A stretch of 41,411 nt of DNA, taken from NCBI GenBank assembly GCA_020348065.1, contig CP070742.1, positions 2,229,907 through 2,271,317 of the forward strand. The letters run 5' to 3'. This stretch comes from Candidatus Zixiibacteriota bacterium (lineage in GTDB: Bacteria; Zixibacteria; MSB-5A5; UBA10806). A program made the translations under genes and the position numbers. Under the pieces are notes generated by a model. The model did no database searches and had not been told where the DNA came from. It was given only the letters and a program-made list of their open reading frames with translations. This document shows positions 1-41,411 of this stretch, one piece after another. Within the stretch, counting starts at the first letter, position 1. The number at the start of each line of letters is the position of its first letter.

Positions 1-8
1 GAAGAGCT

Positions 9-392
9 TTAGGCGCTTTTTTGCCCTTCGCCGTTGGAACTTTTTTCAACCATCCAGCCGATAAGTAAAGCAACGCCTATAAAAATAGGGACTATTCCGA
101 TCGAAACACCAACCCAATCCAATATCTCGCCGACAATTATCATAAAGATCCAGCCTATGCCACCGCCTAACCACACCAGGGCAACCTTTAATGTCCCGTA
201 TTTCGACGATATATCAGGGAAATAAGGCACCGGTTGGCCTTTTTCAATTGCCAGACGAATTAATTCCGCCTCTCTTCTTTTCTGGGAATTACGATAGATA
301 AGGGATCCGATTAAAATCGGAATGGCGATTAGCGAACTAAATACAATCGCGACAATCAGCACAACACTGAAATTAGGATCTCCTTGCCACAT
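9..392 (-). CDS. small integral membrane protein of unknown function, transcribed divergently from the ECF sigma gene
   Basis: 127-aa ORF with two long hydrophobic stretches (VVLIVAIVFSSLIAIPILIGSLIY and GGGIGWIFMIIVG...IVPIFIGVALLIGW). No catalytic motif recognised. Confidence 0.45.
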   Translation of the reverse strand: MWQGDPNFSVVLIVAIVFSSLIAIPILIGSLIYRNSQKRREAELIRLAIEKGQPVPYFPDISSKYGTLKVALVWLGGGIGWIFMIIVGEILDWVGVSIGIVPIFIGVALLIGWMVEKSSNGEGQKSA

Positions 393-454
393 GGCAACCT
401 CCTGTTTTTGTCTCTTTGATATTTCTGGAGAGGATATTGTTTCAGAAATAATGA

Positions 455-499
455 ATCATATGAAACAATTCCATCGTATTGTAAGTCAAAGGCACAGAG
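455..499 (+). promoter_or_regulatory. candidate ECF (sigmaE-type) autoregulated promoter upstream of the sigma factor gene
   Basis: GAAACAA followed about 17 nt later by GTCAAA at 485-490 resembles the GGAACTT-N16-TCAAA consensus of sigmaE-type promoters. It lies very close to the annotated ATG at 500, so the true start or TSS is uncertain. Confidence 0.25.
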
Positions 500-1114
500 A
501 TGAAGCAGAATTCAGCCATATCAGCGATTTCCAATATAATCAACCAAAAAAAGCTTAAAATTGCCGAAAAGAGGGCGGAATTTACAGACCCCGATATTTC
601 CGTAATACAGGAAATCAGGGATGGTAACTGCGAGGCATTCGGTGCCTTGGTAAGGCGATATGAGGATTTTGTATACACGCTGATATTCGGACTGGTAAAA
701 TCCGCGGAGGAAGCCAGCGATATTACCCAGGAGGTGTTTCTTCGAGCTTACAGGTCTATTCGTAGATTTGAGCAGAGATCAAGTTTTAGGACCTGGCTTT
801 ACAGGATCTCTTATAATACCGCTATGGCTCATCTTTCACGAGAGAAGAAACTAATCGAAAGAGAGGGGAACGCCGCTTTTGATCCGGTTGACGATTCTTA
901 TAAGAGGCATGACGCCAGAATAATCCTGGAAAAGATAATTCCTAAACTGAAGCCGGAATACCGGGCGGTGATTATTCTACACTATTATGAAGATTTGAAA
1001 TATGAGGAGATAGCGGAAACGCTGGATTGCCCGGTCGGGACGGTGAAGATCCGGCTTTACCGCGCGAAATATGAACTGAAAAAACTCTGGAGCAAATATG
1101 CGATACAATTGTAA
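500..1114 (+). CDS. ECF-type RNA polymerase sigma factor (sigma-70 family, sigma-24/RpoE-like)
   Basis: Region 2 motif FLRAYRSIRRFEQRSSFRTWLYRISYNTAMAH and region 4 HTH EIAETLDCPVGTVKIRLYRAKYELKK. 204 aa. Confidence 0.9.
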   Translation: MKQNSAISAISNIINQKKLKIAEKRAEFTDPDISVIQEIRDGNCEAFGALVRRYEDFVYTLIFGLVKSAEEASDITQEVFLRAYRSIRRFEQRSSFRTWLYRISYNTAMAHLSREKKLIEREGNAAFDPVDDSYKRHDARIILEKIIPKLKPEYRAVIILHYYEDLKYEEIAETLDCPVGTVKIRLYRAKYELKKLWSKYAIQL

Positions 1115-1625
1115 TGATATAAAATATTATCTGGACCACGTCGATCAGGAACCCGAAAACCTGCAAGAATTTTTAAATCATATCGAGAATTGCGCGAATT
1201 GTAGCCGGATAGTAAGTCTGGAACCGGATATGGAGGAAATTCTTGCTGTGTCGACTCCCAAATCCTCTCCGCTGTCGATTGAAAAAGATATTCTACCGCG
1301 AATTTTGGAAAATGAAAAAGAGTACGCAAAAAGAAATCGATTAGAAAAAGCGTTTCTGCCCATTTTCTTATTCTTTTCGGCATTACCCCTGTTTCTGGGC
1401 GCCTGGTTATGGAAAGATATAAGATCTTATTTCAATTCCCTGGATTTAACGGGCGCTTATAATAGCCTGCAATCATTTATTTCAGAGATTCCGATTCCGG
1501 AAATAGATTTGGCAGGAATCGCCGCCACCTTGACGAATTCACCTCTGATTATCCTAAGCTTTATCACCATAACCACACTGGTCTGGGCGTTTTCGATTAT
1601 TGAGGCTCAGAAAGCACTGAAGTAA
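1098..1625 (+). CDS. putative zinc-finger (ZAS-type) anti-sigma factor with a C-terminal membrane domain
   Basis: Overlaps the sigma gene by 17 nt. N-terminal HIENCANCSRIV gives an HxxxCxxC zinc motif. Transmembrane stretch LPIFLFFSALPLFLGAWLW. Confidence 0.6.
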   Translation: MRYNCNDIKYYLDHVDQEPENLQEFLNHIENCANCSRIVSLEPDMEEILAVSTPKSSPLSIEKDILPRILENEKEYAKRNRLEKAFLPIFLFFSALPLFLGAWLWKDIRSYFNSLDLTGAYNSLQSFISEIPIPEIDLAGIAATLTNSPLIILSFITITTLVWAFSIIEAQKALK

Positions 1626-1649
1626 AAAGGGCGCATGCAGAGCGCCCTT
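1626..1649. terminator. bidirectional rho-independent terminator hairpin between convergent genes
   Basis: AAGGGCGC-atgcaga-GCGCCCTT is a perfect 8-bp GC-rich stem with a 7-nt loop, followed by TTTG. It sits between the stop codons at 1625 (+) and 1671 (-). Confidence 0.6.
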
Positions 1650-1670
1650 TGTAAATGATATTTTAGAATT

Positions 1671-2039
1671 CTATCTTCTTGACACTCTTCGCATCACCTG
1701 CTTGATATCGGGATTTTCAGCGAGCTTTCCGACAATCCATTCTCCGGTTGTGTCGGCGGCGAGAATATGCTGTAATAACGTCTCGCGGGATCTATCGACC
1801 TGACACATGCTGTCGATGCGGGATGAGAAGAGTTCTTCGTCCGCGAAAACCGTGTCGGCGAGGACTGCCCGGATATCCTCGTATGACAGCAGTTCGCCCA
1901 TGATATAGGCTCGATATTCAGGATCTTCCTGAATTATTTTATCGAGGGCGCTGCGGCTGTCGCATCCCGCTAACGCCAATCCCGAAATCAGCACTAAAAT
2001 CAACACCGTCTTTTTCACATTTCCTCCCGATTCACGCAA
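1671..2039 (-). CDS. putative lipoprotein
   Basis: Signal peptide with a lipobox (LILVLISGLALAGC DSRS). 122 aa, no recognised domain. Confidence 0.5.
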   Translation of the reverse strand: MRESGGNVKKTVLILVLISGLALAGCDSRSALDKIIQEDPEYRAYIMGELLSYEDIRAVLADTVFADEELFSSRIDSMCQVDRSRETLLQHILAADTTGEWIVGKLAENPDIKQVMRRVSRR

Positions 2040-2081
2040 CTTCTATTCGACTATTTCACCAATCAATCGTTTGAAATCGAT

Positions 2082-2468
2082 CTATTCTTCTTTACTTTCA
2101 TAATCGTTCACAGCCGCCTTCAGGGCTTCCTCGGCCATTACTGAACAATGAATTTTCGCTTCCGGCAATCCTCCCAGCGCTTTCACCACTTCTTCGTTGG
2201 AAATTTTCAGCGCCTCTTCAAGGGTTTTGCCCTTAAGCATTTCCGTTAACATAGACGACGAGGCTATAGCGGCCCCGCATCCAAAGGTTTTGAATTTTGC
2301 GTCCACAATAACGCCGTTTTCTATCTTCAAAAAAAGCCTCATCATATCTCCGCAGGCGGGGTTGCCCACGTTTCCAACTGCGGAAGGATTTTCCATATCA
2401 CCCATGTTTCGCGGATTGGCGAAATGATCCATTACTATTTCAGAATACGGAAAGGGTTTATCCATCGG
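2082..2468 (-). CDS. nifU: Fe-S cluster assembly scaffold protein (IscU/NifU N-terminal type)
   Basis: Conserved Cys-containing motifs [21 protein letters not shown] and [15 protein letters not shown]. The likely start is the internal Met ([15 protein letters not shown]), which overlaps the upstream nifS by about 11 nt. Confidence 0.88.
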
Positions 2469-3705
2469 CCGTCTCCTTGTTTTTCGTGTAATCATCATAA
2501 CTGGGCGACATGGTAAGAAGTTTCTCTACCAGACCGGGTAAAACCGATTTTACGTAGTTGAAATCCTCCTCCGTATTATACCTTCCCGCGGAAAGCGTAA
2601 TAGACCCGGAACAGATATCGGAAGGAACGCCGACGGCATCGAGAACATGCGAGGCCATTAACTCGTCCTCATCCTTGGCCTTAAGATTGGAGCTGCATGC
2701 CGAACCCGAAGAGGCCATAATACCATTCATACTCAGCAATAGCAGCAACGATTCGCCTTCAATATGTTCAACCCAGAACGATACATGCCCGGGAAGCCGT
2801 TTTTCGGGATGTCCGGTAAAATTGATAAACCGCACGGACTCCTCCAGCGATTTCCAAAGGTTATTACGTAGATTTTTCAATCTTTCTTCGTGTGATTTCA
2901 AATCGTTTTTTATCATATCGCAGGCTTCCCCCATGCCGGCGATACCGGGAACGTTTTCAGTGCCGGGCCTGACCCCGCTTTCCTGATTCCCGCCTTCAAA
3001 AATCGAGGCCAATTTTATATTCTTATTTACATATAAGGCCCCTACACCCGCGGGTCCGTACAGGTTGTGCGCCGAAAGAGTCAGAAGATCGATACCCATC
3101 TTATCAACATCGATCTCGATCAATCCCGCCGCCGCAGTGGTATCGGAATGCAAAATCGAACCATGACGGTGACATATATCGGATATTTTTTCAATATCCT
3201 GCATAGTGCCGATTTCGGGATTGGCAATCGACAGGGAGACAATCGAGGGATTATTTTCCAGGGCTTTTTCGAGCATTTCCGGATCGACGAGCCCATAGCG
3301 GTCGACTTCAAGTACCGATATGTCTATATCATCATTTCTGAGTGATCGCACCTGATTCAACACCGAAAAATGCTCTATATTGGAGGTTATAAATCCAAAA
3401 TCAGGATTGGCTTTTAGAAAACCGGTAATGGCCAGATTATTTGATTCGGTCGCTCCCGAAGTGAAAATCAGATTTTCCGGGGAAGCTCCTATCAGGGCCG
3501 AGACCTTTTCCCTGGCTTCGTCGATTATCCTGCCGGCGGCTACGCCGGCGGAATGAATATGCGAAGAAGGATTGCCCAGCCTGGAACTCAGGACCTCGTT
3601 TATTTTCCGGATCACCCGGGGATCCGGAAAGGTGGTGTTTATATTATCAAAATAAGCGAATTTCTCGGTTTGCACGGTTTTAAAAAATCGCTGAATACTA
3701 ATCAA
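2458..3705 (-). CDS. nifS: cysteine desulfurase (NifS/IscS family, PLP-dependent)
   Basis: Motifs [13 protein letters not shown] and [16 protein letters not shown] (the PLP-lysine region HK is replaced by HN here; this is worth checking), plus the active-site loop SSGSACSS. 415 aa. Confidence 0.88.
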
Positions 3706-3738
3706 TAATATTCGGCCGCTGGTTTCAGGATTTTATTC

Positions 3739-4191
3739 TTATTCTTCCGGTTCTTTCAAAATGCCCTCGGCGAGAGACAGCGCCACTCCGGACAACATCA
3801 CCTCCACGCCGAATTTCGTAAAATCATCCGATATCAGGCTTCGGTTAACGTCGGTATACAGGGAGCAGGCGGCCTCGCGTTCTATGACCAATCCCGAAAT
3901 CTTTCCGGCAGTCTCGGCTATAAAGGTGACCTCTCCCAACTCCTCCGAAATTACGTAACCGGTGCAATTATGCAGCTGCAGGTGGCAGTTATGGGTGTAG
4001 ACAACGACCAGGGCTCCTTCGGCTTTTTCCCCCAGCGAGACCCTGGGATAAATTTCCAGAGAAAGCTGCCTTTTGGCCTCCTCATTAACGAGTTTTATCC
4101 GGTAATGATCGTGAAGGTCGGTAATCTGACCGTCACCGAGACAGGCGACTATTTTATCGATGTCTTCCCGGGCGAAAACAGGTTTGCTCAT
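3739..4191 (-). CDS. hypothetical protein (150 aa), 4-nt overlap with tatA
   Basis: ORF with coding-like composition. No motif recognised. Possibly Roadblock/LC7-like, unverified. Confidence 0.4.
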
Positions 4192-4433
4192 TGTTTCTTA
4201 CTTGAATCAGGGTCGCTGTCGGTTTCCTTGTGCGTAATTTTGCCCTTCGATTTCTCGTCGATATCGATTTCCGACTGAACATCCTTGATCGATTTTTTGA
4301 ATTCCCTGATTCCCTTTCCGAGCCCCGAGGCGATTTCGGGAATACGTTTGGCGCCAAAGAGAATCAGGACAATCACCAGGATAATGATGAGTTCGCCGCC
4401 GCCGGGCATCGATATTAAAATTGCTTGATCCAT
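4188..4433 (-). CDS. tatA: twin-arginine translocase subunit TatA/E
   Basis: [38 protein letters not shown] has a single TM helix followed by an amphipathic helix, the TatA hallmark. A GAGGTG Shine-Dalgarno lies 6 nt upstream of the ATG at 4433. Confidence 0.8.
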
Positions 4434-4448
4434 TCATTCACCTCAAAA

Positions 4449-4748
4449 TTACAGATACCACCATTTGAAGTATATTATAACAAAAATTACCGCCAAAACG
4501 GAAACAAAATTTAACTTTATTAACAGACCGAACGCGAGAGAGAGGCTATACAGATTAATATAAACAGGCTCCTGAATTTCGTTAACCAGCACGCCCCGTT
4601 TACCGACACCTATTTCAAGGCTGTTTTTAAATAATGTCTTAACCGCGCCGTCCGGAAGATATTCGCCGATCAGTTCTCCGAGGAATCCCCCTAAAACGGA
4701 TGCCAGAGTCAACGCTACAATCAGGAAAGTTACTTCTCTATTTTTCAT
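4449..4748 (-). CDS. small membrane protein (DUF4321-like)
   Basis: 99 aa with N- and C-terminal hydrophobic helices and a central GELIGEYLPDG motif. Confidence 0.45.
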   Translation of the reverse strand: MKNREVTFLIVALTLASVLGGFLGELIGEYLPDGAVKTLFKNSLEIGVGKRGVLVNEIQEPVYINLYSLSLAFGLLIKLNFVSVLAVIFVIIYFKWWYL

Positions 4749-4757
4749 ATTGTTCCC

Positions 4758-5447
4758 CTAAGTCTTTGCCATACAAAATGATCGGATTATATGGCCGCCA
4801 TCAATTGACCCCAATATATGTTCAATCGCTCTTTCAGGATGGGGCATCATACCGAGAACATTGCCTTTTTCACTAACAATACCGGCTACGCCGTTTATCG
4901 AACCATTGGGATTGGCCTCCGCGGTAACGACTCCCTCCCTGTCCACATATCTGAAGATTACTCGGCTTTCGGACTCCATTCTGGATAGAGTTGAAATATC
5001 GGCATAATAATTTCCCTCGCCATGGGCTACCGGCATTCTGAGCAGCTGGCCCTGTTTTAATCCGGACGTAAAGGCGGTATTCGCATTTTCTACTCTCAGG
5101 ATCACTTCTCTGCATACAAAGCGAAGATTGATGTTTTTCATAAGGGCGCCGGGCAAAAGTCCGGACTCCAGTAAAACCTGGAATCCGTTGCAGATTCCTA
5201 TTACAAATCCGCCGGATTCTGCAAATTCAATAACTCTTTTCATGATCGGCGAAAAGCGGGCAATCGAGCCGGCTCTGAGATAGTCGCCATGAGCGAAACC
5301 GCCGGGCAAGACGACAACATCAACCGACTTTAAATCGTCAGATCCATGCCAGAGGTATTCAACCTCGACACCGTCAACCATTTTGAATGCCTGATAAGCA
5401 TCATAATCGCAATTTGAACCGGGGAATATGACGATCCCGACTTTCAT
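4758..5447 (-). CDS. purQ: phosphoribosylformylglycinamidine synthase, glutaminase subunit PurQ
   Basis: [38 protein letters not shown] (catalytic Cys) and MMPHPERA. Confidence 0.92.
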
Positions 5448-5692
5448 AGAACGACCTCGACTTTAAATTGCTCGATTACAGGATTGGCCAGAAGTCTGGA
5501 GGCGGCTTCGGAAGCAGCGCGGGTCGCGTCGGATTCCGTCTCGGCCTCTATCTCCAGGGTAAATATTTTACCGGTTTTGACTTTCAAAATATTTTCAAAT
5601 CCGAGATCCAGAAGAGCGTTCCCGATTGTCTGACCCTGGGGATCAAGAACTCCCTCTTTCAACGAAACATTAACTTTTGCCTGGAACTTCAT
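5444..5692 (-). CDS. purS: phosphoribosylformylglycinamidine synthase subunit PurS
   Basis: [32 protein letters not shown] is the typical PurS fold sequence. Start taken at the internal Met (MKFQ), giving about 82 aa. 4-nt overlap with purQ. Confidence 0.85.
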
Positions 5693-5696
5693 TTTA

Positions 5697-6491
5697 TCAT
5701 TCCGTTTCCTCTCTATCCTTTTTTCTGCCAAGGCCGATCCGTTTGCCGTAAAAACCGCTTTTCCCCACGTTATAAAACATAAATATCACGAATCTCAGGA
5801 TGGCGTAGGCTATATAGATCGCTACCACCGGAAACAGAATCAATGATGAGTTAATCATCATACCTACCGCCACCAGGAACAGGAAAAGGACCTTTAATCT
5901 GTTGATACGTTTTGAAAAATCGAAATTTGGCATGGTTTCAAATTCAATAACGCTGACCATGAGGGCCGATGTTACCAGGACGAGTATTATGTAGAATTTT
6001 TCCGGGTTAATGCCGCCCAAAACCTCTTTTTCGAACAGAATGAAAGAGACTATTGTAACGGCGGCCACCGGTACCGGCATACCGAGAAAATTAGTCTTTT
6101 CTTCAAAGGAGGCGGTCATATTATAACGGGCCAATCTGAAGCTGGCCGCCATGAGATAGACAAAAGCCAGAATCCAGGCCCAGTTGCCTTTGGAGATCAA
6201 CGAAAAATTAATAATTAAGACTGCGGGTGCGACCCCGAAAGAAATAACGTCGGCCAGAGAATCTATTTCAACTCCAAACCTGGAGGAAGCTTTGGAAAAA
6301 CGTGCCACCAGGCCATCCAGGATATCAAAAAAAGCCGCCAGAATTATGAGCCAGACGGCCTCGTTTATTCTAAGAGTTCTTTCAATACCGGAAAGATATT
6401 TTGCTCCGCCGGAGATAATAATGACCCCGAAACCGCAGGCGAGATTGCCCATGGTAAAGATTCCCGGAAGTATACCTTTGATATTTTTCAC
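5697..6491 (-). CDS. pssA: CDP-diacylglycerol--serine O-phosphatidyltransferase (CDP-alcohol phosphatidyltransferase family)
   Basis: CDP-OH transferase motif DILDGLVAR...SSRFGVEIDSLADVISFG. Multi-TM protein. Confidence 0.82.
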   Translation of the reverse strand: MKNIKGILPGIFTMGNLACGFGVIIISGGAKYLSGIERTLRINEAVWLIILAAFFDILDGLVARFSKASSRFGVEIDSLADVISFGVAPAVLIINFSLISKGNWAWILAFVYLMAASFRLARYNMTASFEEKTNFLGMPVPVAAVTIVSFILFEKEVLGGINPEKFYIILVLVTSALMVSVIEFETMPNFDFSKRINRLKVLFLFLVAVGMMINSSLILFPVVAIYIAYAILRFVIFMFYNVGKSGFYGKRIGLGRKKDREETE

Positions 6492-7108
6492 GGCAGCATA
6501 CCCAGAATTGTTTTCCCGCCTTTAACTCTTTGCTTCAACCCGATATCGATTTTTGAGCCGAGCGGGAGAACCAGATCCACTCTGCTCCCGAACCTTATCA
6601 GACCGATTCTCTGGCCGGCTTTCAGATTGTCGCCGATTTTATAATAAAAAATCGTCCGGCGGGCGATGGAACCGGCGACCTGATACATTTTTACAACTCC
6701 GGCCGAGGTTTCAAATTCAAGCTCGTTTTTTTGATTTTCCTTCATGGCGCTATCTTTAAAAGCTGAGTGGAACTTTCCCGGATGGTATTGAATATATTTC
6801 ACGGTTCCGGAAACCGGCGCCCGGTTTACGTGCACGTTAAATATGGAAAGGAATATCGACAGCACGGGACGACCGTCCATTTCATCGATTTTTATTACGC
6901 GGCCGTCCGCGGGAGAGAGTATCAGTTTTTCACCCTCCGGGATTTTTCTGTCGGGATCCCGAAAAAACAACATAACCGCCATGCCGAGAAAAAATAAGAC
7001 GGTAGCGATGTATGCGAAAGTTATATCGATATACCTGCTGAAAAGAAACATGAAAAAGCCGGAAATTATTAAAAACGGTAAAGGGAAAATATATCCTTCT
7101 TTTGTCAT
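6488..7108 (-). CDS. psd: phosphatidylserine decarboxylase-related proenzyme (short archaeal-type Psd)
   Basis: VHVNRAPVSGTV, HPGKFHSA and FGSRVDLVLP (pyruvoyl-forming GS site). 4-nt overlap with pssA. Confidence 0.8.
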   Translation of the reverse strand: MTKEGYIFPLPFLIISGFFMFLFSRYIDITFAYIATVLFFLGMAVMLFFRDPDRKIPEGEKLILSPADGRVIKIDEMDGRPVLSIFLSIFNVHVNRAPVSGTVKYIQYHPGKFHSAFKDSAMKENQKNELEFETSAGVVKMYQVAGSIARRTIFYYKIGDNLKAGQRIGLIRFGSRVDLVLPLGSKIDIGLKQRVKGGKTILGMLP

Positions 7109-8421
7109 ACCGCAAGGGCCCTTTTGATTATCTCGCCTACTCTTCTGGTATAGTAGGCGATATCGAAGAGCGAGTCAATCTCTTTCGGTTTCAAGTATTT
7201 CATTACCTCCGGAGAAGAGCCCACCAGTTTTTTAAAGTCCTCCCCTCTATCCCAGCTTTTCATGGCTAGAGATTGGACTATTTTATAAGCCTCTTCCCTG
7301 CTCGGCATTTTCTCGGTTAAGGCCAGAAGCACTCTCTGGGAAAAGACAAGTCCCCGGGTCAATTCTATATTTTTTCTCATTCTTTCGGAGTTTATGTTCA
7401 AATTGAGGAGCACATGGTTCAACTTATGAAGCATATAATGCAGCAGCGTGGTTGAATCCGGCATGATGATCCTCTCCACCGACGAGTGGGTGATATCGCG
7501 TTCATGCCAGAGAGCCATATTCTCCATTGCCGCCATGGAATTGGATCTCAGCACCCTTGCCAGCCCGGCGAGACGTTCGCAGGTAATGGGATTTTTCTTG
7601 TGGGGCATGGCCGATGAGCCCTTCTGGCCTCTGGCGAATCCTTCCTCCACCTCGAGGATCTCGGTACGCTGCAGGTTTCTTATCTCGGTGGCGATTTTCT
7701 CAACGGTTCCGCCGATTATCGCCAAAACCGAAAGAAAATAAGCGTGCCGATCCCGCTGAACAACCTGGGTGGACACCTCTGCGGGCTTGATACCCAGTTT
7801 TTTACACACGGCAGCTTCTATCTCGGGGCCGATATTTGCAAAATTTCCCACCGCCCCGGACAATTTTCCCACGGATATCTCTTTAATCGCAGCATTCAAT
7901 CGTTTCAAGTCGCGGGCGATTTCCGTATACCACAACGCCAGTTTCAGGCCAAAGACGGTCGGTTCGGCGTGGATGCCGTGGGTCCTGCCGATACAGGGAA
8001 CATCGGCGTATTTCGGAGCCATCTCCTTAAGAATCTTAGCCGTTTCGGAGAGTTTCTTTTTTATCAAAGACCCGGCATTTTTCGTCAGGATAGCCGTAGA
8101 GGTATCCAGAATATCCGAGGAGGTTAATCCGGCATGGATATATTTTGATTCTTCGCCGACGTTTTCGGCGACGTTGGTCAGGAAGGCTATTACGTCATGA
8201 TCGGTAACCGCTTCTATCTCTTTGATTCTCTTGACATCGAACGCCGCCTTCCGTTTGATAATTTCAGCCGCTTTTGTCGGGATTTCCCCACTTTCCGCTC
8301 TGGCATCGCATACTGCAATCTCGACTTTAAGCCAGGCGGCGAATTTATTCTCATCCGACCAGAGCCGCGCCATCTCCGGCAATGTGTAGCGAGGAATCAT
8401 TATTTCTTGACCTTCTCCCAA
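7105..8421 (-). CDS. purB: adenylosuccinate lyase
   Basis: [13 protein letters not shown] and the fumarate-lyase signature [10 protein letters not shown]. 438 aa. Confidence 0.93.
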
Positions 8422-9044
8422 TCAGCCAGAAATTTCTCAAGTCCGATGTCGGTAAGGGGATGTTTCAGAAGTTTGCCTATGACGTTAAACGGCATGGTTA
8501 TTATATCCGCGCCCATGAGGGCCGCCTCGACCACGTGCATGGAGTGCCGAACCGACGCCACCAGCACCTCGGTCTCAAAACCGTAATTATCATAAATGGT
8601 TATAATTTCCCGGACGAGCCTCATACCATCCGACGAGATATCGTCAAGCCTGCCTACGAACGGCGAGATAAAACTGGCGCCGGCTTTGGCCGCTATGATA
8701 GCTTGCGTGGGCGAGAAACAGAGAGTTACGTTGACTTTGATTCCCTCGGATTCGAGTTTCTTTATGGCTGTAACGCCGGCTTTGATGATGGGTACCTTGA
8801 TAACGATATTGTCAGCGATTTTCGCCAGTTCCCGTGCCTCCTTTATCATCCCATCGGTCTCAACAGAGGTAACCTCGGCTGAAACCGGACCATCGCAGAT
8901 TTCGCAGATTTCGGTTAGAAGCTCCCGGTACTGTCTGTTCTCTTTTGATAACAAACTGGGATTGGTGGTAACCCCGTCTAATAGCCCCATCTCTTTTGCG
9001 GCCCGAATCTCATCAGGATTTCCGGTGTCGATGAAAAATTTCAT
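8400..9044 (-). CDS. tal: transaldolase / fructose-6-phosphate aldolase (short Tal/Fsa type)
   Basis: [32 protein letters not shown] is near-identical in pattern to the N-terminus of short transaldolases. 214 aa. Confidence 0.85.
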
Positions 9045-9787
9045 AAATTTATCCCTTCATACTTAACATCAACCAGGTACAGCCCGCACGCCGGTGCGAT
9101 GTATTTTGTTTTTTCATCCGTTTTATTCTCTAAAATCTCGTAAAATTTTTCTATCCTCATCTTCCCTCTCTCAACCGCCGCCATCGATCCCACCAACAAC
9201 CTTACCATGTTGTGCAAAAACCTGTTGGCCGAGATATTAAATCGTAAAAATCCTGCGTATCTGGACCATCCTGCATCAAGTATAATGCAGTCGTTGGAGG
9301 ACTTTCTCGATTTGACCTTGCAGAAATTGTCAAAATGAACCGATTCTTTTATTCTGGCCGCCATATCGTTCAGTATAGATATATCAATTCTTCTTTCGAT
9401 AATCCATGAAAAGTTGACATTCAAGGCCGATAATTTTTCGGAAATCAGGTAACGATACGATCGGTATACAGCGTCCTTGCGGGAATTGAATCCGAGCGGA
9501 ACCTCGCGGCAGGAATGTACAACTATATCGTGAGGAATCATCTTATTGAGCTTATATTTCATCTCCGATGGTTTTAGCGGTTTGCCGGTAATGAAATTAG
9601 CGTACTGCCCCAGAGCGTGCGCCCCGCTGTCGGTACGACCCGCGCCTATGAGGCTTATCTTTTCTCTGGTGAATTTCGATAAACAGTCGCTCAGGATACC
9701 TTGGACGGTCCTCCCCTTTGCCTGGATCTGCCAGCCCTCGAAATCGGCGCCGCAATATTCGAGTTTCATCAGGAAATTCCTTTTCAT
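9041..9787 (-). CDS. truA: tRNA pseudouridine(38-40) synthase TruA
   Basis: [12 protein letters not shown] and [14 protein letters not shown] (catalytic Asp). The preferred start is the MKRNF ATG, which forms an ATGA overlap with the ecfT stop codon. Confidence 0.88.
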
Positions 9788-10527
9788 CTCGAAAGCCACC
9801 CCCCGATAATCATACAGATTGAAACCGCACAAACAAAAATCCCGAACGGACCGAGCTTTACAGGCGGAAAAACAGCCTGTTTATAGCGCAAAGGATATCC
9901 CCTTAACTCCAAGGCCGTGGAAACCGATTCGGCTTTTTTAAACGTGCTTACGAATATCGAAATCATAAGCAGGTTTGCCGTTCTGAATTTTTTAAAAATT
10001 CCGCCGCTAAAATCAAATCCGCGTGACCTGAATGCCGTCAGCATCGTTTGCGCCTGCCGGGAGAGATCCGGCAGAAAACGCAATGCCAGAGAAAACGATA
10101 TAAGAAAAGATGAAATGTACCGGCCGAGAGGGCCGAAGTATCTTACGATTCTTTCCAAAGGATTTATCAATTCCATGGGATCGACTTTGAAGAAGATGAT
10201 ATAAGCGGAGTAGACAAAAACGATCAGTTTTAAACCGTAGAGCGCCCCGCTTACGGCACCGTCAATGGTCGCCTTCAAAAACCAGATTTTGAACAAAACC
10301 GTGTCGGCACCGGAGAAAAGATGCAGCAGGAAAACCAGCAGGAAAAAGCAAAACGCCATTTTACCGATTTTCAGAATATCTTTAAGAGCTCCTCCCCAGA
10401 TATAGAAGGCGGTCAGGACCGCGGCAAGCATAATAATCAGGAAGCCGGAATCGTTTGAAACCGCTGCCGCGAAAGCCGCTGCAATCGCGAATATGAATTT
10501 TGTGACCGACCCTACTTCCATCGCCAA
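9784..10527 (-). CDS. ecfT: energy-coupling factor transporter transmembrane (T) component EcfT/CbiQ
   Basis: Multi-TM protein with the conserved RGFDFSGG...RTANLL...ALELRGY motifs of the CbiQ/EcfT family. Confidence 0.78.
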   Translation of the reverse strand: MAMEVGSVTKFIFAIAAAFAAAVSNDSGFLIIMLAAVLTAFYIWGGALKDILKIGKMAFCFFLLVFLLHLFSGADTVLFKIWFLKATIDGAVSGALYGLKLIVFVYSAYIIFFKVDPMELINPLERIVRYFGPLGRYISSFLISFSLALRFLPDLSRQAQTMLTAFRSRGFDFSGGIFKKFRTANLLMISIFVSTFKKAESVSTALELRGYPLRYKQAVFPPVKLGPFGIFVCAVSICMIIGGWLSR

Positions 10528-10612
10528 TCCGCCAGGTTAAAGCGCATTTTCAAAAAAAATATAATAATACAATCCGGCTTCATATTCAAGTGGTTGAATC
10601 GATTTATCGCTG

Positions 10613-11893
10613 TTGCCAAAAGCGATCCGGCCAAATATCTTTACAGCCATGTATCGACCATCCCGGAACTTCAAACACAATTACACTTTTGGTATTTTAA
10701 ACGGTACGTTTTTCATGGCGGCTTTGGCCTTCGTGGCCGGATCGACGGTTTTGCCTGTTTTCATCTCAAAACTTACCGACTCCAGAACTCTGATCGGAAT
10801 AATATCGCATGTGGAGTTGTTTGGCTGGATGTTTCCACAGCTTTTTGCGGCGGTTTTCCTGGCCCACAGGAGGAAGGCTCTTGGATTTTATAATAGCTTA
10901 TCCGTCTTAAGATTAACTCTATTCGCTTCAGCCATAGCATCAATCTTCATATTCAAGGATAATTACGGTGCGATTCTACTTGTTTTTGGCGTGGGGTTTA
11001 CAATCTTTTCACTTTCTTCGGGCTTTGCGGGAGTAGCGTTTATGGAGGTGGTTGGCAAGACCATCCCGACAGTCCGGCGGGGCGGCTTTTTCGGATGGCG
11101 GATGTTTTCGGGAGGGCTCCTGGCGGCGTTAGGCGGCCTGGTCATTAAAAAGATTATGGCGACTTACCGGTTTCCATACGATTTCGGATATACCTGTATA
11201 ATCGCGTGGAGTTTGATGTTTTTCGGGCTCTTATGTTTCGCCTTGTTAAAGGAACCCGAGAATATCGATCCTCTCGAAAAAGCCTCGCCTAAAAGGCATC
11301 TTAAAACCGCGGTGGAAATATTCAAAGATAATGCAAATCTGAGGAAATTGATTTTTTCCAAGGCCTGGTTTAACACCGCTTTGATGGCGGCGCCGTTTTA
11401 CGTAATATTCGCCATTGAATTTCTGGGGGCCGCGGAATGGATGGCGGGGATATACCTGACGGTACAAATGATCGGGTACCTGAGTTCGAATTTGCTGTGG
11501 GGATGGCTTTCCAACCGCGCTTCCAACAGGCTCGTTATTCTGCTTTCCGGCTTTTTCAGGATTTTATCGCCTTTGATAGCTTTTGCCGGATATTTTATTA
11601 CAATCGATCCTTATGTATTTTCCGGCGTATTTCTTTTTCTGGGGATGGCCGAGGCCGGGATCGATATGGGGTATATGAACTATATGCTGGAAATATCTCC
11701 GGATAAGGGTCGGCCTCTTTATATAGGACTTGTCCACACTCTAATAGCTCCGACGATTCTTTTTGCCGGACTGGGCGGCTGGCTGAGCGAAATAATAACG
11801 TTGAAATGGCTTTTCGCCGCCGTGTTTGTGACCGTAGGAATAGCGCTTTTTATATCGTCTAAGTTGAAGGAACCTCGTTCCCCAACCGCCTGA
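10613..11893 (+). CDS. MFS-type transporter (12 predicted TM segments)
   Basis: 426 aa, uniformly hydrophobic with short charged loops (RRKALG, VRRGGFFGWR). An alternative upstream start at 10594 is in another frame and was rejected. Confidence 0.75.
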   Translation: MPKAIRPNIFTAMYRPSRNFKHNYTFGILNGTFFMAALAFVAGSTVLPVFISKLTDSRTLIGIISHVELFGWMFPQLFAAVFLAHRRKALGFYNSLSVLRLTLFASAIASIFIFKDNYGAILLVFGVGFTIFSLSSGFAGVAFMEVVGKTIPTVRRGGFFGWRMFSGGLLAALGGLVIKKIMATYRFPYDFGYTCIIAWSLMFFGLLCFALLKEPENIDPLEKASPKRHLKTAVEIFKDNANLRKLIFSKAWFNTALMAAPFYVIFAIEFLGAAEWMAGIYLTVQMIGYLSSNLLWGWLSNRASNRLVILLSGFFRILSPLIAFAGYFITIDPYVFSGVFLFLGMAEAGIDMGYMNYMLEISPDKGRPLYIGLVHTLIAPTILFAGLGGWLSEIITLKWLFAAVFVTVGIALFISSKLKEPRSPTA

Positions 11894-12659
11894 CGAAAAT
11901 ATCGGAAGCGATATCGGAGTCTATGGCAACTTCGGTTGATCCCAGCTTTAACAAATATGAGGGTTTTTTTTGAAGAAGAGTTATATGCCCTCCGGGTACA
12001 AGGCCTAAATTTGCAAGCCGTCCGAACCTGTGATGATGAGGGGTGGTAATAAACGCGATTCTGGCATCACTGGAAACGGGCAACTCCGTCAGGGGCAAAA
12101 CAATAGGTTTCAATTTCCTGCGGGAAGCCCGGCAGCAGCTGCCGGGTGGAATTCTTTTGCCGTGAGGGCAGGTCGGAGGATGTCCCAGAAAAGTGCATAC
12201 CGATTCGGTCACGGAGACGTCAAGAATATGCTCGAATGAACAACTGGTGGAGTTTAGTCCCGATCCTCTCAAATCCAGGATCTCCGAAAATAATCGCTCC
12301 GCCAGCCGATGATTTCTAACGAGAATTTCGGCTATTTCTCTGCCTTTATCGGTCAAGGCAAGCCTGCCATTTTCGCTCCTTATAAGTCCCGTAATTATCA
12401 ATGAATCGATTTCCCGAGGTTCGAGAGGATTGGTGAGGTTTAAGGCCGATTCCTCTATAGGAAGATTACCGTCCTCTCCCGCTTTGTAGAGGGCTTCCAG
12501 GAATTCGTCTCGCAGATGACCTTTATGATCTTCCAACTGCTTTCTCTTTTCTGAATAAGTACATAAGTTTATTGACCAGGGGTGTGGATTCGATCCAGCC
12601 GTAATGACAATTGGGGCAGCAGATTCTTTCACAGTCAGATCCCACCGGACAGCCTCCAC
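11859..12659 (-). CDS. DtxR/IdeR/MntR-family metal-dependent transcriptional regulator with a C-terminal SH3-like (FeoA-like) domain
   Basis: HTH region HLRDEFLEALYKAGEDGNLPIEESALNLTNP, dimerisation and metal-site region HRLAERLFSEILD...FEH, and a C-terminal FeoA-like LANLGLVPGGHITLLQKKPSYLLKLGSTEVAIDSDIASDIFV. The annotated GTG start overlaps the small Cys-rich ORF, so the true start may be further downstream. Confidence 0.75.
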   Translation of the reverse strand: MEAVRWDLTVKESAAPIVITAGSNPHPWSINLCTYSEKRKQLEDHKGHLRDEFLEALYKAGEDGNLPIEESALNLTNPLEPREIDSLIITGLIRSENGRLALTDKGREIAEILVRNHRLAERLFSEILDLRGSGLNSTSCSFEHILDVSVTESVCTFLGHPPTCPHGKRIPPGSCCRASRRKLKPIVLPLTELPVSSDARIAFITTPHHHRFGRLANLGLVPGGHITLLQKKPSYLLKLGSTEVAIDSDIASDIFVRRLGNEVPST

Positions 12660-12717
12660 AGGTCTGGCTAAGAGAGGAGTCGAAACGATAACCGCAGACG
12701 GGGCATTTCGCTACCAT
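12523..12717 (-). CDS. small Cys-rich zinc-ribbon protein whose start overlaps the end of feoB
   Basis: MVAKCPVCGYRF...CGGCPVGSDCERICCPNCHYGW contains 8 Cys in 40 residues as paired CxxC motifs. Its ATG lies 7 nt inside the feoB 3' end, which suggests translational coupling. Confidence 0.4.
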   Translation of the reverse strand: MVAKCPVCGYRFDSSLSQTCGGCPVGSDCERICCPNCHYGWIESTPLVNKLMYLFRKEKAVGRS

Positions 12718-14690
12718 AACGCAAATCCTCTTAAGGCCAGGTTCAGGATACCGCCGACGGTTATGGCGAAAGGAACGATCAACGATACCATCAAAAGCGC
12801 CGTCTTCAAGCCTCTTTCCTTAATAATAATAAAAAAATTGGCGATGCATGGCACAAATAAGGTTATGGTGGTCATAGCGACTATCGCCCCGACCGGATCG
12901 AGTATGCCGTTATCGAACATGTTCTTAAAGCCGGCCGCGCCGTAATCCCGTCTTAAAAATCCCAGGATGAAAGCCTCGGCGGATTTTTCAGGTAATCCCA
13001 AAATTCCTGCAGATATGGGAGCAAATAATTTCATGATGAGTTGCAGGACTTTAATTTTATCCAGCACAAACAAAACCAGGGTCCCCAGAATAAACAGCGG
13101 TACAGCTTCCTTAAGATACCATTCCAGTCTCATCAGGGTCTTAACTACGATATTTTCGATTCTGGGAAGTCTTAAGGGGGGTATTTCGAGAATGAATTCC
13201 GACGATCTTCCCGGAATGACTTTAGAGGCCAGATATCCGACCAGGAAAATAACGGCCACAATAACCATCATCCAGATCAATACCGCCGACAACGAGATTG
13301 AAGCCAGAATGCCGAGGGTAACTCCCAGCTGAGCGGAACAGGGCACCGCCAGTGCCAGGAGCAAAGTAACCAGTATTTTTTCCTTTCTGGAATACAGTAT
13401 CCTGGCGGTCAATACGGCCATGGTATCGCATCCCAAGCCGAGAATCATGGGCAAAACGGCGCGGCCATTCAAGCCTATCTTTTTAAAAATTCTGTCGACC
13501 ATAAACGCAAGCCTGGGAAGATATCCCGAATCTTCCAACACGCCAAACACAAGAAAAAACGCGGTAACAATCGGCAGTATCAATGCTAATGCGTAAGTAA
13601 CCGCCATGGTTATAATGCCGAATTCCCCGACAAAAAGATCGCGGATAAACTGAACTGGAATCAGGTTAAAAACCCGTTCAAAAAACGGATTTATTATTCC
13701 TCTAAAAAGATTTTCCTCCAGAACTCCAACAAGCGTCTGGGCACCGAAAACTCCCACGAAATAATATATTCCGATCAGGATTGTTATGAGAATCGGTATG
13801 CCATAATACGGGTGAAGAGAGAGTTGCCCTATGATCTGAAAAGCCTTTTGGCCGGTGGTTTTTTTGGCCTCAACGATTTGATCTACAATCGATTGTATCG
13901 AATCGTTTCTGCGTTTGGCGATAATAAATCCCAGCGGTTCCGCGATCGCGGACTCGAGACGCATTTTGACCTGTTTGATTCTATTAAGATCAAGTTCTGT
14001 GAGTTGTTTGCCGATTCCCGATGGAAGCCCGTTATCTCCACTCAAAAAGCTCAGAGAAATTCCCCTGGCGCCATGATAGATATCCCCGAGTTTGTCTTCA
14101 ATTTCGTTTACGGCGGTTAATATTTCGCCATTGTAATCGACGGGAATACTCGGAACGGCCGCTTCATGCAACGCTTCTTTCAGTCGTTCGATGCCCCGCC
14201 TTTGAGTCGCCACGGTGGAAACAACCGGGATACCGAGAATTTCCGCAAGTCTGTCGTTATCGATATTGATTCCGGTGAGTTTAGCCTCGTCCGCCATATT
14301 TAGCGCCAAGATAACTTTTCTGCCGAACTCGGCCAGTTGTGAAAGCAGGACAAGACCGCGTTTGAGATTTTTGGAATCGGCGACACAGATAATCCTGGAA
14401 TCCGGATTTAACAGAAGCAGGTCCCTGGTGACAATTTCATCCTCGGATACCGGGGAAAGAGAATCGGCGCCCGGGGAGTCGAACAGCCTTATTTTCTCCC
14501 CTTTTAATTTTATCCACCCGGCCGCGTAGTCGACGGTTGTGCCAGGGTAATTAGATACCTCTACGTATCGCCCGGATAAGGCCCCGAACAGCGCCGATTT
14601 TCCCACATTGGGATTGCCGATCAGAATAACGGGCGCTATATTTGTTGCTCGTTCCTTCGCTTCGGCTAATATTTTATCGCCCGAAGACAT
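12711..14690 (-). CDS. feoB: ferrous iron transporter FeoB (G-protein domain plus permease)
   Basis: G1 to G4 motifs ILIGNPNVGKSALF, NYPGTTV and DSPG. Long polytopic C-terminal domain. The preferred start is the ATG (MSSGDK) 9 nt downstream of the TTG chosen by the ORF track. Confidence 0.9.
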   Translation of the reverse strand: MSSGDKILAEAKERATNIAPVILIGNPNVGKSALFGALSGRYVEVSNYPGTTVDYAAGWIKLKGEKIRLFDSPGADSLSPVSEDEIVTRDLLLLNPDSRIICVADSKNLKRGLVLLSQLAEFGRKVILALNMADEAKLTGINIDNDRLAEILGIPVVSTVATQRRGIERLKEALHEAAVPSIPVDYNGEILTAVNEIEDKLGDIYHGARGISLSFLSGDNGLPSGIGKQLTELDLNRIKQVKMRLESAIAEPLGFIIAKRRNDSIQSIVDQIVEAKKTTGQKAFQIIGQLSLHPYYGIPILITILIGIYYFVGVFGAQTLVGVLEENLFRGIINPFFERVFNLIPVQFIRDLFVGEFGIITMAVTYALALILPIVTAFFLVFGVLEDSGYLPRLAFMVDRIFKKIGLNGRAVLPMILGLGCDTMAVLTARILYSRKEKILVTLLLALAVPCSAQLGVTLGILASISLSAVLIWMMVIVAVIFLVGYLASKVIPGRSSEFILEIPPLRLPRIENIVVKTLMRLEWYLKEAVPLFILGTLVLFVLDKIKVLQLIMKLFAPISAGILGLPEKSAEAFILGFLRRDYGAAGFKNMFDNGILDPVGAIVAMTTITLFVPCIANFFIIIKERGLKTALLMVSLIVPFAITVGGILNLALRGFALW

Positions 14691-14697
14691 AAAACTC

Positions 14698-14721
14698 AAT
14701 GATATTGAAAATCATTATCAT
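14698..14721. promoter_or_regulatory. Fur box immediately upstream of feoB
   Basis: GATATTGAAAATCATTATC matches the 19-bp Fur consensus GATAATGATAATCATTATC at 17 of 19 positions. It lies 8 to 30 nt upstream of the feoB start codon. Confidence 0.6.
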
Positions 14722-14739
14722 ACTACCATCAAAAAATTT

Positions 14740-15165
14740 TTACCTGCATTTCTTACACAAGCCGTAAATCTTGAAACGGAAACGCTCGATTTTGAAACCG
14801 TGTCTTGACGCGATCCTTGCAATCGTTTTCTCCACCGAGCCCAAGGTGAATTCCTCGGCCTTCCCGCAATTAGCGCAGATCAGGTGTCCGTGCTGGCTTC
14901 TGTCAATCGCTCTTTCGAAACGCGCTCTGCCGTCTCCAAAATTCACTTCTTTCGCCAGGCCGCACTCGGTAAAAAGTTTCAGTGTCCTATATACGGTAGA
15001 AAAGCCGATTTTTGGATTTTGCTCCCTCACCATGGCGTGAAGTTCATCGGCCGAGAGATGTCGTTTGGCGGCCAAAAATTTATCGAGGATGAAAAAGCGC
15101 TGGTAGGTCTGCTTCAATCCTTTTTGTTTCAAATAGTCGGCGAGTATCCGGTGTTCTTTTTTCAT
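14740..15165 (-). CDS. fur: Fur-family metalloregulator (Fur/PerR/Zur type)
   Basis: Winged-helix FSTVYRTLKLFTECGLAKE, metal-site motifs HGHLICANCGKAEEF and ...YGLCKKC. Start placed at the internal Met (MKKEHRIL). The ORF track extends it to 15189. Confidence 0.82.
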   Translation of the reverse strand: MKKEHRILADYLKQKGLKQTYQRFFILDKFLAAKRHLSADELHAMVREQNPKIGFSTVYRTLKLFTECGLAKEVNFGDGRARFERAIDRSQHGHLICANCGKAEEFTLGSVEKTIARIASRHGFKIERFRFKIYGLCKKCR

Positions 15166-15189
15166 CTTTTTTCCTTCTCTTCTTTCCAA

Positions 15190-15207
15190 TCACTATCATG
15201 ATAGTGA
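15190..15207. promoter_or_regulatory. perfect 18-bp palindrome (candidate operator) upstream of the fur-family gene
   Basis: TCACTATCA|TGATAGTGA is a perfect 9/9 inverted repeat located 25 to 40 nt upstream of the preferred fur start. Confidence 0.4.
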
Positions 15208-15305
15208 TACTCAAAATCAATGTAGGCCAGTTATAAGATCTTGTCAAGACTTTTTGTGTAAAATTTCACAAATTTAAATTTATTTACAATATGAGCTTAT
15301 CCTGC

Positions 15306-16760
15306 TTATTCCATTCTCCTGTAATTCGGGGCTTCGGTTATGATTTTAACGTCATGGGGGTGGCTTTCCCGCAATCCGGCTCCTGTAATTCTCACAAATT
15401 TCGCGGTTTTTTTGAGAGTCGCGATATCTTTCGCTCCGGAAATACCCATACCGGCTTTCAGGCCTCCCACGAACTGATAGATGGTATCCGCCAGAACTCC
15501 CTTATAAGGAACCCTGCCCACGACGCCTTCAGGGACCATTTTACCGGAATCGTTTTCCTGGAAATACCTGTCGGCGCTACCCTGTCTCATAGCTTCAATG
15601 GAACCCATGCCTCTGTAGACCTTATAGGATCTTCCTTCAGAGAGGACTGTCTCTCCGGGGGATTCCTCGGTACCGGCAAACAGGGAGCCGATCATTACCG
15701 AATCCGCACCGGCAGCGATAGCCTTGGTAATATCGCCGGAGTATTTTATACCGCCATCGGCTATCAGAGGGATATTCGATTTCTGGCATGCTTTCGCGCA
15801 ATCGACGATTGCAGTAATCTGCGGCATACCCGCCCCGGTTACTACGCGGGTCGTACATATGGAGCCCGGCCCGATTCCGACCTTTACGGCGCAAACGCCG
15901 GCGGAGATAAGATCGGCGGCGCCGTCATAGGTGGCCACGTTTCCCCCGATGATTTCGATTACGGGATATTCGCTTTTAATTTTCTCAATGGCGTTAATAA
16001 CACCTTCGGAATGACCATGGGATGAATCAACTGCTATAACATCCACTCCGTTTTTCACCAGTTCGGACACTCTTTCCGAAATATCGCCGGTCACCCCGAC
16101 CGCCGCGCCCACCCGGAGCCGCCCCCTATCATCCTGAGATGAATTCGGATACTGTATCCTTTTCATGATGTCCTTAACGGTAATCATACCCTTCAGATTT
16201 CCGCCGGAATCGACAATCAGGAGTTTTTCTATCCGGTGTTTATGAAGCAGTCCCTTGGCTTCTTCCATATCGGTCCCCTCAGGCACCGTGATAAGGTTTT
16301 CCCTGGTCATAACCCGGTCGATCTGCACGGAGGGGTCGCGATGGAACCTGAGGTCACGATTTGTCAGGATTCCCAATAACTTCCCGTTTCTGGTGATGGG
16401 TATTCCGGAGATTGAAAATTTCTCCATGGTTTCCCACGCCTGCTGAACGGTAGCGTCGGGCGGGAGAGTTACCGGGTTAACGATCATACCCGATTCCGAA
16501 CGTTTGACTTTATCGACCTCGGATGCCTGATCGGCTATGGACATATTTTTATGAATGATCCCGATACCGCCCTGCCTCGCTATGGAGATAGCGAGAGCGG
16601 ACTCGGTTACGGTATCCATGGCGGCTGAAACCACCGGTATATTCAGCATGATGTTCCGGGTTAATCTGGTTTTGACATCAACCTGCGAGGGCAGCACCGA
16701 GGATTTGGCGGGAATCAATAAAACATCATCAAAAGTCAATGCTTCTTTCAAGGATTCCAT
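15306..16760 (-). CDS. guaB: inosine-5'-monophosphate dehydrogenase
   Basis: N-terminal [14 protein letters not shown], tandem CBS domains, the catalytic loop [11 protein letters not shown] and [17 protein letters not shown]. Confidence 0.95.
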
Positions 16761-16833
16761 TGAATCTCCTTTAAATATATTTAAAATAAACCGATTGCGA
16801 CCAGGGAGAAATGGCTCGACAATCGATTTAAGG

Positions 16834-17553
16834 TTATTCTGCGCCGTTTTCGTCAGCCCAGATCAATATCCTGCCGCAGCTGTCACAGGAAAATATTCGG
16901 TCTCCTCTTCTAATTTCCTGAATTCTCTGAGGTGGAATTTGCTTGAAACAGCCGCCGCAGGCTCTTTTCCTTATGGTAACAACCACCAATCCCCCCTTGC
17001 CTTTTCTCACCCGCTCATAAATGCCGACCACCTGTCTTTTTATATTCTTAATCAGCTGGCTACGTTTTTCCATCCTGTCATTGATTTTTGCCTGCAGCGA
17101 AGACGATTGTTCATTCAGGTTTTTTAGCTGTTCCTTGTTACCCTCCTTAACTTCATCAAGATTGGACGATAACTCTTTACTCTTCTCCTGACACTCGTCG
17201 ATAGTAGACATCAAAGTTAAAACACGTTCTTCTTTCTCGGCTATATCAAGTTTTTTGGCGTCTATCTCAGCGGTAAGGGCGTCATATTCTTTATTGGTTT
17301 TAATAACTCTCATCTGGCGCTGATAAATTTCGAGCTGCTGTTTATCCGTTTCTATTTCAAGTTCGAGCGCTTTCTGTTCCTTTAGACTATTCTGGAGGGT
17401 GGCTTTACTTTCCTCAATTTCCTTTTCCAGGCCGGAGATTTCGGTCTCCAGTTTCTGGATCATTTCCGGCAGGTAGATTTTGGAGCGTTCCAGTTCGCCC
17501 AGTTCATCGTCAATTTCCTGTAAATCCAGAAGTAACTCCAAATCACGCTGCAA
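16834..17553 (-). CDS. coiled-coil protein with a C-terminal C4 zinc ribbon (COG1579-like, putative nucleic-acid binding)
   Basis: About 200 aa of heptad-rich E/K/Q sequence followed by [11 protein letters not shown]...[13 protein letters not shown] start. Confidence 0.65.
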
Positions 17554-17718
17554 TTTTACCTCCCGTTATAAAACAAAAAAGCGCCGTAATACGACGCATC
17601 CATATCTTTTCCGACCCGGCCCCATAACCGGCGTTTTTCAACGAAAGGTTATGGGATTTCGGATTAAACCCGAATATTTGGTTTCTTCGTTTTCCTCGAA
17701 CCATATTCTCTTTTCAAA

Positions 17719-17795
17719 TGGTGGGCAATACTGGACTCGAACCAGTGACCTCTCGGATGTGAACCGAACGCTCTAACCAACTGAGCTAATTGCCC
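17719..17795 (-). tRNA. tRNA-Val (anticodon CAC), 77 nt with encoded CCA
   Basis: The reverse complement folds as a cloverleaf: acceptor GGGCAAT/ATTGCCC, D-arm GCTC-AGTTGGTTA-GAGC, anticodon stem TTCGG/CCGAG with loop TTCACAT, T-arm ACTGG-TTCGAGT-CCAGT, discriminator A and CCA. Confidence 0.88.
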
Positions 17796-18143
17796 ACAAA
17801 GACAATGTCAGACACCCTATTGCAATTTTACTCCTGAACGGGCTGTATCTTTATTAACTCGGTTTGGTTTTTGCTCGAATCGGTCAACTGGTTTCCTCAA
17901 TTCTCCCGTTCAAGAGGAAATCCTCTACAAGCTTATAAATATATTCCCCCATACGGCCGATGTCAAGAACGTTATTCCGATTATTTAGAAATTCTGGAAC
18001 CAAATTATGCATTCATCCGTTTAAATCGAAACAATAAACCTTAATTGGAAACGCGATTTTGGGAGTTTAACCTTTAGCCGAAAAATGGAGCCGCGCTCAA
18101 AGATGATACTTGACAATTCTTTGATCTGCAATATCTTAGAGCC

Positions 18144-18713
18144 ATGAAAATTATAAGAGACGCATTTTTAATTGTTGTATTGACCGCGATTTTCGCCCTT
18201 CTGATCAACGCCTTACGAAACGCTACGGGGCTGAAGGGGCTCGCCATGGATACGCCCTGGCCTGATAACCGCCAGAAAGCAGAACTGGAAATACCTCCAT
18301 CATATTCCGAAGGCGATTCTCTGATTTCACTGGAACAGGCGTACGGCATGTTCCTCCAGGGTAATATTATTTTTATCGATACCCGCGAGCAAGAGGAATA
18401 CGATGAGGGCCATATCGCAGGGGCGCTCAACCTGCCCTTCGAGTTCTGGGACGATTACTGGGAATACGTGGAACCGGAACTCGATCCGGAGATAGAGATA
18501 ATCGCCTATTGCGAAGGATTCGACTGCGAGTTGTCGCTTTTCGCGGCCAGAGAGTTGAAAAGCCTGGGATACGAAAAATCGTATACCTTCTTTGGCGGCT
18601 GGCAGAAATGGGTCGACGCCGGATTGCCGGTCGAGGAAACCGTTTACGATGACGAAGGCGATTATGAGGAATACTATGAAGATGAAGGTCAGGATGACGA
18701 GGAAGAGGAGTAA
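18144..18713 (+). CDS. membrane-anchored rhodanese-domain sulfurtransferase with a poly-acidic C-terminal tail
   Basis: N-terminal TM helix. Rhodanese fold motifs IDTREQEEYDEGHIAGALNLP and active-site loop AYCEGFDCE. Tail DDEGDYEEYYEDEGQDDEEEE. Confidence 0.75.
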   Translation: MKIIRDAFLIVVLTAIFALLINALRNATGLKGLAMDTPWPDNRQKAELEIPPSYSEGDSLISLEQAYGMFLQGNIIFIDTREQEEYDEGHIAGALNLPFEFWDDYWEYVEPELDPEIEIIAYCEGFDCELSLFAARELKSLGYEKSYTFFGGWQKWVDAGLPVEETVYDDEGDYEEYYEDEGQDDEEEE

Positions 18714-19141
18714 TGGTCAAGACCTTCCTTGAAAAAAAGCAGATTCTGCTTATCTCCCGTATAGTCCTGGGCGGATTGTTCATTTATTCCAGTATCGATA
18801 AAATCATCGACCCGTTGGCTTTCGCGACAATTATTCATCATTACCGGTTAGCCCCGCCGAATATGATCAATTTTGCCGCCGTGGTTATCCCCTGGATCGA
18901 ACTTATAGCCGGCGTATTTTTGATTTTCGGTATCAGATTAAAAGCTTCGGCTTTGACTATAAATCTTATGCTGGTGTTTTTTACGGTTGTCCTGGCGATA
19001 ACCGCTTTTCGCGGAATTAACGTGGCCTGCGGATGTTTCAGCACCTCCACGGCGGTGAAATCGAACCTAGTGATAAGGATTATCGAGGATTTTGGTATGC
19101 TGGCGCTGGGACTGCACGTGATGTTTTTTAGCAAGAAATAA
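18713..19141 (+). CDS. DoxX/MauE-family membrane protein
   Basis: Four hydrophobic helices, 142 aa. The start overlaps the rhodanese stop (ATGG/TAATGG arrangement). Confidence 0.65.
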   Translation: MVKTFLEKKQILLISRIVLGGLFIYSSIDKIIDPLAFATIIHHYRLAPPNMINFAAVVIPWIELIAGVFLIFGIRLKASALTINLMLVFFTVVLAITAFRGINVACGCFSTSTAVKSNLVIRIIEDFGMLALGLHVMFFSKK

Positions 19142-19293
19142 TCTAGCTTTTATTTATCTATATAAGAGTATCTCTGGTTGCCAAGCGCCGCCTGGCAATC
19201 AAATCGTTCAGGGAATCGCGGTTCCCGAAACACAATGGCGTAAAGCGGTCGGCGGACGGCCTCGTAGACCGACATAATGTGGCGCACCGGGAG

Positions 19294-19837
19294 TTACGCC
19301 AACCACAAAAGAGCGGTTTTATCGGCAGCAGACCAGTCGAAGCGGGACATCTTCTTGTTATATTTTGTCAGCGTTTCGCGGATATCGTCCGGAAGCAGGA
19401 AGAACTCCACGCCGGAATAGAGCTCCTCGGTGTTTTCCCGGAAGACGGTGATATCGATATCGTCCCTGTAATTCAGCGGATTACCGGGATAAGCTTTGCA
19501 GGGGCGTAGATTGGTTCTGAGGTTATACTGCTGACGTAATCTCAATATGGGCGAGAGATAATCAATCCTTTACTTCGCAGTTCGGGATCGAGTTCGTTCT
19601 CGGCCTCCTCTTTAGGTTTTGACGTTATGGGCCGAACAGCGCGCAATCGGTTTCTTTGAGGATTTTTATGGTGCGTTCCGGCAGCGGGTTGCCTTCTTTG
19701 CACCATAATTCCCACCCGATATCGGCATGAACATATTCGGCGTCGAGTTTGATTTTATCAAGCACAATCCGGGCAGATTCCATAACATCGTTACCGACAC
19801 CATCGCCGGGCATCCAGGCTATCTTATATTTTGGCAC
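19294..19837 (-). pseudogene. icd: remnant of an isocitrate/isopropylmalate dehydrogenase family gene (N-terminal ~150 codons, frameshifted and 3'-truncated)
   Basis: A 70-aa ORF carries the N-terminal dinucleotide-fold motif KIAWMPGDGVGNDV...ALFGP. A separate 83-aa ORF in another frame carries NLRPCKAYPGNP...DIDITVFRENTEELYSGVEF, the IDH LRP...VRENTEG box. The remaining ~250 codons of the family are absent. Confidence 0.7.
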
Positions 19838-19933
19838 GAAATTTTCCTTTATCCTTCACAGGCTAATTTGCAGATGCAAAAATAATCGTCACTATAAGAA
19901 CCATGAAATCCGGTTATAGTTTCAGAAAATCGG

Positions 19934-20854
19934 TTACAGTCTTACCCGCATGGTGATACGGTGAGTATCGCTCAGGTTATTGCGGAAAATTACGTAGGCG
20001 TAATCGATATAATATATGCGGTAGGCAATACCTCCCCCCACGGCCAGGGAGCGGGAATCATAACCGAGGTTGTAGCCGCTTCTGAAGAACACGAAATTAT
20101 CGTAATTATATTCAGCGCCGAAATTAAGCTTGGAATCGCCGTCGCCCCATTTGGGCAGGATATAATCGGCGGCGAACAGGATGCCGTCCAAAGCGGATCC
20201 CGGAGCGCCCCGATAGGAAACTCCCAGCCTGAATTCCCTGGGCAGGTCGTATGATTTGGATATGAACTTCGGTTTTGTGCCCAGATTCCTGACGGCTGCA
20301 CCGAAGGCAATCTGAGGATCGAAGGTATAAAAAATCCCAAGGTCGGTTCCGAAAGCGCTGGCGCTTCCGTAATCAAGTTTCTCGTAGGCGAATTTGAGGG
20401 TATTTCCGATTGACCATCGAGGAGATGCCGGATAGGCCCAGAAAATAGAGAAGGCGAAATTATGTTCATCGAAGGTCCCCAGGGGTTCGCTCGAGGGATA
20501 ATCATCGCGACGCTCGAAGTCGGCAACCTGTCCGAGGCTCATATGCAAACCGAGGCGCATATTCCCCGAATGCGCCAAGGCCGATAACTGTTCTATGGAT
20601 GCCTCCTCAAGGTAAACCAGATGCGCGAAGGAGATTTCGCTGCCATTCATAACCCCTGCGGAAGCGGGATTGAAATACGGCGCGCCCACGTCACCGCTAA
20701 CCGCGGAAAAGGCCTCGCCCATGGCGGAGGCCCTGGAGGACGATCCGACAAGCAGGAATTCAAAAGAACTGCCGCCCACCTCCGCAAACGAGATGGAATA
20801 CAAAAGAAACAGAATTGCAAAAGTCTTCTTTATCATCTTCAATCTAAAAAACAA
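19934..20854 (-). CDS. outer-membrane beta-barrel protein, FadL/PorV-like (paralogue 2)
   Basis: Signal peptide. N-terminal motif RASAMGEAFSAVSGDVGAPYFNPASAG of the FadL/OMPP1/PorV type. Alternating hydrophobic beta-strand pattern. Aromatic C-terminus. Confidence 0.55.
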   Translation of the reverse strand: MFFRLKMIKKTFAILFLLYSISFAEVGGSSFEFLLVGSSSRASAMGEAFSAVSGDVGAPYFNPASAGVMNGSEISFAHLVYLEEASIEQLSALAHSGNMRLGLHMSLGQVADFERRDDYPSSEPLGTFDEHNFAFSIFWAYPASPRWSIGNTLKFAYEKLDYGSASAFGTDLGIFYTFDPQIAFGAAVRNLGTKPKFISKSYDLPREFRLGVSYRGAPGSALDGILFAADYILPKWGDGDSKLNFGAEYNYDNFVFFRSGYNLGYDSRSLAVGGGIAYRIYYIDYAYVIFRNNLSDTHRITMRVRL

Positions 20855-21830
20855 ACCCCAGGGTAAAAAGGTGCCCGGCCGACGTTCCCTCGCGTCCTAC
20901 AAGATAAGCATAATCGAGGCTTAATGATATATTTTTTATTTCCTGGATCAGCGACGCTCCGAATGCGGGATTTTTTCTATCGATACCTATTCGCAAACCG
21001 GCGACGCGGACATCCTCCTCGATTTCAATATATGTATCTTCCTCGTATTCGTCTTCTACCTGTCGAACGGTTTTTCTGGTATACCATAATTCCGCGCCGG
21101 CCCTGAATTTGAGTTCCCCTTTATCGCTGGTTTCGATTTCCGCGGCTGATATAATTTTATCATCGACAAAATAACCCGCCGCCCCGAATTTCATTACGAT
21201 CGGAAACTGTTCCTCATAGGTTGTGCCCCGGCTCCAGTATTCGCCGCCGTTCCATTGATGTTTCGAGCCTATATTCTGAAATACGGCGGCAAGTGAGACA
21301 AATTTGTGCGGTTTGGAGACCGCACCTAAATCCATGCCGACGGTGAAACTTTGAAGATCATCGAATTTTTCCTGGATATATCGAAGTTTACCGCCGAAAG
21401 AGAACATTTCCGATAAGGCCTTACCAAAGGATAGCTCGAAAGCGTCACTGCTGTTGCCGACCTCACCCAGGATTTGCCTGGATTGTCCTCTCATGGGAAC
21501 ATCAGAAACTCCGAAATTCAACCAGCTGGCGGCCATAGCGGCCTCATTCCTGATAGGGAACGCGACGGCGACATGGCCGAGATGCCTGTCCAGCGACAGA
21601 GATTTGTAGCTGAATCCCGCCATGGTTTTGGGGATAAAACCCAATCCCGCCGGATTATAATAGACGGCGTCGATACCCTCAGCTACCGCGGTGAAGGCGC
21701 CGCCCATACCGAGAGCCCTTGCGCCTATCCCGTTTCTCAAAAAAGCTCCGGCATATCCGGCATAGTCTCCCGAAAGGGCGACCGATGATGCCGATAAAAG
21801 TATGACGATTATTGCCAACGTTCTTCTCAT
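20844..21830 (-). CDS. outer-membrane beta-barrel protein, FadL/PorV-like (paralogue 1)
   Basis: Signal peptide. ARALGMGGAFTAVAEGIDAVYYNPAGLG motif. Ends ...FTLGFVF. Overlaps the downstream paralogue by 11 nt. Confidence 0.55.
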   Translation of the reverse strand: MRRTLAIIVILLSASSVALSGDYAGYAGAFLRNGIGARALGMGGAFTAVAEGIDAVYYNPAGLGFIPKTMAGFSYKSLSLDRHLGHVAVAFPIRNEAAMAASWLNFGVSDVPMRGQSRQILGEVGNSSDAFELSFGKALSEMFSFGGKLRYIQEKFDDLQSFTVGMDLGAVSKPHKFVSLAAVFQNIGSKHQWNGGEYWSRGTTYEEQFPIVMKFGAAGYFVDDKIISAAEIETSDKGELKFRAGAELWYTRKTVRQVEDEYEEDTYIEIEEDVRVAGLRIGIDRKNPAFGASLIQEIKNISLSLDYAYLVGREGTSAGHLFTLGFVF

Positions 21831-23845
21831 TTTATCAACACCACCTTTCCCCAGAGGTCTTCGCCCGAATCGAGTTCGATTCTATAGAAATAAATTCCGT
21901 TAGCGGCCAGATCGCCGTCGCCATTGGCGCCGTCCCAGAGGATATCATCGGATTCGACGCCTCCCCGTCGAAACACGCCGTCGGCGACGATCTTTACCAG
22001 TTCAAGATTTATATCGTAGATTTTAATAGTGGCGTATGTATCCACCAACGGTTTGAAATGGATGGTCGCGCCCTGCCTGGTGACATGCGTAGGCGAAAAG
22101 GGCGACGGGTAAGCGTAATGTTCGGCGGCGTCTATGGATGATCTGTAAACATCCCAACTGCCGGCTTGGCCCTTAATTACGCCGTCCGAGCCTCCGGCCC
22201 AGATATCCGGGCCAACAACATCGACGGTAAAGAACGAGGCCTCGTCGTGAACAAAAGTCTGGTCCATAGCATCGATAAAACCGGAAAAATAATTCCATTC
22301 CGAATAGTCGCCTTCCGACCAGAAAAGACCGTTGCTCGAGGCGACATAAACGGTATCTTCCGCGAATGAAAAATCCCAGGCTTCGATGGCCTCGCTGCCG
22401 AAACGGTCGGTAATATTGGCGGTATTCCAGGTCCTGCCGTCATCATAAGAAAATGAGACTCTGAGATCCCCTGAGAAGGCGGGCCTGCAGGCGGCCCAGA
22501 TTATTCTGGTATCCTGGAATTGCTGAACATCAATAGCGACCACGAAATTTCCGGCCAGCTGATGATCATAATCGTCATCCAGAATTATCCATCCGGATGG
22601 AGGAATGTTGCCATAAGGTCCCCAATCACCTTCGAAATCCTCCATCAGCAAAATTTCACCGTCCGCCAGAAAAGTGATATCGTTTAACATCCAGCTTCCC
22701 GCGCCCTCGGTAAGCTCATAAATATTTTTGAGATAAAGAAAAGCCACCATAATGGAGCTCTTCCCCGCCGCAAAGGACGATATATCGATCCACTGGCTGT
22801 CGGCGGCGGTGGTATCGCCGAAAGCGCTATCGGTGAATACGGCAAGGGTTTCCGCCCAGACATTACCGCCGTCGTCGGATATCAGTACGAGCGCCGAATC
22901 TTCGCCAATGGAGTCGCCATCGAAATAGTAATGTTCGAAGAAGAGGGTGCAGGCGGTAGCGTTGCTGAAATTAATCACCGGCGAATACAACCAGTCCTCG
23001 TTATCCTCTGTTTCCGAGCCGCCGGATACCCCGATGAAGAAATCCGCCATTACCGTATCTTTATGCCAATCGTATTGATCCCAGACGAAACCGGCGTCGA
23101 TTTTGAAAGCGCGGACGATATCGGCGGGATAGGTATCGTAAACGCCTCCCGTACCCGGAAAGGAAAAGCGGTTGATTCCGACAGCGCTTCCGGCCCAGAT
23201 ATTAAGCGTATCGGGAAAGCCGCCGGTATCCACTGTTACCGAAAACATTCTATTGTTGAGACTATAGTAATTGCGATCAACGAAATCGATGGAATCGGTA
23301 TTGGTTTCCTCAAGCTGGCTGGGGAACAGGTTTTCCCAGGACTCTCCGAAATCTGTGCTGCGGATCAGCCCTCCGTAAAAAGACGCCGAGTAGACTATGG
23401 AATCGTGTACCGCCAGATCGTAGGAAAGCATTCCCGGAGATCCGGAGTAGCCCGGAAAAAGATAGGCGAAGGGTCGGAAGGACGCCCAGGTTTGACCGTC
23501 ATCGGTGGAGAAGGATATGCCGTCGCCGTAGGGAACGTCTTCGCCGCTAACGGTCTCCGAGTGGGAGTTTGCTACCCATATCGCTACATCGTTAGCGGCC
23601 AGAGCGGAGACCTCTTCGCCTGGCAATCCGGATTCGGCGCCGAATGTAGCCCAGGTATCGCCGTTATCGAAACTGACCGACGCTCCGCTACCGGTGCCGA
23701 GCCAGATGGCGTCGGATGTATGATTTATATCGATCACGGCGTTAGAGGTCAGGCCGGTAATGCCGCCGTCCATGGTTATGGTAACGCGGCCGAAGGCCAG
23801 TGTAACTGGCAGCAATAACGCTACTACAAATATTATTTTTTTCAT
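21827..23845 (-). CDS. secreted BNR/Asp-box repeat (beta-propeller) protein with a T9SS-type C-terminal sorting domain
   Basis: Signal peptide. Asp-box repeats SFDNGDTW, STDDGQTW, STDFGESW, SDDGGNVW and SYDDGRTW. C-terminal YPSPFSP...IYDINLELV...GIYFYRIEL...KVVLIK matches the Por secretion tail pattern. Confidence 0.75.
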   Translation of the reverse strand: MKKIIFVVALLLPVTLAFGRVTITMDGGITGLTSNAVIDINHTSDAIWLGTGSGASVSFDNGDTWATFGAESGLPGEEVSALAANDVAIWVANSHSETVSGEDVPYGDGISFSTDDGQTWASFRPFAYLFPGYSGSPGMLSYDLAVHDSIVYSASFYGGLIRSTDFGESWENLFPSQLEETNTDSIDFVDRNYYSLNNRMFSVTVDTGGFPDTLNIWAGSAVGINRFSFPGTGGVYDTYPADIVRAFKIDAGFVWDQYDWHKDTVMADFFIGVSGGSETEDNEDWLYSPVINFSNATACTLFFEHYYFDGDSIGEDSALVLISDDGGNVWAETLAVFTDSAFGDTTAADSQWIDISSFAAGKSSIMVAFLYLKNIYELTEGAGSWMLNDITFLADGEILLMEDFEGDWGPYGNIPPSGWIILDDDYDHQLAGNFVVAIDVQQFQDTRIIWAACRPAFSGDLRVSFSYDDGRTWNTANITDRFGSEAIEAWDFSFAEDTVYVASSNGLFWSEGDYSEWNYFSGFIDAMDQTFVHDEASFFTVDVVGPDIWAGGSDGVIKGQAGSWDVYRSSIDAAEHYAYPSPFSPTHVTRQGATIHFKPLVDTYATIKIYDINLELVKIVADGVFRRGGVESDDILWDGANGDGDLAANGIYFYRIELDSGEDLWGKVVLIK

Positions 23846-23853
23846 CTATCTCC

Positions 23854-25350
23854 TCAGTAAGGTGGTGGTAAACTATAAACTGTTATTATTATCTGCGGGT
23901 TGTTTGATACATTTTCGTCACTGTCAATGGCGTAAAATGTAAAAAGATAGTCCCCAGGTACATTTGAGTCGTAAACTTCGATAATTCTTGAATAAGTACC
24001 ATCTCCCCCAATAATATCTCCGTGAGCGAGAGAATCGCCATCATCATACAAACGAAAAGGAGGATTTGGGGGATATCCCTCCAAAATAGAGATAGAATAT
24101 ACCGAATCGATATCTGTAAGTCCGTCCGGATCATAGGCGTCGACGGTTATTGTGGCTCTGACCGTCTCGCCAAGAATTTGTTCTATCGAATCAGGCGCAA
24201 CGACGTTAAAAAGAGTCGGATTTCCAACAGTAGTAAAAGTGGTATCGAGCTGATCCGACTGGTGACCGTCGATATCGGCGGCGAAAATACTCAGGTAATG
24301 TAAACCGATATCGAACACGCCGGTGTCGGCCATGAAGGTTATGGTAAATCGGCTGTCGCCGGAGGCCTGGTCGCCATGAGTACCGTCATCATAAAAAAGC
24401 AATTGTTCAACCGGAAAAGGGTTATCGACAAAGAACCATTCGCCCCAGACGGAATCGATATTATCATACCCCTGGGGATCATCGACAAATATGGAGACCG
24501 TCTGGGAATCGCTGTAATTATGAATAATTTCAAGCTCCAGATCGAACAAAGCCGGCGAAACCAATCCCGCCGAGTCGGCGGAAACGAAAAATGTATCATA
24601 CCATGCCGACTCCAGGCCATCAAGATCAACCGCCCACAAATCGATTTTGTAGATTCCCTGAATAAAAGCCCCGCTGTCGGGCAGGAACATGGCGGTATAA
24701 CGATCATCTCCCGGCGTCAGATCGCCGTTTATGCCGTCATCGTTGAATATAATTTGCGTATATACGGGAGTGATTTCATCAAAATAGTATCTTCCCAATA
24801 CCGAATCGATATCTCCGGGGCCGTTGGGATCTGATACCATTACCGATACGGTTTGAGAATCGCGATAATAATGGTAGAGTTCCAACTGGACATCGGATAA
24901 TACCGGATTCAAGGGCGTGGTTGTATCTATTACCGAGAATGTGGAATCGATCTGGGCCGCGAAATTTCCGCTCAAATCGGACGCCCCGATATTGATGGTA
25001 TAATCGTCTAATAAAAATCCGCTACCGGGCCTGAATCGCGATGTAAACCGGCCGTCGCCCGGATTGGCGTCTCCATTCGTCCCGTCGTCACGAAATTGAA
25101 TATACCTTACGGAACCGGTGTTGCCGGGCACCATATAGTTACCGAATACGGAGTCTATATCGTTGAGCCCCTGGGGATCGGAAACCAGCAGGGAGACGAT
25201 CTGGGAATCCGCGTAGTGGACAGTATCAATTAGCTGTAAACTCGAAAGGACGGGATTATTCGATGGAGTGGGGCCGTTATCGCCGTCGCAGTATATAAAC
25301 AACAGACAGAGGAGAATTAAAATTGTCGGAGAAGCGAATTTCTTTAACAT
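23854..25350 (-). CDS. secreted protein built from four tandem ~107-aa repeats (unclassified Ig-like or Ca-binding module)
   Basis: Signal peptide. Four repeats each contain DSQ[TI]VS..V.DP.G..DIDSV.G...F and DDG[TI].GD...GD.R[YF]T, for example FRDDGTNGDANPGDGRFTS, FNDDGINGDLTPGDDRYTA and FYDDGTHGDQASGDSRFTI. Confidence 0.6.
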   Translation of the reverse strand: MLKKFASPTILILLCLLFIYCDGDNGPTPSNNPVLSSLQLIDTVHYADSQIVSLLVSDPQGLNDIDSVFGNYMVPGNTGSVRYIQFRDDGTNGDANPGDGRFTSRFRPGSGFLLDDYTINIGASDLSGNFAAQIDSTFSVIDTTTPLNPVLSDVQLELYHYYRDSQTVSVMVSDPNGPGDIDSVLGRYYFDEITPVYTQIIFNDDGINGDLTPGDDRYTAMFLPDSGAFIQGIYKIDLWAVDLDGLESAWYDTFFVSADSAGLVSPALFDLELEIIHNYSDSQTVSIFVDDPQGYDNIDSVWGEWFFVDNPFPVEQLLFYDDGTHGDQASGDSRFTITFMADTGVFDIGLHYLSIFAADIDGHQSDQLDTTFTTVGNPTLFNVVAPDSIEQILGETVRATITVDAYDPDGLTDIDSVYSISILEGYPPNPPFRLYDDGDSLAHGDIIGGDGTYSRIIEVYDSNVPGDYLFTFYAIDSDENVSNNPQIIITVYSLPPPY

Positions 25351-25448
25351 CGGACCGCCTACTTCATTCTTCGTAAGCCATTCAAAAATCTTTAGCTGTC
25401 TAAAATAGGCGTCCTTTCCAGATCGGTAAAGTAAAAAATGTCACATTT

Positions 25449-26357
25449 TCAACAACTTACGACGAATTCGGGCCTCAATGCAGCGCCGTATCGCAAACCG
25501 CCGTTGGAAACCGTAATCTCGTCTTTTTTAAATATACCCAGAAGCGCCAGAAATATTCCCAGCCCCGGCAACATTAAATCCGCTCTCTGGGGGTCGAATG
25601 GTATCAATGATTTTCTTTTCCCGGGGCTCAAATTCTCGAAGTTTTGCCCAATTTCCCGCATGTTTTCAGCGGTTAGTCTCATTCCATGAATCTCCGGGGC
25701 TTTAAATTCGGTCATTTTTTTATAGATAGCTCCTGCTGAAGTGATTGTACCGCCAGTAGCCACAAAAGTTCCGGGGGATTTTTGATTCAATTCCGCAAGT
25801 TCTTTGGCGAAAACGATTTCCGCGAAACTGCTGTATTCTTTGAGCGAATCGGTCGCGGTCGCGTCTTTTAAAATCATCGCACCAATGGGGACGCTCAGGA
25901 TATCCGATATCATCTCGCCCGAACCGAAAATCAGCTCGGTAGACCCGCCGCCCATATCCACCAGCAGAACATCTTCTTTATCTATATCGAGATTATGAAA
26001 GGCGCCAGAGTAAGAAAGGGCGGCTTCCGTTTCCCCGGAGATAACGGTGAGGTCCAGATTGCACTGCGATTTTATCAGGTTGATAAACTCGACCTTATTT
26101 TCAGCCATTCTAACAGCTTCGGTTCCTATTATTGTGACAGAATCGAATTTGTTTTGGTTCAAGATACCGGAAATGGCGCCGACCGTTCTTTTCATAGCTT
26201 CTTTGGAGAGCAAGCCGGAATTTTGCAGACCCTCGCCGAGACGAGTGGTAACTTTCTTATCAGATATTACCGAAAGCTCACCATGCCCGGTTTTTACAAT
26301 CAGGGCCAGGATAGAATTTGTCCCCACATCGATAATTAATTTGGTTTCATTTTGCAT
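25449..26357 (-). CDS. Ppx/GppA-family phosphatase (exopolyphosphatase / pppGpp phosphohydrolase-like, short form)
   Basis: N-terminal ASKHA-fold motif LIIDVGTNSILALIV, then TIIGTEAVRMAEN and VDMGGGSTELIFG. 302 aa. 11-nt overlap with the upstream gene. Confidence 0.78.
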   Translation of the reverse strand: MQNETKLIIDVGTNSILALIVKTGHGELSVISDKKVTTRLGEGLQNSGLLSKEAMKRTVGAISGILNQNKFDSVTIIGTEAVRMAENKVEFINLIKSQCNLDLTVISGETEAALSYSGAFHNLDIDKEDVLLVDMGGGSTELIFGSGEMISDILSVPIGAMILKDATATDSLKEYSSFAEIVFAKELAELNQKSPGTFVATGGTITSAGAIYKKMTEFKAPEIHGMRLTAENMREIGQNFENLSPGKRKSLIPFDPQRADLMLPGLGIFLALLGIFKKDEITVSNGGLRYGAALRPEFVVSC

Positions 26358-27750
26358 ATAATTTAGCCTGCTTGAAATAGCGGGGCCTGTTATCGTAATG
26401 CGGCCTGGAGAGACTGAGCCAGACGATCTCCCCTTTTGCCGTTTTACACGATTCGAACTCGTATTCCGGCCGTTCGAGATGGCGGTATTTCGATCTCATG
26501 ATATCCCAGTAATGCCTGGCAAGCTCCAGGGCCTCGCTTTCAGGAAGAATCATCTCGGCCTCAAAGGGTACAGGTTTATTTTCAATACTTAATTCCGGCT
26601 GTACGCAACAAATTCTCATACCGATATTGGTAAGAGAATTCAGGTTCATAGACTTGAATCCGGGCACATACAGATAAAACCTGTTTTGAGCTTTTTTCTT
26701 TGCCACCAGCGGAATTTCCCCGGTGAGGACTTTTGAAAATTTTGAAACGGTATTGATGTTTTCTCCGGCGACAAACGGAAATCTCCAGAAGGGATGATAA
26801 TGTTTGCCTTCTTCGTATTTCGCGGTGAGTAACCCCGTTGAAACATAATTATCTTCGGCTATCATATAAGCGCGGAAGCAGTTCTGGCAATAATAAAAAA
26901 GAGAATATTCCGAAACGGGGAGATCAAAACCGCAATTGGGGCATTTATGCTGAACCGGGTTCATTTCCGAGGCCCGGCTGAGATCGATCCCGGTCGAATG
27001 TGTTTCCAGTTCGCCGGGGATTTCGTGATAGACGCGTTTATTTAAACCGTCGATAAACATGGTGGTGTAAAAATCTCCCTGGCTAAGGCTGAAAGCCCAG
27101 ACAGGATAATAGATTAATGAAAGCCCCTCGCCTATCATTTCCGACGATATTATCTCTTTGTTCAACGACGCAAACCCGACATTCATAAAAAACATCATCA
27201 TGGATTTCTGTTTGGCCTCTTCGGGAGGGATTTTTATATCGATCTTAACCGAATCTTCGGGAAAATTATCGTTATGAAGAGCGGTTAATGGCATAACCTC
27301 GGGCCGGATACCGAGGGAATCCAATCCGAAGGCTTCGTTTGTATAGGCCGGAACCGTAAGATCGAAATGGCTGCATTTTCTTTGCAGTTCGCGTTTAACC
27401 ATAGGGATGGCATTTTCGAAATCGTCAACTTCGCATTCAACGGTTTTTTCGCAAAAAAGAGCGTACGACATTCCCCGAAACCTGTAAAAAGGGATGTAAA
27501 AAAGCTGTCGAGAGATTTCAGAATAGGTAAGCGACAATCCTTTTTCTTTAAGATGTTTCTCGACAGAGAACTTTACGGCGAAGCCCTCGAGCTTGGGCTG
27601 ATAGAAATATTTTAATATTCTGCCGGGGGAACCTATACGCATAATCAGCCCGCAAAATTTGCATTGCAGGCTGATGGTGCCTTCGAGTGTCTCGAGTGGC
27701 GAGCCGCAACCGGGGCAGTTAAATTGCGCTGAATAATCAGCCATAAGCAT
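26347..27750 (-). CDS. uncharacterised 467-aa protein with two zinc-ribbon motifs
   Basis: N-terminal FNCPGCGSPL...LQCKFCGLIM and a central HKCPNCGFDL...YYCQNCFRAY. No TM segment. Lies 9 nt downstream of the SPFH gene. Confidence 0.5.
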   Translation of the reverse strand: MLMADYSAQFNCPGCGSPLETLEGTISLQCKFCGLIMRIGSPGRILKYFYQPKLEGFAVKFSVEKHLKEKGLSLTYSEISRQLFYIPFYRFRGMSYALFCEKTVECEVDDFENAIPMVKRELQRKCSHFDLTVPAYTNEAFGLDSLGIRPEVMPLTALHNDNFPEDSVKIDIKIPPEEAKQKSMMMFFMNVGFASLNKEIISSEMIGEGLSLIYYPVWAFSLSQGDFYTTMFIDGLNKRVYHEIPGELETHSTGIDLSRASEMNPVQHKCPNCGFDLPVSEYSLFYYCQNCFRAYMIAEDNYVSTGLLTAKYEEGKHYHPFWRFPFVAGENINTVSKFSKVLTGEIPLVAKKKAQNRFYLYVPGFKSMNLNSLTNIGMRICCVQPELSIENKPVPFEAEMILPESEALELARHYWDIMRSKYRHLERPEYEFESCKTAKGEIVWLSLSRPHYDNRPRYFKQAKLYAK

Positions 27751-27759
27751 AATCCCCCA

Positions 27760-28875
27760 TCAATCGACTTTTTCGCCGCATTCGGTACAGAATTTCGATC
27801 CCGAGGGAAGCCTGGCGCCGCATTTGGAGCAGGTCATTTTATCGCCCAACTTCTTTCCGCACGAGTGACAGAATTTGGCGTCGGGGCTGAGATCGATACC
27901 GCAATCCGGGCAGCGATCGGAAGCGACCATGGGATGTCCGCACTTATAGCAGAATCTGGAATTTTGCGGCGTGTCGTTGCCGCAATCGGGACAGGTAACT
28001 GTCGGAACCGATTCGGCCTTCAGGCCTTTCTCTTCCGGCGCGAAAGCGTTGGAAAGCATCGCCGGAACCATCAATCCGACACCGGCGGCCATTCCCAAAC
28101 CGGCGCCGGTCTGGGCGGTGGTTCCCTCTCCGGAAGACATGGCCTTGGCCATGGAATATTTCAGGAATTTGTCAAGATCCCCGACTGCTTTCATGGACGA
28201 TTTCTCATCGATCATTTTCTGGACCTCGTCGGGCGGAGTGATCGAGGTAATGTAGAAATCGATCAGCTCCATGCCGTATTTCGAAAACTCGCCGCCGATC
28301 TTCTGCTTTATTTCCAGTCCCAATTCATCATACTGTCTGGGGAGATCGAATATGGTCTCGAGTTTCTCGCCGAACAGATCGTTAATACGGGCGACTATAA
28401 CGTCCCGGAGATAGCTGGAAATATCGTCGGTGGTATAGGCCGCTTCGCGTCCCACGATGCTGTTTATGAAAACCAGAGGTTCGACTATCCTGCAGGTATA
28501 GACGCCATACCCGCGCAATCTGACCAGACCCAGTTCTTTATCGCGGAAGGCGACGGGGTCGCGGGTTCCCCATTTAAGGCTGGTAAACACCTTATGATTA
28601 ATAAAATATACCTCGCACCTGATGGGTGACTTAAATCCCCAGGGAAGTGAAAGCGCGCGAGTTAGAATCGGAATATTGAGCGAGGACAAAGTATGTCTTC
28701 CGGGACCCAGTACATCATACCCCTTTCCAGATTTAAAAAACACGGCCGATTGTGATTCTCTTACGATTAGCTGCGCCCCCGCCTTGATATCCAGCGAACC
28801 TTTTTCCGGCAAACGATGAATCATATCGTTTCCGGACATGTCTACCCACTCGAGGACCTCCATCATTACCGCCAT
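27760..28875 (-). CDS. SPFH/band-7 (stomatin/prohibitin-like) domain protein with three C-terminal zinc ribbons (COG4260-like)
   Basis: N-terminal SPFH-like region of about 250 aa. Gly/Ala-rich linker. Three ribbons: CPDCGNDTPQNSRFCYKCG, CPDCGIDLSPDAKFCHSCG and CSKCGARLPSGSKFCTECG. Confidence 0.8.
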   Translation of the reverse strand: MAVMMEVLEWVDMSGNDMIHRLPEKGSLDIKAGAQLIVRESQSAVFFKSGKGYDVLGPGRHTLSSLNIPILTRALSLPWGFKSPIRCEVYFINHKVFTSLKWGTRDPVAFRDKELGLVRLRGYGVYTCRIVEPLVFINSIVGREAAYTTDDISSYLRDVIVARINDLFGEKLETIFDLPRQYDELGLEIKQKIGGEFSKYGMELIDFYITSITPPDEVQKMIDEKSSMKAVGDLDKFLKYSMAKAMSSGEGTTAQTGAGLGMAAGVGLMVPAMLSNAFAPEEKGLKAESVPTVTCPDCGNDTPQNSRFCYKCGHPMVASDRCPDCGIDLSPDAKFCHSCGKKLGDKMTCSKCGARLPSGSKFCTECGEKVD

Positions 28876-29109
28876 GATGCCTCCCTTTTATTTTAAAATT
28901 CCTATTTTCGTTTCAAAAAAATAAAACGGGATAAGTATCCCAATTAAGATAACTTATATTTTGTATCGGATAAAATATGGGCAAAATACCGGTAAAATCG
29001 TTTCAGGCGGAAACAGCATTCCAAAATTGGACAGCCGAGATTACCACGGTAAAACCGTAAGTTGCTGTTAATTAATATGTTAATTTTAAATGCCGGTATT
29101 GTAAACGAT

Positions 29110-31800
29110 TTACCGCAATAAAACCATCCTGATAACCTCCGAAATATCAGAGGCTTTTATACGGCAGAAGTAAATTCCCGAGGGGCAATTTTGGGCATTC
29201 CAGGATATCCGGTAAAACCCGGGCTCCTGCACGCCGTCTTTTAAAACCTCGATCTCCTGTCCGAGTAGATTGTAAACGGCTATTCTGACATTGGATTTTT
29301 TCACAATCTCATAGTCGATTGTGGCGCTGGGATTGAATGGATTCGGATAGCTTTGAAAATATCCGATACTTTGAGGTAAATCGGTTTGATGTTCTTCGAC
29401 TACCCCGACATATTCCTCACCGAGATCCCCAAGGGCCTGCCCCGCGGCCGTGGTGGCCTGTTGTTGATTCATAAAATATAATGGAACATCAAACACTATA
29501 ATCTTGATTTCGTTGCCGAGGTGCCTGAAGCCCACCGGTTCGCCATGCAATCTGAAACTCCCACCGAAGGAAGAATTGTATGTGTACAGCCTTTCGGTGA
29601 CCGGTTCATCGACGAGGGGACTTAAGAAAGCATCCATTTTAAACATTCTATGATCGAATATCGGCACCTTTACGCTATCGATGGTCAGATCGGGATAGGC
29701 AGAAGGCATCAGAGACGTCGCGCTGATGAAATCCTGATTTGCGGGTTGAGATACGCCGAGAGAATCGGTTTTAAGATACTCCCTGAAAAAGCTCCCCTGA
29801 GGAAAGGTCGAGAATTCGGTGACCACGCCTCCAAAGCTTCCCGCCAGATTCCAGCCGCTTAAAAGGAGATTGCCGCCGTTGTCGAGGTATTTTTTCAATG
29901 CCGTGGTATCTTGAACGTGAGGGGCATTTACCCTGTCGCTATGATAAAATACAGCTGAAAATGGCGCGAAATGAGCATCTTGAATGAAAACATCAACAAG
30001 GGTACTGTCGGCGACGTCCCAATTGCCGCCGATATTAAATCCATCGACTATGGCAGCATAATAGTCATCAACCTCTTCATCCGTTGGTTGAAGCGGCCCG
30101 CCGGAACCATCTAACGTACCGTCAATTAGCAAAACACCAAGGTCGTGAGTAGCGAGTTGGCCATAACGGCTATCCGAAAATCGGCTTTCCTGTTCAAGGC
30201 TGTCAACGGCGGTTATATTGTAGGTGTAAAGATTATGCGGCTGAACCGTATTATCAAAGTAAGAGGAGGCGGGATGATGGACAATCTGGATTAGATGCGG
30301 ATTGGTCTGGCCGGGGGGAATACGAAAAACGTTGTAACAATCTATATCGAGTTCGGTATTTGGAATCCACGTAAGCTGTATCCCGGTTTGCCGAGATTCG
30401 GTTTCAAACCCGGCCGGAACCGCGGGGATACTGGAGGGTGTAAATGAGATCTCCTCTGAGAATACCGATTCATTATCGTCCGTATCATATGCGGAAATGC
30501 TCAGGTAGACGAGCTGGCCTTCGGTCAGGCTATCCAGGACAAATTGACTGACATCACCGGCATCAATGACGTCGGAGTAAAAAAGCTCGCCCTGCGGCCG
30601 CACCGCGATTCTATAGCCGGCGAAATCGGGTTCGGTCTGGATATAGGGCCAGGTAAGGATGACGCTGGTGCCATTACCGGCATTCACGGCCTGAAGGTAG
30701 CCCGGCGGCGCGGGTGCGAGGGCAAGGCTGGCGATTCCGGCAATATTAATCCTTGCGATATTGGCCATATAACCGGCATTAGTATTATAATAAGACAAGG
30801 TATCATGGGCGTTATGTTGCCTGCCGTTATTGCCGCTGCCATCGCCGTTCTCATGCGCCTCGGTAAATCGGACTCCGGCGTAACCGCGATTGTAGAAAGG
30901 AACGTGATCGCCGGAGCGCCCCGGTCGATCCAATGCCGGAATCAGGTTTACCGTGAAGCCCTGGAGGTATTCCATCGCCTTCAATTTCATATACCTGGAT
31001 AATTGACGGGAGATACCGGTTTCCGGCGTTCCCGAAAAATGCCTCGCGGACAGGCTATCAACGATAACCGGCTCTCCTGGCGGGCAAGCCGGGTTTTCGC
31101 AACCCTCGATATTTCCCACCACGTCGTTGGTGATAACCGCGCCGATGTCCAGCGATTGTGATTGAGCCCATTGCGCGTAGGCGGTGCTGCCGTAAAGCCC
31201 CTGATCTTCTCCCGTAACAACCATTACTATTACCGTGGACTCGAACGGATAGCGGCTCATGATCCGCGCTATCTCCATGGCGATAGCAGTACCGCTGCCG
31301 TCATCGTTGGCCGAGGGGGCGAACGAGCTGGCGTCGCAGACGTCATTGGTGCGACTGTCTATATGCCCCATGGTTAAAAAGTAGCGGTTCGGAGTAGCCG
31401 TCCCGGGCAGGGTAGCGAGCATATTGCGATGTTCCCCGTATATTCCACATACGGTGGCGTTAAAGGTAAAGTAGCCTGGCTGGAGTTCATACGTGGCCGA
31501 ATCGACGGCATAGGCTTCAAATTGATCATATACCCAGCGTCTGGCCGCCCCGAGGCCGGTACTCGAAGAAAGCGTATCGGAGTTGGTATGACGGGTATAG
31601 AAACCGACCAAAGTATCGACGCCGGCGAGAATTCTTTCAGCAGATACAGAATCGATCATCTCCTCAATAGCCTCGTTGGTCAGGATTCTACTGGAGAAAT
31701 TCCAGGAATCGGCGGTGTCGTATTCCTGGGTTTTTCCCATAACGGAGAATAACGTCAGGAGCAAGGATGTTGTAAAAATGATGCCGGATAGGCTTTTCAT
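29110..31800 (-). CDS. secreted M28-family zinc aminopeptidase with two fibronectin-III-like domains and a T9SS-type C-terminal sorting domain
   Basis: Signal peptide. M28 motifs MGHIDSR, NDDGSGTAIAMEIARI and VTGEDQGLYGS. FN3-like segments (LTWPY...AYDTDDNESVFSEEISF and LTWIPN...ITAVDSLEQESRFS). C-terminal YPNPFNPSATIDYEI...IAVYNLLGQEI...GIYFCRI...MVLLR. Confidence 0.85.
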   Translation of the reverse strand: MKSLSGIIFTTSLLLTLFSVMGKTQEYDTADSWNFSSRILTNEAIEEMIDSVSAERILAGVDTLVGFYTRHTNSDTLSSSTGLGAARRWVYDQFEAYAVDSATYELQPGYFTFNATVCGIYGEHRNMLATLPGTATPNRYFLTMGHIDSRTNDVCDASSFAPSANDDGSGTAIAMEIARIMSRYPFESTVIVMVVTGEDQGLYGSTAYAQWAQSQSLDIGAVITNDVVGNIEGCENPACPPGEPVIVDSLSARHFSGTPETGISRQLSRYMKLKAMEYLQGFTVNLIPALDRPGRSGDHVPFYNRGYAGVRFTEAHENGDGSGNNGRQHNAHDTLSYYNTNAGYMANIARINIAGIASLALAPAPPGYLQAVNAGNGTSVILTWPYIQTEPDFAGYRIAVRPQGELFYSDVIDAGDVSQFVLDSLTEGQLVYLSISAYDTDDNESVFSEEISFTPSSIPAVPAGFETESRQTGIQLTWIPNTELDIDCYNVFRIPPGQTNPHLIQIVHHPASSYFDNTVQPHNLYTYNITAVDSLEQESRFSDSRYGQLATHDLGVLLIDGTLDGSGGPLQPTDEEVDDYYAAIVDGFNIGGNWDVADSTLVDVFIQDAHFAPFSAVFYHSDRVNAPHVQDTTALKKYLDNGGNLLLSGWNLAGSFGGVVTEFSTFPQGSFFREYLKTDSLGVSQPANQDFISATSLMPSAYPDLTIDSVKVPIFDHRMFKMDAFLSPLVDEPVTERLYTYNSSFGGSFRLHGEPVGFRHLGNEIKIIVFDVPLYFMNQQQATTAAGQALGDLGEEYVGVVEEHQTDLPQSIGYFQSYPNPFNPSATIDYEIVKKSNVRIAVYNLLGQEIEVLKDGVQEPGFYRISWNAQNCPSGIYFCRIKASDISEVIRMVLLR

Positions 31801-32005
31801 TGTGCTATCTCCTATCCATGAGCGGATCGGAAACAGAATTTAAAACGAATACATTAATAAAATAACGATAACTCCTCAAAAGTCAATCTAAATGGCGGTT
31901 TCCTGAAGCGGTTGGAATTACACAAATTATATAAAAATGGATTGATTAATGAATCAGATTTGTTAATACTTTAGAAATAGATACCCTGATTAAAGGGGAG
32001 GGAAT

Positions 32006-32830
32006 ATGAAATTAAGCTTATTAACGTGCTTTTTGGCAGGCATATTAGTTCTCGCCAATTGCTCCGGCGACCGGGCTGTGGTTGATCGAATAATATCGGA
32101 AAATGACCTTGTAAATTCAGCAGAATTATCCGGAGTACCGGGTACAGAAGATCCACTCGATAACGGCCAAAATGCATTTACGCCTCCATATCAAATAATG
32201 ATAACATACAATATTCTCGGGGATACTTGCGGCATCTATTGCGAGATATTGGTATGCGCGACACCATTAGATTTTTACGCCAGGCACTATACAAATCCGG
32301 GGATGGAGGTTAATTTTGAGGTGAATCCAGAAAGTCTGGCTGCAATCAATAATACCGCCTATACAAACCAGTGGGGGGCGGCGTTGGCCAAACTGGTATA
32401 TCCTTCATTCCATACTTTTGAGGAAATACAACTGATAGTTTCGTGCGGCCCTGCTGCCGACACTGTTTTAATCCTCCTTCCTATTTGTCAGGGCGAATTA
32501 GAAATGAGCGCTGATCCCGTTAGGCTCTGGGTTGAACAGCCCGGGGCATATGACACTACCACAATAGCCTGTCGATTAGTAGGTATTTTGGGTAATCCTT
32601 TCGGAGGCGGATTGATTGTTTTCGTACCATTAGTAGCTGGGGAAATCTGTGGCCCCACATCTGCTTACACAGATGATCAAGGGTGGGCCTACACGCAATA
32701 TAGAATTCGCTACGAGGATATCCCGAATGGCAATAACGACCCGAATTCTATTTATACGTGGGTTAGAGCCTCGTTATTTGGAGATCCCGATATGGAAGAG
32801 GAAATCAGCCTTTATTGCGCCAGACCTTAA
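32006..32830 (+). CDS. putative lipoprotein, function unknown
   Basis: Lipobox LVLANC SGD. AGGGGAGGG Shine-Dalgarno upstream. 274 aa, Cys-containing, no recognised domain. Confidence 0.5.
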   Translation: MKLSLLTCFLAGILVLANCSGDRAVVDRIISENDLVNSAELSGVPGTEDPLDNGQNAFTPPYQIMITYNILGDTCGIYCEILVCATPLDFYARHYTNPGMEVNFEVNPESLAAINNTAYTNQWGAALAKLVYPSFHTFEEIQLIVSCGPAADTVLILLPICQGELEMSADPVRLWVEQPGAYDTTTIACRLVGILGNPFGGGLIVFVPLVAGEICGPTSAYTDDQGWAYTQYRIRYEDIPNGNNDPNSIYTWVRASLFGDPDMEEEISLYCARP

Positions 32831-33074
32831 CCGGCAATCTTCCGAATATGAGCAAAAACGAAAAAGGGACTGCACCTCCGGGCTGTTGATTAAGTACCTC
32901 GACTGGAAAGTCGAGGGCTATTATTTTGTAGTTATAATTTCATATTCTCTTAATGGCCGCGGCTTTCCAGCCGCGATATTCGATGGGTATATGACCAAAA
33001 GTGGAAGGCAATAGCTTTTTCAACACTCCCACCTCGCAGTCGCTTTGAAGAAAAAACCTGAAGTCTATATTTTT

Positions 33075-33662
33075 TTATCTATTCAAGACTCTTTTTTCTT
33101 TGCTCAACACTTTCGGTTTCACATTCGAGACCGCGGGGGATTTGATAATTTCACCCGGCGCGGATGTCACTATCAAGCCGCCGGGCGGGCAATCTCCACA
33201 GGGCATCGGTCCTGCGCCGCCTTTGAAATAGCTTACACCGTAGGTGATATCAAGACCGTTGTACGAGCAGCTGGCGTTAACATCACCGCAGTAGAAAAAC
33301 GCGTCGCAGGGAGGAATAGGACAGGAACCGTACGGACAAATCGGATCACTGCCGCCCTTGAAGTAACTGACGCCGTAGGTGATATCCAGACCGTTATAGT
33401 TGTCGCTGCCGTTGACATCGCCGACTATGTAATCACAACCTCCCACGGCGCCCGCGCCGACCCAATAGCCGGATTCGACGATATAGCCGGGCGATGAGGA
33501 GGTTCCCGTAATCGGTTGGCCAGCGGTGCCGTTAACTCTGTAGTTTGTCGATGACATCTCTCCCCCACCCGACGCTATGACGTACCAATCGATTTGGTAG
33601 TTCTGGGCTATGGCAACCGATGTCATCAAAAGTATTAAGAGTAAGGCATTGATGATCTTCAT
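33075..33662 (-). CDS. small secreted protein with two dockerin-like Ca-binding repeats and Cys-rich spacers
   Basis: Signal peptide (start taken at MKIINALLL). Duplicated GDVNGSDNYNGLDITYGVSYFKGG and GDVNASCSYNGLDITYGVSYFKGG, each followed by CP..PPCD or CGDCPPGG. AGAGAGGAGAA Shine-Dalgarno. Confidence 0.5.
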   Translation of the reverse strand: MKIINALLLILLMTSVAIAQNYQIDWYVIASGGGEMSSTNYRVNGTAGQPITGTSSSPGYIVESGYWVGAGAVGGCDYIVGDVNGSDNYNGLDITYGVSYFKGGSDPICPYGSCPIPPCDAFFYCGDVNASCSYNGLDITYGVSYFKGGAGPMPCGDCPPGGLIVTSAPGEIIKSPAVSNVKPKVLSKEKRVLNR

Positions 33663-33772
33663 TTGTTCTCCTCTCTCTTTTTTAAAGATATTTATTTCCA
33701 TTTACTTTGCAAACATTTTTTTCAGGTTTTTGGCTTAACGATCGGTTCTCTATCGGACAATTGCCGGATCGT

Positions 33773-33796
33773 AACCCGACTTATAAGTCAGGAGCG
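33773..33796. repeat. intergenic hairpin (AACCCGACTT-ataa-GTCAGG), copy B of a motif shared with 36233-36277
   Basis: CCCGACTT and AAGTCAGG form an imperfect inverted repeat. It is followed 17 nt later by GGCGACAGCAC, the same 9-mer core found at 36294-36302. Confidence 0.4.
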
Positions 33797-33886
33797 GTCA
33801 GGCGACAGCACAACCTCTCTTTATAAATGAAATAATGAGACCGCTTCGTCGTCCCGCAAAAGGCGGGATTCCTCGCGATGACGGGT

Positions 33887-36148
33887 TCATCTGGTTCTCT
33901 CCAGTTCGGCGATCCTCCTTTCGAGTTCCGCGTTTTTGTCTTTCAGTTCGTTTATAATATTTATCATCTCTTTAATTCCGGCCAAAGCGATGCCGGACTG
34001 GTCCTGCGCGGATATATGCTCGTTATCCGTGCCAAGCCCAAACTGATTGTGAAAATCGGCAGCCATGGGGCCGATATGTTCAACGCTCTCATCCTCCGAT
34101 TTGTAGCTATAGCGGTTAATGGGAAGCCGTTCGATTTTATTTAATATCTCCTTACTATCCACCGGTTTGAGATTGCGTACGCCGTCGAGAGTCGTTATGG
34201 AAGACCAGGAGGATGCGCCGGGGGTCAGTTGAACGCCGGAAGTAAGATTGGCGTTGGTATAAAATTTTACCGCTCCGGTGGCCCTGACCAGAAACTGGTT
34301 GTTGCCCGATGACTGTACGGGTATGACCGCCGGTCCGACCGGGTAATCGGCCCATATGAAGTTATTGTTGTAATCGCACTGAGAACCGTATCCGCTCACA
34401 ATATTATACCAGCCGTTAACCGTATTGCCTGTACCGGCGACCAGATTAAGTTCTCCGTTATTCGCATTAGGGCCTAAAGTGATACCTTTATCGACCTGGA
34501 TATAGCCATGCGTATCTAACGATATGGTCGTATCTCCAGAAGAGGGGTCGATCAGATATACAAATCCGCCGGGAATGAAGGGGCTGGGCTCAAAGCCCAT
34601 GTATTTTCCTATATCGTCATACAGACCGACGCCACCCCCATCCGCACTAGTATAAACTTCAAATTTCACAGCATCCGATACGGGACTATACATTCTGAAT
34701 ATACCGCCGGGAGTAAAGGGCATGGGCTCAAGGCCTAAGTATCTGCCGATATCATCGTGTAAATTAATGGCTCCGCCTGTGGAATCGGCAGTAACCTCAA
34801 AAAGGGGATCGGTGATCTGATCACCGGAGCCGCCTGATTGCGGGGCGGCCATGGCGATGCTGGCGCCGTATTGGTCGGTGTTCATCTCCAGAAGCGGCTC
34901 GGCGGGCGGTTCCGGTTGCGGGTTGAACATTTTGATGCTCGCGCCGGATGAAGGCGAACCGCTAATAGCCAGAAGCTCCTGTTCAACATCCGAGGCGTAA
35001 TTAAATATATTCAACTCGCCACCTATATCACTACCGACCCTGAGATCCATGGCTTTGATTTCATTATGAGGAACCAGGCCCTCGCGGAACATGGTCATAT
35101 TAGCGCCGTCTGTAAACTGGGCCTGTATCTCTACTCTGCCCGAAAATGTCGGTTGAGCCGCATGTATTTTAATTCTACTGCTCGCAGTAGGATCAGTTGT
35201 CATTTCAAGCAAGGGGCCAACTTCGAGGCCGGAGAGATTATTCATTATAATGCTAGCATCCCCGCCGATCCCGCCATTCATTTCAATTAAGGAGTTTTCG
35301 TCGTCGCTGGGATCGATCAGTTTCATGGAGTTTCCTGCCGCCCCAATGAATACATCAAAGCCTACCTCATCATCGCTGGGATCGATTAATTTAAGGGAAG
35401 TTTCAAAACCGTCTGACTGCAAAACGCCTACAGGAACCTCATCGTCGCTGGGATCCATAAGTTTCAGGGAGTTACCTTCCCCTCCGATGAATACGTCAAA
35501 GCCCACCTTTTCATCGGTGGGATCCATCATTTTGAATGATGATTGAGCCGCGTCGGCGGACATCTCAATTGAGGGCATTTCAGGAGGATGCACCAATCTG
35601 AAATTAATAGAATTGGCTATCCCATCGGCCAGAATATTAATCCCAGGTCCCTCCGGGGGATGAGCCATTTTAACGCTGATTAAATCGGCAACAGCATCCG
35701 ATAGAATGCTGAAAGATGAATCGCCGTCAGCGTTTGTTAATACCATATACCCTTCATTGGTGATGATATCCCCCTGCATTCTTTGCGCGATTGCGCTGAA
35801 AGGAGCGGTTGCCATAGGAGCACGTGGCGACATGATCTCGTCGCCCACCATTATCTCCATGAAAAGCGGCCCATCCAGATTATCGAGATCCATCTCGAGA
35901 AAAACGTCGAAAAAGCCGTTATCGGTGAAGACATCGAAAAACGACTCCGTCCATACCGGAACGCCCCCGGTGGAATCGGAGTAGAACCGGAATTCCATAT
36001 CATAACTGCTGTCGGGCACCGGGTTGCCGGTGCTGTTGGCCAGGCGGGCCTGGTAGCTCATGTTCAGCGGTATTTGCGCTGAAGCTGTTAACGTCACGGT
36101 TGCGAAAATCAAAGCTGTCAGAATCACGGTTGTGGCTTTGCTTCGCAT
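33887..36148 (-). CDS. secreted phage-tail-fibre-like protein with a C-terminal Peptidase_S74-type intramolecular chaperone domain (paralogue A)
   Basis: Signal peptide. N-terminal domain MSYQARLANSTGNPVPDSSYDMEFRFY shared with the next gene. Internal ~25-aa repeats (DPSDDEVGFDVFIGAAGNSMKLI...) and duplicated ~40-aa units (YSPVSDAVKFEVYTSADGGGVGLYDDIGKYMGFEPSPFIPGG). C-terminal ...HIGPMAADF...IALAGIKEMINIINELKDKNAELERRIAELE is typical of the tail-spike/endosialidase chaperone domain. GGGAGGAAG Shine-Dalgarno. Confidence 0.7.
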   Translation of the reverse strand: MRSKATTVILTALIFATVTLTASAQIPLNMSYQARLANSTGNPVPDSSYDMEFRFYSDSTGGVPVWTESFFDVFTDNGFFDVFLEMDLDNLDGPLFMEIMVGDEIMSPRAPMATAPFSAIAQRMQGDIITNEGYMVLTNADGDSSFSILSDAVADLISVKMAHPPEGPGINILADGIANSINFRLVHPPEMPSIEMSADAAQSSFKMMDPTDEKVGFDVFIGGEGNSLKLMDPSDDEVPVGVLQSDGFETSLKLIDPSDDEVGFDVFIGAAGNSMKLIDPSDDENSLIEMNGGIGGDASIIMNNLSGLEVGPLLEMTTDPTASSRIKIHAAQPTFSGRVEIQAQFTDGANMTMFREGLVPHNEIKAMDLRVGSDIGGELNIFNYASDVEQELLAISGSPSSGASIKMFNPQPEPPAEPLLEMNTDQYGASIAMAAPQSGGSGDQITDPLFEVTADSTGGAINLHDDIGRYLGLEPMPFTPGGIFRMYSPVSDAVKFEVYTSADGGGVGLYDDIGKYMGFEPSPFIPGGFVYLIDPSSGDTTISLDTHGYIQVDKGITLGPNANNGELNLVAGTGNTVNGWYNIVSGYGSQCDYNNNFIWADYPVGPAVIPVQSSGNNQFLVRATGAVKFYTNANLTSGVQLTPGASSWSSITTLDGVRNLKPVDSKEILNKIERLPINRYSYKSEDESVEHIGPMAADFHNQFGLGTDNEHISAQDQSGIALAGIKEMINIINELKDKNAELERRIAELERTR

Positions 36149-36232
36149 AGCTTCCTCCCATTAATTAAGTTTGGTGTTTGGTAGTTTTATTTTGTTCTTT
36201 ATTTTCCTTTCCGTTTTATTTACGGCCCGGTG

Positions 36233-36277
36233 TCGGGTTTCTCTCCCCGACTAAAAGTCGGGGATTCGGAACCCGAC
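36233..36277. repeat. nested inverted repeat / extended hairpin in the intergenic region, copy A
   Basis: Outer arms GTCGGGTT and AACCCGAC flank an inner perfect hairpin CCCCGACT-aaa-AGTCGGGG. A GCCGACAGCAC motif follows 14 nt later. Confidence 0.45.
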
Positions 36278-36310
36278 CTACATTGAAATTTGCCGACAGC
36301 ACGAATTGTT

Positions 36311-39300
36311 TTATCTGTTTTCCAGTTCGGCGATTCTGTTTTCGAGTTCCGCGTTTTTTATCTTCAATTCTTCAATAATGTCAATCAATTCCTTCACTCC
36401 CGCCAAAGCTACGCCCGCCACATCGCCGGCGGCGAGGTAATGATCTTCGCGTTGGCCGTCGGATTCGCGGATGTCGCCGACATCGAAAGCGTCGACGAAT
36501 TCCTCCGCATAGGGACCTATATGGCGTTCGTCGGAATCGATGAAATTCCAGGATTCCACGTTCAGGTTGGAGATTTTATTTAGCAGATCAGTACCATCCA
36601 GGCGCAGACCATTTTCTTTGAATGACCTGCTGGAGCCGTTGGTCCAGACACCGCCCGTGGTGACACGGGCGCCGTTGCCGTTGCTTGTGCCTGTACCAAT
36701 ATGTATTGGATATAAGATTCCTCCGTCGTTATCGTCGCGATTGATACCGAGAAAACCCGAGTTGTCTCCTTCGAAAAAAGCGGCTCTATAACTCGTATCG
36801 ATATAAACTCCTTTTCCGAACGCCATTGAGTAGTCTGCCTTGGTTGTTAGGTTACACTGATATCCGCCCGGGACGGCGGAATTGTCTCCATCGATAGTGT
36901 TATCCCAACCGCCGCCGATAGCGCTGCTAACGCCAGCCACAGAATTTTCGCCTCCGCCTCCAATGGCACTGTAAACGCCGGTGACTATATTATAATATCC
37001 GCCCGAAATGGTGCTTCCTGTCTGGTTTGCAAAATTAATAAAACCTCCGCCTACTGTGCTGTAGTTGCCGCTGGAGGTGTTAGTCATCCCCCCGCCGACG
37101 GTTGCATGAGCGTAGCTTGCGGTATTGTTATCTCCGCCTCCGACCGTGGTGGAAATACCGGTTGCGTCATTGGAAGTTCCTCCGCCTACCGTTGCGTAAT
37201 CACCGCTGGCCGTGTTTTCCCGGCCACCGCATACAGAAGAAAATTGTGCTGTTGCCGAATTTTCATAGCCCCCGCCGACATAGGCCGCGGTGTCTTCATG
37301 GGCATCGCCGGCAATATTGTGGTACCCGGCAGATACTCCGCCCCAAAAAGCCTCAACGGTATCGGCCCCGCCTCCGCCGATAGTACCGCCATAATTGGTC
37401 ACCGTGTTGGTAGTTCCACCTCCGATAGTGCTGCTTTGACCTGTCGCAGAATTAGCGATACCGCCTCCTATTGTACTATACGAGTAACTGACGGTATTAT
37501 TTCTTCCTCCGGATATTGTGGTCCATGACGATTGTGCGTTGTTGTTTTGACCGCCTCCAATATTACTGGCGGTTCCGATAGCATTATTATCATATCCGCC
37601 GCCAATTGTGCTATACGTACCACTGGCATCGTTATATCGACCTCCACCGACAGCGGCGTGATCATTGCTGGCTGTGTTATCTTCTCCCCCTGAAATAACG
37701 GAACGGTCACCGTGAATGTTATTATTGCGGCCTGCTATAAATGATTGTTGTCCACTGTTAAAATTGCCCGGACCTATTGTTGCCTTGCCAGTTGTGACTA
37801 AATTTTCATCATCAAAGCTAATATTGCCATATGTACTGGTAATCCGGTTGTTTGAGCCATCAATAACTATTGCGTTCCCGCTCTCAATAGTACCGGTAGA
37901 TTTAATATTGCCATAAACATGCAATCTCTCGGATGGTATAGGCGTACCGATTCCTACGTTGCCTGAAACGCCGGAGTATTGGTCGTTACCCGAAATCACC
38001 CAGTCGGAATCGCTGCCACCGGAGGGGAGTTGCCAGGTGCCCGTACCTGAGCCATCAGAGGTCAGTACATATCCGTTCGAAGCTCCAGTGGGCAATGCGA
38101 AACCGTCCATTCTCGCCGTCCCGGCCACATGCAATTTCGCCAAAGGGTTAGGTATTCCTATACCGACGTTGGCATTGCTGTTAAGAATCGTAACCGCCTC
38201 CTGGCCGGAAGCTTCGGTATCGAGCTGTAAATCGCCGCCGGCATTTGTTCTGACGAAAGCTTTTTGATCGTCGTCCTGCGAAAACCTCAAATAAGCTTCA
38301 CCCGAAAGCGGCGCGTCAATCCTGATATCGGGACTGGCGTCCTCAACTTCCAGCTTTGAAACGGGCGTACTTGTCCCGATGCCCACATTGCCCGTAACAC
38401 CGGAATACATATTCGTATCCACAATCACCCAATCGGAATCGCTCCCGCCCGGTGCAGCCTGCCAGGTGCCGGTTCCCGACCCATCGGAAGTCAACACATA
38501 GCCGTCGGAGGCGCTGGTCGGCATCTTGAAACCGTCCATTTTTGCCGAGCCTACAACGTCCAATTTCTCGGTTGGCGTAGATGTTCCGATACCAACACTA
38601 TCCTCGAAATAGCCTTTGCCGCCGAAATATCCGGCCCAGCCGGCAGCTTCATCGATCCGGATACCGTTTCCGCCGGCAGATTCAATTCTGATGCCGTCGC
38701 CATTCGCGCTGGTTACCCGCAATCCATGGTTGCCGGCATGCTCCACCCACAAAGCGCATACGTTCTGGCTGAAGAACCGCGCTGCGCGAGACGACCCGTA
38801 TTGCTCGACATTGAGGATCGGTAGAGATTCCGATCCCGTTACATGCAATTTATTTACCGGGCCGGAAGTGCCTATGCCGACTTTGTCATAGGACGTTTCC
38901 AGATGAACATTAAGACCATCGTCAACCCAACCTCCGCCGGCCGCGGCGTAATCGCTGGTATCGGAGCGGGCGGAATAACCAACCATAGTGATTTTTTGGC
39001 GTGGTGTGAGTATCTCTGAGTCAACCTCAAGCTCCAGCCAGTAATCCTCGTCGAACGGGATATTTATGTTGCTGAATATAGCTGTAAAATAGCCCGCTGA
39101 TGTGGTACAGGGCAGAATCTCCGACCATTCGGAGGTACCGCCGCTTTCGGCATCATAAATCCGGAATGTAACGCTATAGACACTGTCGATCACCGGATTG
39201 CCGCCGGAGTCTTTCAGGATGCCCTGATAGGTCATGGCGCGGGGAACCGAGGTGATAATGTTTGGTATTGATCCATTACCCGAAAGAATACTTGATTCCT

Positions 39301-39385
39301 GGGCGTGAGCCAGAGATGCGGCGGTTACGGCCACCAAAAGGATAGCTATAACCGTGAAGCTCAAACGTGCATTTTTAAATGACAT
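36311..39385 (-). CDS. secreted phage-tail-fibre-like protein with Gly-rich beta-helix repeats and a C-terminal Peptidase_S74-type intramolecular chaperone domain (paralogue B)
   Basis: Signal peptide. Shared N-terminal domain AMTYQGILKDSGGNPVIDSVYSVTFRIY. Repeated tail-fibre motif VGIGTSTPxxKLxV, five copies. Duplicated GYVLTSDGSGTGTWQ...GGSDSDWVI module. About 280 aa of GGGxxNxAxGxxSTIGGG repeats. C-terminal SSRSFKEN...ERHIGPYAEEF...VALAGVKELIDIIEELKIKNAELENRIAELENR. AAAGGAGGAAAAATG Shine-Dalgarno. Confidence 0.72.
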   Translation of the reverse strand: MSFKNARLSFTVIAILLVAVTAASLAHAQESSILSGNGSIPNIITSVPRAMTYQGILKDSGGNPVIDSVYSVTFRIYDAESGGTSEWSEILPCTTSAGYFTAIFSNINIPFDEDYWLELEVDSEILTPRQKITMVGYSARSDTSDYAAAGGGWVDDGLNVHLETSYDKVGIGTSGPVNKLHVTGSESLPILNVEQYGSSRAARFFSQNVCALWVEHAGNHGLRVTSANGDGIRIESAGGNGIRIDEAAGWAGYFGGKGYFEDSVGIGTSTPTEKLDVVGSAKMDGFKMPTSASDGYVLTSDGSGTGTWQAAPGGSDSDWVIVDTNMYSGVTGNVGIGTSTPVSKLEVEDASPDIRIDAPLSGEAYLRFSQDDDQKAFVRTNAGGDLQLDTEASGQEAVTILNSNANVGIGIPNPLAKLHVAGTARMDGFALPTGASNGYVLTSDGSGTGTWQLPSGGSDSDWVISGNDQYSGVSGNVGIGTPIPSERLHVYGNIKSTGTIESGNAIVIDGSNNRITSTYGNISFDDENLVTTGKATIGPGNFNSGQQSFIAGRNNNIHGDRSVISGGEDNTASNDHAAVGGGRYNDASGTYSTIGGGYDNNAIGTASNIGGGQNNNAQSSWTTISGGRNNTVSYSYSTIGGGIANSATGQSSTIGGGTTNTVTNYGGTIGGGGADTVEAFWGGVSAGYHNIAGDAHEDTAAYVGGGYENSATAQFSSVCGGRENTASGDYATVGGGTSNDATGISTTVGGGDNNTASYAHATVGGGMTNTSSGNYSTVGGGFINFANQTGSTISGGYYNIVTGVYSAIGGGGENSVAGVSSAIGGGWDNTIDGDNSAVPGGYQCNLTTKADYSMAFGKGVYIDTSYRAAFFEGDNSGFLGINRDDNDGGILYPIHIGTGTSNGNGARVTTGGVWTNGSSRSFKENGLRLDGTDLLNKISNLNVESWNFIDSDERHIGPYAEEFVDAFDVGDIRESDGQREDHYLAAGDVAGVALAGVKELIDIIEELKIKNAELENRIAELENR

Positions 39386-39580
39386 TTTTCCTCCTTTTTG
39401 GAGTATTTTAGAGATTTATTCTATTTTTGAAGTACAGCCTGGCCATTTTGTGGTGTCAATCTTATTAATGATAATAAATATGGATTATTATGTCAATTGC
39501 AAAGATGATTTATGGAGGATTTTATTAATATTTACGAATTTACTGTTTTAAATCGGGAATCCGGATATAACCAGGGCTTA

Positions 39581-39823
39581 TCACCTGAACGGATTGGCCG
39601 AGCTTTTGATATTCTCGCGATGGGAGCGTACCTCCTCGATAAGTTTCACGAGCTGATTGACATTGGTAAGCATGGTCTCATCCTGTTCATTCTCCAGCCA
39701 TTCCAGGGCTTTGGCGATCCGGGGCCTGTCGAGGTCGGCCTCGACGACCCATCGTTTGGTATTATTCCTTTTCGACATTTGTCCCCTCCGTCGTTTTCGG
39801 CCATTTACGTCAAAATCCGTCAA
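39581..39823 (-). CDS. small hypothetical protein (about 65-80 aa)
   Basis: ORF between the C25 peptidase and tail-fibre genes. Charged and helical (LVKLIEEVRSHRENIK). No motif recognised. Start ambiguous (MTDF or MSKRN). Confidence 0.3.
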   Translation of the reverse strand: MTDFDVNGRKRRRGQMSKRNNTKRWVVEADLDRPRIAKALEWLENEQDETMLTNVNQLVKLIEEVRSHRENIKSSANPFR

Positions 39824-39927
39824 ATGTCAATAATATTCTGGCGCGCAACGGAGGATTATAAAGCTGTAAACGCGAAATCAGGGGTGTTGATTTGTTCCTT
39901 TAGCAGGATTATTCATCAAATTCGAAA

Positions 39928-41411
39928 TTATTTTAACAGGATCATTTTCCTGGTTTCCGCCATATCCCCCGCCCGCAAGCGGTAGAAATAGACGCCGCTG
40001 GAGAGTTTTGAGGCATCGAAAGTAACAGTGTGAACGCCCGCCTGTCTGTAGTCATCAATCAAAGTTTCAACCTGCCGGCCGAGGAGGTCGTATATGGCTA
40101 ATTGCACATTTTGCGGTTCGGGTAATACGAATTTAACAATCGTCCTGGCGTTAAAGGGGTTGGGGTAGTTTCGGGAAAGGAAGATACGGTTCGGCAATTT
40201 TATCGGCGAATTATCTATTCCGACGATAGTCGAATCTCCGCCTCGTTCCAGGCCCGGATCGCCGTAGAGGTTAAAAGTAAATAAATCCCAGTATTCGGCA
40301 AAATGATTCCAATTATATGTATAACTACAATAAAATTCCGAATTGTAAAGCGCTTCTCCCACCTTTTCGGGTCCGCCGGGACCGTTTAACAGGTAATGGT
40401 TAAATTCATAGCAATGTTGTTCTCCACCGCCGGTAGATACCCATACCAATCGCGTTCCGCTGACGATGCCGGCGGAGGCGCCGAATGAGGGTTTGGTCAA
40501 CAGGTCGATTCCGAGATTGCCCCAGGCATTCGGTTCCGGGTAGCCAACCATACAGGACAGCGCGAACAGGATTGATGGATAATCATCATCGAGGTTTGAA
40601 TTAATGCTGATAAAATCGGGCCACCACATCTCGTTAGGATCATTTGTTTCCGGAATGCCGTCCCCATCGTCCCACGACCATATTTTTTGCGCGACTCCGC
40701 TGGACCAACCGTGGGCATACCAATTTACCATCCCGTATCGACCATTTCGCCAATCCCCGATAAACGCCGCTTCGCTCAACGCCAGCCAATTATGGACTGA
40801 AGGCGCCAGGCCCTGCCGTTCGCTATAATGAGTCACGGTCATGCCGTTCATAATATCAGTTTCGATCTGATTCATAAGTACGGCCCCGTCCACCAGATCC
40901 CGTCCGCTGTGGTTCTCGTTGGCATAAAATGCTATAGCCCCGGCATTCAGCACCCGATTTTTCCAGTCACCGGTGTTCATCTCGTACGCGGCAAGTTTAT
41001 TAAGGGCATATGTTATCCGGTTTGTGTTGCTTGTAGGAATTCTGCCGACATAAACCTCGGCCAGAAAATCAGGTGTATCCTGACCGTACTCGCCGCGGAA
41101 ACCGTCGCCATCCGAATCCCAGGATAGATAATCAGGAGCCGAGAGGTCGGCGTAGTAATAGTCGGTGGGTACATCGCCGCTCCAGGGCCATGACGATGGA
41201 TCCCCGGCGCCATTGGCGTGGTTATCCGGATTAGGATAACAGTAGCGCATGGGGATTGTCGCGATATCGCCTACCAGAAGCACGTACTCGACACCCCATA
41301 ATCCGTAGTAGTCTATGAGGAAATTTCGGATCTGCTCGGCGAGGTCGTCACCGGGCTGAACGGTTATCTCGATATCGGTGGTCAGGACGATTCTAACGTT
41401 ATATCCCAGGT
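39928..41411 (-). CDS. gingipain-like peptidase C25 family protein with a T9SS-type C-terminal sorting domain (5' end lies beyond the window)
   Basis: The reading frame stays open upstream of the annotated Met to the window edge (...EQIRNFLIDYYGLWGVEYVLLVGDIATIP, the C25 N-terminal pattern). Candidate His and Cys sites WYAHGWSSG and LFALSCMVGYPE. C-terminal YPNPFNARTIVKFVLPEPQNVQLAIYDLLGRQVETL...GVYFYRLRAGDMAETRKMILLK is a textbook Por secretion tail. Confidence 0.7.
   Translation of the reverse strand, partial: LGYNVRIVLTTDIEITVQPGDDLAEQIRNFLIDYYGLWGVEYVLLVGDIATIPMRYCYPNPDNHANGAGDPSSWPWSGDVPTDYYYADLSAPDYLSWDSDGDGFRGEYGQDTPDFLAEVYVGRIPTSNTNRITYALNKLAAYEMNTGDWKNRVLNAGAIAFYANENHSGRDLVDGAVLMNQIETDIMNGMTVTHYSERQGLAPSVHNWLALSEAAFIGDWRNGRYGMVNWYAHGWSSGVAQKIWSWDDGDGIPETNDPNEMWWPDFISINSNLDDDYPSILFALSCMVGYPEPNAWGNLGIDLLTKPSFGASAGIVSGTRLVWVSTGGGEQHCYEFNHYLLNGPGGPEKVGEALYNSEFYCSYTYNWNHFAEYWDLFTFNLYGDPGLERGGDSTIVGIDNSPIKLPNRIFLSRNYPNPFNARTIVKFVLPEPQNVQLAIYDLLGRQVETLIDDYRQAGVHTVTFDASKLSSGVYFYRLRAGDMAETRKMILLK

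Follow-up and report, generated by a model that had tools for sequence, protein, structure and literature searches.

In this study, we found that a small secreted dockerin protein, encoded next to two large fibre genes on a Candidatus Zixiibacteriota chromosome, belongs by its sequence to a conserved partner family of such fibres and is not an incidental third gene, a relationship that the earlier note on this DNA had missed. In several bacterial phyla, a gene with the same N-terminal module, here termed Cn, comes after fibre genes of this kind. On balance, we favour the reading that the two large proteins (A and B) are Sec-exported, bacterium-made trimeric surface fibres of the mosaic adhesive trimer (MAT) type, with the small protein (C) as their dedicated, dockerin-anchored partner. 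Within the window, the whole stretch of 41,411 nucleotides that was analysed, all three genes are present as first described and lie on the minus strand, as do all their features given below: gene A (36311..39385) encodes a 1024-aa mosaic fibre, gene B (33887..36148) a 753-aa fibre and gene C (33075..33662, with the true start at 33662) a 195-aa secreted Cn-dockerin protein. Exact look-ups of the proteins of the window gave no record.

A and B have common ends, namely a signal peptide, an N-terminal domain (N-domain) and an S74 or S74-type domain, and unrelated middles, as had been observed before. A, B and all aligned homologues start with signal peptides that could be read from their sequences (basic n-region, hydrophobic core, AxA-type site), and that of A covers aa 1-28 (39302..39385, ...SLAHA|QE). 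The Pfam search found no T9SS C-terminal domain (Por_Secre_tail) in A, B or C; the M28 and C25 peptidases that flank the cluster do carry it.

The common N-domain of A (aa 48-148; 38942..39244) and B (aa 27-134; 35747..36070) was borne out and extends over about 100 aa. Its structure model is a confident beta-sandwich (pLDDT 84.5), and the domain is a remote homologue of Bdello_MAT_N, which was the sole NCBIfam match for 21 of 24 N-domains in the family scan (best E 8.3e-10). A (17.5 bits) and B (15.4 bits) missed the 60-bit cut-off of this model (NF053851); they are remote relatives outside the Bdellovibrio subfamily. Searches for a specific PDB homologue, a Pfam family or a PHROG family of the N-domain found none, and there were no matches in 50,697 phage genomes; the IMG/VR scan, which like the metagenome Cn scan was run with narrow alignments holding the conserved stretch, gave 8 loci among 2.9 million contigs. 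In total, 78,747 cluster representatives contain the domain, and look-ups of the cluster members yielded hardly any names or taxa. The N-domain is overwhelmingly cellular and not phage-type. A separate observation was that L083, a genuine prophage, encodes a protein with a partial N-domain. The N-domain ranks among the commonest unannotated secreted-protein domains of metagenomes, as no Pfam family covers its approximately 79,000 clusters, and MAT-like fibres are therefore surface structures of bacteria in general rather than a speciality of predators.

The MAT superfamily of Bdellovibrio bacteriovorus was defined in 2024 by a signal peptide, an approximately 130-aa beta-rich N-domain, a trimeric fibre and an S74 or other tip; according to the available text of that article, this predator decorates itself with phage-like fibres, and their N-domain has no specific PDB homologue and binds a surface element that is still to be identified (Caulton et al., 2024; PMC10769870). 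The architecture of the A and B fibres is already known from this superfamily, and the concept is not new. As far as the available text describes MAT proteins, A and B resemble them in a signal peptide followed directly by a conserved beta-rich N-domain with remote sequence homology, in long mosaic shafts with S74 or other tips, in multicopy chromosomal genes and in tips swapped among paralogues. In contrast, A and B come from Zixibacteria (FCB group), which have no known predatory lifestyle, their N-domains are too divergent for the NCBIfam cut-off, and one paralogue, B, has a seemingly catalytically dead S74 domain. They also have a conserved downstream Cn gene, and the available text does not mention such a partner for MAT fibres (PMC10769870).

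Peptidase_S74 (PF13884) was significant in both A (26.2 bits; aa 913-1024, 36314..36649) and B (26.4 bits; aa 644-752, 33893..34219), above the Pfam gathering score of 22. The earlier note had assigned the domain together with a cleavage motif to both proteins; the domain is present in both, but the catalytic Ser and Lys are present in A only. In A, the putative autocleavage motif SSRSFKEN (36611..36634) places S918, the presumed nucleophile, and K923, the presumed base, at the consensus columns of SDxxxK, and the variant GSSRxFKENF recurs in many relatives. The Ser...Lys pair is kept in 35 of 45 fibre-linked S74 domains. At these columns B has Thr and Val, which makes cleavage improbable, and its orthologues also have no Ser/Lys dyad (Pro/Arg, Pro/Leu and similar). 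We infer that A releases its C-terminal domain by autocleavage; in B the domain is kept at the fold level and peptidase activity is unlikely. Persistence of S74 in the absence of the protease dyad separates its folding role from its cleavage role. The C-terminal Ser...Lys motif and coiled-coil end resemble the chaperone of phage endosialidases and T5 pb1 (PF13884), and by analogy the domain of A would be expected to act as a self-cutting trimerisation chaperone. The differences are that here it is carried by a secreted cellular protein and not by a virion protein, that the Asp after the nucleophile is Ser in A (SSRxFK), and that the dyad is lost in B.

Between these ends, A carries five VGIGTxxPxxKLxV modules (aa 167-495; 37901..38887) and 14 STIGGG-type units (aa 562-841; 36863..37702) homologous to the head beta-roll of UspA1, a trimeric autotransporter adhesin, with residues 562-713 aligning to the UspA1 head repeats (3pr7) at E 1e-19. 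The UspA1-type head beta-roll exists as a trimer only and serves adhesion. Unlike UspA1 and YadA, A has no C-terminal YadA-type beta-barrel (no Pfam match) and ends in S74, from which its trimerisation would be expected instead. B contains four acidic DPSDDE-type repeats (aa 203-290; 35279..35542) and a duplicated module of approximately 45 aa, DDIGxYxGxEPxPFxPGG (aa 465 and 511; 34484..34756), and no sequence relative of B was found in the PDB. The S74 domain and the trimer-obligate UspA1-type repeats suggest that A and B are trimeric. The proposed cassette-like variable middle holds, since middles and tips are swapped among paralogues and between sister genomes with the ends kept.

C consists of the conserved Cn module (aa 20-70; 33453..33605), which resembles the N-terminal part of the CPR PamT model, a dockerin fold of two Cys-bracketed Ca-loop/helix repeats (aa 73-162; 33177..33446) and a Pro- and Lys-rich basic tail (aa 163-195; 33078..33176). 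The small protein had been called dockerin-like, and its two Ca-binding loop and helix repeats were confirmed as a dockerin fold, with dockerins as the only fold matches. The Pfam HMM of PF00404 gave no match in C itself at E<=1, 7 of 37 C-family members matched it (best E 4.2e-7), and the distant partner proteins gave clear Dockerin_1 matches. Compared with the cellulosomal type I dockerin (PF00404), whose two Ca-loop and helix repeats it shares, C is a 195-aa protein with invariant-Cys brackets, a basic tail, no enzyme and no known cohesin partner, and its Zixibacteria host is not cellulosomal. No cohesin was annotated in the neighbourhoods of the fetched loci, and literature searches on S74 with dockerin and on Zixibacteria with dockerin found nothing. 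Cn alone models poorly (pLDDT about 40) despite high conservation, a behaviour to be expected if the module needs a partner to fold. PamT is the predicted tip subunit of the CPR Pam pilus (bioRxiv 10.64898/2026.03.03.709456), and its model (NF058579) was matched by all 37 C-family members (best E 2.5e-9). C shares with PamT a signal peptide, an N-terminal motif of approximately 55 aa and a tail-fibre-like gene in the neighbourhood. However, C scored 25.7 bits against the equivalog cut-off of 240 bits, its match is confined to profile positions 11-77 of 241, roughly one quarter of the model, it has a dockerin in place of the remainder of an Ig-like domain, and no Pam pilins or chaperones were annotated in the neighbourhoods listed here. 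The N-terminal motif is common to both proteins, but a full-length match is absent and C is not a PamT. No description of the C partner family was found in the libraries searched.

Of 20 Cn genes, 17 are directly preceded by an N-domain or S74 gene, whereas this holds for 0 of 118 dockerin-only genes (Fisher p 5e-19, which overstates independence because many of the counted loci come from related genomes), and each of the three exceptions could be explained. The rule was replicated at 44 of 57 evaluable metagenome loci. There were 27 metagenome partners with an N-domain but without S74, and the N-domain, at the cell-proximal end, was the sole feature common to all partner fibres. On Chloroflexi-type contigs, Cn-only proteins without dockerin come after N-domain proteins and end in a hydrophobic, strand-like YRVYLPLVLR tail; the C-terminal half of Cn proteins varies between a dockerin and a hydrophobic YLPLV tail. 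The partner is not obligatory, since a Cn gene is missing from an array of three fibres (L079). Co-divergence of Cn and the neighbouring N-domain was weak (Mantel r 0.20-0.24, with p 0.013 for r 0.24) and was treated as uninformative.

Considering these results, we have weighed other origins for the cluster. The 41 kb are free of phage genes (capsid, terminase, portal, sheath, baseplate, integrase), as previously noted, no phage structural or integrase gene was found around homologues in ten other contexts, and the surroundings are those of chromosomal housekeeping genes, both here and in relatives near and distant. A degraded prophage, a tailocin or a contractile-injection-system tail-fibre module could bring S74 domains, VGIGT tail-fibre motifs and the weak PHROG tail-fibre matches that were obtained, and the partial N-domain of prophage L083 also fits such an origin. 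However, these phage gene absences, the Sec signal peptides on both A and B and the overwhelmingly cellular N-domain render it extremely improbable. The chromosomal context, the cellular N-domain and the swapped middles instead support the view of the earlier note, a host-encoded surface fibre or adhesin that reuses tail-fibre folding and is not a prophage remnant; the surface location and adhesive function of A and B are presumed. It is also very improbable that C is simply one of many dockerin-tagged secreted Zixibacteria proteins with a meaningless position beside the fibres: the same dockerin module does end more than 100 other ORFs in the Zixibacteria genomes sampled, but a fibre gene precedes most Cn genes and none of the dockerin-only genes counted, and the same pairing is seen in other lineages, also where the dockerin is absent.

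Phage tail-fibre assembly proteins such as Tfa and gp38 are encoded just downstream of their fibre genes. The position of C mirrors this order of fibre then chaperone, tight gene coupling fits equally well, and Cn resembles the N-terminus of a predicted tip subunit, so that C might be a secreted assembly factor or tip accessory and not a surface anchor. We consider this rather unlikely, because a chaperone is already built into S74 fibres, the feature common to all partners lies at the cell-proximal end and not at the tip, and a variable interaction or anchoring C-terminal half would be more natural in an adaptor than in a chaperone. Less probable still is a polymerising, strand-complemented, pilus-like filament of Cn and N-domain proteins, related to the CPR Pam pilus, with the fibre as its cap or side-arm instead of an adhesin standing by itself. 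The PamT matches throughout the C family, the predicted role of PamT as a donor-strand acceptor, the co-localisation of a tail-fibre-like gene with pam operons and the strand-like end of the Chloroflexi proteins speak for it; against it, the PamT match is partial and far below the cut-off, neither a pilin nor a PapD-like chaperone was annotated beside the genes in the neighbourhoods of the fetched loci, and Pam pilins are reported in CPR only (bioRxiv 10.64898/2026.03.03.709456).

Returning to surface fibres with a dockerin-anchored partner as the favoured reading, we have proposed a plausible model for their display. The cellular N-terminal beta-sandwich would form the cell-proximal end of the A and B fibres, and binding specificity would come from the variable shaft and tip, including in A the UspA1-head-like beta-roll. 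The phage-type S74 at the C-terminus would nucleate trimer folding, after which the Ser918/Lys923 pair of A would cut the chaperone off; since the catalytic pair is lost in B, its S74-type domain is most likely retained as a trimerisation cap. The Cn module of C would be functionally tied to the N-domain of the fibres, and its dockerin would most likely use calcium to dock the complex onto a cohesin-like receptor at the surface, one that would also serve the many other dockerin-tagged secreted Zixibacteria proteins. Gene context suggests both the contact between Cn and the fibre and the anchor or adaptor role of C. More tentatively, and with somewhat less than even confidence, Cn proteins in general may be the cell-side adaptor of MAT-type fibres in a widespread, cross-phylum, two-component display system with an exchangeable anchor. 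Cn, related to the CPR PamT N-terminus, would grip the conserved N-domain of the trimeric fibres and fold only in the complex, and the fibre would be fastened to the envelope by the hydrophobic YLPLV strand in Chloroflexi and by a dockerin in Gram-negative lineages including Zixibacteria.

The small partner genetically linked to the N-domain across phyla is a concrete candidate anchor. Should its dockerin indeed bind a scaffold at the surface, Zixibacteria would possess an extensive display system that is based on dockerins and is non-cellulosomal, and the general adaptor role, if true, would imply a non-cellulosomal cohesin-dockerin surface scaffold in Zixibacteria with more than 100 proteins per genome set sampled. 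A 274-aa lipoprotein gene adjoining the cluster (32006..32830) was considered as the receptor, and it recurs in the sister genome only, which leaves this role without support. The GC content gives no sign of a foreign origin of the cluster; the sole rise (0.55 at 38-39 kb) falls in gene A. Upstream of gene A, a promoter-like site (39468..39496, minus strand), TTGACA-17-TATCAT, agrees with the consensus at 11 of 12 positions, as a consensus match only.

The three genes lie together on the minus strand at 33075..39385 of the window. Genes A (36311..39385) and B (33887..36148) encode fibre proteins of 1024 and 753 aa, and the longest ORF of gene C spans 33075..33701; its real start is 33662, which is preceded by GAGAGAGGAG and gives a protein of 195 aa in agreement with all C orthologues. 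The Shine-Dalgarno sites of A and B are strong, and a sigma-70-like site (match to the consensus only) is located upstream of A. B was 100% identical to a protein from a MAG of Candidatus Zixiibacteriota, a phylum of the FCB group. No phage or integration genes were found within the window, in agreement with the earlier note, which had described a cluster without phage context. The other window genes have ordinary chromosomal functions (IMP dehydrogenase, adenylosuccinate lyase, FeoAB, TruA, CbiQ, Ppx, an SPFH protein, a PurQ-like amidotransferase, phosphatidylserine decarboxylase, transaldolase and rhodanese) or belong to the T9SS, as components (PorV-like proteins) or as cargo (M28 and C25 peptidases with Por_Secre_tail domains). 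The one tRNA gene of the window, tRNA-Val, is 15 kb distant. The M28 and C25 cargo peptidases flank the cluster, and at a distance of 12 kb there are two outer-membrane genes of PorV-like or UPF0164 type (29110..31800, 39928..41283 and 19934..21830 for peptidases and outer-membrane genes together); a T9SS sorting domain is absent from the fibres themselves. Convergent to C is a gene for a predicted 274-aa lipoprotein (32006..32830, LANC lipobox) without a Pfam match, which among the fetched loci was kept only in the sister genome.

Similarity between A and B was confined to their ends, with 31% identity at the N-terminus (E 2e-13) and 40% at the C-terminus (E 7e-21). Both C-termini passed the Pfam cut-off of Peptidase_S74 (S74), the phage-type intramolecular chaperone, as had been proposed, but the residues for its cleavage were present in A only. 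In an alignment of the C-termini from 53 homologues, A has SSRSFK (S918, K923) at the columns of the canonical SDxxxK, whereas neither catalytic residue is present in B or any close B orthologue. Of 45 fibre-linked S74 domains surveyed, 35 keep Ser...Lys, frequently as GSSRxFKENF, the variant that A has; Thr...Lys occurs in a few, and the clade of B has lost both residues. Therefore, A probably cuts off its own chaperone and B probably does not, a difference missed in the earlier note. The middles are unrelated, as previously claimed. That of A consists of five VGIGTxxPxxKLxV modules and 14 STIGGG-type units, which align to the head of the trimeric autotransporter adhesin UspA1 (PDB 3pr7, E 1e-19), although A lacks the autotransporter barrel. 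That of B contains four acidic DPSDDE repeats and one duplicated module, and no relatives of it were found among PDB sequences.

The N-domain, a beta-sandwich that follows the signal peptide of both fibres (38942..39244 in A, 35747..36070 in B), had no Pfam family. An NCBIfam scan matched 21 of 24 N-domain sequences to Bdello_MAT_N and to no other model (best E 8.3e-10), with weak scores for A and B alone (17.5 and 15.4 bits; cut-off 60); this Bdellovibrio-specific model is the sole curated one touching the domain. Bdello_MAT_N represents the N-domain of the "mosaic adhesive trimer" (MAT) fibres of Bdellovibrio (21 MAT genes in B. bacteriovorus HD100), which are displayed on the surface of the predator. 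In these proteins a signal peptide precedes a conserved, beta-rich N-domain (~130 aa) and a trimeric shaft, and the end is S74 with SDxxxK or another tip (Caulton, 2024; PMC10769870). The N-domain family is very common: an exhaustive profile search returned 78,747 cluster representatives at E<=1e-3 and 35,551 at E<=1e-10, almost always with the domain directly after the signal peptide. Some proteins carry it in two to four copies or as an internal copy. No PHROG family matched it, tblastn against 50,697 phage genomes gave no match, and among 2.9 million IMG/VR contigs relatives were encoded at only eight loci, one of them in a genuine prophage, where a truncated copy adjoins the integrase. This prophage (L083, with head protease, major head protein and integrase) encodes the copy in a 526-aa protein (9932..11512), a rare instance of the cellular domain carried by a phage. 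The N-domain is not a phage domain, and A and B are thus, by their domain make-up, chimeric: like the MAT proteins, they join a cellular N-domain to a C-terminal chaperone of phage type. Within the MAT kind they are new but remote members, and fibres such as the earlier note describes have been known since 2024.

In the complete sister genome CP070813.1, the fibre array between the same right-hand neighbours is longer. Just upstream of its B orthologue (75% identity) lies a 332-aa ORF (L001 8857..9855), a copy of the C-terminal 310 aa of B at 58% identity without signal peptide or N-domain, perhaps a tip cassette in reserve or a fragment of a gene. After the B orthologue come an 855-aa fibre, whose middle is its own and whose SSRRWK motif is intact, and then the C orthologue (87% identity). 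The array continues with a 604-aa protein that lacks an S74 end and matches A at 39% identity over its first ~350 aa, and with a second C-type gene overlapping the stop of the 604-aa gene. The ends are kept while middles and tips are swapped, so the description of the variable middle as cassette-like is supported. Taken with the chromosomal setting and the non-phage N-domain, this pattern favors the original interpretation of a host-made fibre or adhesin system over a prophage remnant; the observation as a whole was confirmed, with two corrections, namely the loss of the catalytic pair in B and the remote homology of the N-domain to that of MAT fibres. Two fibres without S74, one from Zixibacteria (L001 15824..17638) and one from an Anaerolineae MAG (L093 2309..3529), have similar C-terminal ends, FSYRVVAKRQGFEDRRLDY and FDYHVVAKRWGYEDVRLQE, which suggests a common non-S74 tip domain. 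In long-contig MAG assemblies (L009, L011, L013), several fibre genes were split into abutting or overlapping N-domain and S74 ORFs, probably by frameshift errors or as pseudogenes.

Protein C consists of a signal peptide, a ~50-aa module termed Cn (consensus YxIDWYVIASGGGxxSSxNYxxNGTxGQPxxGxSSSxxYxxESGFWVG), two Cys-bracketed repeats (GDVNxSxSYNGLDITYGVxYFKGG) and a basic tail. We built HMMs for the N-domain and S74 and for the Cn and dockerin halves of C. By these models, 17 of 20 distinct Cn genes directly follow a same-strand gene with an N-domain or S74, and none of 118 dockerin-only genes does (Fisher p 5e-19). The three unpaired Cn genes lie at a contig end, by a masked stretch and by a convergent N-domain gene. 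Distant fibres from other metagenomes were also paired, there with a small protein of Cn plus a canonical dockerin, and one such pair adjoins the dcw cell-division cluster. Of the 57 evaluable loci in an independent metagenome sample, a few of which overlap contigs already counted, 44 showed the pairing, the gap between the two genes being -40 to +105 nt; the partner had the N-domain only in 27, N-domain and S74 in 14 and was truncated in three. On Chloroflexi/Anaerolineae-type contigs, secreted Cn-only proteins of ~90 aa (L091 8001..8276; L093 3526..3804; P0320, P0321, P0337, P0368 and P0371) directly follow N-domain proteins without S74; the pair in L091 has 439 and 91 aa. Thus, the common denominator of Cn partners is the N-domain, neither S74 nor the dockerin. 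A hydrophobic tail, YRVYLPLVLR or a close variant, is conserved at the C-terminus of the Cn-only proteins and could be a strand-donating or anchoring signal. Arrays such as A-B-C have a single Cn gene after several fibres, and the fibre array L079 has none.

From what is known of S74 domains and of MAT fibres, both proteins would be exported by Sec, start to trimerise at their S74 domain and project from the cell with the N-domain closest to it; A would then release its chaperone at S918 and B would retain its own as a cap. For C we prefer an adaptor role, in which Cn would bind the fibre at its N-domain or close by. Attachment to the envelope would fall to the exchangeable module at the C-terminus of Cn proteins, which in Zixibacteria is the dockerin, presumably on a cohesin-like receptor common to the many other dockerin-tagged proteins. 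This reading draws on the pairing of Cn with the N-domain whatever the fibre tip. It is further supported by the C-terminal modules differing between lineages and by Cn being conserved yet modelling poorly alone (pLDDT ~40, against 77-91 for the repeat region of C). P0135 (JSU85_15675, 192 aa, another locus of the same genome) also argues for it, as a partial A-type N-domain (...NLPFDEDYWLELEVGGE) is joined directly to C-type sequence (ISSTNY..., then dockerin); a deletion between a fibre gene and the partner gene may have produced it, or the fusion may be natural. Co-divergence of Cn and the N-domain was weak, which counts against the adaptor role or leaves it undecided.

C could alternatively be an assembly or tip accessory of the fibres, or a subunit of a Pam-like filament. 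[quoted passage not shown] C as PamT itself was rejected, with 25 bits against a cut-off of 240. In M. amalyticus, one gene without description in that preprint (WP_260763288.1) lies between PamA (WP_260763287.1) and PamT (WP_260763289.1).

According to PMC10769870, the MAT N-domain has no PDB homologue, and its presumed ligand is a surface element still unidentified. The Cn partner gene occurred in none of the family libraries or literature searched. Under the preferred adaptor reading, the conserved Cn protein is a testable candidate for the anchor of MAT-type fibres.

The literature searched made no mention of dockerins in Zixibacteria. Searching reference genomes with the alignment of C gave 264 relatives, all from Zixibacteria-type MAGs and most of them the dockerin half alone, C-terminal on other proteins. 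Among loci L005-L078 of the sampled Zixibacteria genomes (CP070813.1 alone has >25), the Cys-bracketed module (33177..33446 in C) ends >100 other ORFs, among them VCBS and CarboxypepD_reg proteins and one of 3106 aa that carries the module twice, which looks like a large non-cellulosomal dockerin repertoire.
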